Positions 1-64,000 of a stretch of 64,000 nt of DNA are shown here, in pieces (position 1 is the stretch's first letter; every line of letters begins with the position of its first letter). Source of the stretch: Alphaproteobacteria bacterium. Its GTDB lineage: Bacteria; Pseudomonadota; Alphaproteobacteria; SHVV01. Under the pieces are notes generated by a model that did no database searches, was not told where the DNA came from, and was given only the letters and a program-made list of their open reading frames with translations. A program made the position numbers and the translations under genes. Location: assembly GCA_965261735.1 (NCBI GenBank), contig OZ253470.1, forward strand, positions 4,736,001-4,800,000. The letters are read 5' to 3'.

Positions 1-801
1 CTGCTGACGACGGCGGGGATGGTGGACGCCGAAGAAGACGAGCGTTGGGGCGAGGATTTCCGGGGCGACGAGTTGCCCGAGGAGTTGCAACGCAGGGAGA
101 AGCGCCTGGCGGCGATCCAGGCAGCCAAAGCGCGTTTGGAGGCGGCGCAACGCGGGCGCGACGATGAGCGCGGGCGCGAGCCGGGGCAGGACCGCAATCC
201 CCGGGGCGGGCGGCCTTACAAGCGGGCCTACGGCGAGCCCGAGCCGAAGGCGCAGAGCAATTTCACCGATCCCGAGAGCCAGATCATGAAGACCAGCAGC
301 GAGGGGTTCCAGCAGTGCTACAACGCGCAGATGGCGGTCGATGGGGAGCACCAGATCATCGTCGCGACTCAGGTGGGGCCACAGGCCAGCGACCAGGGTC
401 AGCTGGTGGGGATGCTCGACGAGATCAACGAGACGTTTGGGGTCGAGCCTGCGGTGGTACTGGCCGATGCGGGCTACTGCAACGAGCCGGATCTGTTGGA
501 GCTGGAAGATCGCGGCATCGACGCGCACGTAGCGCTGGGGCGTGAAGGCAAGTCCCAGGTGGCGGTCGACCCGGCCCGGCTCCCTGCCACGCACCGCATG
601 GGTGAGAAACTGGCGAGCCCCGCGGGCAAAGCCCGGTACGCGCAACGCAAGTGGCTCTCGGAGGCGCCGAACGGGTGGATCAAGGAGGTGCTCGGATTCC
701 GACGATTCAGCCTGCGAGGCTTGGCGAAGGTGCGCGGCGAGTGGGACCTCGTGTGCTTGGCGTTGAACATCAAGCGGATGGGGACGGTGGCCACGTGCTG
801 A
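1..801 (+). CDS. IS1182-family DDE transposase, C-terminal part (5' end outside window)
   Basis: Frame open from base 1. Motifs QSNFTDPESQIMK, QCYNAQMAVD, VLADAGY and Y..RK...E..NGWIK...GFRRFSLRGL.KV.GEW.L.CLALN.KR are typical of IS1182 transposases. Confidence 0.9.
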   Translation: MLTTAGMVDAEEDERWGEDFRGDELPEELQRREKRLAAIQAAKARLEAAQRGRDDERGREPGQDRNPRGGRPYKRAYGEPEPKAQSNFTDPESQIMKTSSEGFQQCYNAQMAVDGEHQIIVATQVGPQASDQGQLVGMLDEINETFGVEPAVVLADAGYCNEPDLLELEDRGIDAHVALGREGKSQVAVDPARLPATHRMGEKLASPAGKARYAQRKWLSEAPNGWIKEVLGFRRFSLRGLAKVRGEWDLVCLALNIKRMGTVATC

Positions 802-1016
802 GGCAGGTGCTGGCCTGCCAACGCACTTGATCCGGGGCGCGCAGTGCCCATCGACCGCGTATGAAACGCGAATCTCTTCCCTTCCGGCCTTCCGGTCTGG
901 GATTTCCATCCCAGAGTCGGGCGGGCCAGATATCCACACTCGGGCCAAAATCCCACCTCTCCGGCGGCCGCGCGCCAATCGCCCAACATCAAAACTTCTA
1001 CGGCGCACGCTCCTAG
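1..1016 (+). mobile_element. IS1182-family insertion sequence, right portion; candidate right end ...TTCTACGGCGCACGCTCC followed by (C)TAG
   Basis: Transposase, then ~210 nt non-coding DNA ending at CTAG (1013-1016). The left end is outside the window, so the IR cannot be paired. Confidence 0.65.
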
Positions 1017-1051
1017 GGGGCAGAAACCTGGGGATATCTGCGTTTTCCCCT

Positions 1052-1081
1052 TTGACGCGCCGCCTGGGCGCGCTCTAGACT
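1052..1081 (+). promoter_or_regulatory. Putative sigma70 promoter of hupB
   Basis: TTGACG (1052-1057), 18-nt spacer, TAGACT (1076-1081). Confidence 0.5.
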
Positions 1082-1150
1082 TTTCCCGCAATTGGCTCTT
1101 CTCTCATGCTATTCGCCCGATAAATGTAATTTCCGAAGGGGGGGTTCATC

Positions 1151-1423
1151 GTGAACAAGAACGATCTCGTTGCCGCCGTCGCCGGGGCTACATCCATTAG
1201 CAAGTCCGATGCCGCGAAGGCCGTGGACGGCGTATTCGACGCCATTACGTCGAGCCTCAAGGGAGGCACGGACGTCCGGCTGGTCGGCTTCGGCACTTTC
1301 AGTGTCGCCAACCGCAAAGCTTCCGAGGGCCGTAACCCGCGGACCGGCGAAAGGATCAGCATTCCGGCGTCGCGCCAGCCCAAGTTCAAGGCCGGGAAGG
1401 CCCTGAAAGACGCCGTGAATTAA
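1151..1423 (+). CDS. hupB: DNA-binding protein HU
   Basis: 90 aa, MNKNDLV..., GFGTF, GRNPRTGE, PKFKAGKALKDAVN. Confidence 0.97.
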   Translation: MNKNDLVAAVAGATSISKSDAAKAVDGVFDAITSSLKGGTDVRLVGFGTFSVANRKASEGRNPRTGERISIPASRQPKFKAGKALKDAVN

Positions 1424-1444
1424 TCGGCACCCGTCCCCGACGTG

Positions 1445-1476
1445 GCCGGCTGCCCCTTTTGGCGGCCGGCTTTTTG
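1445..1476 (+). terminator. Rho-independent terminator after hupB
   Basis: Stem GCCGGCTGCC/GGCGGCCGGC followed by TTTTT. Confidence 0.8.
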
Positions 1477-1520
1477 CACTGTTGATCGGGGCGCCGAGCC
1501 TTGGCTAATCTAAGTGCCGC

Positions 1521-1596
1521 GGGCGATTAGCTCAGCTGGTAGAGCATCTCGTTTACACCGAGGGGGTCGGCGGTTCGAGTCCGTCATCGCCCACCA
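1521..1596 (+). tRNA. tRNA-Val(TAC)
   Basis: 76-nt cloverleaf GGGCGATTAGCTCAG...TT TAC AC...GGTTCGAGTCC...TCGCCCACCA with encoded CCA. Confidence 0.97.
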
Positions 1597-1637
1597 CACC
1601 GCCGCGCGGCCCACCCCTCGGCCGTCTTCGATTTTGC

Positions 1638-1796
1638 TTGCAACCGATCCCGATTGCACTAGCCTCATGTCATCGCTTTTCGAGGACACGGCGTATCTGC
1701 TCCGTCGCGCCGACTAAGCTGCCATACCCGGACATCGGTGAGCTGAGACATCCTGGCAATGTGCTTGGATCGTGAAACGTTCGGAGACACACGACT
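1638..1796 (+). promoter_or_regulatory. Putative cspA promoter and ~125-nt 5' UTR
   Basis: TTGCAA (1638-1643) and TAGCCT (1660-1665), then a long leader with a GGAG SD before the ATG; long leaders are typical of csp mRNAs. Confidence 0.45.
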
Positions 1797-2006
1797 ATGA
1801 CTACTGGAACCGTAAAGTGGTTCAACTCTGCCAAGGGCTATGGGTTCATCAGCCCTGACGATGGTTCGAAGGACGCCTTCGTTCATATTTCAGCCGTGGA
1901 GCGGGCCGGGTTGCTGGGCCTTACGGAGGGCCAGCGTATCGAGTTCGAGCTGCAGCGCGGCCAGAACGGAAAGTCCTCGGCCGAAAACCTGAAGGCAGTC
2001 AGTTAG
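1797..2006 (+). CDS. cspA: Cold-shock protein (CSD family)
   Basis: 69 aa, GTVKWFN..KGYGFI (RNP1), AFVHISA (RNP2). Confidence 0.96.
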   Translation: MTTGTVKWFNSAKGYGFISPDDGSKDAFVHISAVERAGLLGLTEGQRIEFELQRGQNGKSSAENLKAVS

Positions 2007-2025
2007 CGCTTAGCGCTGTGACGAG

Positions 2026-2058
2026 AAGGGGCCGGCAGCCGCCGGGCCCATTTTTTTT
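2026..2058 (+). terminator. Rho-independent terminator after cspA
   Basis: Stem GGGGCCGGC/GCCGGGCCC (one mismatch) followed by A and T8. Confidence 0.75.
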
Positions 2059-2081
2059 GCGGTGGCACGCGGTCGCCGGTA

Positions 2082-3278
2082 TCAGTCATCGCCGCAAACG
2101 ATGACGCCCCGCTCCGCCAGGGCCGCGACCTCCGGCGAGCTGTAACCCAACTCCTCAAGCACCGCTCGCGTATGCTGGCCCGCCCTCGGCACGTCGAGGC
2201 GCGCGCCGAGCCGGTGTCCCCCCATCTCGAGGGGCAGTGCCGGGACCCGGGTCGATCCTCCGCCCGGTAGCGACACCTCGATCAGGCCATCGCCGGCGTT
2301 GAGGTGCGGGTCCTCGAACAACTCCTCGGGCTTGGTGATGGGGGCAAACGGCAGTTCGCTCTTTTCGCACAGGTCGATGAGCTCGGCCCGGGTGTAGCGC
2401 CCGAACAGGTCGCGCACGATCGGCATCAGCCGAGGGCGCTGGCTCACCCGGCTTGGGTTGTCGGACAGGGTCTCGTCGGCCAGCAGTTCCTCTAGACCAA
2501 AGTTCTGGCAAAACAGGCGCCACTGGGTATCGGTGACGACGCCCACGAACAATTGCTCGCCGTCCTTGGTCGCGAACACATCATAAATGGCCCATGCCGA
2601 GAGGCGCACGGACATCGGCTCGGCCGGCCTACCGGTCACGGCGTACTGCGCCATGTGCTGGCCGACGAGGAAGGCATTGTTCTCGAAGAGCGAGCTCTTG
2701 ACGAGTTGACCGCGGCCCGTTGCCCAGCGCTGGTGCAGGGCCGCCAAGACGCCAATGGCCGCGAACATCCCGCCCATCACGTCGTTGATCGAGGCGCCGG
2801 CCCTCAGCGGTTGGCCGGGCGGCCCGGTCATATAGGCGAGCCCGGCCATCATTTGCACGACCTCGTCAAGCGCCTTGCGGTGCTCGTAGGGCCCGGAGAG
2901 GAAGCCCTTGAGCGAGCAGTAGATGAGACTCGGGTAGTCGGGCGCGAGCGCCGCGTAGTCGAGGCCAAGGCGGATCATGGCGCCGGGGCGGAAATTCTCC
3001 GTCATAACGTCGGCGCCGGCGATCAGGCGGCGCGCGACCTCCGCGCCGGCGGCCGCTCTCACGTCGAGCGCGATGCTCTTCTTGTTGCGATTGTAGGTCG
3101 TGAAGTAGCCGGCACCAGACCCCGTCAGTCGGCGGGTGTTATCGCCGTCGGGAACCGGCTCGACCTTGACTACATCGGCCCCTAGGTCGCCGAGCACGAG
3201 CCCGCACGTCGGGCCCATGACCATGTGCCCGAACTCGACGACGCGGATGCCCGTCAACGGCAACGGATCGCTCGTCAT
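2082..3278 (-). CDS. CaiB/BaiF family (class III) CoA-transferase
   Basis: PLTGIRVVEFGHMVMGP..., LGADVVKVE, NRNKKSIALD, ENFRPG, ASINDVMGG. Start trimmed to MTSDPLP, which follows a GAAGGA SD. Confidence 0.93.
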   Translation of the reverse strand: MTSDPLPLTGIRVVEFGHMVMGPTCGLVLGDLGADVVKVEPVPDGDNTRRLTGSGAGYFTTYNRNKKSIALDVRAAAGAEVARRLIAGADVMTENFRPGAMIRLGLDYAALAPDYPSLIYCSLKGFLSGPYEHRKALDEVVQMMAGLAYMTGPPGQPLRAGASINDVMGGMFAAIGVLAALHQRWATGRGQLVKSSLFENNAFLVGQHMAQYAVTGRPAEPMSVRLSAWAIYDVFATKDGEQLFVGVVTDTQWRLFCQNFGLEELLADETLSDNPSRVSQRPRLMPIVRDLFGRYTRAELIDLCEKSELPFAPITKPEELFEDPHLNAGDGLIEVSLPGGGSTRVPALPLEMGGHRLGARLDVPRAGQHTRAVLEELGYSSPEVAALAERGVIVCGDD

Positions 3279-3377
3279 CATTGTCCTTCGTCCGCCATGT
3301 CGGGGGTGCCGACCCACTATAGGCCGGACGAGCCGCGCGCACGAGGATGGGGGCCGGGCGTGGGCCGGGGCGGAACG

Positions 3378-3407
3378 GTTTGCACGCACCTCGGAGGCGT
3401 GTAAACT
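3378..3407. promoter_or_regulatory. Inverted-repeat operator overlapping a putative sigma70 promoter for the substrate-binding protein gene
   Basis: GTTTGCACGC-N9-GCGTGTAAAC (9/10 inverted repeat); the arms carry TTGCAC (-35) and TAAACT (-10). Confidence 0.5.
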
Positions 3408-3492
3408 CGTCGTTTCGTGCACGGCTGGAGCGGAGCGCAGATGACTGCGCCGGGTTGGCGCGAAGGGCTCAAGACCAACAAGGGAGGTCGTT

Positions 3493-4677
3493 ATGAGAGT
3501 CAGTTCTCGTTTAGCAACGTCGTTTACGGCGGTATTGGGCATCGCCATCGCCGGCGTGCTGGTTTCATCGCCGGCGGCGCTGGCAAGCTCGCACTGCAAG
3601 CTCGCGGGCGATCCCGTTCGCATTCCCGACATGGGTAGCTATAGCGGCCTCGGATCCTCCTACGGTGAAGAGTTCTGGAAAGGGATCAGGGCCGCACAGA
3701 AGATCGTCAACGAACAGTATTGCGGGATCAAGGGCCGGCCGCTCGAGTTCTACAAAGCAGACGCGCCCTATGAGGACCTGCCAGCGAACGTGACGATGTT
3801 CCGCAAGCTCGCTCGCGATCCCAGCAATATCATGATCTTCGACGCCAATACCTACTCGGTCGTCAACGCGATCCAGGATCTCACGAACGAGTTCGGGATC
3901 ACCCTGTATACCCATACCTCGGGCGGCCGCTGGAAGGGCGAGTTCCCAAAGTGGATCTTCCGCTCCTACTTCCTCGACCACACGTCGATGCCGGTCTTGG
4001 TGCCGCTGGTCAAAAATAAATTCAACGTCAAGAAGGCGGCGCTCGTGTTCTCGGTCGACGACGAGGGCATGGTGGCGCGCGCCGACGCCATGCGCCAGGC
4101 CGCCAAGGCCAACGGGATCGAGGTGGTCGAGGTCAGCTCCAAGTCGAACGAGCCCGATTTCTCAGCCCAGGTCACGCGCGTCAAATCCGAGAACGTGCAA
4201 CTGTTGATGACCGCGCAGCAGCCCCACGATTCTGGGCTGTTCGTGTTCCAGGCTCGGGGCGCCGGCCTCGACCAGCCGATCATCGCCGGCCCGGGCGCAA
4301 GCTTCAGCGACTACAAGAAGATGGGTCGCGAAGCCATCGAAAACACCTACTTCGTCGGCATGTACGATCCCACCGACACGCGGCCGTACGTTCAGACGAT
4401 GAAGGATGTATACAAGGAGGTGAACGGCGAGGAACTCACGACGTTCGCGGCGCTGACCGCAGACGCCGTGCTGATCCTGTCGCGGATTCTCGACGGGGCA
4501 CCGGCGCTGACCCGCGAGGGCGTGCGCCAGGCCTTCGCCTCGACGACATCGATCGAGGCCCTGACCGGCAACATCGGTTGGCCCGACGGCAAGGGTGAGG
4601 CGGCACGCTCGCGTGTAGCGGTGTTCCGCTGGATCGGCGGCGAGACCGAGCCCGTTCCCGACTCATTCTGGAAATAA
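3493..4677 (+). CDS. ABC transporter substrate-binding protein, LivK/branched-chain amino acid type (Peripla_BP_6-like)
   Basis: Signal peptide ending ALA, AGGGAGG SD, GIKGRPLEF, DFSAQVTRVK, ADAVLIL...LTG.I patterns. Confidence 0.88.
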   Translation: MRVSSRLATSFTAVLGIAIAGVLVSSPAALASSHCKLAGDPVRIPDMGSYSGLGSSYGEEFWKGIRAAQKIVNEQYCGIKGRPLEFYKADAPYEDLPANVTMFRKLARDPSNIMIFDANTYSVVNAIQDLTNEFGITLYTHTSGGRWKGEFPKWIFRSYFLDHTSMPVLVPLVKNKFNVKKAALVFSVDDEGMVARADAMRQAAKANGIEVVEVSSKSNEPDFSAQVTRVKSENVQLLMTAQQPHDSGLFVFQARGAGLDQPIIAGPGASFSDYKKMGREAIENTYFVGMYDPTDTRPYVQTMKDVYKEVNGEELTTFAALTADAVLILSRILDGAPALTREGVRQAFASTTSIEALTGNIGWPDGKGEAARSRVAVFRWIGGETEPVPDSFWK

Positions 4678-4697
4678 CTAGAGCATACGTGTGACAC

Positions 4698-4733
4698 GGA
4701 CCCCGCCCGCCACGGGCGGGGTCCTATTTTTTT
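4698..4733 (+). terminator. Rho-independent terminator after the substrate-binding protein gene
   Basis: Perfect 12-bp stem GGACCCCGCCCG/CGGGCGGGGTCC followed by TATTTTTTT. Confidence 0.9.
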
Positions 4734-4758
4734 CGAACCGGGAGCCAGGGAGTTGGCG

Positions 4759-6240
4759 ATGACTGCAGCCGCCAGTGAAGCGGGTGATGCGGCCTCGATT
4801 AGGGCCAAGCTCGGCCACCCGGTCATCGATGGCGATGGCCACCTAATCGAGGTCGGGCCGGTCTTTCTCGACTACCTCAAGGAGGTGGCCGGCCCCGACG
4901 TGGTGGGCCGCTACACCCGGGCCCTCGAGGGTGCCTTCTTTCGCTGGTACGACATGTCGCCGCAGGAGCGGCGGCATCATCACGTTACTCGGCCCGCGTT
5001 CTGGGTCCCCACCGGCAATACGCTCGACCGCGCCACCGCCATGTTCCCGGCGCTGCTGCGCGAACGGATGGACGCGCTGGGGATCGACTTCTCGGTGCTC
5101 TATCCCACGGACGGCCTTCTGTTCCCGCTGCTCGCCGACGACGAGCTCAGGCTCGCCACCTGCCGCGCGGCCAACATCATGAATGCCGAATTGTTCGGCG
5201 GCCACGCCGACCGCATGACGACACCCGCGATCATCCCCATGCACACGCCCGAGGAGGCGCTCGCCGAACTCGATTTCGCCATCGGCGAGCTCGGCCTCAA
5301 GGCAATCTACATTTCCGGCACCATCGAGCGCCCCATCCCGGCCGCGCTGGAGGCAGCGCCGGAGCTGAGCGGCCGCAACCGTGGCTACTGGATCGATCCC
5401 CTCGGGCTCGACAGCGCGCACGACTACGACCCCGTGTGGCAGAGGTGCGTCGATCTCAAGGTCGCCGTCACCGAGCACACGGGCAGCCAGGGCTGGGTCA
5501 ATCGGGCCTCGGTGTCCAACTACATGTACAACCACATCGGCCACTTCGCGGCCTCGGGCGAGACCTTCTGCAAGGCGCTGTTCCTGGGCGGCGTGACGCG
5601 GCGCTTCCCGACGCTCAAGTTCGCCTTTCTCGAGTGCGGCGTGGGCTGGGCGTGCAGCCTCTACAACGACTTGATCGGTCACTGGGAGAAGCGCAACTTC
5701 GGTGCGCTGATGCGCAACCTCGACCCGGCGCGAATGGATCGCGCGCAGTTCGCGGACCTCGTCGAGCGCTATGCCGACGACCGGGTGAGAGCGCGAATCG
5801 ACGAAACCACGGGACGCGATCCCACGGCGCTCGACCCCGACCATCCGCAGAACTCGAGCGAGATCGACGAATGGGCGGCGTGCGCGATCGAGCGCGCGGA
5901 GGATATTCGAGATCTGTTCGTGCCCAATTTCTATTTCGGCTGCGAGGCCGACGATCCCATGACCGCGGTGGCCTTCAACACCCGGCTCAATCGCTTCGGC
6001 GCCCGGCTCAACGCGATGATGAGTTCCGATATCGGCCACTGGGATGTACCCGATGCGAGCCAAGTCCTGTGCGAGGCCTATGAGCTGGTCGAGCATGAAG
6101 TCATGACGGAGGACGACCTACGCGGTTTCGTGTTTACGAATCCCGTAGGCCTCCACACCGGCATGAACCCTGACTTCTTCAAGGGCACCGTGGTCGAGGA
6201 CGCGGTCGCGGGCCTGCTGTCTAACACGGCGCCGGCCTGA
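4759..6240 (+). CDS. Amidohydrolase superfamily protein (Amidohydro_2-like metal-dependent hydrolase/decarboxylase)
   Basis: HPVIDGDGHLIE, YDPVWQRC, GGVTRRFPTLKFAFLECG, MSSDIGHWDV. Alternative TTG start at 4753. Confidence 0.88.
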   Translation: MTAAASEAGDAASIRAKLGHPVIDGDGHLIEVGPVFLDYLKEVAGPDVVGRYTRALEGAFFRWYDMSPQERRHHHVTRPAFWVPTGNTLDRATAMFPALLRERMDALGIDFSVLYPTDGLLFPLLADDELRLATCRAANIMNAELFGGHADRMTTPAIIPMHTPEEALAELDFAIGELGLKAIYISGTIERPIPAALEAAPELSGRNRGYWIDPLGLDSAHDYDPVWQRCVDLKVAVTEHTGSQGWVNRASVSNYMYNHIGHFAASGETFCKALFLGGVTRRFPTLKFAFLECGVGWACSLYNDLIGHWEKRNFGALMRNLDPARMDRAQFADLVERYADDRVRARIDETTGRDPTALDPDHPQNSSEIDEWAACAIERAEDIRDLFVPNFYFGCEADDPMTAVAFNTRLNRFGARLNAMMSSDIGHWDVPDASQVLCEAYELVEHEVMTEDDLRGFVFTNPVGLHTGMNPDFFKGTVVEDAVAGLLSNTAPA

Positions 6241-6268
6241 GCCGCAGGCTGTGCCGCCGCCGTGTTGC

Positions 6269-6298
6269 TTGACACCACGGGCGACGTTTGGGTAAACG
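6269..6298 (+). promoter_or_regulatory. Putative sigma70 promoter of tRNA-Asp
   Basis: Consensus TTGACA (6269-6274) and TAAACG (6293-6298) just upstream of the tRNA. Confidence 0.55.
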
Positions 6299-6311
6299 GG
6301 CCTTTCCTTTA

Positions 6312-6389
<78 letters not shown>

Positions 6390-6602
6390 CCTCGTTGCAC
6401 CAAACGATCAGTGCCGGCCGGGCCGTGGTAACGGTCGCTGAAGCACTTGCCGAATAGTATGTGACGGCGCCTTCCGCGGCGCCTCGACGGGCCCTGGGGG
6501 AGCGGGCGCTCGGGCTCGGCAATGTCCCTTTTGTTCGCGCGGGCTCGGCACTATAATGCGCGCGGCGCGCGAGAGGGGCATTGGCGGGGGCGAACGCAAT
6601 CG

Positions 6603-6968
6603 ATGGAAGCAATGCTTCTCGAGTACTTGCCCATCCTTATTTTCCTTGCCATTGCCCTTGCGCTCGCAATGCTGTTCGTCGCCGCCCCCTTCGTGGCTGC
6701 GCGCCAGCACCCCGATCCCGCCAAGCTGTCCCCGTATGAATGCGGTTTCGAGGCTTTTGACGACGCCCGCGGCCAGTTCAACGTGCGCTTCTACCTCGTC
6801 GCTCTCCTCTTCATCATCTTCGATCTCGAAGTTGCCTTCCTATTTCCGTGGGCCATATCCCTTGGCGAGATCGGGATCTTTGGATTCTGGTCGATGATGG
6901 TCTTCCTCGCCATCCTCACGGTCGGGTTCATCTACGAGTGGAGGAAGGGAGCGCTCGAATGGGAGTAG
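6603..6968 (+). CDS. nuoA: NADH-quinone oxidoreductase subunit A
   Basis: [40 protein letters not shown]. Confidence 0.97.
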
Positions 6969-7486
6969 CGGTTTCACCGGAACCGGCCCGGCCTGCGGCC
7001 GTCGGCCAGCTGCTGACGGACGAGCTCTCCGACAAGGGCTTTCTTGTGGCCAAGCTCGACAAGCTCGCCAATTGGGCGCGTACCGGGTCGCTGTGGCCGA
7101 TGACCTTCGGCCTTGCGTGCTGCGCGGTCGAGATGATGCAGGCCTATATGCCGCGCTATGACATTGAGCGGCTTGGCATGTTGCCGCGCGGCAGTCCACG
7201 ACAATCGGACGTCATGATCGTGGCCGGTACGCTGTGCAACAAGATGGCGCCGGCCCTGCGGCGGGTCTACGACCAGATGGCCGAGCCTCGTTACGTCATC
7301 TCCATGGGGAGCTGCGCCAACGGCGGCGGCTATTATCACTATTCCTACTCCGTGGTCCGGGGTTGTGATCGAATCGTGCCGGTGGACGTCTATGTCCCCG
7401 GATGCCCACCCACCGCCGAAGCATTGGTCTATGGCATACTCCTGCTGCAGAAGAAGATTCGCCGCACCGGGACGATTGCCCGGTAA
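6959..7486 (+). CDS. nuoB: NADH-quinone oxidoreductase subunit B
   Basis: [29 protein letters not shown]. Confidence 0.97.
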
Positions 7487-7510
7487 ACGATCCGCCTCAG
7501 CATTTCCATA

Positions 7511-8128
7511 ATGGACGACGCGCTCACCGAACTCGGCGAAACGATCGCCGCCGCTCTGCCCGACGAGGTTACTGGGGTCAGCGTCGCCCTCGGCGAACTG
7601 ACGATCACGGCGAGGGCCGGCGCGATCATCAAGGTACTCTCGTTCCTGCGCGACGACACCGCTTGCCAGTTCAGGCTGCTGATGGATTTGTGCGGCGTCG
7701 ACTACCCGGAACGTAGCCCGCGCTTCGAGGTCGTCTACAATCTCCTGAGCCTGACCCACAATCAGCGCGTGCGGGTGAAGATCGCGGTCGACGAGAACGC
7801 CCCGGTGGCCTCGGCGGTGCCGGTTTACAGCGCCGCCGGCTGGTTCGAGCGCGAGACCTGGGACATGTATGGCATCCTGTTCTCGGGCCACCCCGACCTA
7901 CGCCGCCTCCTCACCGACTACGGCTTCGAGGGCCACCCCCTGCGCAAGGACTTCCCCCTCACCGGCTACGTTGAGATGCGCTATGACGACGAGGAGAAGC
8001 GCGTCGTCTACGAGCCGGTCAAGCTCACTCAGGAGTACCGGCGCTTCGATTTCATGAGCCCCTGGGAGGGCGCCGAGTACATCCTGCCCGGTGACGAGAA
8101 GGCCGGGGAGGGGGGGAGTGATGGCTGA
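7511..8128 (+). CDS. nuoC: NADH-quinone oxidoreductase subunit C
   Basis: [24 protein letters not shown]. Confidence 0.97.
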
Positions 8129-9299
8129 TCCCTTGATCAAGACCACGACCGTCAATCTCGGGCCCCAGCACCCGGCGGCTCACGGCGTCCTGCGTCTGGT
8201 CCTCGAGCTCGACGGCGAGATCATCGAGCGCGCCGATCCGCATATCGGCTTGCTCCACCGCGGCACCGAAAAGCTGATCGAGCACAAGACGTACCTCCAG
8301 GCGGTGCCCTATTTCGACCGGCTCGACTACGTCGCGCCCATGAACCAGGAGCATGCCTTCGCCCTGGCGACCGAGAAGCTGCTCGGAATCGAGGTGCCGC
8401 CGCGCGGCCAGTACGTCCGCGTCCTCTTTTGCGAGATCGGGCGGCTGCTCTCGCACCTGCTCAACGTGACGACCCAGGCGATCGACGTCGGCGCGGTCAC
8501 GCCAAGCCTGTGGGGCTTCGAGGAGCGCGAAAAGCTGATGGTGTTCTATGAGCGCGTCTCGGGTTCGCGCCTGCATGCCGCCTATTTTCGGCCCGGCGGC
8601 GTCCATCAGGACATGCCGGCCGGCCTCGCCGACGACATCAACGTCTTCTGCGACGAATTCCTCCCGGTACTCGACGACATCGAGGGACTGCTGACGGAGA
8701 ATCGCATCTACAAGCAGCGCAATGTCGATATCGGCGTCGTCAGCGCCGACGAGGCCATGGACTGGGGCTTCTCGGGCGTCATGCTGCGCGGCTCCGGTAT
8801 CCCGTGGGATCTGCGCAAGTCGCAGCCCTACGAGGTGTATGACGAGTTCGAATTCGACATACCTGTGGGCAAGAACGGTGATTGTTACGACCGCTATCTC
8901 TGCCGCATGGAGGAGATGCGCCAGAGCGTGCGCCTCATGAAACAGTGCCTCGAGCGGATGCCCGAGGGCCCCGTGAGCACCTCGGACAGGAAAATCGCGC
9001 CGCCGCCACGGGCGGAGATGAAGCGCTCGATGGAGGCGCTCATCCATCACTTCAAGCTCTACACGGAGGGCTACCACGTCCCAGCGGGTGAGACCTATTC
9101 GGCGGTCGAAGCGCCTAAGGGCGAGTTCGCCGTCTACCTCATCTCGGACGGGAGCAACAGGCCCTATCGCTGCAAGATCCGCCCCCCCAGCTACGCCCAT
9201 CTTCAGGCCTTCGAGCCGATGGTCAAGGGCCACATGCTCGCCGACTCGGTGGCCATTATCGGGACCCAGGACATCGTCTTCGGCGAGATCGACCGATGA
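8121..9299 (+). CDS. nuoD: NADH-quinone oxidoreductase subunit D
   Basis: [31 protein letters not shown]. Confidence 0.97.
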
Positions 9300-9907
9300 G
9301 CGCGCGCGCCTCCGGCCCCATCAAGCAGCCCGAGTCCTTCGCCTTCACGCCCGACAACCAGGCGCGCGCCGACGCCTTCATCGCGCGTTACCCCGAGGGC
9401 AGGCAGCAAAGCGCCGTAATGGCGCTGCTCGACCTCGCCCAGCGCCAGTCGGGCGGCTGGCTGCCGCGGGCGGCGATGAACCAGGTCGGCGCGATGCTCG
9501 GTATGGCGCCCATCCGCGTCTACGAGGTCGCGACCTTCTATTCGATGTTCAATCTCGCGCCGATTGGCGAGCACCACGTGCGTGTGTGCACGACGACGCC
9601 GTGCCAATTGCGCGGCTCCGGCGAGGTACTGGCCGCGTGCGAGAGCGCGCTCGGCATTGGGCTCGGCGAAACCACGTCCGACGGCAGGTTTACCCTCGGG
9701 GAGGTCGAATGCCTGGGCGCCTGCGTCAACGCGCCCGTGGTACAGATCGGCGACGACTACTACGAGGACCTCGATCCCGCGCGCACCGCGGCCCTGCTCG
9801 AGGCGCTCAAGCAGGGCAAGCCGCCGCCCGCGCCCGGCCCGCAGATCGAGCGACAAACATCGGCGCCGGTTCGCGGTCAATCGACACTATTGGAAGCGTC
9901 GGGATAG
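9296..9907 (+). CDS. nuoE: NADH-quinone oxidoreductase subunit E
   Basis: CTTTPC and [11 protein letters not shown] 2Fe-2S ligands. Confidence 0.96.
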
Positions 9908-9912
9908 TCGGC

Positions 9913-11214
9913 ATGCTGGCCGAGAACGACCGCATCTTCACCAATCTCTATGGCGCTCACGATTGGCGCCTCAAGGGGGCCGAGTCGCGGGGGGACTGGG
10001 ATGACACCGGGGCGCTGCTCGCCCGAACGCGCGACAACATCATCGAGGAGGTCAAGGAGTCGGGCTTGCGTGGGCGCGGCGGCGCCGGTTTCCCGTCCGG
10101 CCTCAAGATGTCGTTCATGCCCAAGGAATCCGACGGCCGGCCCTCCTATCTGGTCGTCAACGCCGACGAGGGCGAGCCTGGAACCTGTAAGGATCGCGAT
10201 ATCATGCGACACGATCCTCACAAGTTACTTGAAGGCTGCCTGGTCGCCGGCTATGCCATGGGCACGGTCGCCGCCTACATCTATATCCGTGGCGAGTTCT
10301 ACCGCGAGGCCGAAGTCCTAGAGGGGGCGATCGAAGAGGCGTATGCGGCCAAGCGCCTGGGCCGCGACGCGTGCGGCTCGGGCTACGACTTCGACATCTA
10401 CGTTCATCGCGGGGCCGGTGCCTACATCTGCGGCGAGGAGACGGGCCTGCTCGAGAGCCTCGAAGGTCGCAAGGGCATGCCGCGCCTCAAGCCGCCATTT
10501 CCCGCCGCCGTCGGCCTGTGGGGCTGCCCCACGACCGTTAACAACGTCGAGACGATCGCCGTCATCCCAACGATTCTGCGCCGCGGCGCGAGCTGGTTCG
10601 CCTCCATCGGCCGCCCCAACAACACCGGGACCAAGTTGTACTGCATCTCTGGTCACGTCGAGACGCCGTGCAACGTGGAAGAGGCGATGAGCATCCCCTT
10701 GCGCGAGCTCATCGAGAAGCACGCCGGCGGCGTGCGCGGGGGCTGGGACAACCTGCTCGCGGTGATCCCGGGCGGCTCGTCCGTGCCGTTGCTGCCCAAG
10801 TCGATCTGCGACACCGTGCTGATGGATTTCGACGCGCTCAAGGAGGTCAAGTCGGGGCTCGGCACGGCGGCGGTCATCGTTATGGACAAATCGACCGACA
10901 TCGTTGCCGCGATCGCGCGGCTGTCGAAGTTCTACATGCACGAGAGCTGTGGCCAGTGCACGCCGTGCCGCGAAGGGACGGGCTGGATGTGGCGAGTCAT
11001 GGAGCGGCTGGTCGCGGGCCGCGCCGAGATCGGCGAGATCGACCTGCTGCTCGAAGTCGCCAGCCAGATCGAGGGACATACGATCTGCGCCCACGGCGAT
11101 GCCGCCGCGTGGCCGATCCAGGGCTTGGTTCGCCACTTCCGATCAGAGATCGAGCGCCGCATCCTTGCCGCCAAGAAGTCAGCGCCGCTGGCGACGCAAC
11201 CCGCGGCCGCGTAG
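9913..11214 (+). CDS. nuoF: NADH-quinone oxidoreductase subunit F
   Basis: [34 protein letters not shown]; start trimmed to MLAENDRIF. Confidence 0.97.
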
Positions 11215-11225
11215 GGAACCTGGAA

Positions 11226-13304
11226 ATGCCCACGCTCACGGTCGATGGTATCGAGGTCACGGTCGAACCCGGCACCACCGTCCTTCAGGCGTGCGAGACG
11301 GCGGGCAAGGAGATCCCGCGCTTCTGCTACCACGAGCGCCTATCGGTTGCCGGCAATTGCCGCATGTGCCTGGTCGAGATGGAGAAATCGCCGAAGCCGA
11401 TCGCGTCGTGCGCGATGCCGGCCGGCGACGGCATGGTCATCCACACCCAGTCGGCGGTGGCCAAGAAGGCGCGCGAGGGGGTGCTCGAGTTCCTGCTCAT
11501 CAACCATCCTCTCGACTGCCCGATTTGCGACCAGGGCGGTGAATGCGACCTGCAGGATCAGACGATGGCGTACGGCCTCGGCATCAGCCGCTATGTCGAG
11601 CATAAGCGGGCCGTCGAGGAAAAGGATCTCGGGCCGCTCATCAAAACCTTCATGACGCGGTGCATTCATTGTACGCGCTGCGTGCGCTTCGCCACCGAGA
11701 TCGCGGGCGTCGAGGAGCTCGGCACAACCGGGCGCGGCGAGGACATGGAGATCGGCACCTACGTCGAGAAGGCGCTGACCTCGGAACTGTCCGGCAACAT
11801 GATCGACATCTGCCCGGTCGGTGCGCTGACTTCGAAGCCGTACGCCTTCACGGCCCGTTCGTGGGAGCTCGTCAAGACAGAGACCATCGACGTCCACGAT
11901 GCGGTCGGCTCCAACATCCGCATCGATTCGCGGGGCCGCGAGATCATGCGGGCGCTGCCGCGCCTCAACGAGGACATCAACGAGGAGTGGATTTCGGACA
12001 AGACCCGCTTCGCCACCGATGGGCTTAACCGCCAGCGCCTGGACAGGCCCTATGTGCGTCGCGCCGGCAAACTTGAGCCGGCGACGTGGGATGAGGCCTT
12101 TGCCGCCATCGCGGCCCGCCTGCAGGGAGTCGCCGGGGACAGAATTGGGGCGATCGCCGGCAACCTCGCCTGCGTCGAATCCATGCTCGCGCTCAAAGAC
12201 CTGATGGTGGGACTCGGCTCGCCGCACCTCGATTGCCGGCAGGACGGCGCCGCCCTCGATGCGCGGGCACGCACCGGCTACCTCTTCAACACAACGATCG
12301 CCGGCATCGACGAGGCGGACGCGTGTCTGCTGATCGGCACCAATCCGCGCTGGGAAGCGGCGCTCGTCAATGCCCGGCTGCGCGGACGCTATCTCGCCGG
12401 GGGCTTCCCGATCGCCGCGGTCGGCCCACGGATCGACCCTAGCTATAGCTACGACCATCTCGGCGCGGGTCCCGAGACGCTGGCCGAGATCGCCGCCGGG
12501 ACGCATCCGTTCCACGCGGTGTTGGCCGCGGCCGAGCGCCCGATGTTGATCGTGGGGCAGGGGGCGCTGGCGCGGCCCGACGGTGCCGCCGTTCTCGGCG
12601 CCGCACGCCGCATCGCCGAGAGTGCGGGGCTCATCGCCGAAGGCTGGAACGGCTTCAATGTTCTGCATACCGCGGCGGCGCGCGTCGGTGGGCTCGATCT
12701 CGGCCTCGTGCCGGGTGAGGGTGGCCGCGACGTCGGCGGCATTCTCGAGGGCGCCGGCAGCGGCGACGTCGAGGCGGTGTTCCTTCTCGGCGCGGACGAG
12801 GTCGACATGGCCGCGCTGGGGCAGGTCTTCGTGATCTACCAGGGTCACCACGGCGATGCCGGCGCCTACCGCGCCGACGTGATCCTGCCTGGCGCCGCGT
12901 ATACCGAAAAGGATGCGACGTACGTCAATACCGAGGGACGCCCGCAGCAAGCCTGGCGCGCGATCTTCCCACCCGGGGAAGCGCGCGAGGACTGGGCGAT
13001 CTTGCGGGCGCTGTCGGAGGTCCTGGCGGGCGCGGGCACAGGCGCGCGGCTCGCTTACGACAACCTCGCCGAGCTTGGCGCGCGCCTCGCCGAGGTCGCG
13101 CCCAACCTGGCGCGCAGCGGCGACATCGAGGCTGCGCCGTGGCAGCCGTTCGGCAACGATGGCGCCATGGACCCGACGCCCTTTGCCAGCCCGGTCGACG
13201 ACTTCTACATGACCAACGCGATATGCCGCGCGTCCGAGACTATGGCCGCGTGTAGCTCGGCCTACGTGGTCGACGAGCGGCCTTCGACCGGCACCCATGG
13301 CTGA
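11226..13304 (+). CDS. nuoG: NADH-quinone oxidoreductase subunit G
   Basis: [42 protein letters not shown]. Confidence 0.97.
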
Positions 13305-14304
13305 TTTCTGGGCCGGCTACGCCCTTCCGACGATCATTATCGTCGCGCAGGTCTTGGCCATTCTGGTGCCGCTGCTGCTCGCCGTCGCCTACCTCACCTA
13401 TTTCGAGCGCAAGGTTATGGCGGCCATGCACCTGCGGATGGGCCCCAACGTGGTCGGCGCCTTCGGCCTCCTGCAGCCCTTCGCCGACGCCATCAAGCTG
13501 CTCTTCAAGGAAACCATCCTGCCGACCGGCGCCAACAAGGTCGTGTTCCTCGCTGCGCCGATGCTGACCTTCGTCCTCAGCCTCATTGCGTGGGCGGTGA
13601 TCCCGGTCGGCGCCGGGCTCGCGCTCGCCGATATCAATGTCGGCGTCCTGTACCTGTTCGCGATCTCCTCGCTCGGTGTCTATGGCGTCATCATGGCCGG
13701 CTGGGCCTCCAACTCGCGTTATGCCTTCCTGGGTGCGCTGCGCTCGGCGGCGCAGATGGTGTCCTACGAGGTCTCGATGGGCTTCGTCATCATCACCGTG
13801 CTGCTGTGCGTCGGCTCGCTCAATCTGTCGGCGATCATCGAGGCGCAGCGCACGGTATGGTTTGCCATCCCGCTGCTGCCGATGTTCGTCATCTTCTTCA
13901 TTTCGACGCTGGCCGAGACCAACCGTCACCCCTTCGACCTTCCCGAAGCCGAATCCGAGCTCGTGGCCGGCTACCAGGTCGAGTACTCGTCGCTCACCTT
14001 CGCGCTCTTCTTCCTCGGCGAGTACGCGAACATGATCCTGATGGCCGCCTTCACCACGATCCTCTTTCTCGGCGGCTGGCTGCCCCCCTTCGATGTCGTA
14101 CCCTTCACGTGGATACCGGGGCCGATCTGGTTCGTCCTCAAGGTTGTCTTCCTGCTCTTCGTCTTCATCTGGATACGGGCCACGTTTCCGCGCTACCGCT
14201 ACGACCAGCTCATGCGACTGGGCTGGAAAGTATTCCTGCCGGCGTCACTGTTTTGGGTCGCTGCGACGGCGGCGGTCCTCGTGACCTTCGATTGGCTGCC
14301 ATGA
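13297..14304 (+). CDS. nuoH: NADH-quinone oxidoreductase subunit H
   Basis: [33 protein letters not shown]. Confidence 0.97.
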
Positions 14305-14338
14305 GCGCCGCGTCGACCGAACCTGGGAGCTGATCGAG

Positions 14339-14827
14339 ATGACATTCCTGGAGCGCAGCGCGCGAACACTCCTGTTGGGCGAGCTCCTGGCAGGCATGTC
14401 GGTGACCTTGCGCTACCTGTTCAAGAAGCGCGTGACCATCAATTACCCTTACGAGAAGGGGCCGCTCAGCCCGCGCTTCCGCGGCGAGCACGCGCTGCGC
14501 CGTTATCCGAGCGGCGAGGAGCGCTGCATCGCCTGCAAGCTGTGCGAGGCCGTGTGCCCGGCGCAGGCGATTACCATCGAGGCCGAGCCGCGGGCGGACG
14601 GCAGTCGGCGCACGACTCGCTACGACATCGATATGGTGAAGTGCATCTATTGCGGCTACTGCGCAGAATCGTGCCCGGTGGACGCGATCGTCGAGGGGCC
14701 GAATTTCGAGTTCGCCACCGAAACGCGCGAGGAGCTCCTCTACAACAAGGAAAAACTACTCGCCAACGGCGACCGTTGGGAGCGCGAGATTGCCGCCAAT
14801 ATTGCGGCCGACGCGCCCTACCGCTAG
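14339..14827 (+). CDS. nuoI: NADH-quinone oxidoreductase subunit I
   Basis: Two CxxCxxCxxxCP 4Fe-4S motifs. Confidence 0.97.
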
Positions 14828-14890
14828 TTAAGGCGAGCCGTTAGGGGGGCACAGGATGCGTCGATACGGCGGCACGCTCGGGAGGCACCC

Positions 14891-15505
14891 GTGATCGTTC
14901 AGGCGCTTGCGTTCTATCTGTTCGCGGCCATTGCCGTTGCGTCCGGCGTCATGGTGATCTCGGCGCGAAATCCGGTCCATTCGGTACTCTTTCTCATCCT
15001 CGCCTTCTTCAACGCGGCAGCGCTGTTCGTGCTGATGGGGGCCGAGTTCCTGGCGATGATTCTGGTCATCGTCTATGTCGGCGCCGTCGCCGTCCTGTTC
15101 CTCTTCGTCGTCATGATGCTCGACATCAATTTCGTCGAGCTCCGCCAGGGGTTCCTCCAGTACCTGCCGGTCGGTAGTACCATTGGCCTTATCCTCCTGA
15201 TCGAGCTGATCCTCGTGGTCGGTGCCTGGGTGGCGCTACCGGAGGCGGGATCCGTGATCGCCGCGCCGGCACCGCCGGCGGCGGAAATTACGAACACCGA
15301 TGCGCTCGGGCGGCTGATCTACACCGACTACGTGTACCTCTTCCAGGCCGCCGGCATGATTTTGCTCGTGGCCATGGTCAGCGCGATCGTGCTCACCCTG
15401 CGCGTGCGCCAGGACGTGCGCCGGCAGCGCATCTCGCACCAGGTCCACCGGCGTCGCGAGGACGCGGTGGAAGTGCGGGAAGTCGAGCCGCGGAGGGGAA
15501 TCTGA
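14891..15505 (+). CDS. nuoJ: NADH-quinone oxidoreductase subunit J
   Basis: [27 protein letters not shown]. Confidence 0.96.
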
Positions 15506-15813
15506 TGACGGTCGGCCTCGGCCATTATCTGACCGTAGCGGCGATGCTGTTCACGATCGGCATCTTCGGCATCTTCTTCAACCGCAAGAACGTCATCGTC
15601 ATCCTCATGTCGATCGAGCTCATGCTGCTTGCGGTCAACATCAACCTGGTCGCCTTTTCGACCCACCTCGGCGATCTCGTGGGTCAGGTGTTCGCCATGT
15701 TCGTCCTCACCGTCGCGGCGGCCGAGGCGGCCATCGGGCTCGCCATCCTCATCGTCTACTTCCGCAACCGCGGCACCATCGCGGTTGAGGACATCAACCT
15801 GATGAAGGGCTAA
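15505..15813 (+). CDS. nuoK: NADH-quinone oxidoreductase subunit K
   Basis: [20 protein letters not shown]. Confidence 0.96.
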
Positions 15814-15824
15814 CGCGCGCCTCG

Positions 15825-17756
15825 ATGCTGTATGTCCTGATCGTATTTCTGCCGCTGCTGGCCGCCATCGGTGCGGGCTTCTTCGGCCGCATGATGGGCG
15901 ACCGGGGCGCCCAGCTCCTGACCTCGCTCGCGGTCAGCGGATCGGCGCTGCTGTCCTTTGTCGCCTTCTACGACGTCGCGATCCTCGGCAATACCGCCGA
16001 GGTGGTCCTGCTCGACTGGATGAGCTCGGGCGCGCTCGAGGTGAGCTGGGCCTTGCGTATCGACACCCTCACCGCGGTCATGCTGATCGTGGTCACGGTG
16101 ATTGCGGCGTTGGTGCATTGGTACTCGATCGGCTACATGGCGGGCGATTCGAGTATCCCGCGCTTCTTCGCCTACCTCTCGCTGTTCACCTTCGCGATGC
16201 TGATGCTGGTGACGGCGGACAACTTCCTCCAGCTCTATTTCGGCTGGGAGGGCGTCGGCCTGTGCTCCTACCTGCTGATCGGATTCTGGTACGACCGGCC
16301 GAGCGCCAACGCCGCCGCTATCAAGGCCTTCGTCGTCAACCGCGTCGGCGACTTCGGCTTTGCCATCGGTATCATGGCGATCTTCCTGGTGTTCCGCTCG
16401 GTCAGCTTCGATACCGTGTTCGATGGCGCCGCCGACGTGGCCGGGCAGAGCTTTACCTTCCTCGGCGGCGAGTTTGACATCCTCACCGTCATCACGATCC
16501 TGCTCTTCCTCGGGGCCATGGGCAAATCGGCTCAGCTCGGCCTGCACACCTGGCTGCCCGATGCGATGGAGGGTCCGACGCCGGTTTCGGCGCTGATCCA
16601 TGCGGCGACCATGGTGACCGCCGGCGTGTTCATGGTTGCCCGATGCTCGCCCTTGTTCGAGCACGCACCCTTCACGCTGGGCCTCGTAGTCGTGGTCGGC
16701 GCGACCACGGCGATCGTGACGGCGTCGATCGGGCTCGTGCAAACCGACATCAAGCGGGTGATCGCCTATTCCACCTGCAGCCAGCTCGGCTACATGTTTT
16801 TCGCCTGCGGGCTGTCGGCCTACTCGGCGGCGATCTTCCACCTTTTCACCCACGCCTTCTTCAAGGCGCTGTTGTTCCTGGCCGCGGGCTCGGTGATACA
16901 CGGCCTCTCCGGCGAACAGGACATGCGGCGCATGGGCGGGCTCTACAAGCTGCTGCCGATCACCCACGCGGTGATGTGGATCGGATCGCTCTCGCTCGCC
17001 GGAATCCCGTTCTTCGCCGGCTTCTATTCCAAGGACGTCATTATCGAGACCGCGTACGCCGCCGCCTCCGGGGTCGGCAACTACGCCTTCTATCTCGGGG
17101 TCCTGGCCGCGGCGATGACCGCGTTCTACTCGTGGCGGGTGCTGTTCATGACCTTCTATGGGACGCCACGGGCCGACGCCGAGGTCATGGCCCACGCCCA
17201 TGAGTCGCCGCGGGTGATCACGATCCCGCTGATCCTGCTGGCAGTCGGCGCGGTCTTCGCCGGCGTGATCGCCGCCGGCGCGATGGTCGGCTCCCATACC
17301 ACCTTCTGGGGGGATTCGATCTTCGTCCTCGACGCCCACCGCGCGCTGGAGGACGCGCATCACTCGCCGTTCTGGGTCAAGGCGCTGCCCAGCATCGTCG
17401 CCGTCGCCGGCATCGCGCTCGCCTGGTACTTCTATATCGCCCGCCTGCAGGTGCCGGCACGCCTCGCGGAAACGCACGGCGAGCTCCACCGCTTCCTCCT
17501 CAACAAGTGGTACTTCGACGACATCTACGACTTCCTGTTCGTCGAGCCGGCCAAGTTCGTCGGCCGCACCCTGTGGCGCGGCGGCGACGGTCGGGTGATC
17601 GATGGCCTTGGGCCGGACGGTATCGCCGCCAACGTGCTCGCTCTGGCGCGCCGCGCGACCTGGCTCCAGACCGGGTACCTCTATCACTACGCGTTCGCGA
17701 TGCTGGTGGGTGTCGCCGCCTTCGTGACCTTCTTCTTCTACACGTCGGGCGGCTGA
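15825..17756 (+). CDS. nuoL: NADH-quinone oxidoreductase subunit L
   Basis: GWEGVG, KSAQLGLHTWLPDAMEGPTPVSALIHAATMV. Confidence 0.97.
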   Translation: MLYVLIVFLPLLAAIGAGFFGRMMGDRGAQLLTSLAVSGSALLSFVAFYDVAILGNTAEVVLLDWMSSGALEVSWALRIDTLTAVMLIVVTVIAALVHWYSIGYMAGDSSIPRFFAYLSLFTFAMLMLVTADNFLQLYFGWEGVGLCSYLLIGFWYDRPSANAAAIKAFVVNRVGDFGFAIGIMAIFLVFRSVSFDTVFDGAADVAGQSFTFLGGEFDILTVITILLFLGAMGKSAQLGLHTWLPDAMEGPTPVSALIHAATMVTAGVFMVARCSPLFEHAPFTLGLVVVVGATTAIVTASIGLVQTDIKRVIAYSTCSQLGYMFFACGLSAYSAAIFHLFTHAFFKALLFLAAGSVIHGLSGEQDMRRMGGLYKLLPITHAVMWIGSLSLAGIPFFAGFYSKDVIIETAYAAASGVGNYAFYLGVLAAAMTAFYSWRVLFMTFYGTPRADAEVMAHAHESPRVITIPLILLAVGAVFAGVIAAGAMVGSHTTFWGDSIFVLDAHRALEDAHHSPFWVKALPSIVAVAGIALAWYFYIARLQVPARLAETHGELHRFLLNKWYFDDIYDFLFVEPAKFVGRTLWRGGDGRVIDGLGPDGIAANVLALARRATWLQTGYLYHYAFAMLVGVAAFVTFFFYTSGG

Positions 17757-17759
17757 GCG

Positions 17760-19271
17760 ATGGGTGAGTGGCCGCTTCTGTCGCTGGTGACCTTCCTGCC
17801 CCTGGTGGGCGCGCTGATCATCCTGGTGATCCGCGGCGACAGGGAGATCGTCAACCGAAATACTCGCGCCGCCGCCTTGTGGACGTCGCTCTTCACCTTT
17901 GGGCTTTCGCTCGTCCTGTGGTTCCAGTTCGACACAAGCACGTCCGCCTTCCAGTTCGTCGAGCAGAAAACCTGGTTCTACGAGGGCGTCAGCTATCACC
18001 TCGGTGTGGACGGCATCTCGATGCTGTTCATCGTGCTCACCGCCTTTCTGACCCCGATCTGCATTCTCGCGAGCTGGGAGTCGATCCAGGAGCGCGTGCG
18101 CGAGTACATGATCGCGTTCCTGGTGATGGAAACGATGATGATCGGCGTCTTCTCGGCGCTCGACTTCGTTTTGTTCTATCTGTTCTTCGAGGGCGGCCTG
18201 ATCCCTATGTTCCTCATCATCGGCGTGTGGGGCGGCGAGCGGCGCATCTACTCGACCTTCAAGTTCTTCCTCTACACGCTGCTCGGCTCGGTGCTGCTGC
18301 TGCTGGCGCTGATCTACATGTACTCCGAGGCCGGCACCACCGACATACCGGCCTTGATGCGCCACGGATTCGAACCTTCGGTGCAGCGCTGGCTATGGCT
18401 GGCGCTCTTCGCCTCGTTCGCGGTCAAGGTGCCGATGTGGCCCGTCCACACATGGCTTCCCGATGCCCACGTCGAGGCCCCGACGGCGGGCTCGGTCATC
18501 CTGGCGGGCGTGCTGTTGAAGATCGGGGCCTATGGGTTTATCCGCTTTTCGATCCCGATACTGCCCGATGCCACGGCCTTCTTCACGCCGCTGGTCTTTA
18601 CGCTCAGCGTCGTCGCCGTGATCTATACCTCGCTCGTGTGCCTCATGCAGGAGGACATGAAGAAGTTGATCGCCTACTCCTCGGTCGCGCATATGGGCTT
18701 CGTCACCATCGGTATCTTCACCTTCACGGCCCAAGGAATCGAGGGCGGCCTGATACAGATGCTGAGCCACGGCCTTATCTCGGGCGCCCTGTTCCTGTGC
18801 GTCGGCGTCCTTTACGACCGCGTCCATTCGCGCGACATCGCGCGCTACGGCGGCGTCGTACACCGCATGCCGATGTACGCGTTCGCCCTCATGGTTTTCG
18901 CGCTCGCCAACGTCGGACTTCCCGGCACCAGCGGCTTCGTCGGCGAGTTCCTCGTGCTCGTCGGCATCTTCCAGGTCAACACCTGGGTCGCCGTCCTCGC
19001 CACGACCGGCATCATTCTCGGCGCCGCCTACACGCTATGGCTCTACCGGCGGGTCGTCTACGGTGTGCTCGAGAAGGCCGAGCTGACGACGCTTCGCGAC
19101 CTCGGGCGCCGCGAGATATTGGTGCTCGCACCGCTCATCGCCACCGTGCTGTTCTTCGGCTTCTATCCACAGCCCTTGCTGGAGGTCATGCACGAGTCGG
19201 TCGCCAACCTCATCGCCCAGCACGAGCTCGCAAGAGCGGCCACCGAGGACGCGACCCTCGCCGTGCGCTAG
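17760..19271 (+). CDS. nuoM: NADH-quinone oxidoreductase subunit M
   Basis: VKVPMWPVHTWLPDAHVEAP, GLPGTSGFVGEF. Confidence 0.97.
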   Translation: MGEWPLLSLVTFLPLVGALIILVIRGDREIVNRNTRAAALWTSLFTFGLSLVLWFQFDTSTSAFQFVEQKTWFYEGVSYHLGVDGISMLFIVLTAFLTPICILASWESIQERVREYMIAFLVMETMMIGVFSALDFVLFYLFFEGGLIPMFLIIGVWGGERRIYSTFKFFLYTLLGSVLLLLALIYMYSEAGTTDIPALMRHGFEPSVQRWLWLALFASFAVKVPMWPVHTWLPDAHVEAPTAGSVILAGVLLKIGAYGFIRFSIPILPDATAFFTPLVFTLSVVAVIYTSLVCLMQEDMKKLIAYSSVAHMGFVTIGIFTFTAQGIEGGLIQMLSHGLISGALFLCVGVLYDRVHSRDIARYGGVVHRMPMYAFALMVFALANVGLPGTSGFVGEFLVLVGIFQVNTWVAVLATTGIILGAAYTLWLYRRVVYGVLEKAELTTLRDLGRREILVLAPLIATVLFFGFYPQPLLEVMHESVANLIAQHELARAATEDATLAVR

Positions 19272-19292
19272 CAGGGACCGACGAACACCGCC

Positions 19293-20741
19293 ATGTCCGC
19301 GAACTCCTTCCCCGAACTCGGTCCCGCGGTGCCCGAGATTTTCGTCGCCGTCGTGGCGATGGCGCTCCTGATGTTCGGCGTCTTCCGCGGCAACAAGGCG
19401 ACGCGGGCGGTATCCTGGCTCGCCGCTCTGGCGCTCGCGGTGGCGCTGGTGCTGGTTTTCCTGGCGCCGCCAGAGCAACAGATCACGTTCACCGGCATGT
19501 TCATCGCCGATCCGTTCGCGCGATTCATGAAGGTCCTCGTGTTGCTCGGCTCCATCCTCGCCATCGTCATGTCCCTCGGCTACATCCGGCGCGAGCGCAT
19601 GGAGCGCTTCGAGTACCCCATCCTTATCCTGCTGGCGACGCTCGGCATGATGATGATGGTCTCGGCCAACGACCTCATCTCGCTCTACGTCGGCACCGAG
19701 CTCCAGAGCCTGTCGCTCTATGTGGTTGCCGCGTTCAAGCGCGATTCGCTGCGCTCGACGGAGGCCGGGCTCAAATATTTCGTCCTCGGGGCGCTGTCCT
19801 CGGGGATGTTGCTGTACGGTTGTTCGCTGATCTACGGCTTCACCGGAACCACCAACTTCCAGACGCTGGCGGAACTGTTCGCCGGCGGGGCACAGCTGTC
19901 GCTCGGCCTCATCATCGGCCTCGTGTTCCTCATCGCCGGCCTCGCCTTCAAGGTCTCCGCCGTGCCCTTCCACATGTGGACGCCCGACGTATACGAGGGC
20001 GCACCGACGCCCGGTACCGCCTTCTTCGCGGTCGCGCCCAAGATCGCGGCGATGGCCCTGCTGTTGCGCACGATCGTCGCGCCCTTCATCGAGCTGGTCG
20101 GCGAATGGCAGCAGATCATCATCTTCCTGTCGATTGCGTCGATGCTGCTCGGTGCCTTTGCCGCCATCGGCCAGTCCAATATCAAGCGGCTCATGGCATA
20201 TAGCTCCATCGGCCATGTCGGCTTTGCGCTGATCGGGCTCGCCGCCGGGACCGAAGAGGGCGTTCGCGGCGTCCTCGTCTACATGGCGATCTACTTGGCC
20301 ATGAACGTCGGTGCTTTTGGCGTCATTCTTTGCATGCGGCACAAAGATTCGATGGTCGAAGGCATCGACGATCTCGCGGGGCTGTCGCAATCGAACCCGA
20401 TGATGGCGTTGGCCATGGCCATCTTCATGCTGTCGCTCGCCGGCATCCCGCCGTTGGCCGGGTTCTTCGGCAAGTTTTACGTGTTCATCGCGGCGATCAA
20501 CGCCGAACTGTACGGCCTGGCCGTCATCGGCGTGCTCGCGAGCGTGGTCGGCGCGTTCTACTACCTGCGCATCGTCAAGGTGATGTACTTCGACCCGCCC
20601 GCCGAGCCCTTGGAGCGGCCGATCGGCGGCGAAATGACGATCGTGCTCGCGGCGACCGGTGTCTTCACCCTGTTCTTCTTCCTCTACCCGACCCCCTTGA
20701 TCGCCAGCGCCGAGACGGCCGCGCGCTCCCTGTTGCCGTGA
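19293..20741 (+). CDS. nuoN: NADH-quinone oxidoreductase subunit N
   Basis: [40 protein letters not shown]. Confidence 0.97.
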
Positions 20742-21526
20742 CGCCCGCCTCCCACGCCGCGGGCGGCCGGCGACCCGACCTTCCGTCCTTCTACGAACTC
20801 GTCCAGCTCGATGATGTCGACAGCACGAACGCCGAGGCGGGGCGCCGGGCGCGCGTCGGTGCCCGCGAGGGGACGCTGGTCTGGGCAACGCGCCAAAATG
20901 CGGGCCGCGGTCGGCTCGGCAAGCGTTGGTCCTCGCCGCCTGACAATCTTTACATGTCGCTCCTGCTCCGCCCGAGCTGCGCCGCAGCCGAAGCGGCTCA
21001 GGTGTCCTTTGCCGCCGCACTCGGCGTCGGCGAAGCCTTGAGCGCCATGCCGCTCGACGCCGCCGTGCACTACAAATGGCCCAACGACGTCCTCCTCGGC
21101 GGGCGCAAGGTGGCCGGCATTCTGCTCGAATCGAGCACGGCGGACGGCGGGCGCCGCGTCGACGAACTCATCGTCGGGATCGGCGTCAACGTGGCGTCGC
21201 ACCCAGCCGACTCGGCCTATCCGGCAACCTGCCTCGCCGAGCATGGCCATACGGGCGGTGTCCTCGGGGCGCTCGAGGCGATTGCGGCCGAGCTCCTCGA
21301 GTGGGTCGCACAGTGGAGGCAAGGCGGCGTTGCGGCACTCAGGGGTGCGTGGCTGGCGCGGGCGGCCGGGCTCGGCGCCCGACTCGAGGTTCGCCTCCCA
21401 ACGGCAACTCTGGCCGGCACGTTTGCCGATCTCGACGGCGCCGGCGCCCTGATCCTGGACGCCGACGACGGCAGCCGCCGCTCCATCAGCACGGGCGAGG
21501 TCTACTTTCCCGACCTCGTACCCTAG
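20738..21526 (+). CDS. birA: Biotin--[acetyl-CoA-carboxylase] ligase (no HTH domain)
   Basis: [27 protein letters not shown]; GTGA overlap with the nuoN stop. Confidence 0.93.
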
Positions 21527-21543
21527 CCCTGGACCACCGGTCC

Positions 21544-22320
21544 ATGCTTCTCGCGATCGACGTCGGCAACACGAACGTTACGTTCGCGGTGTATGACGGT
21601 GCCAATTTGCACAATCAGTGGCGGGCCACGACGACGGCCGATCGCACCGCCGACGAGTACGCCGTCCTGCTGGCTCAGCTGATGTCCGCGGCCGACCTCG
21701 ATACGGGCGACATCGACGCCGCGATCATCGCCTCGGTGGTGCCGCAGGCCCTGCCTCACCTGCGCGCTCTATGCCAGAACTTCTTCGGTTGCGAGCCCGG
21801 GGTCGTCGGGGAGAACCTCGATCTCGGCCTCGACGTGCGCATCGAGCGCCCGGCCGACGTCGGTGCCGACCGCTTGGTCAACGCGCTCGCCGCGCACCAG
21901 AGCTACGGCGGCGCGCTGATCATCGTCGACTTCGGCACGGCGACCACGTTCGACGTCGTCGATGCCGAGGGCGCCTACTGCGGTGGCATCATCGCCCCCG
22001 GGGTCAACCTCAGCCTCGAGGCGCTGCATGGCGCGGCGGCCCAGCTGCCGCGAATCGCCGTGACCCGACCCGAGCGCGTCATCGGCGGCGGCACCATCCC
22101 GGCTATGCAATCCGGCATCTACTGGGGCTATCTCGGTCTGGTCGAAGGACTCGTCGCGCGGATCAAGGCCGAGTATGGGGCGGCGATGACGGTGATCGCC
22201 ACGGGGGGCCTGGCGTCCCAGTTCGCCGGTGGAACCGACGTCATCGAACACGTCGATCCCGACCTCACCATACGCGGCCTATGGGAGATCCACCGCCGCA
22301 ACAGCGAGCCGGTGCCATGA
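21544..22320 (+). CDS. coaX: Type III pantothenate kinase
   Basis: [31 protein letters not shown]. Confidence 0.95.
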
Positions 22321-24029
22321 CCGAACACGGGGTCGAGTCACCGCAACTGTTGTTCGTGCCCCTCGGCGGTGCGGGCGAAATCGGCATGAACCTCAACCTC
22401 TATGGTTACGACGGCAAGTGGCTGATGGTCGACCTCGGCATCACCTTTGCCGACGAGCGTCATCCCGGCATCGACATCGTCGTGCCCGACCCCGCGTTCA
22501 TCGTCGAGCGCCGCGACGACCTGCTCGGATTGGTGCTCACCCATGCCCACGAGGATCACCTCGGGGCCGTGCCCTACCTGTGGGAGCGCCTGCGCTGCCC
22601 GGTGTACGCGACCAAGTTCACCGCCGGCATGCTCAAGGGCAAGCTCACCGAGGCGGGGTTGCTCCATCAGGTGCCGCTCATCGAGGTGGCCGAGGGTGGG
22701 CGCCTGAGCCTCGGTCCCTTCGACGTGCGCTACTTGCCGATCACCCATTCCATCCCCGAGAGCAACGCGCTCGCCATCCGCACCCCGGCCGGGCTCGTGC
22801 TGCACACCGGCGACTTCAAGCTCGACCCGGAGCCCCTCGTCGGCGAACCGACGGAGCGCGATCACTTCGTGGCCCTAGGGGAGGAGGGTGTACTCGCCGT
22901 CATCGCCGACTCGACCAACGTGTTCGAACCGGAGCGTGCCGCCTCGGAGGGTTCCCTGCGGCGCAGCCTGACCGCGCTGGTGGAGGGTTGTGAGGGCCGT
23001 ATCGCGATGACCACGTTCGCCTCTCACGTCGCGCGCATCGAGACCGCGGCCGCGGTGGCCGCGGCGAACGGGCGTCACATAGCGCTGGTCGGGCGTTCCC
23101 TGTGGCGGACGCTAGCTGTCGCACGCGCCGCCGGCTATCTCAATGGTGCGCATACGTTCCTCTCCGAGGCGGACGCGATGCACGTGCCGCGTGGGGAGCT
23201 GCTCCTGCTGTGCGCCGGATCGCAAGGTGAACCGCGCGGCGCGATGACCCGCATCGCCCGCGGCGAACATCCGCAGGTCAGCCTCGAGCCGGGCGACGTC
23301 GCGATCTTTTCCTCCAGGATCATCCCCGGCAACGAACGCGCGCTGGCGGAGGTTCACAACCGGCTCGTACGCGATGGCGTTCGGGTGATTACCGAAAAGG
23401 ACCATTTCGTGCACGTCTCCGGCCATCCCGGTCGCGAGGACCTCGCCGAGATGTACCGCTGGTTGCGCCCGCGCATGGTCGTCCCCGTCCACGGCGAGGC
23501 GCGCCACTTGGCGGAGCACGCGGCGTTCGCCCGCTCTCTTCAAATCCCCGAGGCGGTCGAGGTCGACAACGGCGCGGTGCTGCGCCTCGCCCCCGGGCCC
23601 GCCAAGGTCATCGACCGGGCGCCCGCGGGCCGGCTCTTGTTGGACCACGGGAACTTGGTCGCCGAGGACAATGAGGCGGTGCGCCAGCGCCGCAGGCTCG
23701 GGCAGTCGGGCCTGCTGCTCGCCACGCTCGTCATCGGTGCCGAAGGTTGCCTCGCCGCCGAGCCCCAGCTCATGACCAAGGGCGTCGCGTTGAACGGTGG
23801 CGAGAGCGCCGAGCTCGGGATATCGCTGGGCGCGGCCCTGCGCCAGGCCATTGCGACGCTGTCGCCGGCGGCGCTCAAGAACGACGAGGCGATAAAAGGA
23901 GCGGCGGCCGCGGCACTGCGGGCGACTCTCAAGCAGGCAGGCGCCGGGCGCGCCGCCATCGAAACGCAGATCGTTCGCCTTGGCGAATTACCGCAAGTCC
24001 AGGCCCCGAGCAGCACGGAGATGCCATGA
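22317..24029 (+). CDS. rnj: Ribonuclease J
   Basis: [37 protein letters not shown]. Confidence 0.95.
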
Positions 24030-24430
24030 TCGGTCGCCTCAATCATGTCGCCATTGCGGTCCCCGACCTTGCCACCGCGTCACGCCAATACCGCGACGTC
24101 CTGGGCGCCCAGGTGTCCGAGCCCGCGGATCTGCCGGAGCATGGCGTCACCGTCGTCTTTGTCGAACTCGGCAATACCAAGATCGAACTCCTCCACCCGT
24201 TGGGCGAGGAATCGCCCATAGCCGCGTACCTGGCGCGCTCGGCCGCCGGTGGTATTCATCACGTGTGCTACGAAGTCGCCGACATCGCGGCCGCGCGCGA
24301 TAGCCTGGTCGCCGCCGGCGCCCGCATCCTCGGCGATGGCCAAGCGCGTCCCGGTGCCCACGGCAAGCCGGTCCTCTTCCTGCACCCCAAGGACTTCTCC
24401 GGCACGCTGATCGAGCTCGAGGAGGTCTGA
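24026..24430 (+). CDS. mce: Methylmalonyl-CoA epimerase
   Basis: [42 protein letters not shown]. Confidence 0.95.
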   Translation: MIGRLNHVAIAVPDLATASRQYRDVLGAQVSEPADLPEHGVTVVFVELGNTKIELLHPLGEESPIAAYLARSAAGGIHHVCYEVADIAAARDSLVAAGARILGDGQARPGAHGKPVLFLHPKDFSGTLIELEEV

Positions 24431-24431
24431 G

Positions 24432-24674
24432 GTGACATGGGTGACGGGGCTCGCCACCTACCTCATCATCTGGTGGCTGGTTCTGTTCATGGTGTTGCCC
24501 TTCGGCGTGAGGCCGCCGGATAACCCCGAGCCAGGGATGGCGGCGAGCGCGCCCGAGAAGCCGCAGCTGTGGCTGAAGGCGGGCGTCACCACGCTGGTCG
24601 CGGGGCTGATCTGGGGGGTCGTGTTCGCCCTCATCGAGAGCGATCTCATCACGTTTGCCGAGGCGGGGCCCTGA
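24432..24674 (+). CDS. DUF1467 family membrane protein
   Basis: YLIIWWLVLFMVLPFGV...G..SAP; usual position after mce. Confidence 0.85.
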   Translation: MTWVTGLATYLIIWWLVLFMVLPFGVRPPDNPEPGMAASAPEKPQLWLKAGVTTLVAGLIWGVVFALIESDLITFAEAGP

Positions 24675-24683
24675 GCATCGGAC

Positions 24684-24713
24684 AAAAAAAGCAAGGCCCA
24701 GTATGGGTCTTGC
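24684..24713 (-). terminator. Rho-independent terminator of the sRNA
   Basis: Minus strand GCAAGACCCA-TAC-TGGGCCTTGC-TTTTTTT (9/10 paired). Confidence 0.8.
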
Positions 24714-24823
24714 CCTCGCGCTTCAAGTTACGCGGCCGCTATACGGCTCAGTCGCTTCTCCCGGGTACGATTCCTCCCTGAACCTGGGCTTCGCATCGTA
24801 GGGCCGCAGCCCTATGATATGCT
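24684..24823 (-). ncRNA. Putative trans-encoded sRNA (~140 nt) at the alpha-r9/Smr9C-like locus; candidate sponge of alpha-r8-type sRNAs
   Basis: Minus-strand promoter, 5' hairpin (24793-24822), loop-exposed AGGGAGGAA (24771-24779), terminator with U7, no credible ORF; DUF1467/proS position recalled for alpha-r9. Confidence 0.7.
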
Positions 24824-24828
24824 CCAAT

Positions 24829-24857
24829 AGTGTAGGGTATATGGTCCCCGGCGTCAC
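24829..24857 (-). promoter_or_regulatory. Putative sigma70 promoter of the sRNA
   Basis: Minus strand GTGACG (24857-24852), 17-nt spacer, TACACT (24834-24829). Confidence 0.6.
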
Positions 24858-24967
24858 CATGAATTTGGCGCGAAACAACACCTTAACAAGTAGCGTGGCC
24901 GCGCCGCGTGAACTTCGATCGGCGCACGCGATTCGTCGCATGTTGGCCTAAACGGGTGATGCGCATC

Positions 24968-25408
24968 ATGCGCGCAACTGGCGCCTCGCGCGCTGCTGAC
25001 TGGATGTCGACCATCGCCATCGCTTTCGTGGCGGCCCTCTGGGTCGAGCGAGGCGCCATGGCCCAGGACAAGTACGTGATCACCAAGTCCGACTGCCGGC
25101 AGCTGGTGCGCCACAAGCCCCGCCCCGACGTCACCTTCACGCCCGGCGTTGACGTTCGCGGCAAACCGGTGGCACCGGCAAATCTCGGCGGTAGTCGGAT
25201 CGCGCTCCCCGACGAGATCGTCATCGACGTCACGGTGCAGGTTTACGAGGCGCTCGGCCGAACGCCGCCCAAGGGGCTCGGGGACAGCGCCGCGCGCCTC
25301 GGCACGATAGTGCTCCGGGACGGCGCGCTCACCTTCAACGGTGAGCCCCTCGGAACCGATGGCGAGGCGGCCATTGCGTCCGCGTGCCGGGAGATGGTGG
25401 AGCCGTAG
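24968..25408 (+). CDS. Hypothetical exported protein
   Basis: Hydrophobic signal ending AMA-Q, C.QLVRH.PRPDV.F.PGVDVRGKPVAPA.L pattern, C-terminal Cys; start uncertain. Confidence 0.7.
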   Translation: MRATGASRAADWMSTIAIAFVAALWVERGAMAQDKYVITKSDCRQLVRHKPRPDVTFTPGVDVRGKPVAPANLGGSRIALPDEIVIDVTVQVYEALGRTPPKGLGDSAARLGTIVLRDGALTFNGEPLGTDGEAAIASACREMVEP

Positions 25409-25532
25409 GAGTAGGGCCATCGGGCGCGTTCGCGGCGCGCGCATTGCCTTGGAAGAGGCCTTTCCCTAAAGTCACGATGCTCTGACCCGGCGGCACCGGG
25501 CGGTTCCCGGCGAGGCGTTGACGGGACGCACC

Positions 25533-26852
25533 ATGCGGTTGTCCAGTTTCTTCATGCCGACGCTCAAGGAGAATCCGAGCGAGGCCCAGATCGTCTCGCA
25601 CCGGCTGATGCTGCGCGCCGGCATGGTGCGCCAGTCGAGTGCCGGCATCTATTCCTGGCTGCCGCTTGGTTTGCGCGTGCTGCGCCGCATCGAGCGGATC
25701 GTCCGCGAGGAGCAGGACGCGGCAGGCTGCCAGGAGTTGCTGATGCCGACGGTTCAGCCAGCCGGCCTGTGGCGCGAGAGCGGCCGCTACGAGGACTACG
25801 GCAAGGAGATGCTGCGCATCAGCGACCGGCACGCGCGCGAGATGCTGTATGGGCCGACGAACGAGGAGCTGATCACCGATATCGTGCGCCACACGATCAA
25901 GAGCTACCGCGACCTGCCCAAGCTGCTCTATCACATCCAGTGGAAGTTTCGCGACGAGGTGCGCCCACGCTTTGGCGTCATGCGCGGGCGCGAGTTTCTC
26001 ATGAAGGACAGCTACTCCTTCGACCTCGACTACGAGGGGGCGCGGCGCTCCTACAACAAGATGTTCCTGTGCTACCTGCGCACGTTCGCGCGCATGGGCC
26101 TCAAGGCGATTCCAATGCGGGCCGAGACCGGGCCCATCGGAGGCGATCTCAGCCATGAGTTCGTGATTCTCGCCAATACCGGCGAGTCGGCCGTCTTTTG
26201 CCACCGCGACCTGGTCGAGCGTGACGTTCTGGCAAGCGACATCGACTATGAAGCCGACCTCGATCCCGCGGTCGAGGCTTGGACCAGCTTTTATGCCGCC
26301 ACCGACGACAAGCACGATCCCGCCCGCTTCGAGCAGGAGGTTGCGGCAAACGATCAGATCGCGGCGCGAGGCATCGAGGTCGGCCACATCTTCTATTTTG
26401 GCAACAAGTACTCGGTCGCCATGAATGCCACGGTCGCCGGCCCTGAGGGGCAGGGGGTGAGCCTGGAAATGGGCTCCTACGGTATCGGCGTCTCGCGGCT
26501 TGTCGGCGCGATCATCGAGGCCAGCCACGACGACGCCGGCATCATCTGGCCCGAGGCCGTCGCCCCGTTCGATGCCGGCCTCCTCAACCTCAAGCCCGAC
26601 GACGCCGCGTGCGAGCGCATCGCCGGCGACCTCTACGCCAAGTTCCGCAACGCGGGCCGCGACGTGCTGCTGGATGACACCGATGAACGCCCAGGCGCCA
26701 AGTTCGCGACGATGGACCTCATCGGGCTCCCGTGGCAGGTGGTGGTGGGGCCGCGCGGAGCGGCGGCCGGCCTCGTCGAGGTCAAGGAGCGCCGGAGCGG
26801 CAAGCGTGAGGAGCTCACGCCTGAGGCGGCACTGGCACGGCTCGCCGCTTGA
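25533..26852 (+). CDS. proS: Proline--tRNA ligase (short alphaproteobacterial type)
   Basis: [42 protein letters not shown]. Confidence 0.97.
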
Positions 26853-26857
26853 ACGGG

Positions 26858-28102
26858 GTGTTCTCGGCCGTCGAATGGATGATCGCCGCCCGCTATCTTC
26901 GGGCGCGCCGCACCGAGGGGCTGATCTCGGTGATCGCCGCCATCTCGCTGATCGGCATCGCGCTCGGCGTCGCCACGCTCATCATCGTCCTGTCCGTCAT
27001 GAATGGGTTCCGCGCCGAACTCCTGGGCCGCATTCTCGGCCTTAACGGTCACATCATGGTGCACGGCTTGCCGGCGCCATTGACCGACTACGAGACGCTG
27101 GCCGAGCGCGTGCGCGGCGTCGCCGGCGTCGTGCGCGTCACCCCGATCATCGAGGGCCAGGTCATGGCGAGCTCGCCGGCGGCGGCGACAGGGGCCCTGG
27201 TGCGCGGCGTGGGCCCTGCAGACCTCAAGGCGAACGAGCTCATCCGCGGCAGCATCACGCAGGGCACCCTCGACGACTACAGTGGCGAGGACGCCGTTGT
27301 TGTAGGCGCCCGGCTCGCAGGCAAGCTCGGTCTTCGGGCCGGCGATCGGATTACGTTGATCTCGCCGCGCGGCAGGGCGACCGCCCTCGGAACCGTGCCC
27401 CGGCTGCGTGCCTACCGCGTGGCGGCGACGTTCGAGATCGGCATGTTCGAGTACGACTCGGCGTTCGTCTTCATGCCGCTCGCCGCGGCCCAGATCTATT
27501 TTCGCCTGCCCGGGGCGGTGAGCGCCCTCGAAGTCATGATCGACGATCCCGATCGCATCGATGCGTTGAGGCCGCCTATCTTTACCGCGCTCGATAGCGC
27601 CGTGCGGCTCGTCGACTGGCGTCAGGTCAACGCCCACTTCTTCAACGCGCTCCAGGTCGAGCGCAACGTCATGTTCCTGATTTTGACCCTAATCATCCTG
27701 GTCGCGGCCCTCAACGTGGTGTCCAGCCTCATCATGCTGGTCAAGGACAAGGGAAGGGACATCGCGATCCTGCGGACCATGGGCGCACCGCGCGGCATGG
27801 TGATGCGCATCTTCATGATCGCCGGCGCCAGCGTGGGCGTGTTCGGGACGGCGCTCGGGTTCGTGCTCGGCGTGAGCTTCGCCGCCAATATCGAGACGAT
27901 CCGGCGCTGGTTCGAGGGCCTGACCGACACGGAGCTGTTCGCCGCCGAGATCTACTTTCTCTCGAAGCTGCCGGCCAAGATCGATGCCGGCGAGGTGGTC
28001 CTGGTCGTCGCCATGGCGCTCTTTCTGTCGTTCCTCGCGACCCTCTATCCGTCGTGGCGCGCCGCCCGCCTCGATCCGGTCGAGGCGCTGAGGTACGAAT
28101 GA
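26858..28102 (+). CDS. lolE: Lipoprotein-releasing ABC transporter permease (LolC/E)
   Basis: [44 protein letters not shown]. Confidence 0.94.
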
Positions 28103-28791
28103 CGCACCCGCCCCGCGACGCCCTTCTTGCGCTCGAGCGAATCGAGCGCACCTTCGCTCAGGGGGACATGCGGCTCGAGGTTCTGCGCGGCGCATCGCTC
28201 GAGGTCGCGGCCGGCGAGTGCGTCGCCCTGGTCGGCCCTTCCGGGACGGGAAAGTCGACGCTCCTGCATATCGCCGGCCTGCTCGAAGCCGCGGACGGCG
28301 GTGAGGTGCGCATCAACGGCGTGGCCTGCGATGCCATGTCCGACGCGGCCCGCACCCGCACCCGGCGCACCTCGCTCGGCTTCGTCTACCAATTCCACCA
28401 TCTGCTGCCTGAGTTCTCGGCCCTCGAGAACGTGGTGCTGCCGCAGCGGATTGCCGGGGCGTCGCGGGCCGCGGCGCGGACACGCGCCGCCGATCTGCTG
28501 GAGCGGTTCGGCCTCGCCGAGCGGCTCGACCACCGCCCAGGCAGGCTCTCCGGCGGCGAGCAGCAGCGGGTCGCCATCGCACGGGCGATTGCCAATCGGC
28601 CGCTAGTGCTGCTGGCCGACGAACCGACCGGCAATCTCGACCAACGCACCGCGGAGCAGGTGTTCGACGAGTTGCTCGCCGTCGTCCGCAAAGGCGATCT
28701 TGGCGCGCTTGTCGCGACCCACAACGCACAGCTCGCGGCCCGCATGGACCGCACGCTATTGCTACAAGATGGAGTAGTGGGGCCGCCGTAG
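28099..28791 (+). CDS. lolD: Lipoprotein-releasing ABC transporter ATP-binding protein
   Basis: [39 protein letters not shown]. Confidence 0.95.
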
Positions 28792-28809
28792 TCCACAACA
28801 AATGGACAT

Positions 28810-28824
28810 GTTTCTGATCTGTTC
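28810..28824 (+). promoter_or_regulatory. Putative alphaproteobacterial LexA box upstream of dnaE
   Basis: GTTT-CTGATCT-GTTC, one mismatch to GTTC-N7-GTTC. Confidence 0.55.
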
Positions 28825-28900
28825 ACGATGACTCACTGGGGTCGCCGTGGAATGCTCGACCCTCTCGGTGAGCGCTGCCGAACCGGAACCCGACGACGAG

Positions 28901-31900
28901 ATGGCCCACGCCGACTTCGTCCACCTGCGCGTCCATTCCGCCTATTCGCTGCTCGAAGGCGCAATATCGGTCAACGATCTGGTGCGCCTATGTTGCGATC
29001 AGGCGATGCCGGCCATCGCCGTCACCGACAGCGCCAACATGTTCGGCGCCCTCGAATTCTCGATGGCCTGCGCGGCGGCCGGGATACAACCGGTTATTGG
29101 CACCATCCTCAACGTCAGCCAAGCCGCTCCGCCCGCCGCCAACGGCCGCCGCGAGACACCGGACAGGCTCCTCCTGCTGGCCCAGGACGAGAGTGGCTAC
29201 GCCAACCTCCTCAAGCTGTCGAGCCGGTCTTTCCTTCATAGCGACCGACTCGATCTGCCGCAGGTCGCTGCCGCCGACCTCGCGGGCCACGCCGACGGGC
29301 TGATCGCGCTGAGCGGCGGTCTCGAGGGGCCTGTCGCGAGAAGGCTCCGCGAAGGCCAGAAACAGGCCGCGGAAGGCGCGCTCCTCGAGCTAGCGCACAT
29401 CTTTCCCGGGCGCCTCTACGTCGAGCTGCAGCGTCACGGGCTGCCCGACGAGCAGCGCATCGAACCCGACCTGCTCGACCTCGCCTACCGTCACGATCTC
29501 CCGCTGGTCGCGACCAACGACGTCTATTTTGCGAGCGAGGACATGTTCGCCGCGCATGACGTCTTGATCTGCGTCGCGGAGGGCGCCTACGCGAGCCAGA
29601 GCGATCGCCGCCGTCTGACGCCGGAGCACCGCTTCAAGAGCGCGGCCGAGATGCGCGCCCTCTTCGCCGATCTTCCCGAGGCTGTCGATAACACGCTTGT
29701 CGTGGCGCAGCGCTCGGCCTACCGGCCGCGGGCACGCGAGCCCATCCTACCGCGCTTCGAGACGCCGGTCGGGCGCGACGAGGCGGGCGAGCTGACGGCC
29801 GAGGCGCAAGCGGGTCTCGAGGAGCGCCTCGATAACCGGGTATTCACCGAGGACATGGATGGAGCGGCGCGCGATGCCGTGGCGGCGCCCTACCGCGAGC
29901 GCTTGGCCGATGAGTTGGAGGTCATCATCGGGATGAACTACCCCGGATACTTCCTTGTTGTCGCGGACTTTATTCGCTTCGCCAAACAGTCGGGAATACC
30001 GGTCGGGCCGGGCCGGGGATCGGGTGCCGCGTCGGTGGTCGCCTGGTCGCTCGCCATTACCGACCTCGATCCGCTGCGTTTCGGCCTGGTGTTCGAGCGC
30101 TTCCTCAATCCGCACCGCGTCTCGATGCCCGACTTCGATATCGATTTTTGCCAGGAAAAGCGCGATCAGGTGATTCGCTACGTCCAGGACAAGTACGGGC
30201 GCGACCGGGTCGCCCAAATCATCACATTCGGCACGCTTCAGGCGCGCGCCGCGCTCCGCGATGTCGGCCGCGTGCTCGAGATGCCGTACGGACAGGTCGA
30301 CCGCCTGTGCAAGCTAGTGCCCTACAATCCTGCGAATCCGGTGACACTCGACCAAGTGATCGCGGCCGAGCCGCGGCTCGCGGAGCGGCGCGACGCGGAC
30401 GGCGCGGTCGCCAGGCTGCTGGAGATCGCGGCGCGCCTGGAAGGCCTCTACCGCCACGCGTCCACCCATGCCGCAGGCCTGGTCATCGGCGACCGGCCGC
30501 TCGACGAGCTGATCCCGCTCTACCGCGATCCGCGCTCCGATATGCCGGTCACGCAGTTCTCGATGAAGTACGCCGAGCTGTCGGGGCTAATCAAATTCGA
30601 CTTCCTCGGGCTCAAGACGCTGACGGTGCTCGACCGCGCGTGCCGGCTCGTCGCGCGGCGCGGGGTCGACCTCGACCTCGGTGCGATCGCACTTGACGAT
30701 GCAAAGACTTACGACCTGCTGACGCGTGGCGACACCGTCGGCATCTTCCAATTCGAGAGCTCGGGCATGCGCGACCTGCTGCGCGAGGCGCGCCCCGACC
30801 ACTTCGAGGACGTGATCGCCCTGGTCGCCCTGTTTCGCCCCGGACCCATGGAGAACATCCCCAAATACGTCGCCTGCAAGCATGGTCGCGAGGCGCCCGA
30901 GTTCCTGCACGAGCTCATCGAACCGGTCGTCGCCGATACCTATGGCGTCATCATCTATCAGGAACAGGTGATGCGGATAGCCCAGGTCTTCGCCGGCTTC
31001 AGCATGGGTGAGGCGGACCTACTGCGGCGCGCAATGGGCAAGAAGATCAAATCCGAGATGGAGGCTCAACGCGACAGCTTCGTGGCCGGGGCAACGGCCA
31101 AGGGCGTGCCCACTGAACGAGCAATCCACGTCTTCAATCTGGTCGACAAGTTCGCCGGCTACGGCTTCAACAAGGCGCATTCGGCGGGCTATGCGCTCCT
31201 CGCGTATCAGACCGCGTGGATGAAGGCGAACTACCCGGTCGAATTCCTGGCGGCGTCAATGACGCTCGATCTCGGGAACACGGATAAGATCGCGGCGTTC
31301 AAGCGTGAGCTCGAGAGGCAAGGGATCGAGCTCCGCCATCCCGACATCAACCGCTCCGGCGTCGAGTTCACCGTCGAAGCCGCCGAGGATGGCCGCCAGA
31401 CCGTCCGCTATGCGCTCTCGGCTATCCGCAACGTGGGCCGCGCCGCCATGGAGGCACTGGTCTCCGAGCGTGACGAGCGCGGCCCCTTCACCGACCTCGC
31501 CGACTTTGCCGAGCGCCTCGATCACCGGACGATCAATCGGCGCCAGCTCGAGAACCTCGCCAGAGCCGGTGCGTTCGACAGTCTCAATGCCAATCGCGCC
31601 CAGGTCCTCGCGGCGGTCGAGACCCTCATTGGCCTCGCCAGCGCCGCGACCGAGGAGCGCGAGAGCCAGCAGGTCAGCCTCTTCGGCGGGGGCGATCGCG
31701 GCGCCGACAGCCTGCGACTCCCGGCGGCCGACCCCTGGCACGGGCTGGAGAAACTGCGCCACGAGCGGGACGCGCTGGGCTTCCACCTCTCGGCCCACCC
31801 GCTCGATGGCTATCGCCGCGTGCTCGCCCGTCTGAACGTGCGTTCGGCCGCCGACGCGTTGCAGGCGCTGAACGGGGACGTTCGCCGGCTCTGCCTCGCC

Positions 31901-32365
31901 GGCGCGGTCGAGAGCGTCTCGGAGCGTACCTCCCAGCGCGGGAACAGGTTCGCGAGGGTCAGCCTTTCCGATACCAGCGATACTTACGAAGTTATTGTTT
32001 TCGCCGAACAACTCGCCGCGGCCCGCGAATTGCTGGAGCCGGGCGCCCGCCTGCTCGTGGATGTCGACGCGAGCCTGGAGGGCGAGGTGCCTCGCTTCAC
32101 CGCCCAGGCCATACGGGCGTTGGATGCGGTCGCAGGCAACCTCGACACCGGACTGGTGATCGCGCTCGACGATCGCGCGCCCGTTCCCGAGCTGGCCCGC
32201 GTCTTGAGCGCGGCGCCGAGTGGCCGCGGACCGATCCGTCTCGCGTTGAGGGTCGACGACGAGACCGAGGTGGCGCTAGCCCTACCCGAGCGCTTCGTCA
32301 TATCGCCGGAGCTTCGGGCGCGCATCAGCGAGCTACCGGGTGTGTTGGAGGTCGAGGAAGTCTAG
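28901..32365 (+). CDS. dnaE: DNA polymerase III subunit alpha
   Basis: FVHLRVHSAYSLLEG, GPGRGSGA.S, SMPDFDIDF, FAGYGFNKAH. Confidence 0.97.
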   Translation: MAHADFVHLRVHSAYSLLEGAISVNDLVRLCCDQAMPAIAVTDSANMFGALEFSMACAAAGIQPVIGTILNVSQAAPPAANGRRETPDRLLLLAQDESGYANLLKLSSRSFLHSDRLDLPQVAAADLAGHADGLIALSGGLEGPVARRLREGQKQAAEGALLELAHIFPGRLYVELQRHGLPDEQRIEPDLLDLAYRHDLPLVATNDVYFASEDMFAAHDVLICVAEGAYASQSDRRRLTPEHRFKSAAEMRALFADLPEAVDNTLVVAQRSAYRPRAREPILPRFETPVGRDEAGELTAEAQAGLEERLDNRVFTEDMDGAARDAVAAPYRERLADELEVIIGMNYPGYFLVVADFIRFAKQSGIPVGPGRGSGAASVVAWSLAITDLDPLRFGLVFERFLNPHRVSMPDFDIDFCQEKRDQVIRYVQDKYGRDRVAQIITFGTLQARAALRDVGRVLEMPYGQVDRLCKLVPYNPANPVTLDQVIAAEPRLAERRDADGAVARLLEIAARLEGLYRHASTHAAGLVIGDRPLDELIPLYRDPRSDMPVTQFSMKYAELSGLIKFDFLGLKTLTVLDRACRLVARRGVDLDLGAIALDDAKTYDLLTRGDTVGIFQFESSGMRDLLREARPDHFEDVIALVALFRPGPMENIPKYVACKHGREAPEFLHELIEPVVADTYGVIIYQEQVMRIAQVFAGFSMGEADLLRRAMGKKIKSEMEAQRDSFVAGATAKGVPTERAIHVFNLVDKFAGYGFNKAHSAGYALLAYQTAWMKANYPVEFLAASMTLDLGNTDKIAAFKRELERQGIELRHPDINRSGVEFTVEAAEDGRQTVRYALSAIRNVGRAAMEALVSERDERGPFTDLADFAERLDHRTINRRQLENLARAGAFDSLNANRAQVLAAVETLIGLASAATEERESQQVSLFGGGDRGADSLRLPAADPWHGLEKLRHERDALGFHLSAHPLDGYRRVLARLNVRSAADALQALNGDVRRLCLAGAVESVSERTSQRGNRFARVSLSDTSDTYEVIVFAEQLAAARELLEPGARLLVDVDASLEGEVPRFTAQAIRALDAVAGNLDTGLVIALDDRAPVPELARVLSAAPSGRGPIRLALRVDDETEVALALPERFVISPELRARISELPGVLEVEEV

Positions 32366-32384
32366 CTGGCCCGGCCCAAGACGC

Positions 32385-32545
32385 TTGCAATGCAGGCAGG
32401 GCGGGGCTATCAACGCGACAATTCGAACCAACTTCGCACGCGGGCGTGGGCCGCCGGGATGAGCCGGAGGTTCCGTTCCGGTGCCCGTTCAGGCTCGCGC
32501 GAGCCGTTCGGGCCGTAGCCCGCGGTGGCACAACCGGAAGAAACG
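32385..32545 (+). promoter_or_regulatory. rpsB promoter and structured 5' leader (S2 autoregulatory, t44-like)
   Basis: TTGCAA-N17-TATCAA; closing stem CGCGGGC (32439-32445)/GCCCGCG (32518-32524); no canonical SD before the ATG. Confidence 0.6.
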
Positions 32546-33532
32546 ATGGCTCTACCAACCTTTACGATGCGTCGGCTCCTCGAAGCCGGCGTGCATTTCG
32601 GCCACCAGACCCAGCGCTGGAATCCGAGAATGGCGCCCTACATCTTCGGCGCCCGCAACAAGATCCACATCATCGACCTGCAGCAAACCGTACCAATGCT
32701 GTACGAGGCGCTGAAAGCCGTGCGCGACGTCGTCGCGGCGGGCGGCCGGGTGCTGCTCGTTGGGACCAAGCGCCAAGCCTCGGAACAGATCATGGATTCC
32801 GCTAAGCGCTGCGGACAGTACTACGTCAATCACCGCTGGCTCGGGGGTACACTGACCAACTGGAACACGATCTCCATTTCGATCAAGCGGCTGCGCGAGC
32901 TCGACCAGCAGCTCGCGGAGGAGAACGTCGGCCTGACCAAGAAGGAGCTCCTGCGCCTCAATCGCGAGCGCGACAAGCTCGAACGCTCGCTGGGCGGCAT
33001 CAAGGAAATGGGCGGGCTGCCGGACCTACTCTTCGTCATCGACACCAATCGCGAGGCCATCGCCGTCCAGGAAGCCAACAAGCTGGGTGTTCCGGTCGCC
33101 GCCGTCCTCGACAGCAACTCGGACCCCGCGGGGATTACCCACCCCATCCCGGGCAACGATGATGCCTTCCGCGCCATCCACCTCTATTGCGACCTGGTGG
33201 CGCGGGCCGTCCTCGACGGCCTCAAGGAGGAGCTCTCGGAGTCGGGTGCGGACATCGGCGAGGCCGAGGAGCTACCGGCGGAGGCGCTGCCGGACGAGGA
33301 CGCTACCGCGGAAGCCGCGGCGGCGCCGGAGCCGACCGTTGCTGGCAACATCGAGCCGGCTGCCGCTGAGGCCGCAGCACTGCTGGAGCCGACCGTTGCC
33401 GACGCCGAGCCGGCGGCCGCGGAAGCCGCCGATGTCGAGACGAGCACCGAGGCAGGGGAATCCGGCTCCGACGCGGCGGCGGAGGCGCCGGTGCCGACCG
33501 ATGAACCCAAGACGTCGCCCGCCGAAACCTAG
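32546..33532 (+). CDS. rpsB: 30S ribosomal protein S2 with a long acidic C-terminal tail
   Basis: [28 protein letters not shown]. Confidence 0.97.
33306..33430 (+). repeat. Imperfect in-frame ~57-bp tandem duplication in the rpsB tail
   Basis: GGAGCCGACCGTTGC at 33328-33342 and 33385-33399; the peptide [18 protein letters not shown] occurs twice. Confidence 0.75.
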
Positions 33533-33619
33533 TTCGATGCCGTCCGTGGACGCCGGTAGCGGAGAAAATCTAAGCGTTTTCCACAACTTGAAAATACTTT
33601 CTCCTAAATGAGCTGAATT

Positions 33620-34543
33620 ATGGCCGAGATATCCGCGTCCCTCGTCAAGGAACTCCGCGGCCGCACCGGCGCGGGCATGATGGACTGCAAGAAGGCGCTA
33701 ACCGAAACGGCGAGCGACCTCGACGCGGCGAATGATTGGCTCCGGGCCAAGGGCCTCGCGGCGGCGGCCAAGAAGGCCGGGCGCATCACCGCGCAGGGCC
33801 TTATCGCGGTCAGCACATCGGCGACCGCGGCGGCGATGGTGGAGGTCAACTCGGAAACCGATTTCGTCGCCCGCAACGAGCTGTTCCAATCCTTTGCTCG
33901 TACGGTAGCCGAGCTTGCGCTCGCCCGAGGGGGCGACCTGAACGATCTGCTCGGTTCCGACTACCCCGGCCAGTCGCACAGTGTCGCCGACCAGGTGGCC
34001 CAGGTCATTGCCATCGTCGGCGAAAATGTGAGCGTGCCGCGTGTCGCCACCGTGTCGGTCGAATCCGGGGTGGTCGCGAGCTACGTCCACGGGGCGCTCG
34101 CGCCCGGCTTGGGCCGTATCGGTACGCTGGTAGGTCTGCGCTCGAGCGGCAGTCCGGGCGAGCTCGCGGGGTTTGGCAAGCAGCTCGCCATGCACATCGC
34201 GGCGGCCGGCCCGCAGTCGGTCGGTATCGCCGAACTCAATCCGGTGCTGGTGGCGCGGGAACGCGACGTGCTGAAACAGCAGGCACTAGAATCGGGCAAG
34301 CCCGAGGCCATTGTCGACAAAATGGTCGAGGGGCGTTTGCGCAAGTACTACGAGGATGTCGTCCTCCTCGAGCAGACTTTCGTTATCGACGGGGAGAGCC
34401 GGGTTTCCGAGGCACTGGAAGCTGCCGCGGCCGCAGCCGGGGCGGCGATCGAAATTACCGGTTTCGAGCGCTTTGCGTTGGGCGAGGGCGTCGCATCGGG
34501 TGACGTTGAGGGCGCGGAGGCTGTGAGCGAGGCGAGCGCTTGA
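33620..34543 (+). CDS. tsf: Elongation factor Ts
   Basis: VKELR.RTGAGMMDCKKAL, EVNSETDFVARN. Confidence 0.97.
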   Translation: MAEISASLVKELRGRTGAGMMDCKKALTETASDLDAANDWLRAKGLAAAAKKAGRITAQGLIAVSTSATAAAMVEVNSETDFVARNELFQSFARTVAELALARGGDLNDLLGSDYPGQSHSVADQVAQVIAIVGENVSVPRVATVSVESGVVASYVHGALAPGLGRIGTLVGLRSSGSPGELAGFGKQLAMHIAAAGPQSVGIAELNPVLVARERDVLKQQALESGKPEAIVDKMVEGRLRKYYEDVVLLEQTFVIDGESRVSEALEAAAAAAGAAIEITGFERFALGEGVASGDVEGAEAVSEASA

Positions 34544-34666
34544 GGCGCGCGAAGCGCCGCATGCGGGGGGCCAGCGGGACCGGGGCTCGGAACAGACTAT
34601 GATTGGCGCCGTCGCGACCTCGCGCCCCCTCAATCGCACTCCTGGTCGATAAATACAAAACGCCCG

Positions 34667-35392
34667 ATGTCAGGCCCCGCGAATTACAGCCGTATTCTGC
34701 TGAAGGTTTCCGGCGAGGCGCTGATGGGCGACCTCGACTACGGCATCGACTGGGAGACGGTCGGCAAAATTGCGGCGCAGGTCCAAACCGTCCACAAGAT
34801 GGGAGTCGAAGTCTGCCTGGTGATCGGCGGCGGCAACATCTTTCGCGGCATGTCGGGGGCCGGCATCGGTATGGAGCGGGCCGGCGCCGACTACATAGGC
34901 ATGCTGGCGACGGTGATCAACGCGCTCGCGACCCAGCACACGCTCGAGGGACTGGGCGTGGCAACGCGCGTTCTCTCAGCCATTCCCATGGCCGCGGTGT
35001 GTGAACCATTCGTCCGCCGGCGCGCCATCCGACACCTCGAGAAGGGAAGGGTGGTGATCTTTGCTGGCGGTACCGGCAATCCGTTCTTCACGACCGACAC
35101 CGCCGCGGCGCTGAGGGCTGCCGAAATGGGCTGCGACGCCTTGCTCAAGGGCACGCAGGTCGATGGCGTCTACTCCGCTGACCCAAGAAAATCGCCGGAT
35201 GCGCAGCGCTATGATAGGCTCGGTTATCTCGAAGTCCTGTCCAAGGACCTCCAAGTCATGGACGCGGCCGCAATCACCCTGGCGAGGGAGAACAGGATTC
35301 CGATCATCGTGTTTTCCATTCACCAGCCTGACGCCCTGCCGGAGTTGATGGCGGGAAGGGGCGTATGTACCGTGATTGGCGCGGCGGATTGA
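34667..35392 (+). CDS. pyrH: UMP kinase
   Basis: [29 protein letters not shown]. Confidence 0.97.
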
Positions 35393-35396
35393 GGCG

Positions 35397-35954
35397 ATGG
35401 CGGATCCCGACCTATCGGATGTCCAGCGGCGCATGAACGGCGCGCTCGAGGTGCTGCGCCAGGAGTTGGCCGGCCTCAGGACCGGGCGCGCGTCGGTGAG
35501 TCTGCTCGAGCCGATCAGCGTGGAGGCCTATGACACGCAGATGCCGCTCAATCAAGTTGCCACCATCAACGCCCCCGAGCCGCGCCTTCTGACGGTCCAG
35601 GTGTGGGACCGCTCGATGACCAAGGCGGTCGAGAAGGCGATCCTGAAATCGGACCTTGGGCTCAACCCAACCACCGACGGATCGCTCATTCGCGTGCCGA
35701 TCCCGGAACTCAACGAAGAGCGGCGGCGCGATCTCGCCAAGATCGCGAGTAAATATACCGAGCAGGCCCGCGTCGCCGTGCGCAACGTGCGCCGCGACGG
35801 CATGGACATGCTCAAGCGGCTCGAAAAGGAAGGCGAGATTTCGCAGGACGACCAGCACTTGTGGGGCGAGGAAGTCCAGGAGATGACGGACGAACTGATC
35901 AAGCAGATTGACGCGCTGCTCGGGGCCAAAGACAAGGAGATCATGCAAGTCTGA
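35397..35954 (+). CDS. frr: Ribosome recycling factor
   Basis: [22 protein letters not shown]. Confidence 0.97.
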
Positions 35955-35957
35955 CCC

Positions 35958-36692
35958 ATGGAAGCCGCACCCCCCCACTTCCTAGGGCGGCCGCCGCCAA
36001 CCCACGTGGCCATTATCATGGACGGCAACGGCCGGTGGGCCAAGTCGCGCGGCCTGCCGCGAATCGCCGGTCATCAGCGCGGCGCGGACGCGGTGCGGAC
36101 CGTGGTCAGGGGTTGCCACGACCTCGGTGTCTCCTACCTGACGCTGTACGCGTTTTCGTCCGAGAACTGGAAGCGGCCGGCGGCGGAGGTCGACGATCTG
36201 ATGGGGCTCCTGCGCCTTTACCTGCGACGCGAGCTCAGCGATTTGCATCGCCGCCATGTCCGCATTCGCTTCATCGGCGCCCGCGAGGGATTGGCCGCCG
36301 ATATCGTCGATCTCATTAACGAGGCGGAGAGCAAGACGCGCGACAACGCCGACCTTACGCTGGTCATCGCCCTCAACTACGGCAGTCACGGAGAAATCGT
36401 CCGCGCCTGCCGCGCCCTGGCCAGCGAGGTCGCGGCCGGACACCTGGCCGTCGATGACATCACAGAGGAGCGCTTCGCGCGTAGCCTCGAAACCGCTGAC
36501 CTACCCGATCCCGATCTCGTTATCCGCACCAGCGGCGAACAGCGGCTCAGCAACTTCCTGCTGTGGCAGTCGGCTTACTCCGAGCTCGTCTTCACCGACA
36601 CCCTGTGGCCCGATTTCTCCAAGCAAACCCTTGAATACGCGATCAGCGAGTTCCACGGCCGGGAACGCCGCTACGGTGCCACGAATGGCTGA
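35958..36692 (+). CDS. uppS: Undecaprenyl diphosphate synthase
   Basis: [38 protein letters not shown]. Confidence 0.96.
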
Positions 36693-37500
36693 GGCGTCCG
36701 CGGATTCGCTGCGTTTGCGCACATTGTCCGCGACCGCGCTGCTGCCGGTGCCGCTCGCGGCGGCGTACGTCGGGGGATGGGTGTTCGCGGTCCTGATCCT
36801 TGTCGCCGCGCTGCTGGCGGGTCGCGAGTGGGATCGCCTGTGCCGCGGCAGCGGTGGGGGCGCGGTGGCCCTGTCACATGCCGCCATCGTTACCGGCGCG
36901 ATCGTCTTGGCCGCACGCGGCGAGTATAGCCTCGCGCTCGGCTTGGCGGCGGCGGGTGCAGTTGCGGTCGGCGCGATCGCTGCGCTCGCCCATCGCATGC
37001 CCGGCTGGCCAGCGACCGGGGTCGCCTATATTGCCCTGCCGGCGATCGCATGCATCTATTTGCGCGGAGACCCCGAATACGGCCGGACGCTGGTGCTGTG
37101 GATGTTCCTGGCCGTTTGGGCCGCCGATGTGGGCGGCTTCGTGGCTGGGCGTACCTTCGGAGGACCACGCCTCGCGCCGCGCATTAGCCCGGGCAAGACC
37201 TGGGCCGGCCTCGGCGGCGGCCTAGTATCGGCGATGCTCGTGGGCGCGGCCGCGGCCCTCGTCGCCGACCCATCGTCCATCGCGCTTCTTGTGTTGGCGA
37301 GCGCTGTGGTCGCCCTCGTCGCGCAATGTGGTGACCTCGCCGAATCGTGGGTCAAGCGCCGCTTCGACGCCAAGAACAGCGGCAGCCTCATACCGGGCCA
37401 CGGCGGTCTTCTCGACCGCCTCGACAGCATGATCTTCGCCGCGCCAGCCGTAGCCGGCGTCGTGCTCTTGGGGGCCGGGGACATGCTGGCATGGCGGTAG
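36685..37500 (+). CDS. cdsA: Phosphatidate cytidylyltransferase
   Basis: [35 protein letters not shown]. Confidence 0.95.
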
Positions 37501-38696
37501 TTTCGAGCCGGCGCACGGCGCCGAGACGCCGGGTGACTATTCTCGGGTCGACCGGATCCGTAGGCTGCAACACGGTCGATCTGATCGAGCGCAACCCCGA
37601 CGCCTACGTGGTCGAGGCACTGACCGCGCATCACAACGTCGCGCTCCTGGCGGAGCAGGCGCGACGGCTTAAACCGCGCCTAGCGGTGATCGCCGACGTG
37701 AGCTTGTTCGCGGGCCTCAAGGCGGCTCTGGCGGGCACCGGCGTGACGGCTGCGGCCGGACCCGAATCGGTGGTCGAGGCGGCGGCCGCTCCGGCCGAAT
37801 GGGTGATGGCCTCGATCGTCGGCGCCGCCGGGCTCGAGGCGACACTCGCGGCGGTGCGACGCGGAGCCATCGTTGCCCTCGCTAACAAGGAGTCTCTCGT
37901 CTGCGCCGGCCGACTGATCATGGACGAGGTCGCGCGAAGCGACGCCACCATGGTCCCCGTCGATTCGGAGCACAACGCCGTCTTTCAGATATTCGAGGCT
38001 GATCGCGAGGAAGCGGTCGAAAGGATCATCCTTACGGCCTCGGGCGGACCGTTCCGCACCCTCGATCTCAGTGCCATGAGAGATGTTACGCCCGAGCAGG
38101 CCGTCGCCCATCCCAACTGGTCGATGGGCGCCAAGATCTCCGTCGATTCGGCGACGATGATGAACAAGGGGCTCGAGCTGATCGAGGCCTGTCATCTATT
38201 TCCTATCGCCGAGGACCGGGTCGAGGTACTGGTTCACCCGCAGTCGGTGGTTCACAGCATGGTCGCTTACGTCGACGGATCGGTCCTCGCGCAGCTCGGT
38301 GCCCCCGATATGCGAACTCCCATCGCGTATGCCCTCGGGTGGCCGCACCGGATCGCGGCACCAGCGGCGCGCCTCGACCTCGCTCGGATCGGTCAGCTCA
38401 CGTTCGAGGCGCCCGATATCGAGCGCTTTCCGGCACTGCGCCTCGCGCGCGCGGCGCTGAAGAGCGGCGAAAGCGCGCCGGCCATCCTCAACGCCGCGAA
38501 CGAAGTCGCCGTACGCGGATTCCTCGAGCGGCGGATCGGTTTTCTCGATATTGCCCGTATCGTCGAGGAAACACTCGAGCGGCTCCCGCCCGAGCCGCTC
38601 GGCACCATTGACGATGTGTATGCGGTCGACGAGCGTGCGCGGGCCGTGGCGGCACAGCTCGCCGAAGTGCCGCACGGCGCGGCGGCGAGGCGCTGA
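37491..38696 (+). CDS. dxr: 1-deoxy-D-xylulose-5-phosphate reductoisomerase
   Basis: [42 protein letters not shown]. Confidence 0.97.
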
Positions 38697-38698
38697 TC

Positions 38699-39838
38699 AT
38701 GGCCGTGCTCGAAACGCTGTGGACTTACGTCATCCCGTTCATCCTCATTTTGACCCCCGTCGTTTACGTCCACGAGCTCGGCCACTACCTGGTCGCGCGC
38801 TACAACGACGTAAGGGTCGAGGTGTTCTCTGTGGGTTTCGGCCCGGAGATTACCGGATGGACGGACCGTAGCGGCACGCGGTGGAAGATCAGCGCGATCC
38901 CGCTCGGCGGGTACGTGAAGTTCTTCGGCGACGTCAATGCGGCGAGCATGCCGGGCGAGGACGCTCCCGGAATGACCGAGGCGGAGCGCGCCGTGTGTTT
39001 CAACTACAAGCGGCTCGGGCAGCGCGCCGCCATCGTCAGCGCGGGGCCGATCAGCAATTTCATCTTCGCCGTCATCGTCTACGCGGTCTTGTTCGCGACA
39101 TTCGGGCAGAACTATACGCCGCCCGTCGTCAGCGAGGTGCTGGCGGGAAGCGCGGCCGATGAGGCCGGGATACGCGCGGGCGACCGGATCGTCGAGATCG
39201 ACGGCAAGGCGACCGACAGCTTCCGGCAGGTGCAGCAGATCATCCGCTTCAACCCCGGGATCCGCCTCGACATGATCGTCCGTCGCGACGACAGCGAGGT
39301 GGCGCTCACGGTGACTCCGAGAGTGACGGAATTTACGGACAATTTCGGGCGCAGCCATCGTATCGGCATGCTTGGCGTCTCTCACCACGGCGCCGGGGAG
39401 ATCATTCGCCACGATCCGCTATCGGCGATGTGGCTGGCGGTGACGGAAACCGGGCGCATTACGGTGATGACGCTAGAATATGTCGGCCAGGTCGTGGTCG
39501 GCGCCCGCCCCGGCAACGAGATCGGCGGACCGATCGGCATCGCCAGACTCTCCGGCGAAGTCTTCAAGATCAGCTTTGCCGTGGTCCTCTCCTTTCTCGC
39601 CGTGCTCTCCATCAGCCTCGGATTGATCAACCTGTTTCCGATACCGGTTCTGGACGGCGGCCATCTCATGTTTTACGCGATCGAGGCGCTGCGCGGGAAA
39701 CCCCTCGGCGCGCGCTCCCAGGAATACGGCTTTCGCATCGGCTTTGCGCTGGTGCTCTCGCTCCTGGTATATGCGACCTGGAATGACCTCAACGGCATTC
39801 CGCAAGTCGTCAACTTCCTGAGCGGCCTGTTTTCCTGA
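38699..39838 (+). CDS. rseP: RIP metalloprotease RseP
   Basis: HELGH, PLGGYVK, PDZ domain, NLFPIPVLDGG. Confidence 0.96.
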   Translation: MAVLETLWTYVIPFILILTPVVYVHELGHYLVARYNDVRVEVFSVGFGPEITGWTDRSGTRWKISAIPLGGYVKFFGDVNAASMPGEDAPGMTEAERAVCFNYKRLGQRAAIVSAGPISNFIFAVIVYAVLFATFGQNYTPPVVSEVLAGSAADEAGIRAGDRIVEIDGKATDSFRQVQQIIRFNPGIRLDMIVRRDDSEVALTVTPRVTEFTDNFGRSHRIGMLGVSHHGAGEIIRHDPLSAMWLAVTETGRITVMTLEYVGQVVVGARPGNEIGGPIGIARLSGEVFKISFAVVLSFLAVLSISLGLINLFPIPVLDGGHLMFYAIEALRGKPLGARSQEYGFRIGFALVLSLLVYATWNDLNGIPQVVNFLSGLFS

Positions 39839-39855
39839 GCCCGACCACCCAGACG

Positions 39856-42177
39856 ATGCGAAGAATGATCTCGGTGTTGGCGCTGATGCACCTCATCGGC
39901 GCCGCGGTCTTCGGCGTAGGGCCGAGCCGCGAAGCGGCGGCCCAGACGGGGACTAGGGCAGGATTGCCTGTCATTTCCGACATTCGCGTTGAAGGCAACC
40001 AACGTATCGAGGCTGAGACGGTGCGCTCATCGATGGTCGTCGGAATCGGCGATCGAATGGATCCGGCACGCATCGACCAATCGCTCAAGACCCTCTTCGA
40101 AACGGGCCTGTTTGCCGACGTCACCATCCGCCGCGCCGGCGATGCCCTGGTCGTGACGGTGGTCGAGAATCCGATCATCAACCAGCGGGTCTTCGAGGGC
40201 AACCGAAGACTGTCCGACGAGGTGCTGCAGGCGGAAGTGCAGCTGCGCCCCCGCGTCGTGTACACGCGGGCGCGGATCAGCAACGACGTGCAGCGGATCC
40301 TGCAGCTCTATCGCCGCGCCGGGCGATTCTCGGCGCGGGTCGAGCCCAAGGTTATCCAGCTGCCGCAGAATCGTGTCGACCTGGTGTTCGAGATCGACGA
40401 GGGCGCGCTCACGAAGATCCGTAGGATCTCCTTTGTCGGCAATCGCAAGTTCAGCGACGGTCAGCTGCGCGATCAGCTGACGACAAAGGAATCATGCTTC
40501 AGCTTGTTTGTCGTCTGCGTCCCCCGCTTCCTTTCGGCCACCGATCACTACGACCCCGACCGTTTGACCTTCGACCGCGAGCAACTTCGCAGGTTCTACC
40601 TGTCGAAGGGATTTGCGGATTTCCGTGTGATCTCGGCCGTCGCCGAGTTGTCCCACGACCGCAAGGACTTCTTCATCACCTTTTCGATCGACGAAGGAGA
40701 GACCTATCGGTTCGGCGCCCTCGACGTCGATTCATCCTTGCCCGACCTTCAACCCGAGCAGCTGAGCGGCCTGATCACGGCGGAGAGCGGTGGTACCTAC
40801 AACGCCCAGCTCATAGAGGAGTCGATCCAGAGACTGACCTTCGAAACCGGTCGGCTGGGCTACGCTTTCGTCGAAATCAGCCCGCGCCCGAAGCGCGACC
40901 GTGAGGCGAGAACGATCGACGTGACGTTCGAAATACAGGAGAGCCCGCGCGTCTACGTCGAGAGGATCAATATCACCGGCAACGTCCGCACCCTCGACGA
41001 GGTCATCCGGCGCGAGTTCCGCCTCGCCGAGGGTGACGCGTTCAATACGGCCAAGCTGCGCCGTTCGCGGAGAGAGATCCGAGGACTCGGGTTCTTTGAC
41101 AGAGTCGAGATCAGCGAGCGCCAGGGACGGGTGCCCGACCGTACCGTGATAACGGCGGACGTCGAGGAGCGCTCGACGGGCGAACTCAGTATCGGCGCCG
41201 GCGTTTCCACGAACGAGGGATTCATCGGCGACCTCAGCATCCGTGAGCGCAATCTTCTCGGCAAGGGACAAGACCTGCGCCTGGGCTTCAACATTAGCCA
41301 GCGGCGGCAGGAGATTGACCTCTCCTTCACCGAGCCCTACTTCCTCGATCGCCGGCTCGCGGCCGGCTTCGACGTCTTCAACCGCCGCCGCGATTTTCAG
41401 GACGAGAGCTCGTTCGACGAGAGCAATATCGGTTTCGCCTTGCGCGCGGGCTTTCCCATTACCGAGAATCTCCGCCAGACGCTCAACTACACGCTGCGAC
41501 AGGACTCCATCGAGAACGTCGGCGCCGGCGCGTCCCGCTTCATCCGCGAGCAGGAGGGGGAGCGGATCAGCTCCTCGATCGGCTACCAGCTCGTCTATGA
41601 CATACGCGACGACCGGCTCGAGCCGACCTCGGGCTACATCGTGCGACTCAGCCAAGACGTGGCCGGACTGGGCGGACAAGTGAGGTACATCAAGACGGCC
41701 ATCGATTACAGCTACTATTATCCGCTCCCTGCGGGATGGATCGCTTCGGTTTCGCTTCGCGATGGCTATGTCTTTGGCATCGGCCAGGACGTGGGCATCG
41801 CCGACCGCTTCTTTCTCGGTGGATCCAGCTTTCGCGGCTTTCAGCCGGGCGGCGTCGGTCCCCGCGATCGCGCTACCGGCGATTCGCTCGGCGGCAAAGT
41901 CTTCTATGTGGGCACGGGGGAACTGACCTTTCCGCTGGGCTTGCCCAATGAGTATGGTATCCTCGGGCGAATGTTTGCTCTGGCTGGCAGCCTGGCTCAG
42001 GTCGACGAGGGGGGCAGCGGCCTTGCCGACATCGGGTCGGTCCGGGTTTCGTCCGGTTTCGGGTTGTCGTGGCGTTCCCCCCTTGGACCCGTGCGAGTCG
42101 ATTACAGCATTCCCCTTGTTAAGGAAGACTTCGACGAAACCGAGGCGTTCCGGTTCAGCTTTGGCACGCGGTTCTAG
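39856..42177 (+). CDS. bamA: Outer membrane protein assembly factor BamA
   Basis: POTRA repeats, FRGF motif, C-terminal FRFSFGTRF. Confidence 0.96.
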
Positions 42178-42747
42178 ATGAGAGTCTCGCATGTCCGAGC
42201 GGGGATAGTCCTGGCCACCGCGCTGCACGGGATGGCCCTTGCGGACTTGGCGACCGCCGCCGAGCCGTTCTCGCCGGCAGTCATCGCCGTCGTCGATGCG
42301 CAGAGGGTGACGCAGACGTCAAAGGCGATGCAGCGCATCAAGGGGCAAATCGAAGAGCACCGGAGTGTCTTCCAGGTCAAGATCAACAAGCTCGACGAAG
42401 CGCTCAGACGCGAAGAACAGGACCTAAACAGGCAGCAGACGATCCTCACCCCCGAGGTGTTTACCGAAAAGAGACGCGATTTTCAGCAGAGGGTCGCCAG
42501 CGCCCAGCGCGAGGTCCAGGAGCGCATCCGAGCTCTGGATCGCGTTCTCGTCGATGCCACTCGCCAACTCCAGCGCGCCATGTTGCCGATCTTCATCGAG
42601 CTCGCCAGCGAGCGCGGCTTCAATATCGTGCTCCCAAGTCGGCAAGTCGTCTTCGCCACGCCGGATCTCGATGTTACCGACGACGTGCTGCGTCGGCTCG
42701 ACGAACGGCTTCCGAGCGTCGAGATCGCCCTTCCTTCGATCGACTAA
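42178..42747 (+). CDS. skp: OmpH/Skp family periplasmic chaperone
   Basis: Signal peptide, IAVVD, coiled coil, [11 protein letters not shown]; located between bamA and lpxD. Confidence 0.88.
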
Positions 42748-43778
42748 TGGCGGATCCGCGGTTCCATTCACGCCGGGGCCCGCTCACACTCTCCGAACTC
42801 GCGGCCGTGTCCGGAACCGCGCTCGCGCCCGGCGTCGAGGGAGGCCAGGAAGTCGAGGATGTCGCACCCCTCGACACCGCCGGTCCTCGCGACCTGAGCT
42901 TTCTCGATAATCCGCGGTACGTCGAGGCCTTCAGCCGTAGTGACGCAGGCGCCTGCATCGTCCGGCCCGCCTTGGCCGCGCGCGCTCCCGCCGCGATGGC
43001 GCTCCTCCTCGGCGACGAGCCGTACAAGTCCTATGCCCTGGCTGCCCGGGCGTTCTACCCGGAGCGTGCCGCCGATCCTGGTGTCGACCCCTCGGCACGA
43101 GTGGACGCTACCGCCCACCTCGGCGCCGACTGTGCCATCGGCCCCGGCGTCGTTATCGGCAAGGGGGCCATTATCGGCGCGCGGTGCAGCGTCGGCGCCA
43201 ACACAGTGATCGGGCCCGCCGTCGAAGTCGGTGCGGACACCCGCATCGGGGCCGTGGTTTCGCTCAGCCATTGCCTGATCGGCCGCCGTGTCGCGATCTA
43301 CCCGGGTGTGCGCATCGGCCAAGATGGTTTCGGATTCGCCCCTGGCCCCGCGGGCTACGTCAAGGTGCCGCAGCTCGGTCGAGTCATCATTCACGACGAC
43401 GTGGAGATCGGCGCCAACACAACGATCGACCGCGGCGCGGGCCCCGATACCATCATCGGCGAAGGGTGCTGGATTGATAATCTCGTGCAGATCGGGCACA
43501 ACGTACAGCTCGGCCGCGCCTGCATCATCGTAGCCCAAGCCGGCATCTCTGGCAGCGTGATGCTCGGCGACGGTGTGGTGGTGGGCGGCCAAGCAGGGAT
43601 CGTAGGCCACCTGACGATCGGCCGCGGCGCGCAGATCGCCGGTAAGAGCGGCGTCACGAGCGACCTGCCGGACGGCGCACGCGTGGGCGGTTCTCCCGCG
43701 GTCCCGATCCGGGTGTGGCACCGCCAAACGGTGCTGCTCGCCGGGATGGCCAAGAAGAAGGGGTCTGCCGATGAATGA
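42747..43778 (+). CDS. lpxD: UDP-3-O-acylglucosamine N-acyltransferase
   Basis: [27 protein letters not shown], hexapeptide repeats. Confidence 0.96.
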
Positions 43779-44238
43779 GGTCACATCGGGCGTCGAAATG
43801 GGAACCGCCGACGTCCTCGACATCATGCAGATGATCCCGCACCGCTATCCCATGTTGATGATCGACAAGGTCGTCGACATGGTCGCCAACTCGAGAGCGA
43901 CCGGGATCAAGAACGTCACCATCGGCGAGCCCTTTTTCGTGGGTCACTTTCCGGTGCGCCCGGTCATGCCCGGGGTCATGATCGTTGAGTCGATGGCGCA
44001 GACCGCCGCCGTGCTGGTCGTTTACACTCTCGGGGCCGAGGCGCGGGGCAAGCTCGTCTACTTCATGACCATCGACAAGGCCCGTTTCCGCCGCCCCGTT
44101 ACGCCTGGCGACACAATGCGGATTTTCGTCTCAAAGGAGCATAGCCGCGGTAACGTTTGGCGCTTCAACGCCGAGGTCAAGGTCGACCGCACCCGGGTAG
44201 CACACGCCAATTTTTCCGCCATCATTCTCGACGACTAG
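43771..44238 (+). CDS. fabZ: 3-hydroxyacyl-ACP dehydratase
   Basis: [25 protein letters not shown]. Confidence 0.96.
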
Positions 44239-44246
44239 GAGCCTCG

Positions 44247-45050
44247 ATGTCGTCCATCCATCCCACAGCGATCATTGAGCCCGGCGCCCAAATCGGCGAC
44301 AACGTGAGCATCGGCGCCTACTGCTTCGTCGGTGCCGAGGTCGAACTCGGTGACGGCGTCGATTTGAAGTCCCACGCCGTGGTGGCGCGGCGGACACGGA
44401 TCGGCCCCAACACCCACATCTTTCCCTTCGCCTCGGTCGGCCATCAGCCCCAGGACCTCAAGTTCGCCGGCGAGTCCTCGGAACTCGTGATCGGGGCCAA
44501 TACCGTTATCCGCGAGCACGCCACCCTGAATCCCGGGACCGCGGGCGGCGGATTGATCACTCGGGTCGGCAACAATTGTCTCATCATGGTCGGCGCGCAT
44601 GTGGCCCACGACTGCCAGATCGGGAACCACGTCATCCTCACCAACAACGCCACCCTCGGCGGTCACGTCAACGTGGCTGAGCACGCCATCATCGGCGGCA
44701 TGTCGGCGGTCCATCAGTTCGTCCGGATTGGTGCCCACGCGATGGTCGGCGGCATGACGGGTGTCGAAAACGATGTGATCCCGTACGGCTCCGTCGTCGG
44801 CAATCGGGCCTACCTCAGCGGGCTCAATATCGTCGGTCTAAAGCGCCGCGGATTCTCGCGCGACGACATCCATCGGCTCCGCAATGCCTACCGCTTGTTG
44901 TTCGCGCAGGAGGGAACCCAGCAGGAGCGCATGGACGACGTCGCCGAGTTGTTCGCCGATAGCGCGGTGGTGATGGACATCATCGCTTTCATGCGCGCCG
45001 ATTCCTCGCGCGCGATGTGCCAGCCGAAATTGGGCAGTGCAACCGCCTAA
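44247..45050 (+). CDS. lpxA: UDP-N-acetylglucosamine O-acyltransferase
   Basis: IHPTAII, PQDLKF, HVAHDC, GLNIVGLKRRGF. Confidence 0.96.
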   Translation: MSSIHPTAIIEPGAQIGDNVSIGAYCFVGAEVELGDGVDLKSHAVVARRTRIGPNTHIFPFASVGHQPQDLKFAGESSELVIGANTVIREHATLNPGTAGGGLITRVGNNCLIMVGAHVAHDCQIGNHVILTNNATLGGHVNVAEHAIIGGMSAVHQFVRIGAHAMVGGMTGVENDVIPYGSVVGNRAYLSGLNIVGLKRRGFSRDDIHRLRNAYRLLFAQEGTQQERMDDVAELFADSAVVMDIIAFMRADSSRAMCQPKLGSATA

Positions 45051-45873
45051 GCTCGCCATCTTGGCGGGCGCGGGGCGCCTGCCGGGACAGCTGGCCGCGG
45101 CGTGTCAGGCGAGCGGTAGAGAGTGTTACATCGTCGCCTTCAAAGGCGAAAGCTACGCTCCAGACCTGTCCCCCGACACCTGGGTCGACTTGGCGGCCGT
45201 CGGTTCGACGCTCGCGCTGTTGCACGAGGCCGGGTGCGGCGAGGTCGTCCTCGCGGGCTCGATCCGGCGACCTTCGCTAGCAGCGCTGCGACCTGATCGC
45301 CGCGGGGCCAAGTTGATGGTCAAGCTGTTGCGCGCCCGCGGCGGCGACGACGCGCTGCTCTCCGCGGTTGTCGCCGAGCTCGAAGGCGAGGGACTTCGAG
45401 TGGTCGGAGCCGACGATGTCTTGGCCGACTTGGTGGCGCCATACGGCCCACTCGGCCAGCATCGGCCCGATGGCGCCCACGAGCGCGACATCGCGTTCGG
45501 CATTCGCGTGGTTCGCGCGCTCGGCGCTCTCGACGTGGGCCAGGCGGCGGTCGTGCAGCAGCAGCGCGTACTCGGGGTCGAGGCCGCCGAGGGCACGGAT
45601 GCTCTGCTGGCGCGCTGTGCCGCTCTGCGACTAGAGGGCGCCGGCGGTGTACTAGTCAAACTCAAGAAGCCGGGCCAGGACGCCCGCGTCGATCTGCCGG
45701 CAATCGGGCGTGCCACGATCGATGGGGCTGTTGCCGCCGGGCTCGCAGGCCTCGCCGTCGAGGCGGGAGGCGCTTTGGTGTTCCAGCGCGCGGACGTCGT
45801 CGCGGCCGCCGATCGTGCCGGCCTGTTCGTCGTTGGCGTCGAGGTCGAGGCGACCGTCGGCGAAGAGTCGTGA
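45037..45873 (+). CDS. lpxI: UDP-2,3-diacylglucosamine diphosphatase
   Basis: LAILAGAGRLP, DVGQA, EAAEGTD, KPGQD.RVDLPAIG. Confidence 0.93.
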   Translation: MQPPKLAILAGAGRLPGQLAAACQASGRECYIVAFKGESYAPDLSPDTWVDLAAVGSTLALLHEAGCGEVVLAGSIRRPSLAALRPDRRGAKLMVKLLRARGGDDALLSAVVAELEGEGLRVVGADDVLADLVAPYGPLGQHRPDGAHERDIAFGIRVVRALGALDVGQAAVVQQQRVLGVEAAEGTDALLARCAALRLEGAGGVLVKLKKPGQDARVDLPAIGRATIDGAVAAGLAGLAVEAGGALVFQRADVVAAADRAGLFVVGVEVEATVGEES

Positions 45874-47090
45874 CACCTTCGCCGGTCGGCGCGGCGATGC
45901 ACATTATGGTCGTCGCGGGCGAGCCGTCGGGGGACGCGCTGGGCGCCCGGCTGATGGCGGCGCTGGCCGAGCAGCGGCGAGGTAGGGTGCGGTTCTCGGG
46001 CGTGGGCGGCGAAGCCATGGCGGCCCAGGGCTTGGCCAGCCTCTTCCCCATGGCCGAGCTGTCCGTCATGGGGATCGCCGAGGTCGTGCCGCGCTTGCCC
46101 AAGCTGCTCGGGCGCGTCGAGCAGACGGCGGCCGCTGCCCTCGGCGGGCGGCCCGACGCCCTGGTGACCATCGATTCGCCGGGCTTCAACTTCCGGCTCG
46201 GGAGGCGGGTGCGCCACCGTGCCTTCCCGCACATCCACTATGGGGCTCCCACGGTGTGGGCGTGGCGCCCGGGGCGCGCCCGCACCATCGCGCAATTCCT
46301 CGACCACCTCATGGTCCTGCTGCCCTTCGAGCCGCCCTACTTCGAAGCCGTGGGCCTACCGGTGAGCTTCGTCGGTCATCCTGTGATCGAGAGCGTGTCG
46401 CGCGAGGCGGACGGCGCGTCATTCCGCGAACGCCATGGACTTTCCGCCGCGGCACGGCTCCTGGCCCTCCTACCCGGCAGTCGGCGCGGCGAAATCGAAC
46501 GGCTGCTGCCGGTGTTCGGCGAGGCCGTGCGGCAGCTCGCGCCCCGCGTCCCCGACCTCGCCGTCGTCGCGCCGACTCTGCCGCCCTTCGTCAATGCGAT
46601 GGTCACCGCGACCTCCGCCTGGCCCGTCCCGGTGCGCGTGACCAGCGACGAGGACGAGAAGTGGGCCGCCTTTGCCGCCTCGGACGCGGCCCTCGCGGCC
46701 TCGGGCACCGTGACGTTGGAGCTGGCGCTGGCCCATGTGCCTATGGTTGTCGCCTACCGTATGAATTCACTCACGGCCGCGCTCGCGAGGCGTTTGGTGC
46801 GCCTAGACCAAGTCAGCCTCGTCAATCTATTGCTCGATCGGCCGGTCGTGCCCGAGCTGTTGCAACAGGAGTGCACCGCCGATCGACTTGCGGCGGAAGT
46901 CGAAAGAGTCATGATGGATCGCGAGGTGCGGCAGGCACAACTGGCCGCCGCGGCCTCGATCGCGGCTCAGCTTGGTGCCGGCGAGGCGCCGCCGAGTCGG
47001 CGGGCGGCCGAGGTCGTACTCGAGGTCGCCGCCCAGGGCCCGCGCGCCGAACATCGCCATCGAGTGCCGCGCGGAACAGGAGGCTTGTAA
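45870..47090 (+). CDS. lpxB: Lipid-A-disaccharide synthase
   Basis: AGEPSGD, IDSPGFN, VWAWRP, LPGSR..E, ASGTVTLE. Confidence 0.96.
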   Translation: MTPSPVGAAMHIMVVAGEPSGDALGARLMAALAEQRRGRVRFSGVGGEAMAAQGLASLFPMAELSVMGIAEVVPRLPKLLGRVEQTAAAALGGRPDALVTIDSPGFNFRLGRRVRHRAFPHIHYGAPTVWAWRPGRARTIAQFLDHLMVLLPFEPPYFEAVGLPVSFVGHPVIESVSREADGASFRERHGLSAAARLLALLPGSRRGEIERLLPVFGEAVRQLAPRVPDLAVVAPTLPPFVNAMVTATSAWPVPVRVTSDEDEKWAAFAASDAALAASGTVTLELALAHVPMVVAYRMNSLTAALARRLVRLDQVSLVNLLLDRPVVPELLQQECTADRLAAEVERVMMDREVRQAQLAAAASIAAQLGAGEAPPSRRAAEVVLEVAAQGPRAEHRHRVPRGTGGL

Positions 47091-47509
47091 TGAGCGATAC
47101 CGAGACGAGCCAGCGGGACAACATCCGGCTCCTGCACACCATGATCCGCGTGCGCGATCTCGATCGATCGATCGATTTCTACACGCGCTGCCTGGGCATG
47201 AAGCTGTTGCGAAAGGCAGATTTTCCGAGCGGGCGCTTTACGCTCGCCTTTGTTGGCTATGGCGGCGAGGCAACCACCGCGGTGATCGAGCTCACCCACA
47301 ATTGGGATCAGGAGGACGCCTACGATCTGGGTACGGGATTCGGCCACATCGCCATAGGCATGCGGGATATCGTCGCCGCCTGCGAGCGCCTCGCGGAGGC
47401 AGGGGTCCCGATTCCGCGGCCGCCCGGGCCGATGAAGCACGGCGGCAGCTCCATCGCCTTCGTCGAGGATCCCGACGGTTATCGAATCGAGTTGATCGAG
47501 CGGCGCTGA
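47090..47509 (+). CDS. gloA: Lactoylglutathione lyase (glyoxalase I)
   Basis: LHTMIRV.DL, IELTHNW, GFGHIAI, DPDGYRIELI. Confidence 0.95.
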   Translation: MSDTETSQRDNIRLLHTMIRVRDLDRSIDFYTRCLGMKLLRKADFPSGRFTLAFVGYGGEATTAVIELTHNWDQEDAYDLGTGFGHIAIGMRDIVAACERLAEAGVPIPRPPGPMKHGGSSIAFVEDPDGYRIELIERR

Positions 47510-47518
47510 GGTTTTCGC

Positions 47519-47725
47519 CTAGCGCGCCAGGACCCACAACAACGCGGCACCGAGCCCGCCGGCGAGCAGCCAGGGGAAAGCAAGGGCGGCCCAGCGACCA
47601 AGCGGCATGGTATTGTCGTTGACGGCGCGCGCGAGCGGCTTCTTGCCCGCATTCGATTCGCGTGCCGGGGCCGGCCCAGCCGGCCCAACCCCCGCGGGGA
47701 TTCCCTTCTTGGCGACCCTATCCAC
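47519..47725 (-). CDS. Putative small C-terminally anchored membrane protein (~68 aa)
   Basis: GTG start overlapping the gltA end; fills the gltA-gloA gap; ends ...[38 protein letters not shown]. Confidence 0.5.
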
Positions 47726-49040
47726 GTTGGTGCAACGGCAGGAAAGGCCGTTCCGTGGCGCCGGTGAAGAGCTGGCGCGGACGGCCAATCTTCTGAACCG
47801 GGTCTTCGACCATTTCGTTCCACTGCGCGACCCAGCCCACCGTGCGCGCGAGCGCGAACAGGACCGTGAACATGCTCACCGGGATTCCCATGGCACGAAG
47901 AATGATGCCTGAATAGAAATCCACGTTGGGGAACAGCTTCTTTTCGACGAAGTAGGGGTCCTCGAGAGCGATGCGCTCGAGCTCCATGGCGAGTTCGAGC
48001 AGCGGCTCCTTGTGAACCCCGAGCTCGTCGAGAACGTCGTGGCAGGTTTGACGCAGCACTGCGGCGCGCGGATCGTAGTTCTTATAGACGCGATGGCCGA
48101 ATCCCATCAGCCGGAAGCCGTCGTTCTTGTTTTTGGCGCGCTTGAGGAACTCGGGGACGCGATCGATGCTGCCGATTTCCTGAAGCATGTTCAACACCGC
48201 CTCGTTGGCGCCGCCGTGGGCTGGCCCCCACAGGCAGGCGATACCGGCGGCTATGCAGGCGAAGGGGTTGGCCCCGGACGACCCGGCCAGGCGCACCGTC
48301 GAGGTCGAGGCGTTCTGCTCGTGGTCGGCATGGAGGATGAAGATGCGTGCCATCGCTTTGGCGAGGACAGGGTTGACTTGGTAGTCCTCGCACGGCGTGG
48401 CGAACATCATGTGCAGGAAGTTTTCGGAGTACCGAAGATCGTTGCGGGGATAGATGAACGGCTGGCCGATCGAGTATTTGTAGGCCATCGCCGCAATCGT
48501 CGGAACCTTGGCGATGAGCCGGATCGACGCGACATTGCGCTGGTGCGGATCGCTGATGTCGAGGCTGTCGTGATAGAACGCCGACAGCGCGCCGACCACG
48601 CCGACCATGATCGCCATTGGATGGGCATCGCGCCGGAAGCCGGCGAAGAAGCGGGTCAGCTGCTCGTGCACCATGGTGTGGCGCGTGATGCGCCCGCGGA
48701 ATTCCTCTTTCTCCGTCACGCTCGGCAGTTCGCCGTAGAGAAGCAGGTAGCAGACCTCGGTGAAATCGCTGTGCTCCGCGAGCTCCTCGATACGATAGCC
48801 CCGGTACAGCAGGATGCCGTTTTCGCCATCGATGAAGGTTATTTTCGACTGGCAGCTTGCGGTCGCCATGAATCCGGGGTCGTAGGTGAAATAGCCGGTA
48901 TCGGCGTAGAGCCGGCGGATGTCGACGACGCTCGGCCCCATCGATCCCTTCACGATAGGCAGCTCTAGGGTCTGCCCGGTTTTTGGGTCGGTAAGGCTGA
49001 GGGCCGCGCCCGGATCGATCTCTCGCGCTCGCTCCGCCAT
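47718..49040 (-). CDS. gltA: Citrate synthase (type II)
   Basis: [42 protein letters not shown]. Confidence 0.97.
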
Positions 49041-49177
49041 GGCCAGTATTCCCTGCTTGAATCGATCGCCCACCGCCACGTCCGGTCCATCGACCGGCGC
49101 GGCTTGTTGTAGATCCGGAGTATAGACGATATTTGTCGCGACGGCGCAATCTGGCGTCGGGCCGGCGAGTACGTGAG

Positions 49178-50581
49178 CTACGTGATGTCTGCCCGCGAAA
49201 GACGGAAAAGCGCCGTTTCGCGCCCCAAAACCGTCAACACGTCGAAAATTGGGGGCGACGCGGTTCGCCCGGTGAGGGCCGCTCGCAGGGGCTGGGCGAT
49301 CTCGCCGAGCTTGAGGTGCTCGGTGCCGGCGAAGGCCCGCACTTCGGCCTCGAGCGAATCGATGTCCCAGGCCTCGAGGGCGGCCAGCCGATCCTTCAAC
49401 CTGGCGAGCCGCCCGAGGGCTTCCGCGTCCAATAGACGGCGCGCCTTGTCGGTGAGATCGGGGAAACCATCAATCACATAAAATCTCATACTTTCCGCGA
49501 GATCAACGATATTACTCACCCTCTGCTTCACCTCTGGGACAGCGCCGAGCAGGCGCGCGCGGGCGGGCTCGGCAAGCGGGTGGCCGAGCGTGGCCTCCAG
49601 GTAGGGTACGGCCATCTCGACGATGCGCCGCTCGTCGGCGGCCCTAAGGTAGTGGGCATTGAGGCTGTCGAGCCTCGCCTTGTCGAAGCGGGCCGGCGAT
49701 CTGCCGACCGCGCCCAGGTCGAACCAGGTAATCGCCTGCTCGGTCGCGATGATCTCGTCGTCCCCGTGGCTCCAACCGAGGCGCAGGAGGTAATTGTTGA
49801 GGGCTTCCGGCAGGTAGCCGTCGTCGCGGTAGGTTTCGACACCAAGCGCCCCATGGCGCTTGGACAGGCGCGCGCCATCGGCACCGTGGATGAGTGGGAC
49901 GTGGGCGAAGGTCGGCACCTCCCAGCCGAGGGCGGCGAACAGGTTCGTTTGCCGGGCCGCGTTGTTGAGATGATCGGTGCCGCGAATGACGTGGCTTATC
50001 CCCATGTCGTGATCGTCCACCACGACCGACAGCATGTACGTCGGTGTGCGATCCGCGCGCAGCAGCACCATGTCGTCGAGCTCGGTATTGGCGATACGGA
50101 CGTCGCCTTGGACCCGGTCGGCAATGACGGTGTCGCCCTCACGCGGTGCCTTGAAGCGAATGACGGGAGCAACCCCCGGCGGCGCGAGCGCTGCATCGCG
50201 GTCGCGCCAGCGGCCATCGTAGCGCACCGTCCGGCGCTGGCGCTGTGCCTCGGCGCGCATCTCGGCCAGCTCATCCGCGCTCGCATAGCAGTGATAGGCC
50301 TTGCCCGCCGCCAGCAGCTCCTCGGCCACCGCGACGTGCCGGTCCAAGCGTTGGGACTGGAAGACGGCATCGCCGTCCCAGTGCAACCCCAACCACTCGA
50401 GCCCGCCGATGATGGCGGCGACGGCAGCCTCGGTCGAGCGTGCCCGGTCGGTATCCTCGATCCGAAGCAGGAAGCGCCCGCCCTCATGGCGCGCGTAAAG
50501 CCAGTTGAACAGGGCGGTTCGCGCACCGCCGATATGCAGGAAACCGGTCGGGGAAGGCGCGAATCGGGTGACCACCGTCAT
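49178..50581 (-). CDS. gltX: Glutamate--tRNA ligase
   Basis: [27 protein letters not shown]. Confidence 0.96.
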
Positions 50582-50605
50582 GGTTTCGGGCGTTCGATGC
50601 GCACG

Positions 50606-51688
50606 CTAGTGGATTGATTCCAACGTTTGGAACCCTCTGTTTCGTGCGGCGATGATATGATCGGGGTCGGCTTTCCAGATGAAGGGTTTTGGGTTTGCGT
50701 CATTGTATTCGCGGACAAATCGGTTGATGGCGGCCTGAAGGTCGACGACGGATTGGAAGACGCCGTATTTGAGCCTGCGCCGCGTTAGTTTGGCGAAGAA
50801 GCCCTCGACGGCATTGAGCCACGAGCACGAGGTTGGCGTGAAGTGGAAGGTCCAGCGTGGATGGCGGGCGAGCCAGGCGCGGACCTTGTCCTTCTTGTGC
50901 GCGGCGTAGTTGTCGAGGATGACGTGGACGGCCTTGTCCGTCGGCACCTCGCGCTCGATGCGGTTGAGGAAGCGGATGAACTCCTGATGGCGGTGGCGCT
51001 GCATGTTCTGTGCGATGACCGTACCGTCCAGCACGTTGAGCGCGGCGAACAGCGTCGTCGTGCCATGCCGTTTGTAATCATAGGTCATCGTACCGGCGCG
51101 GCCCTTCTTCATCGGCAAGCCGGGTTGGGTGCGGTCGAGCGCCTGGATCTGTGATTTCTCATCAACCGACAGCACCACGGCATGGGCCGGCGGATCGACA
51201 TACAAGCCGACGATATCTGTGAGCTTCTCGGCGAAGGCGGGATCATTGGAGAGCTTGAAGTGCCGCCAGCGGTGCGGGCTGAGGCCATGGGCCTTCCAGA
51301 TCGCTTGGACCGTCGACGCCGCGACGCCAGCAACCTTCGCCATCGCGCGCAGCGTCCAGTGGGTCGCCTCGTGCGGCGGCGCTTGCTGGGTCAGGCGGAC
51401 GATCTCGGCGACGCGCTCCGGCGGGATCGGCGCTTTGCCAGGCGGACGGGACCTATCGCGAAGCAAGCCGTTGACACCCTCGTGCATGAACCGCTCCTGC
51501 CAGCGCCAGACACAGGTCTTGGACTTGCCGGTCTCGGCCATGATCGACGAGTTCCCGAGCCCCTCGTCGCTCTTCAGGATGATCCGCGCCCGCCAGACAT
51601 GTTTCTGCGAGCTCTTCGGGTCCGCGACGATAGCTTGCAATCGCTGACGGTCGCCAGACGTGACAGTAAAATGGATGCCGGTGCGCAT
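50606..51688 (-). CDS. IS630-family transposase (single intact ORF)
   Basis: N-terminal HTH region, VDEKSQIQALDR, YKRHGT, VILDNY, SWLNAVEGFF (DDE triad); stop codon lies in the terminal TAG. Confidence 0.95.
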   Translation of the reverse strand: MRTGIHFTVTSGDRQRLQAIVADPKSSQKHVWRARIILKSDEGLGNSSIMAETGKSKTCVWRWQERFMHEGVNGLLRDRSRPPGKAPIPPERVAEIVRLTQQAPPHEATHWTLRAMAKVAGVAASTVQAIWKAHGLSPHRWRHFKLSNDPAFAEKLTDIVGLYVDPPAHAVVLSVDEKSQIQALDRTQPGLPMKKGRAGTMTYDYKRHGTTTLFAALNVLDGTVIAQNMQRHRHQEFIRFLNRIEREVPTDKAVHVILDNYAAHKKDKVRAWLARHPRWTFHFTPTSCSWLNAVEGFFAKLTRRRLKYGVFQSVVDLQAAINRFVREYNDANPKPFIWKADPDHIIAARNRGFQTLESIH

Positions 51689-51759
51689 AGCACAGACTCG
51701 CATGACACCGCACAATACGGAATCTCAAATCGGACTCTTTCGTTCCGATCAATCCACTA
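50607..51759 (-). mobile_element. Complete IS630-family insertion sequence (coordinates include the duplicated TA)
   Basis: Ends TAGTGGATTGATtccAACG (from 50607) and CGTTccgATCAATCCACTA (to 51759); CTAG at both junctions; lower GC than the flanks. Confidence 0.93.
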
Positions 51760-51855
51760 GAATTGCCAGGAACGAGCCCTGTTTATCACATTCGAACACC
51801 TGATTCAGTAGCTGGCCGGCGGCCGGCCGACGACTCTCCTGAGGGGGGATGAAGC

Positions 51856-54020
51856 GTGACGGGCAGACTTGCGGGCGCGCCCCTCGATCTCGGCGCTCCG
51901 GGCTTCGAGGCCCGCGCACCGGCGTGGCGCCGAGCGAGTGAGGCGCTCGCTCGTGCCCTCCTCGCCGAACGCGAACGCTGGGTGTTGTGGCTCCCGGTGG
52001 CCCTCGGCGCCGGGACGAGCTTCTATTTCGCGCTGCGCATCGAGCCCGCCGGCTGGATCGGCCCGACCGCGCTCGCGGCCGCCGCCGCGGCCGCACTCGT
52101 CGTGCGACGCCACGCGCCCTACCTGGTCGCCTCGATCGCCCTCGCCGCGGCCGCTCTCGGATTGACGCTCGCTCAGGCGTCGGCCGTGATCGCGCGCGCT
52201 CCGCCGCTGGACAAGAGGATCGGCCCGGCCAGTATCGAAGGCCGCGTGGTCGCAGCCAGCGCGCTGCCGTTCGGGATCCGCCTGTTGCTCGAGGATGTCG
52301 CCATTAGGGGCCGCGACGAGCGCGCTCTTCCCCGGCGCGTACGCATCACGGTGCGGGCGTCGGGAGCGACGGCAGCGCCCGGCGATCAGGTCCGCCGGGC
52401 GCCTTCGATTTCCAGCGCAAGGCCTTTTTCGACGGCCTCGGCGCGGTGGGGTATGCGGTCGGCCGAATCCAGCTTGTCGAGGCGCGAAGCCAGTCGACGA
52501 TAGGCGATCGAGTGGCGCGGTTGCGCCAGGCTATCAGCGCTCGCGTGCGCGCCAGCCTGCCAGGCTCGGCCGGCGCGATCGCGGCAACGCTGATGACCGG
52601 TGACCGCGGCGCCATCGCCGCCCGCGACCTCGCGGCCATGCGTGATTCCGGACTCGCCCACCTGCTCGCGATCTCGGGCCTGCACATCGGCCTCATCGCC
52701 GCCATCCTGTTCTTCACCGTGCGCGGGCTCCTCGCGCTGGCGCCCCGTGTCGCCCTCAACTACCCGATCAAAAAATGGGCAGCCGCCGCCGCCATGCTCG
52801 GCGCCTTCGCCTACCTCCTGATAACCGGCCTGACGATACCGACCCAACGCGCGTTCCTGATGACGAGTATCGTGCTGCTGGCGGTGATCCTCGACCGCTC
52901 GGTGATCTCGATGGGGCTCGTCGCGTGGGCGGCGGCCGTGGCCCTGTTGCTCAGCCCTGAAAGCCTGCTCGGCCCCAGCTTCCAGATGTCGTTTGCCGCC
53001 GTGGTCGCGCTCATTGCGGCCTATGAGGTCTGCCGCGCGCCCATGATTGATTGGCTTGGCGGCGGCGGCATCGGGCGCCGGGTGCTGCTCTATTTCATGG
53101 GAATCGGACTGACCACATTAGTCGCCGGGCTGGCGACCACGCCCTTCGCCATATTCCACTTCAATCGCTTCGTGGCCTTTGGCCTCGCCGCCAACCTCGT
53201 CGCGGTCCCCGTTATGGCACTGTGGATCATGCCCTGGGCCATGCTCGCCTACGTCCTGATGCCCTTCGGCCTCGAGCGCCTAGCCCTCGTCCCCATGGGC
53301 ACCGGCATCGATCTCGTCCTCGGCGTCGCCCACACCGTCGCCGCATGGCCGGGCGCGGTGTGGCTGCTACCGCCGATGCCGACCGTCGGCCTGGTGCTTG
53401 TCGCTTTGGGCGGACTCTGGCTGTGCCTATGGCGCCGCGCCTGGCGTCTCGCGGGGATCGCGGGCATTGCCATGGGCTTTGCCACCATCGCCTTGGAGCG
53501 GCCGCCGGACGTGTTGGTGGATGGCGCGGGTCGGCTGCTGGGCGTGCGCGCAGACGGCGGGTTGATGATCTCGTCGTCACGGGCGGCCCGCATCACCGCT
53601 TCGCAGTGGCTGCGCCACACCGGGTATGCCGCGGCCGCCGCTTGGCCAGCAAATGGACGCGCGATCGGCGGCCTGCGCTGCGATGCCGTGGGATGCATTT
53701 ATCGCAGCGGTAGCCACGTGGTCGCCCTGGTCAAGGACCCGCGAGCGTTGGCGGAGGATTGCGGCGCCGCGACGGTCGTGGTGAGCATCGTACCGGTGCG
53801 CGGCCGCTGCCCGTCGGCGCAAACAGTGATCGATCGCTTCGACCTATGGCGTGAGGGCGCTCATGCCATTTGGCTGGGCGCGGACGGCGTGCGTACACGC
53901 TCGGTCGCGGCCCACCAAGGCAAGCGCCCGTGGGCTCCCCGCCGCCCGGCAAAGGGCGCGATGAACCTCGAACCTGGTGCCGCTCAGTACTTGCGAATCA
54001 GAGCTGTGAGGCGCCCTTGA
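51856..54020 (+). pseudogene. comEC: ComEC/Rec2 competence protein, frameshifted at ~52393
   Basis: N-terminal part (WLPVALGAG...RVRITVR..PGDQV) is in one frame; PGAFDFQRKAFF..GLAHLLAISGLH..SFQMSF is in another; two ORFs 51856-52503 and 52446-54020. Confidence 0.85.
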
Positions 54021-54682
54021 ACCTTGACCCGATCGGGTCCAAAGATGTGCGTCTCGAACTCGGGATTCGCGGCCTCGAGGGCGACCGAGTTGCCCTTCCG
54101 ACGAAGCCGCTTCAGCGTGACTTCCTCATTGTCGATCAGGGCGACGACGATGGCCCCGTTTTCGGCGACATCGGAGCGCTCGATAATCGCGGTGTCACCG
54201 TCGTGGATTCCCGCGTCGATCATCGATTCACCAGCGACCTCGAGCGCGTAGTACTCGCCGCGACCGAGCATCCATGTCGGCACCGGCGCCGTCGTCGTAT
54301 CACGAATCGCCTCTATGGGCGTACCCGCGGCGATACGCCCATAGAGCGGCAGCTCCACCGTCCCGCCGGTTGCGTCCACCGCCACGCCCGCGAGGGGCCC
54401 GCCGAAATCGCGGCGAATAACGTTGGAGCGCGGGCGCAAAGACTTGTCCGGCATCGGCGCAGCGCTCGACTCAGGCAAGCGGAGCACCTCGAGCGCACGG
54501 GCGCGATGCGGCAGGCGGTTGATGAATCCGCGCTCCTCGAGCGCCGTGATCAGCCGGTGGATGCCCGATTTCGACTTGAGCTTCAGCGCGTCCTTCATCT
54601 CGTCGAATGACGGCGACACGCCACTATCCATCAGTCGGTGATGCACAAACAGCAGGAGTTCGTGTTGTTTTTTCGTCAGCAT
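53984..54682 (-). CDS. lexA: SOS repressor LexA
   Basis: MLTKKQ.ELL, PSFDEMK, RIAAG cleavage site, GESM, TLKR. Confidence 0.97.
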
Positions 54683-54716
54683 CCTTGGAGATGCCCCGGA
54701 TAGGAAGAAGTGTTAG

Positions 54717-54756
54717 GTTCACCACATGTTCTAGTTTGGTTCTCCCTTGGCGTCAA
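54717..54756 (-). promoter_or_regulatory. lexA promoter with overlapping tandem LexA boxes
   Basis: GTTC-N7-GTTC-N7-GTTC (54717-54742); minus strand TTGACG (54756-54751)-N17-TAGAAC. Confidence 0.88.
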
Positions 54757-54777
54757 GCCTATTGTGGCCCCCGGCAC

Positions 54778-55992
54778 TCAGACCAGCGTTCCTGGACCAC
54801 CGAGAGGAATGATGTCGACGATCTCGCCTGCGTGCGCGGCCGGCGCGTGCGGTGCGCGTACGACCAGGCAGTCGGCCTGGGCGAGCAGCCGGAGCATGCT
54901 GCTGTCCTGGCGCGCGAAAGGCGTGGCGGTGAGGTTGCCGGTCTCGTCCTCGGACAGTTCGGCGCGCAGATAGTCTTCGCGGTGATCGTTCTCCGCGAGG
55001 TCACCGCCGAGTACGGCGCGCCGGCGCGCCGGGCCGGCCGCGTCGATTCCCAACATCGCCGCGAGCGCGGGAGCGAGGAAGACGAGGCCGCACACCAGCG
55101 ACGACACCGGGTTGCCGGGAAATCCCAGCAGCGGCGTTCCGGCGATCTTGCCGTAGAGTAAAGGCTTTCCCGGCCGCATGGCGATCTGCCAGAAGTCGAC
55201 CTCGAGCCCGTGGTCGGCGAGCGCGCTCTGGACGACATCGTGATCGCCGACCGACACCCCGCCCATGGTGACCAGCATATCGGCACCGCGCGCGCCGGCG
55301 GCCATCGCCGCAACCGACTCGCGGCGGTCGGCGGCGATGCCGAGATCGATGGGCTCGCCACCATAGCGCTCGATCATCGCCGCCAGGGCGAGTGCGTTGG
55401 AGCTCACGATTTGGTTGGGCCCTAGCGCATCACCGGGGCGCACGATCTCATCGCCGGTCGCGAGAAGCGCGATGCGCGGTCGGCGGCGCACTTCGAGCCA
55501 GGGCACGTTCATGGCCGCGGCGAGCCCGATGTCGCGCGGCGTCAGTACCCGCCGCGCGGCGATGCCGACATCGCCCACCTTGAAGTCGAGCCCAGCTTCG
55601 CGGACGTAGCGGCCCTTGCGCGCGCCGGTGCGGACCGTGATCGAGCCCGCGCTGACCGCCGTGTCCTCCTGGATGACGATGGCGTCGGCCCCAGCGGGGA
55701 CCGGTGCGCCGGTAAAGATGCGAACCGTTTCGCCCTTGCCGACCCGGCCGTGGTAGGCGCCTCCCGCCGGCGCCTCGCCGACCTGGCGCAGAACCACCGG
55801 GACGCGGGCGATGTCGGCGGCACGCGCGGCGTAGCCGTCCATTGCCGACACCGCGGCCGGCGGTTGCGATACGCGGGCGACCACGTCTACCGCCAGGACC
55901 CGACCCACCGCGGCGCCGAGGCCGACCGTCTCGGCGGGCAGAAGGGTCTGGCCGGCAACGATCCGGGCGCGCGCCTCGGCGACGGAAATCAT
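54778..55992 (-). CDS. moeA: Molybdopterin molybdotransferase
   Basis: SAMDGYA, RIFTGAPVP, TGDE, GGVSVGD, FPGNPVS. Confidence 0.96.
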   Translation of the reverse strand: MISVAEARARIVAGQTLLPAETVGLGAAVGRVLAVDVVARVSQPPAAVSAMDGYAARAADIARVPVVLRQVGEAPAGGAYHGRVGKGETVRIFTGAPVPAGADAIVIQEDTAVSAGSITVRTGARKGRYVREAGLDFKVGDVGIAARRVLTPRDIGLAAAMNVPWLEVRRRPRIALLATGDEIVRPGDALGPNQIVSSNALALAAMIERYGGEPIDLGIAADRRESVAAMAAGARGADMLVTMGGVSVGDHDVVQSALADHGLEVDFWQIAMRPGKPLLYGKIAGTPLLGFPGNPVSSLVCGLVFLAPALAAMLGIDAAGPARRRAVLGGDLAENDHREDYLRAELSEDETGNLTATPFARQDSSMLRLLAQADCLVVRAPHAPAAHAGEIVDIIPLGGPGTLV

Positions 55993-55998
55993 GCGCCG

Positions 55999-56502
55999 CT
56001 AGCTTGGCTCGCGCCTGTAGATGCCGGAACGACCGCCCGACTTGGCGGTGAGTTTCACCTCGGTGATCACCATCGCGCGATCGACGGCCTTGCACATGTC
56101 ATAGACGGTGAGCGCCGCCACCGAGGCTGCGGTCAACGCTTCCATCTCTACTCCGGTGCGTCCGGAGACGCGACAGGTCGCGCTCACGTCGACCGCCCCG
56201 GTCGTCTCGTTGCAGGCGAGATCGACGGCCACGGACTCGAGCGGCAGCGGATGACACAGCGGAATGAGGTCCGGGGTTCGCTTCGCCGCCATGATGCCGG
56301 CGAGACGGGCGACCGCGAGTACGTCGCCCTTCATCATGCCGCCCTCCATCACGAGCCGCAGCGTGGCGGGCTGCATGCGAACGCTGGCGGTGGCCGTGGC
56401 CTCGCGCGCCGTCACTCTCTTGCCCGACACATCGACCATGCGGGCTCGGCCGGCCTCATCAAGGTGCGTCAGGGTCCGCGCGGCTTTGGACCGGCCGGTC
56501 AT
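55999..56502 (-). CDS. moaC: Cyclic pyranopterin monophosphate synthase
   Basis: [33 protein letters not shown]. Confidence 0.96.
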
Positions 56503-57314
56503 AGGGGAGCCGCACCGACCGGCGCTTGCGCCAACAGCACTGCCGTCGCTGCGGCCACGTCAGGCGCGCGCATCAGCGCATCGCCGACGAGAAAGCACGA
56601 GATGCCGGCAGCGCGCAGCCGGGCAATGTCGGCCGCATCCGTGATGCCGCTCTCGCTCACGGTAAGCACATCCGCCGGCACGCGCCCCGCCAGCCGCTCG
56701 GTCGTCGACAGGTCCACCTCGAGGGTCGCGAGATTGCGATTGTTGATCCCGATCAGACGACTCTCGAGGGCGGCGGCCCGTTCGAGCTCTTCTTCGTTGT
56801 GGACCTCGACCAACACGTCCATCCCGCGTTCGCGGGCCGCCGCCTCGATTTCGCCGGCCTGCCGGTCCGACAGCGCGGCCATGATGAGGAGGACGCTATC
56901 GGCTCCAAGCGCCCGCGCCTCGATCGCCTGATAGGGATCGACGAAGAAATCCTTGCGCAGGATGGGCAGATCGACGGCCTCGTGGGTGGCCCGCAAGTGG
57001 CTGTCCTCTCCCTGGAAGTGCGGACCTTGTGTCAGCACCGAGAGACAGGCCGCGCCGCCGTCGCGGTAGGCACGGGCCAACGCCGGCGGATCGAAGTCGG
57101 CCCTAATGAGCCCCCGGCTCGGCGAGGCGCGCTTGATCTCACCGATGAGCGCGGTTCGTCCCGAAGCCTGCACCTCGCGCAGACGAGCCTCGAAGCCGCG
57201 CGGCGGCGGCGCGACACGGGACGCCGCCATCACGTCCCGGGTCGAACGGATCGCCATGCGTCGGACGACCTCGACGCGCTTGTCGGCGCAGATGAGTTCG
57301 AGGAGGCCGCTCAT
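56499..57314 (-). CDS. trpC: Indole-3-glycerol phosphate synthase
   Basis: [31 protein letters not shown]. Confidence 0.96.
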
Positions 57315-58339
57315 TCTTCGGCGACTCCCCTTGTCGTGACGTCCACGAGGCGCTCCAGAGTGGCGCGCGCCGCACCCGAATCGATCGCCGCAGCCGCGAG
57401 CGCGACTCCGGCCTTCAGATCGTCCGCCCTGTCGGCGACGATCATCGCCGCCGCGCAGTTGAACAAGACGATGTCCCGGAAGGGGCCCTTATGCCCGTCG
57501 AGCAGGGCGCCGAGGGCGAGCGCATTCGTTTCCGCATCCGCGCCCCTGAAGTCGTCGAGCGTAGCGACGGGGAGCCCTGCCTCGGAGGGCGACACCTCGA
57601 AGGTCTCGACGGCACCGTCCTTGAGTTCGGCCACGACGGAGGGGCCGGTCGTCGTCAACTCATCGATGCCATCGTTGCCGTGGACGACCCAGACGCGCTC
57701 CGAGCCCAGATTGGCGAGGACCCGAGCCATCGGCTCGACCCATTCGCGGGCAAATACCCCCAGGAGCTGGCGCTTGGCGCCGGCCGGATTGGACAGCGGG
57801 CCGAGCAGGTTGAAGATCGTTCGCGTCCCCAGCTCCACGCGGGTGCCGGCGACGTGCCGCATCGCACCGTGGTGGCGTGGTGCCATGAGAAAGCAGATGC
57901 CAGCCTCGTTCAAGGACTGCTGCACGAGTGCCATGTCGGCTTCGATATTGACGCCCAGCGCCGCGAGGACGTCCGCCGCGCCCGAGCGCGACGACTGTGC
58001 CCGGTTGCCATGCTTGGCCACCGGCACGCCGCACGCCGCGGCCACCAGGCTCGTGGCCGTCGAGATATTGAGTGTCCCCTTGGCGTCGCCGCCGGTGCCA
58101 CAGGTGTCAATGGTGCCGGAGGGCGCCTCGATGGTCACCGCCTTTTCGCGCATGGCCATGGCGCCGCCTGTTATCTCCTCGACGGTCTCGCCGCGCACGC
58201 GCAGTCCCACAAGGAATCCGCCCATCTGTGCCGGCGTGGCGTCGCCCGACATCATGATGTCGAACGCGGCGTGAGCCTGGTCGATCGACAAATGGGCGCC
58301 CGAGGCGACGCGCGCGATGATCTGCTTGAAAGCACTCAT
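57311..58339 (-). CDS. trpD: Anthranilate phosphoribosyltransferase
   Basis: DTCGTGGD, NIST, KHGNR, RTIFNLLGPL; AGGGA SD before MSAFKQ. Confidence 0.96.
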   Translation of the reverse strand: MSAFKQIIARVASGAHLSIDQAHAAFDIMMSGDATPAQMGGFLVGLRVRGETVEEITGGAMAMREKAVTIEAPSGTIDTCGTGGDAKGTLNISTATSLVAAACGVPVAKHGNRAQSSRSGAADVLAALGVNIEADMALVQQSLNEAGICFLMAPRHHGAMRHVAGTRVELGTRTIFNLLGPLSNPAGAKRQLLGVFAREWVEPMARVLANLGSERVWVVHGNDGIDELTTTGPSVVAELKDGAVETFEVSPSEAGLPVATLDDFRGADAETNALALGALLDGHKGPFRDIVLFNCAAAMIVADRADDLKAGVALAAAAIDSGAARATLERLVDVTTRGVAEE

Positions 58340-58597
58340 GTCCCTTGCCATCGCCATACCGATTGATCACCCAGACCTCGTCGATGTAATAGCGTAATCG
58401 CAATACCTTGCATTCCGTTGTTCATAATCTCGTTTACTTGATTGGCAAGGCTTTGAAGCTGCGTGAACAAAGCAGGGCAGCCGCCACGGCGTCAAGGGAA
58501 ACGACAGCCGGCCCGCGCCTGTTGGCCGCCGCGCTGGCATTGAGCTATATGTTGGCGCCAGGCGCGCTCACCTCTGCTGGCATAAGGATCGGAAACT

Positions 58598-59704
58598 CTG
58601 GCAACCTCAAGCAGCGCGAAAAAGACGGGCGGCCCTCGCCGGCCCCGGGCTAGGCGCCGCAAGGCAGCCGGGGCTCGGGGAGGTGGGCGCTTCGGGCACA
58701 GCGGCTTCACCCTGGCGCTCGGCTTCGTGGCCGGAATCGCGATCGGCGGCGCCGGGGCTTACATCGCGTTCAATTCGCCAACATCGCGTGCGCCGGCCTC
58801 ATCGACCACCGAGGTTGCCGCCGTGCCGCCACCCGCAGCAGCCGCGCGGTCCGCGCCACAACCCGAGCCCGAGGCGGCCGTCGCTAGCCCACCCGGGCCG
58901 CGACCCGTCCGCCGCACCCAGAGACCAGCACCGACGAACCCGTCCGTGGCCGCGCCTCGCGCGACCCATCGACGCGCCTGGCAGCGCTTTGCGGTGGCTG
59001 TCGATGTGGCACCGGGTGTGCCGATGATTGCCATCGTCATTGACGACGTCGGCGTCGATCGCACCCAGTCGGCGCGGGCGGCGGCGCTCGCGGGACCCTT
59101 GACGCTCTCGTTCCTCACCTACGCCGATGGCCTGGCCGGGCAGGTGCGCGGCGCGCGGGCGGCGGGCCACGAGATCATGCTGCATGTGCCGATGGAGCCG
59201 CTAGGTGCCAACGAAAACCCGGGTCCCAATGCGCTGCTGACCGGTCTGGATGCCGACGAAATGAAGCGGCGGCTGCTGTGGGGGCTCGATCGCTTCGAAG
59301 GCTACGTCGCTCTCAACAACCATATGGGAAGCCGCTTTACGAAGTCGGAAAGCGGCATGGCGGTGGTCATGGCCGAACTCGCAGCGCGCGGGCTCGCGTT
59401 CCTCGATTCACGGACCACCGGCGATACCGTGGGTGAGGGAATGGCGCGGCGCTATGGCGTACCGTTCGCGGGTCGCGACGTTTTTCTCGACAACGACACC
59501 GATGTGGTGAAGGTGCGGGCGCAGTTAGCCGTGGTCGAGGACACGGCGCGCCGCCAGGGTTACGCCGTGGCGATTGGCCATCCCCATCGGGGGACGATCG
59601 AGGCCCTGAAGGCATGGCTGCCGGAGGTGCGGGCGCGTGGTTTCGCGCTCGTGCCGATGAGCGCGATCTTCGCCTTTGGCCACACCGCCGACCAAGCTGG
59701 CTAG
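58598..59704 (+). CDS. Divergent polysaccharide deacetylase family protein (YibQ-like), membrane-anchored; start uncertain (CTG 58598 or GTG 58727)
   Basis: IAIVIDDVG, MLHVPMEP, NNHMGSRFT, FLDSRT, RDVFLDN, AIGHPH. Confidence 0.88.
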   Translation: MATSSSAKKTGGPRRPRARRRKAAGARGGGRFGHSGFTLALGFVAGIAIGGAGAYIAFNSPTSRAPASSTTEVAAVPPPAAAARSAPQPEPEAAVASPPGPRPVRRTQRPAPTNPSVAAPRATHRRAWQRFAVAVDVAPGVPMIAIVIDDVGVDRTQSARAAALAGPLTLSFLTYADGLAGQVRGARAAGHEIMLHVPMEPLGANENPGPNALLTGLDADEMKRRLLWGLDRFEGYVALNNHMGSRFTKSESGMAVVMAELAARGLAFLDSRTTGDTVGEGMARRYGVPFAGRDVFLDNDTDVVKVRAQLAVVEDTARRQGYAVAIGHPHRGTIEALKAWLPEVRARGFALVPMSAIFAFGHTADQAG

Positions 59705-61581
59705 AAGAGGCTGTCGAGCGCCACGCGGTTGATGTCGACTCCGAGATCGGCTTCGAGGCTGGCCCGGTATTGGGCCAGGACATCCCTGGCCACGGCTTCG
59801 CTCAGCGCCGCAGCAAAGCGTTCTCTGTTTTCGTCCGACGGCGAAGCGGCCTGGATTTCGGTGAGGCGCGCTATCCCATAACCATCTCGCCCCGGTGTCG
59901 CGGCCATCGCGGCTTCGCCGACCCGTAGCGCAAAGAGCTCGGCCAGGAGCTCTCTCGATACCTGCCGCTCTCGGTCCGGCGCATTCCGGGTTTGGGGCTC
60001 GGTCGTCTGCACGCTCAGCCCGTGCGACTCGGCGACGGCCGCGAAATCTTCGCCAAGCTTGAGGCGCTCGAGGATCGCCTTGGCGACCTCGCGTGCGGCG
60101 TCGTCCTTGCGCGCGGCGGTCCAGTGAAGGTGAACCTCGTCACGGATGTCCGAGAGCGGGCGCAACGCCGGGGGCGTGACGGCTTCGACCTCAATCATGA
60201 AGTACGTACCATCGCTCGATTCGCGCAGCACGGGCTCTTCGCCGGGAGCCGTCTCGAACACCGCACGCACAAACTCAACGGAGACCGGCAGGTCAGGCAT
60301 CGGTTTGCCGTCCGCTCCCTGGCCGCGCGCGTCCACCGCGGCGATGCGCTTGAGCTCGAGATCGAGACGCGCGGCCGCCTCACTGAGGCTGGCACCGCCC
60401 GCAAACTCGTCCTCGATACGGGTGGTGAGGTCGAACAGAGCCTCCTCGGCCCGCCCCAGGGCGATGTCGCGGGCGAGTTCGTCGCGCACCTCGTCGAGGC
60501 CGCGGGTGCCGCCCTGTGCGACGTCGGTAACGCGGAACACATGCCAACCGAAGGGGCTTTGCAGCGGCTGGCTGTGGCCGCCACGGGCGAGAGCGAACAC
60601 GGCGTCCGCAGCGTCGATGGGCAGTCGAGCGTGGGTCACCTCGCCGAGCGAGACATTGTCCGCGTTCAGGCTGTCGGTCTGCGCAGCCGTATCGGCGAAC
60701 GTGGCACCCTCGCCCAGGAGCGCGTGGGCCTCCTCGGCGCGCTCGCGGCTGTCATAAAGCAGCTGCTCGACCGTGCGGCGCTCGGCGACGACGAACTCGT
60801 CGAGCCGATCCTCGTACGCTTCCTCGATCTCCGTGTTGTCGACTCTGATCTCCGCCACGAGGTCATCAGGGCGCAGCGTGACATATGTGATCCTGCGGTA
60901 TTCCGGGGCGGTAAATCGCTCGGCGTTCTCCTCGTGGAACGCCGCCAGGGCGGCTTCGTCGGGCGAATCGATCGTCGTGATCGATTCGCTCGCGACCACC
61001 AGCACCTTGGCCACGCGGCGCTCGGCGCGATAGGAGAACAACCGATCTACCAGGGCCGTGGGTGCCGCGCTACCGGCGGCCACGGCGTCGATCAGCTGCC
61101 CGCGTATGGCGTCGCGGCGCAGGCTATGAATGAACGCTTCCTCGCTAAATCCGTTTGTCGCCAGCGCCTGGCGAAAAATAGCGGGATCGAACACCCCGGT
61201 GACGTTGCGGAATACCGGGTCGCGCCTGATCTGCTCTGCGATGTCGCTGTCCGAGCGGGCGAGACCCATGTCGCGCGCGGCGATGTCGAGCAGCGTACGG
61301 GCGACGATGTCGGCCAGTGTCGCCTCGACCAGCCCGAGCTCGCGGCCGGTCTCGGCGTCGAGTTGTCTGCCGAGTCCCTGCGATGCACCCTGCAGCGTGC
61401 GCTGAAAGGCGTTGCTGAATTCAATGTCGGAAATCTCTACATCGCCAACGGTCGCGACCGTCGAGGTCACCCCGCCGCGAAAGACATCGCCGACACCCCA
61501 AACCGCGAAACTTGCGACGAGCAGGGCAAGCAGTCCCTTGAAGGCCCAGGACTGGGTCCCTTTACGCATCGATTGGAGCAT
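59701..61581 (-). CDS. ppiD: PpiD-like membrane-anchored peptidyl-prolyl isomerase (SurA N-terminal domain)
   Basis: MLQSMRK..LLVASFAVWG, VATVG, F..PEYR, SPFGWH parvulin-like motif; divergent from tpiA. Confidence 0.9.
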   Translation of the reverse strand: MLQSMRKGTQSWAFKGLLALLVASFAVWGVGDVFRGGVTSTVATVGDVEISDIEFSNAFQRTLQGASQGLGRQLDAETGRELGLVEATLADIVARTLLDIAARDMGLARSDSDIAEQIRRDPVFRNVTGVFDPAIFRQALATNGFSEEAFIHSLRRDAIRGQLIDAVAAGSAAPTALVDRLFSYRAERRVAKVLVVASESITTIDSPDEAALAAFHEENAERFTAPEYRRITYVTLRPDDLVAEIRVDNTEIEEAYEDRLDEFVVAERRTVEQLLYDSRERAEEAHALLGEGATFADTAAQTDSLNADNVSLGEVTHARLPIDAADAVFALARGGHSQPLQSPFGWHVFRVTDVAQGGTRGLDEVRDELARDIALGRAEEALFDLTTRIEDEFAGGASLSEAAARLDLELKRIAAVDARGQGADGKPMPDLPVSVEFVRAVFETAPGEEPVLRESSDGTYFMIEVEAVTPPALRPLSDIRDEVHLHWTAARKDDAAREVAKAILERLKLGEDFAAVAESHGLSVQTTEPQTRNAPDRERQVSRELLAELFALRVGEAAMAATPGRDGYGIARLTEIQAASPSDENRERFAAALSEAVARDVLAQYRASLEADLGVDINRVALDSLF

Positions 61582-61772
61582 GGCGGTACCGTCTCACCGA
61601 AATCGCCCGAGGCGCCAGCCGGCATGATAGGAGGGCGCCAGAAACGCCGCAACCTCCTCGGCGAGGGGTCGCACCGCCGCGCGAAGGCTGGCCAGCGTTC
61701 CTGCATTCTGCTAATCGAAGCGACGCCATCACCCGCCCGCGTCGGGCGTCAATCGGGCGTGCCGCACTCTCG

Positions 61773-62552
61773 ATGTCAGCGAAACCAACCCCCTTCATCG
61801 CCGGCAACTGGAAGATGAACGGCGGCCCCGGTGAAGCACGCGCCCTGGCCGGCGCCATCGGCGCCCGCGCCAAGGCGGCCTTACCGCCCGGCGTCGAGGT
61901 CGCCGTCTTCCCGCCGGCCCTTTGGCTCGGTCTCGTCCGGGACGCCCTCGACGGGGCGCCGACGGCGTTGGGCGGGCAGGACTGCCACGCCGAGCCCAAA
62001 GGCGCCCACACAGGCGATATGAGCGCCGAGATGTTGGCAGCAGCCGGCTGCGCCTACATCATCGTCGGGCACTCCGAGCGCCGCGCCGACCATGGGGAAG
62101 GCGACACCGACGTGTGTGCGAAGGCGCGGGCGACGCATCGCGCGGGGCTCGCGACGATCATCTGTGTCGGCGAGAGCGCGGACGAGCGCGCTGCCGGCAC
62201 CACCATTGAGGTGATCACGCGCCAGCTCGAAGGCTCGCTGCCCGAAGCGGGCGGGGCCGCGAACACCGTTATCGCCTACGAGCCGGTGTGGGCGATCGGC
62301 AGTGGCCTAACCCCGACGGCCGTGGAAATCGAGGCCGTACACGCGCACGTGCGCGAACGGATCGAGGCGCGCTGGGACGCCGAGGCCGGGCGCGTGCGCA
62401 TCCTCTACGGCGGCTCGGTCAACGCGGGCAATGCGCGCGACATTCTCGCCATCGCCAACGTCGATGGCGCGCTCGTCGGTGGCGCGAGCCTGATCGCCGA
62501 GGATTTCTGGGCCATCGTCGAGGCCGCGGCCCCCGTCGCCAACGCGGGCTAG
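61773..62552 (+). CDS. tpiA: Triosephosphate isomerase
   Basis: AGNWKMN, GHSERR, AYEPVWAIG, YGGSV, LVGGASL. Confidence 0.97.
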   Translation: MSAKPTPFIAGNWKMNGGPGEARALAGAIGARAKAALPPGVEVAVFPPALWLGLVRDALDGAPTALGGQDCHAEPKGAHTGDMSAEMLAAAGCAYIIVGHSERRADHGEGDTDVCAKARATHRAGLATIICVGESADERAAGTTIEVITRQLEGSLPEAGGAANTVIAYEPVWAIGSGLTPTAVEIEAVHAHVRERIEARWDAEAGRVRILYGGSVNAGNARDILAIANVDGALVGGASLIAEDFWAIVEAAAPVANAG

Positions 62553-62585
62553 CCTCGTCGGCGACAGTTGGTGTAAAAGCCAGCC

Positions 62586-62897
62586 ATGCAAACCATCGTG
62601 CTCGTCATTCACATCCTGATCGCGGTGTCGCTGATCGTCGTGATACTCCTCCAGCGCAGCGAAGGTGGCGCTCTCGGAATCGGCGGCGGCGGCGGGCTCA
62701 TGACGGGACGGGCAGCGTCCAATCTATTGACGCGCACGACCGCCATCCTGGCGGCCGGCTTTTTCGCGACCAGCATCCTGCTCGCGATTGTCGCCAACCG
62801 AACGTCCGAGCCGACCTCCATCCTCGACGAGGCGCCGGCACCTGCGCCGACCACGCCGGCGGAGCCGACGACCCCGACCGCGCCCATCTCCAACTAG
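62586..62897 (+). CDS. secG: Preprotein translocase subunit SecG
   Basis: ILLQRSEGGALG, NLLTRTTAILA. Confidence 0.95.
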   Translation: MQTIVLVIHILIAVSLIVVILLQRSEGGALGIGGGGGLMTGRAASNLLTRTTAILAAGFFATSILLAIVANRTSEPTSILDEAPAPAPTTPAEPTTPTAPISN

Positions 62898-62970
62898 AGC
62901 GAGGCCGCGTGCGCAACGACTCGAGCCCACAGGTTTGTGCGGCCGCCGAAGCGGTGTAGGGTAGGGGCCC

Positions 62971-64000
62971 ATGACGCGCTTCATCTTCGTAACCGGCGGC
63001 GTCGTGTCTTCCCTCGGAAAAGGTCTCGCTTCCGCCGCGCTCGGCGCCGTGCTGCAGGCGCGCGGCTTCAAGGTGCGGCTGCGCAAGCTCGATCCTTACC
63101 TCAACGTCGATCCAGGGACGATGAGCCCCTACCAGCACGGCGAGGTCTATGTCACCGACGACGGCTCGGAGACCGACCTCGACCTGGGCCACTACGAGCG
63201 CTTTACGGGCGTGCCGACGCGCCACAGCGACAACATCGCGACGGGGCGTATCTACCAGGCAATCATCGGCGGGGAGCGTCGCGGCGACTACCTCGGCAGT
63301 ACCGTTCAGGTGATTCCCCACGTCACCGATGCGATCAAGGCATTCGTGCGCAACGGCACGGAGGACGCCGACTTTACCCTGATCGAGATCGGCGGGACGG
63401 TCGGCGACATCGAAAGCCTCCCGTTCCTCGAGGCGATTCGCCAGCTCGGCAACGAGCTCGGCCATGAGCGGGCCGCGTTCGTGCACCTCACGCTGGTGCC
63501 CTTTATCTCCTCGGCCGGGGAGCTCAAGACCAAGCCGACCCAGCACTCGGTCAAGGAGCTACGCAGCATCGGCATCCAGCCCGACGTGCTGCTATGCCGT
63601 TGCGACCGTGAGATCCCGGACGGCGTGCGCGGCAAGATCGCCCTGTTCTGCAACGTGCCCGAGGAGGCGGTGATCCCGGCCCTCGACGTCGCGTCCATCT
63701 ACGAGGTGCCGCTCCGCTATCACGAGGCCGGCCTCGATTCCCAGGTGTTGCGCGTGTTCGGCGTCGACGATGCACCGGCCCCGGACCTCAGCCGCTGGAC
63801 CGAAATCGTCGAGCGCATCGAGGCGCCGGAAGGTGACGTCAAGATTGCCGTCGTCGGCAAGTACACGGCGCTGCAGGATGCCTACAAGTCACTGATCGAG
63901 GCACTGGCCCATGGCGGCATCGCCAACCGCGTGCGCGTCGATCTCACCTGGTGCGACTCCGAGGTCTTCGAAAGCGGCGAGGTCGGACCGGACCTCGAGG
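62971..64000 (+). CDS. pyrG: CTP synthase (runs past window end)
   Basis: [46 protein letters not shown]. Confidence 0.97.

Follow-up and report, generated by a model that had tools for sequence, protein, structure and literature searches.

Genomic context of the locus

The locus described here lies in a 64-kb window, by which we mean the whole stretch of 64,000 nucleotides that was analyzed, itself part of a single contig of 5.03 Mb with 65.7% G+C. The gene order derived from Pfam matches runs from birA, coaX, an RNase J gene, a glyoxalase-fold gene (methylmalonyl-CoA epimerase-like) and a DUF1467 gene to the candidate small RNA (sRNA) gene, which is on the minus strand, and continues beyond it with a small ORF, proS, a lolC/E-like gene, a lolD-like gene and dnaE. 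One small ORF separates the candidate from proS, a gene that also anchors the ar9 sRNA in Rhizobiales. The protein-coding neighbors, in window coordinates, are:

24432..24674, plus strand: DUF1467 gene (Pfam PF07330, E 4.8e-24), convergent with the sRNA gene
24908..25408, plus strand: small ORF, divergent neighbor, no Pfam match, true start uncertain
25518..26852, plus strand: proS, prolyl-tRNA synthetase (Pfam tRNA-synt_2b and HGTP_anticodon)

The small ORF is a real gene, with tblastn matches at the loci of four of six relatives (E 1e-14 to 3e-33). In relatives, its versions have, by eye, a hydrophobic, signal-like beginning. A promoter-like site on the plus strand, TTCGCA-17-TATGAT (24790-24818), falls inside the region of the sRNA 5' hairpin and is directed at the small ORF and proS, which it may serve as a divergent promoter. 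The window also holds two ordinary tRNA genes, at 1521-1593 and 6312-6386, both on the plus strand.

Anatomy of the predicted transcript

The features of the candidate, in window coordinates, are:

24857-24852, minus strand: -35-like element GTGACG, followed by a 17-nt spacer
24834-24829, minus strand: -10-like element TACACT, read from the sequence
24822..24684, minus strand: predicted sRNA transcript of ~139 nt, its start placed 7 nt past the -10 element and its end at the last U
24822-24793, minus strand: 5' hairpin, perfect-looking, made of GCAUAUCAUAGGGC (24822-24809), a UGCG loop and GCCCUACGAUGC (24804-24793)
24789-24772, minus strand: anti-aR8 core GCCCAGGUUCAGGGAGGA, with the conserved block CCCARGUUCRGG(G)A
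24788-24782 and 24766-24760, minus strand: stem CCCAGGU/ACCCGGG of the centroid structure, with one A/G mismatch and a loop carrying CAGGGAGGAAUC
24762-24756, minus strand: second block GGGAGAA, read from the sequence
24714-24684, minus strand: Rho-independent terminator, an interrupted stem followed by U7, 10 nt beyond the convergent DUF1467 stop

Every sequence feature that the earlier note had listed for this locus is found, at the coordinates given there, when the minus strand is read. The 5' hairpin is part of both the minimum free energy and the centroid structure. In the loop of the second stem, the GGAGGAA part of the core has unpaired probabilities of 0.56-0.99; for the CCCAGG part, pairing is predicted. 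Second G/A-rich blocks are seen in three homologues as well (L049, L088 and L090). On the plus strand, the U-run after the terminator hairpin is missing. That strand reads ATTCCTCCCT at 24770-24779, identical at nine of ten positions to the seed 10-mer of the aR8 sRNA; the 10-mer, which the earlier note had cited along with this match, is indeed given as UUUCCUCCCU in the accessible text of PMC12559287.

General-purpose tools do not pick out the locus, and three of the results below (consensus scan, fold and blastn) would fit a chance arrangement. A simple consensus scan returned zero terminators and left the minus-strand promoter unreported, its sole promoter-like site being the plus-strand one at 24790-24818; in our reading, the terminator stem contains an internal A.C mismatch, which the scan disallows. 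The fold of the whole RNA is unexceptional (z = -1.45, with 13 of 200 shuffles folding equally well). At gathering scores, a scan of the whole window with Rfam placed no family at the sRNA locus, nor did a scan of 24300-25300 at E <= 10, which gave no RF00519 match on either strand; the locus is unannotated in this sense, as had been claimed. A blastn search with a 211-nt region against 60 relatives and the genome itself retrieved only the locus, which is single-copy. The listing of metatranscriptome runs gave small shares (0.06-0.22) in four RNA runs, which constitute no evidence on expression.

Conservation in the taxonomic family

We took the DUF1467 locus from seven other genomes of the family. 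The gene was found in six, the seventh being an 89%-complete assembly; with the present genome (G000) counted, seven assembled family loci were available (G000-G005 and G007). Promoter and core occur in all seven, and the unit is contiguous through a U7-8 terminator in six. In five of the six relatives, the strand opposite DUF1467 carries, in order, a -35-like [AG]TGAC[GCT], exactly 17 nt, TAnnnT, a variable leader, the block CCCARGUUCRGG(G)A, and a GC-rich hairpin with U6-8 directly past the DUF1467 stop. Over all seven loci the -35 pattern is [AGC]TGAC[GCTA], again with a 17-nt spacer, and at the same spacing the -10 elements of the relatives read TAAACT, TAGGCT, TACAGT (twice), TATTAT and TACACC. 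All family loci have the hairpin and U6-8 terminator 10 nt beyond the convergent DUF1467 stop.

The recurrence of promoter, core and terminator at the same syntenic place gives substance to the minus-strand gene that the earlier note had proposed. Four genera retain the minus-strand promoter and the U7-8 terminator, with flanks too diverged to be detected by blastn. Predicted lengths are 66-111 nt in the family homologues against ~139 nt in G000. Genus g2 and Rfam ar9 have a hairpin in the position of this 5' hairpin; genus g4 has none. In one relative (G002), a mobile element separates the terminator from the promoter and a perfect core, which stand at a distance of 1.5 kb. This element (L152 from about 1575 onward, and L013, from the nearest genus) has terminal inverted repeats of ~22 nt and a short target duplication, and its palindromic end occurs twice in L013.

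The most conserved stretch in all seven family loci is the block CCCARGUUCRGG(G)A, exactly the part that is complementary to aR8. The Shine-Dalgarno (SD)-like GGAGG is not conserved among the six family homologues: two read GGGACGG and one GGGAAGA, variants that stand in place of GGAGG within one genus, and two read GGGAGAGG. Judged on these sequence comparisons, the segment 24822..24684 very likely constitutes a genuine sRNA gene of ~139 nt on the minus strand, lying between the DUF1467 gene and proS.

Kinship with the ar9/Smr9C family

The neighborhood of proS recalls the ar9 family. In the available text of PMC3927594, all relatives but one of SmelC289 (Smr9C, the ar9 RNA) adjoin proS, as the earlier note had stated. 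The family is reported in Rhizobiaceae, Brucellaceae and Phyllobacteriaceae (PMC3346310, accessible part). SmrC9 measures 149 nt, binds Hfq and reaches its highest abundance during log phase in rich medium (PMC2780559 and PMC2848018, accessible parts), and binding of Smr9C to Hfq in S. meliloti is described in the available text of the latter (PMC2848018). No function or target of ar9 was found published in the papers that could be searched.

From named alphaproteobacterial assemblies we collected 80 proS loci and searched them with Rfam, again at gathering scores. The ar9 model, RF02343, matches three of them, in a Neorhizobium, a 'Rhizobiales bacterium' and an Aurantimonas. All three matches are upstream of proS on the opposite strand, and all three have GTGACA-N17, a 5' hairpin, the core CAAGUCUUGGGAGGA and a GCAAGG..CCUUGC-U7-9 terminator. 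At the candidate locus (24300-25300), RF02343 stays below the E <= 10 reporting level, membership calling for at least 45 bits; its best match anywhere in G000 scores 18.6 bits, at another place. The candidate is therefore a divergent ar9-like gene and not a member by the Rfam definition. At E <= 5 the model also finds none of 11 ar9-like loci of other orders, even with an ar9-identical core: loci such as L044 and L091 have the exact ar9 core, yet are negative. Across 150 genomes sampled over the class it gave no match anywhere, an uninformative outcome, since the controls likewise gave none.

A 26-nt profile of the core (E <= 10) matches 39 of the 80 proS loci, 38 upstream of proS on the opposite strand and one on the proS strand, and so favors a considerably wider family; in 23 loci, a crude finder of terminators places one downstream on the ar9 strand. 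Set against this simple core profile, with 38 of the 80 proS loci, the Rfam ar9 model, with three, is far too narrow. Between the core of the candidate and the ar9 consensus core CAAGUCUUGGGAGGAU, 11 of 16 positions are identical. When the profile is built from 16 cores outside the family, the candidate is its top match genome-wide, a weak one (E 0.24, 14 bits), and the second match is the antisense strand of the aR8 gene of G000.

The candidate shares with ar9 its position upstream of proS on the opposite strand; the unusual G-first -35 element GTGAC[AG] followed by N17, as in all three RF02343-positive loci; the 5' hairpin; a core comparable in form to AAGUYYNGGGAGGA, at 11 of 16 positions; and a GCAAGG-type terminator, with U7-9 in ar9 and U7 here. 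Like ar9 it is, in silico, an independent unit with a sigma-70-type promoter and a Rho-independent terminator, and its predicted ~139 nt compare with the ~140-150 nt given in the accessible parts of PMC3927594 and PMC3346310. It differs in its middle part, which is unrelated, and its family lies outside Rhizobiaceae, Brucellaceae and Phyllobacteriaceae. We consider it highly probable that the candidate is both a real gene and a relative of ar9. The earlier note had cautioned that the locus might belong to a known family; this caution is borne out, the candidate being an ar9-like gene.

Complementarity to the aR8/MmgR RNA

The aR8/MmgR/SuhB family (RF00519) is represented in G000 by a match of 38.6 bits, against a cut-off of 41, at G000:C1:1822620-1822701 on the minus strand. 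The match lies 154 nt from an FGase gene, the hallmark neighbor of aR8 in the available text of PMC12559287. Six of the seven other family genomes have RF00519 matches above the cut-off. In six family genomes the aR8 copies read ...UCCCUGAACUUGGG, and ...UUUCCUCCCUGAACUUGGG ahead of the terminator. Compared by eye, the last 14 letters of the family stretch UUUCCUCCCUGAACUUGGG and the conserved block CCCAAGUUCAGGGA are exact reverse complements. Such an exact reverse-complement block is seen by eye in four relatives (G002, G003, G005 and G006); in G002 and G006, a pattern match opposite their aR8 genes confirms it.

The conserved block is thus antisense to a stretch of aR8 that spans the 3' half of its seed, its linker and the opening bases of its terminator stem, so that the partner would be specifically aR8 and not anti-SD sRNAs in general. 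The earlier note had read the RNA as an SD-mimic decoy of anti-SD sRNAs. One part of that proposal stands, the core being antisense to an sRNA seed; the SD mimicry does not, the SD-like GGAGG being unconserved and the probable partner being aR8. The search for complementary sRNAs in the genome that it had suggested was fruitful, the canonical aR8 next to the FGase gene being among those found.

The plus strand of the candidate core reads as an aR8 seed and linker (ATTCCTCCCTGAACCTGGG). The candidate is nevertheless a mirror image of aR8 rather than a member. We rejected membership of the plus strand in the suhB family: there is no RF00519 match here at E <= 10, where at least 41 bits are needed, and neither a U-run nor a plus-strand terminator.

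Other aR8-like sequences were observed in G000. Three near-identical sRNA-like units of ~93 nt (G000:C1:272852-272944 and 3335810-3335902, plus strand; 1913046-1913138, minus strand) each carry GGCUUCCUCC(C/A)UCCCGC and a strong terminator. A 40-nt region upstream of each is conserved too, their suhB scores are 21.7-26.9 bits, and they resemble a sibling family of anti-SD sRNAs. Two further candidates (G000:C1:2066457-2066527 and 2157917-2157990, both minus strand; 30.5 and 29.1 bits) share a hairpin, carry CCUUCC or CCUCCUCC seeds, and may be siblings of aR8, like SisB-D in Caulobacter.

Within G000, 16 of 17 positions of core and aR8 are paired, including two G-U pairs, with one mismatch. 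In cofolding the predicted helix forms and the energy gain is -13.5 kcal/mol; 200 dinucleotide shuffles give -4.7 +/- 2.7, and one of them reaches the observed gain. When 8061 SD-like sites of the genome were ranked by duplex energy with the aR8 single strand, the candidate was the fifth distinct site (-35.1), behind the trivial antisense strands of two aR8-type genes, a ribosome-binding region at C1:1137670 and one coding site. The candidate site is not among the best 30 listed ungapped matches to the aR8 single strand; the ungapped genome counts consist mostly of scattered coding matches and are uninformative. Other CCUCCC-bearing sRNA candidates of G000 give equal or larger cofold gains (-15.5 to -19.8 kcal/mol). 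The aR8 of G000 has drifted, with CUUGAC where the family has CUGAAC, and the core shows no matching change; accordingly, this pair is only eighth of 15 in its row of the duplex matrix described below. Energy alone does not single out aR8 as the partner in G000, and the pairing is weaker than in the relatives.

The ribosome-binding region just mentioned (G000:C1 ~1137650-1137690, plus strand) is the best non-trivial partner of the aR8 single strand, at -39.2 kcal/mol, and is likely an mRNA target of aR8. It belongs to a small lipoprotein-like ORF whose signal peptide and mature part are in different frames in the assembly.

Covariation across lineages

To the family pairs we added aR8 sequences from ten further genomes with an ar9 or ar9-like gene. 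The set left out two suhB matches that are the opposite strand of the ar9-like locus itself, as well as all matches without CCUCCC. Lineage-specific letters match up on the two sides: ACUCGGG is opposite CCCGAGU, AGACUUGACCGCG is opposite CGCGGUCAAGUCU in Rhizobiaceae, and ACUAGACCGCA is opposite UGCGGUCUAGU in Aurantimonas. In a 15 x 15 matrix of duplex energies, cognate ar9-like/aR8 pairs average -39.9 kcal/mol against -33.7, and none of 10,000 permutations reaches this value, a figure that overstates the support because the genomes are related and not independent. The cognate partner is the best of its row in six of 15 rows.

An ungapped count over the 12 linker columns beside the invariant CCUCCC/GGGAGG in the 15 genomes shows five columns with changes on both sides that keep the pair. 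These are columns 2, 3, 7, 9 and 10, with A-U/G-C twice, U-A/C-G/A-U, G-C/A-U and G-C/C-G. Two rows (G001 and G004) are one base out of register and a third (G162) has a one-base insertion, which lowers their linker counts. All these covariation figures are descriptive and are not probabilities.

Alternative explanations

Part of this evidence would also fit an ordinary trans-acting sRNA that pairs with mRNAs through its G-rich core or elsewhere, the match to aR8 being a by-product of descent from an inverted copy. In the searchable papers ar9 is without a published target, and CrfA, the sponge of aR8-type RNAs in Caulobacter, was itself first read as an mRNA regulator (PMC12559287, accessible part). 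Moreover, the opposite-strand suhB-like copies at three of the 80 proS loci provide a route of descent, and the match to aR8 could stem from such an inverted copy of aR8 and owe nothing to selection for pairing. Yet descent alone predicts no two-sided changes once the loci have separated, whereas linker positions do change in this way across lineages, and the most conserved block is exactly the anti-aR8 stretch; we regard this explanation as unlikely. We find it quite unlikely that the RNA is a general SD mimic, titrating many anti-SD sRNAs or the 3' end of 16S rRNA via GGGAGGA. Such a decoy would not lack partners: G000 has at least nine further terminator-bearing candidates of the CCUCC(C) type, several with cofold gains of -15 to -20 kcal/mol with the candidate. 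It is GGAGG, however, that the family fails to conserve (GGGACGG in two of six, GGGAAGA in one, GGGAGAGG in two), whereas the flanking CCCARGUUC (compare CCCAGGUUC), complemented by aR8 alone, is conserved.

The minus-strand signals might also be fortuitous, the locus being either a decaying remnant of an aR8 paralogue or the source of a plus-strand product, such as an aR8-like RNA or the 5' untranslated region of the small ORF and proS. The promoter-like site at 24790-24818 points in that direction, and in other orders the plus strand at this place scores as suhB (53.4, 49.6 and 41.8 bits). Against this, the present plus strand gives no suhB match at E <= 10 and no U-run past its hairpin, and a minus-strand promoter and U7-8 terminator would hardly be kept in four genera with diverged flanks; we hold this reading to be improbable. 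That the RNA encodes a small protein is scarcely credible, and we rejected a coding function. By eye, a 22-codon AUG frame does run through the core, in frame with a 72-aa ORF (24723-24941), but its AUG lies inside the 5' hairpin with no SD ahead of it, and the frame is not conserved: in L014 the AUG frame crosses the core in another register, and L016-L018 have no AUG before the core. A protein sponge of the CsrA type was dropped, the RNA having only two GGA-bearing blocks.

Origin of the ar9-type core

On the proS strand, suhB scores exceed the cut-off at three of the 80 proS loci, and a fourth reaches 35.4 bits. The three matches, from three other lineages, are:

L071 609-694, plus strand: suhB/aR8 match on the proS strand, 53.4 bits
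L096 780-855, plus strand: suhB/aR8 match on the proS strand, 49.6 bits
L051 2231-2312, plus strand: suhB/aR8 match on the proS strand, 41.8 bits

These matches stand at the ar9 position, so that the ar9-type core is there literally the antisense of an aR8-like copy. This suggests the hypothesis that ar9 began as an antisense transcript of an aR8 paralogue. L096 has terminators on both strands and is possibly an overlapping pair of antisense sRNAs. Extending the idea, the whole proS-linked ar9 lineage, comprising Rhizobiales, the present family and several orders, would be an ancient, dedicated antagonist of aR8/MmgR, derived from the antisense strand of an aR8 paralogue upstream of proS, with CrfA having arisen independently; we put this forward tentatively, and our doubts somewhat outweigh our confidence.

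Proposed function as a sponge of aR8

For the candidate itself we lean slightly towards the overall reading of a divergent, proS-linked sRNA of the ar9/Smr9C type that acts as a sponge of its own aR8 via the loop-exposed core. This builds on what is observed: gene anatomy, conservation, synteny, complementarity, and covariation with aR8 across lineages. A non-coding RNA of ~139 nt would be made from its own minus-strand promoter and end at the U7 terminator. Contact would start between the loop-exposed GGGAGGA and the single-stranded CCUCCC of aR8, from which the helix would spread along the linker, the core (24789-24772) pairing with the seed and linker of the aR8 at G000:C1:1822620-1822701, probably on Hfq, for which G000 has a gene. 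This would hide the anti-SD seed of aR8, perhaps make aR8 less stable, and free the mRNAs that aR8 represses. Pairing with aR8 is probably functional; the direction of control proposed here, sponge rather than target, we hold to be about as likely as not. Transcription, Hfq dependence and direction of control, like the conditions of expression and the physiological output, are what we infer from the sequences.

A precedent is CrfA of Caulobacter crescentus, which the earlier note had named as a sponge of Sis sRNAs; the accessible text of PMC12559287 indeed describes it as a sponge of SisA-D, of the aR8 family, with its site in a G/A-rich second stem-loop and an Hfq-dependent effect involving mutual decay. 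The candidate likewise has a G/A-rich stem-loop complementary to the aR8 10-mer and its flanks, a predicted masking of the seed, and an hfq gene in its genome. Its complementarity extends over the aR8 seed region (16 of 17 pairs, one of 200 shuffles, covariation), and its binding site is predicted to lie in an exposed G/A-rich loop (centroid hairpin, 0.56-0.99 unpaired). The two differ in that the evidence for CrfA is experimental and that for the candidate computational alone. The available text of PMC12559287 makes no mention of ar9, Smr9 or SmelC289, and a pairing of ar9 with aR8/MmgR is not stated in the largely open-access literature searched. The idea that CrfA occupies the proS locus was rejected for Caulobacterales on one example, Phenylobacterium (L110), in which the spacer between DUF1467 and proS is ~65 nt and holds no sRNA.

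Implications

To our knowledge, aR8/MmgR is present in almost all Alphaproteobacteria, and CrfA of Caulobacter is its sole known antagonist. The ar9/Smr9C RNA has been a conserved, Hfq-bound orphan sRNA since 2007, and S. meliloti is already known to express both ar9- and aR8-type RNAs. Should the pairing be real, the orphan ar9 family gains a function, a sponge circuit steering carbon-state responses becomes a general feature of Alphaproteobacteria, and the system clearly illustrates how a sponge can arise on the antisense strand of a paralogue of its target. That ar9 as a whole is an antagonist of aR8 would, if true, be the implication of wider interest to the field: aR8 and ar9 would together act as a conserved switch of two RNAs throughout Alphaproteobacteria, and Caulobacter, with CrfA, would have solved the same problem independently.
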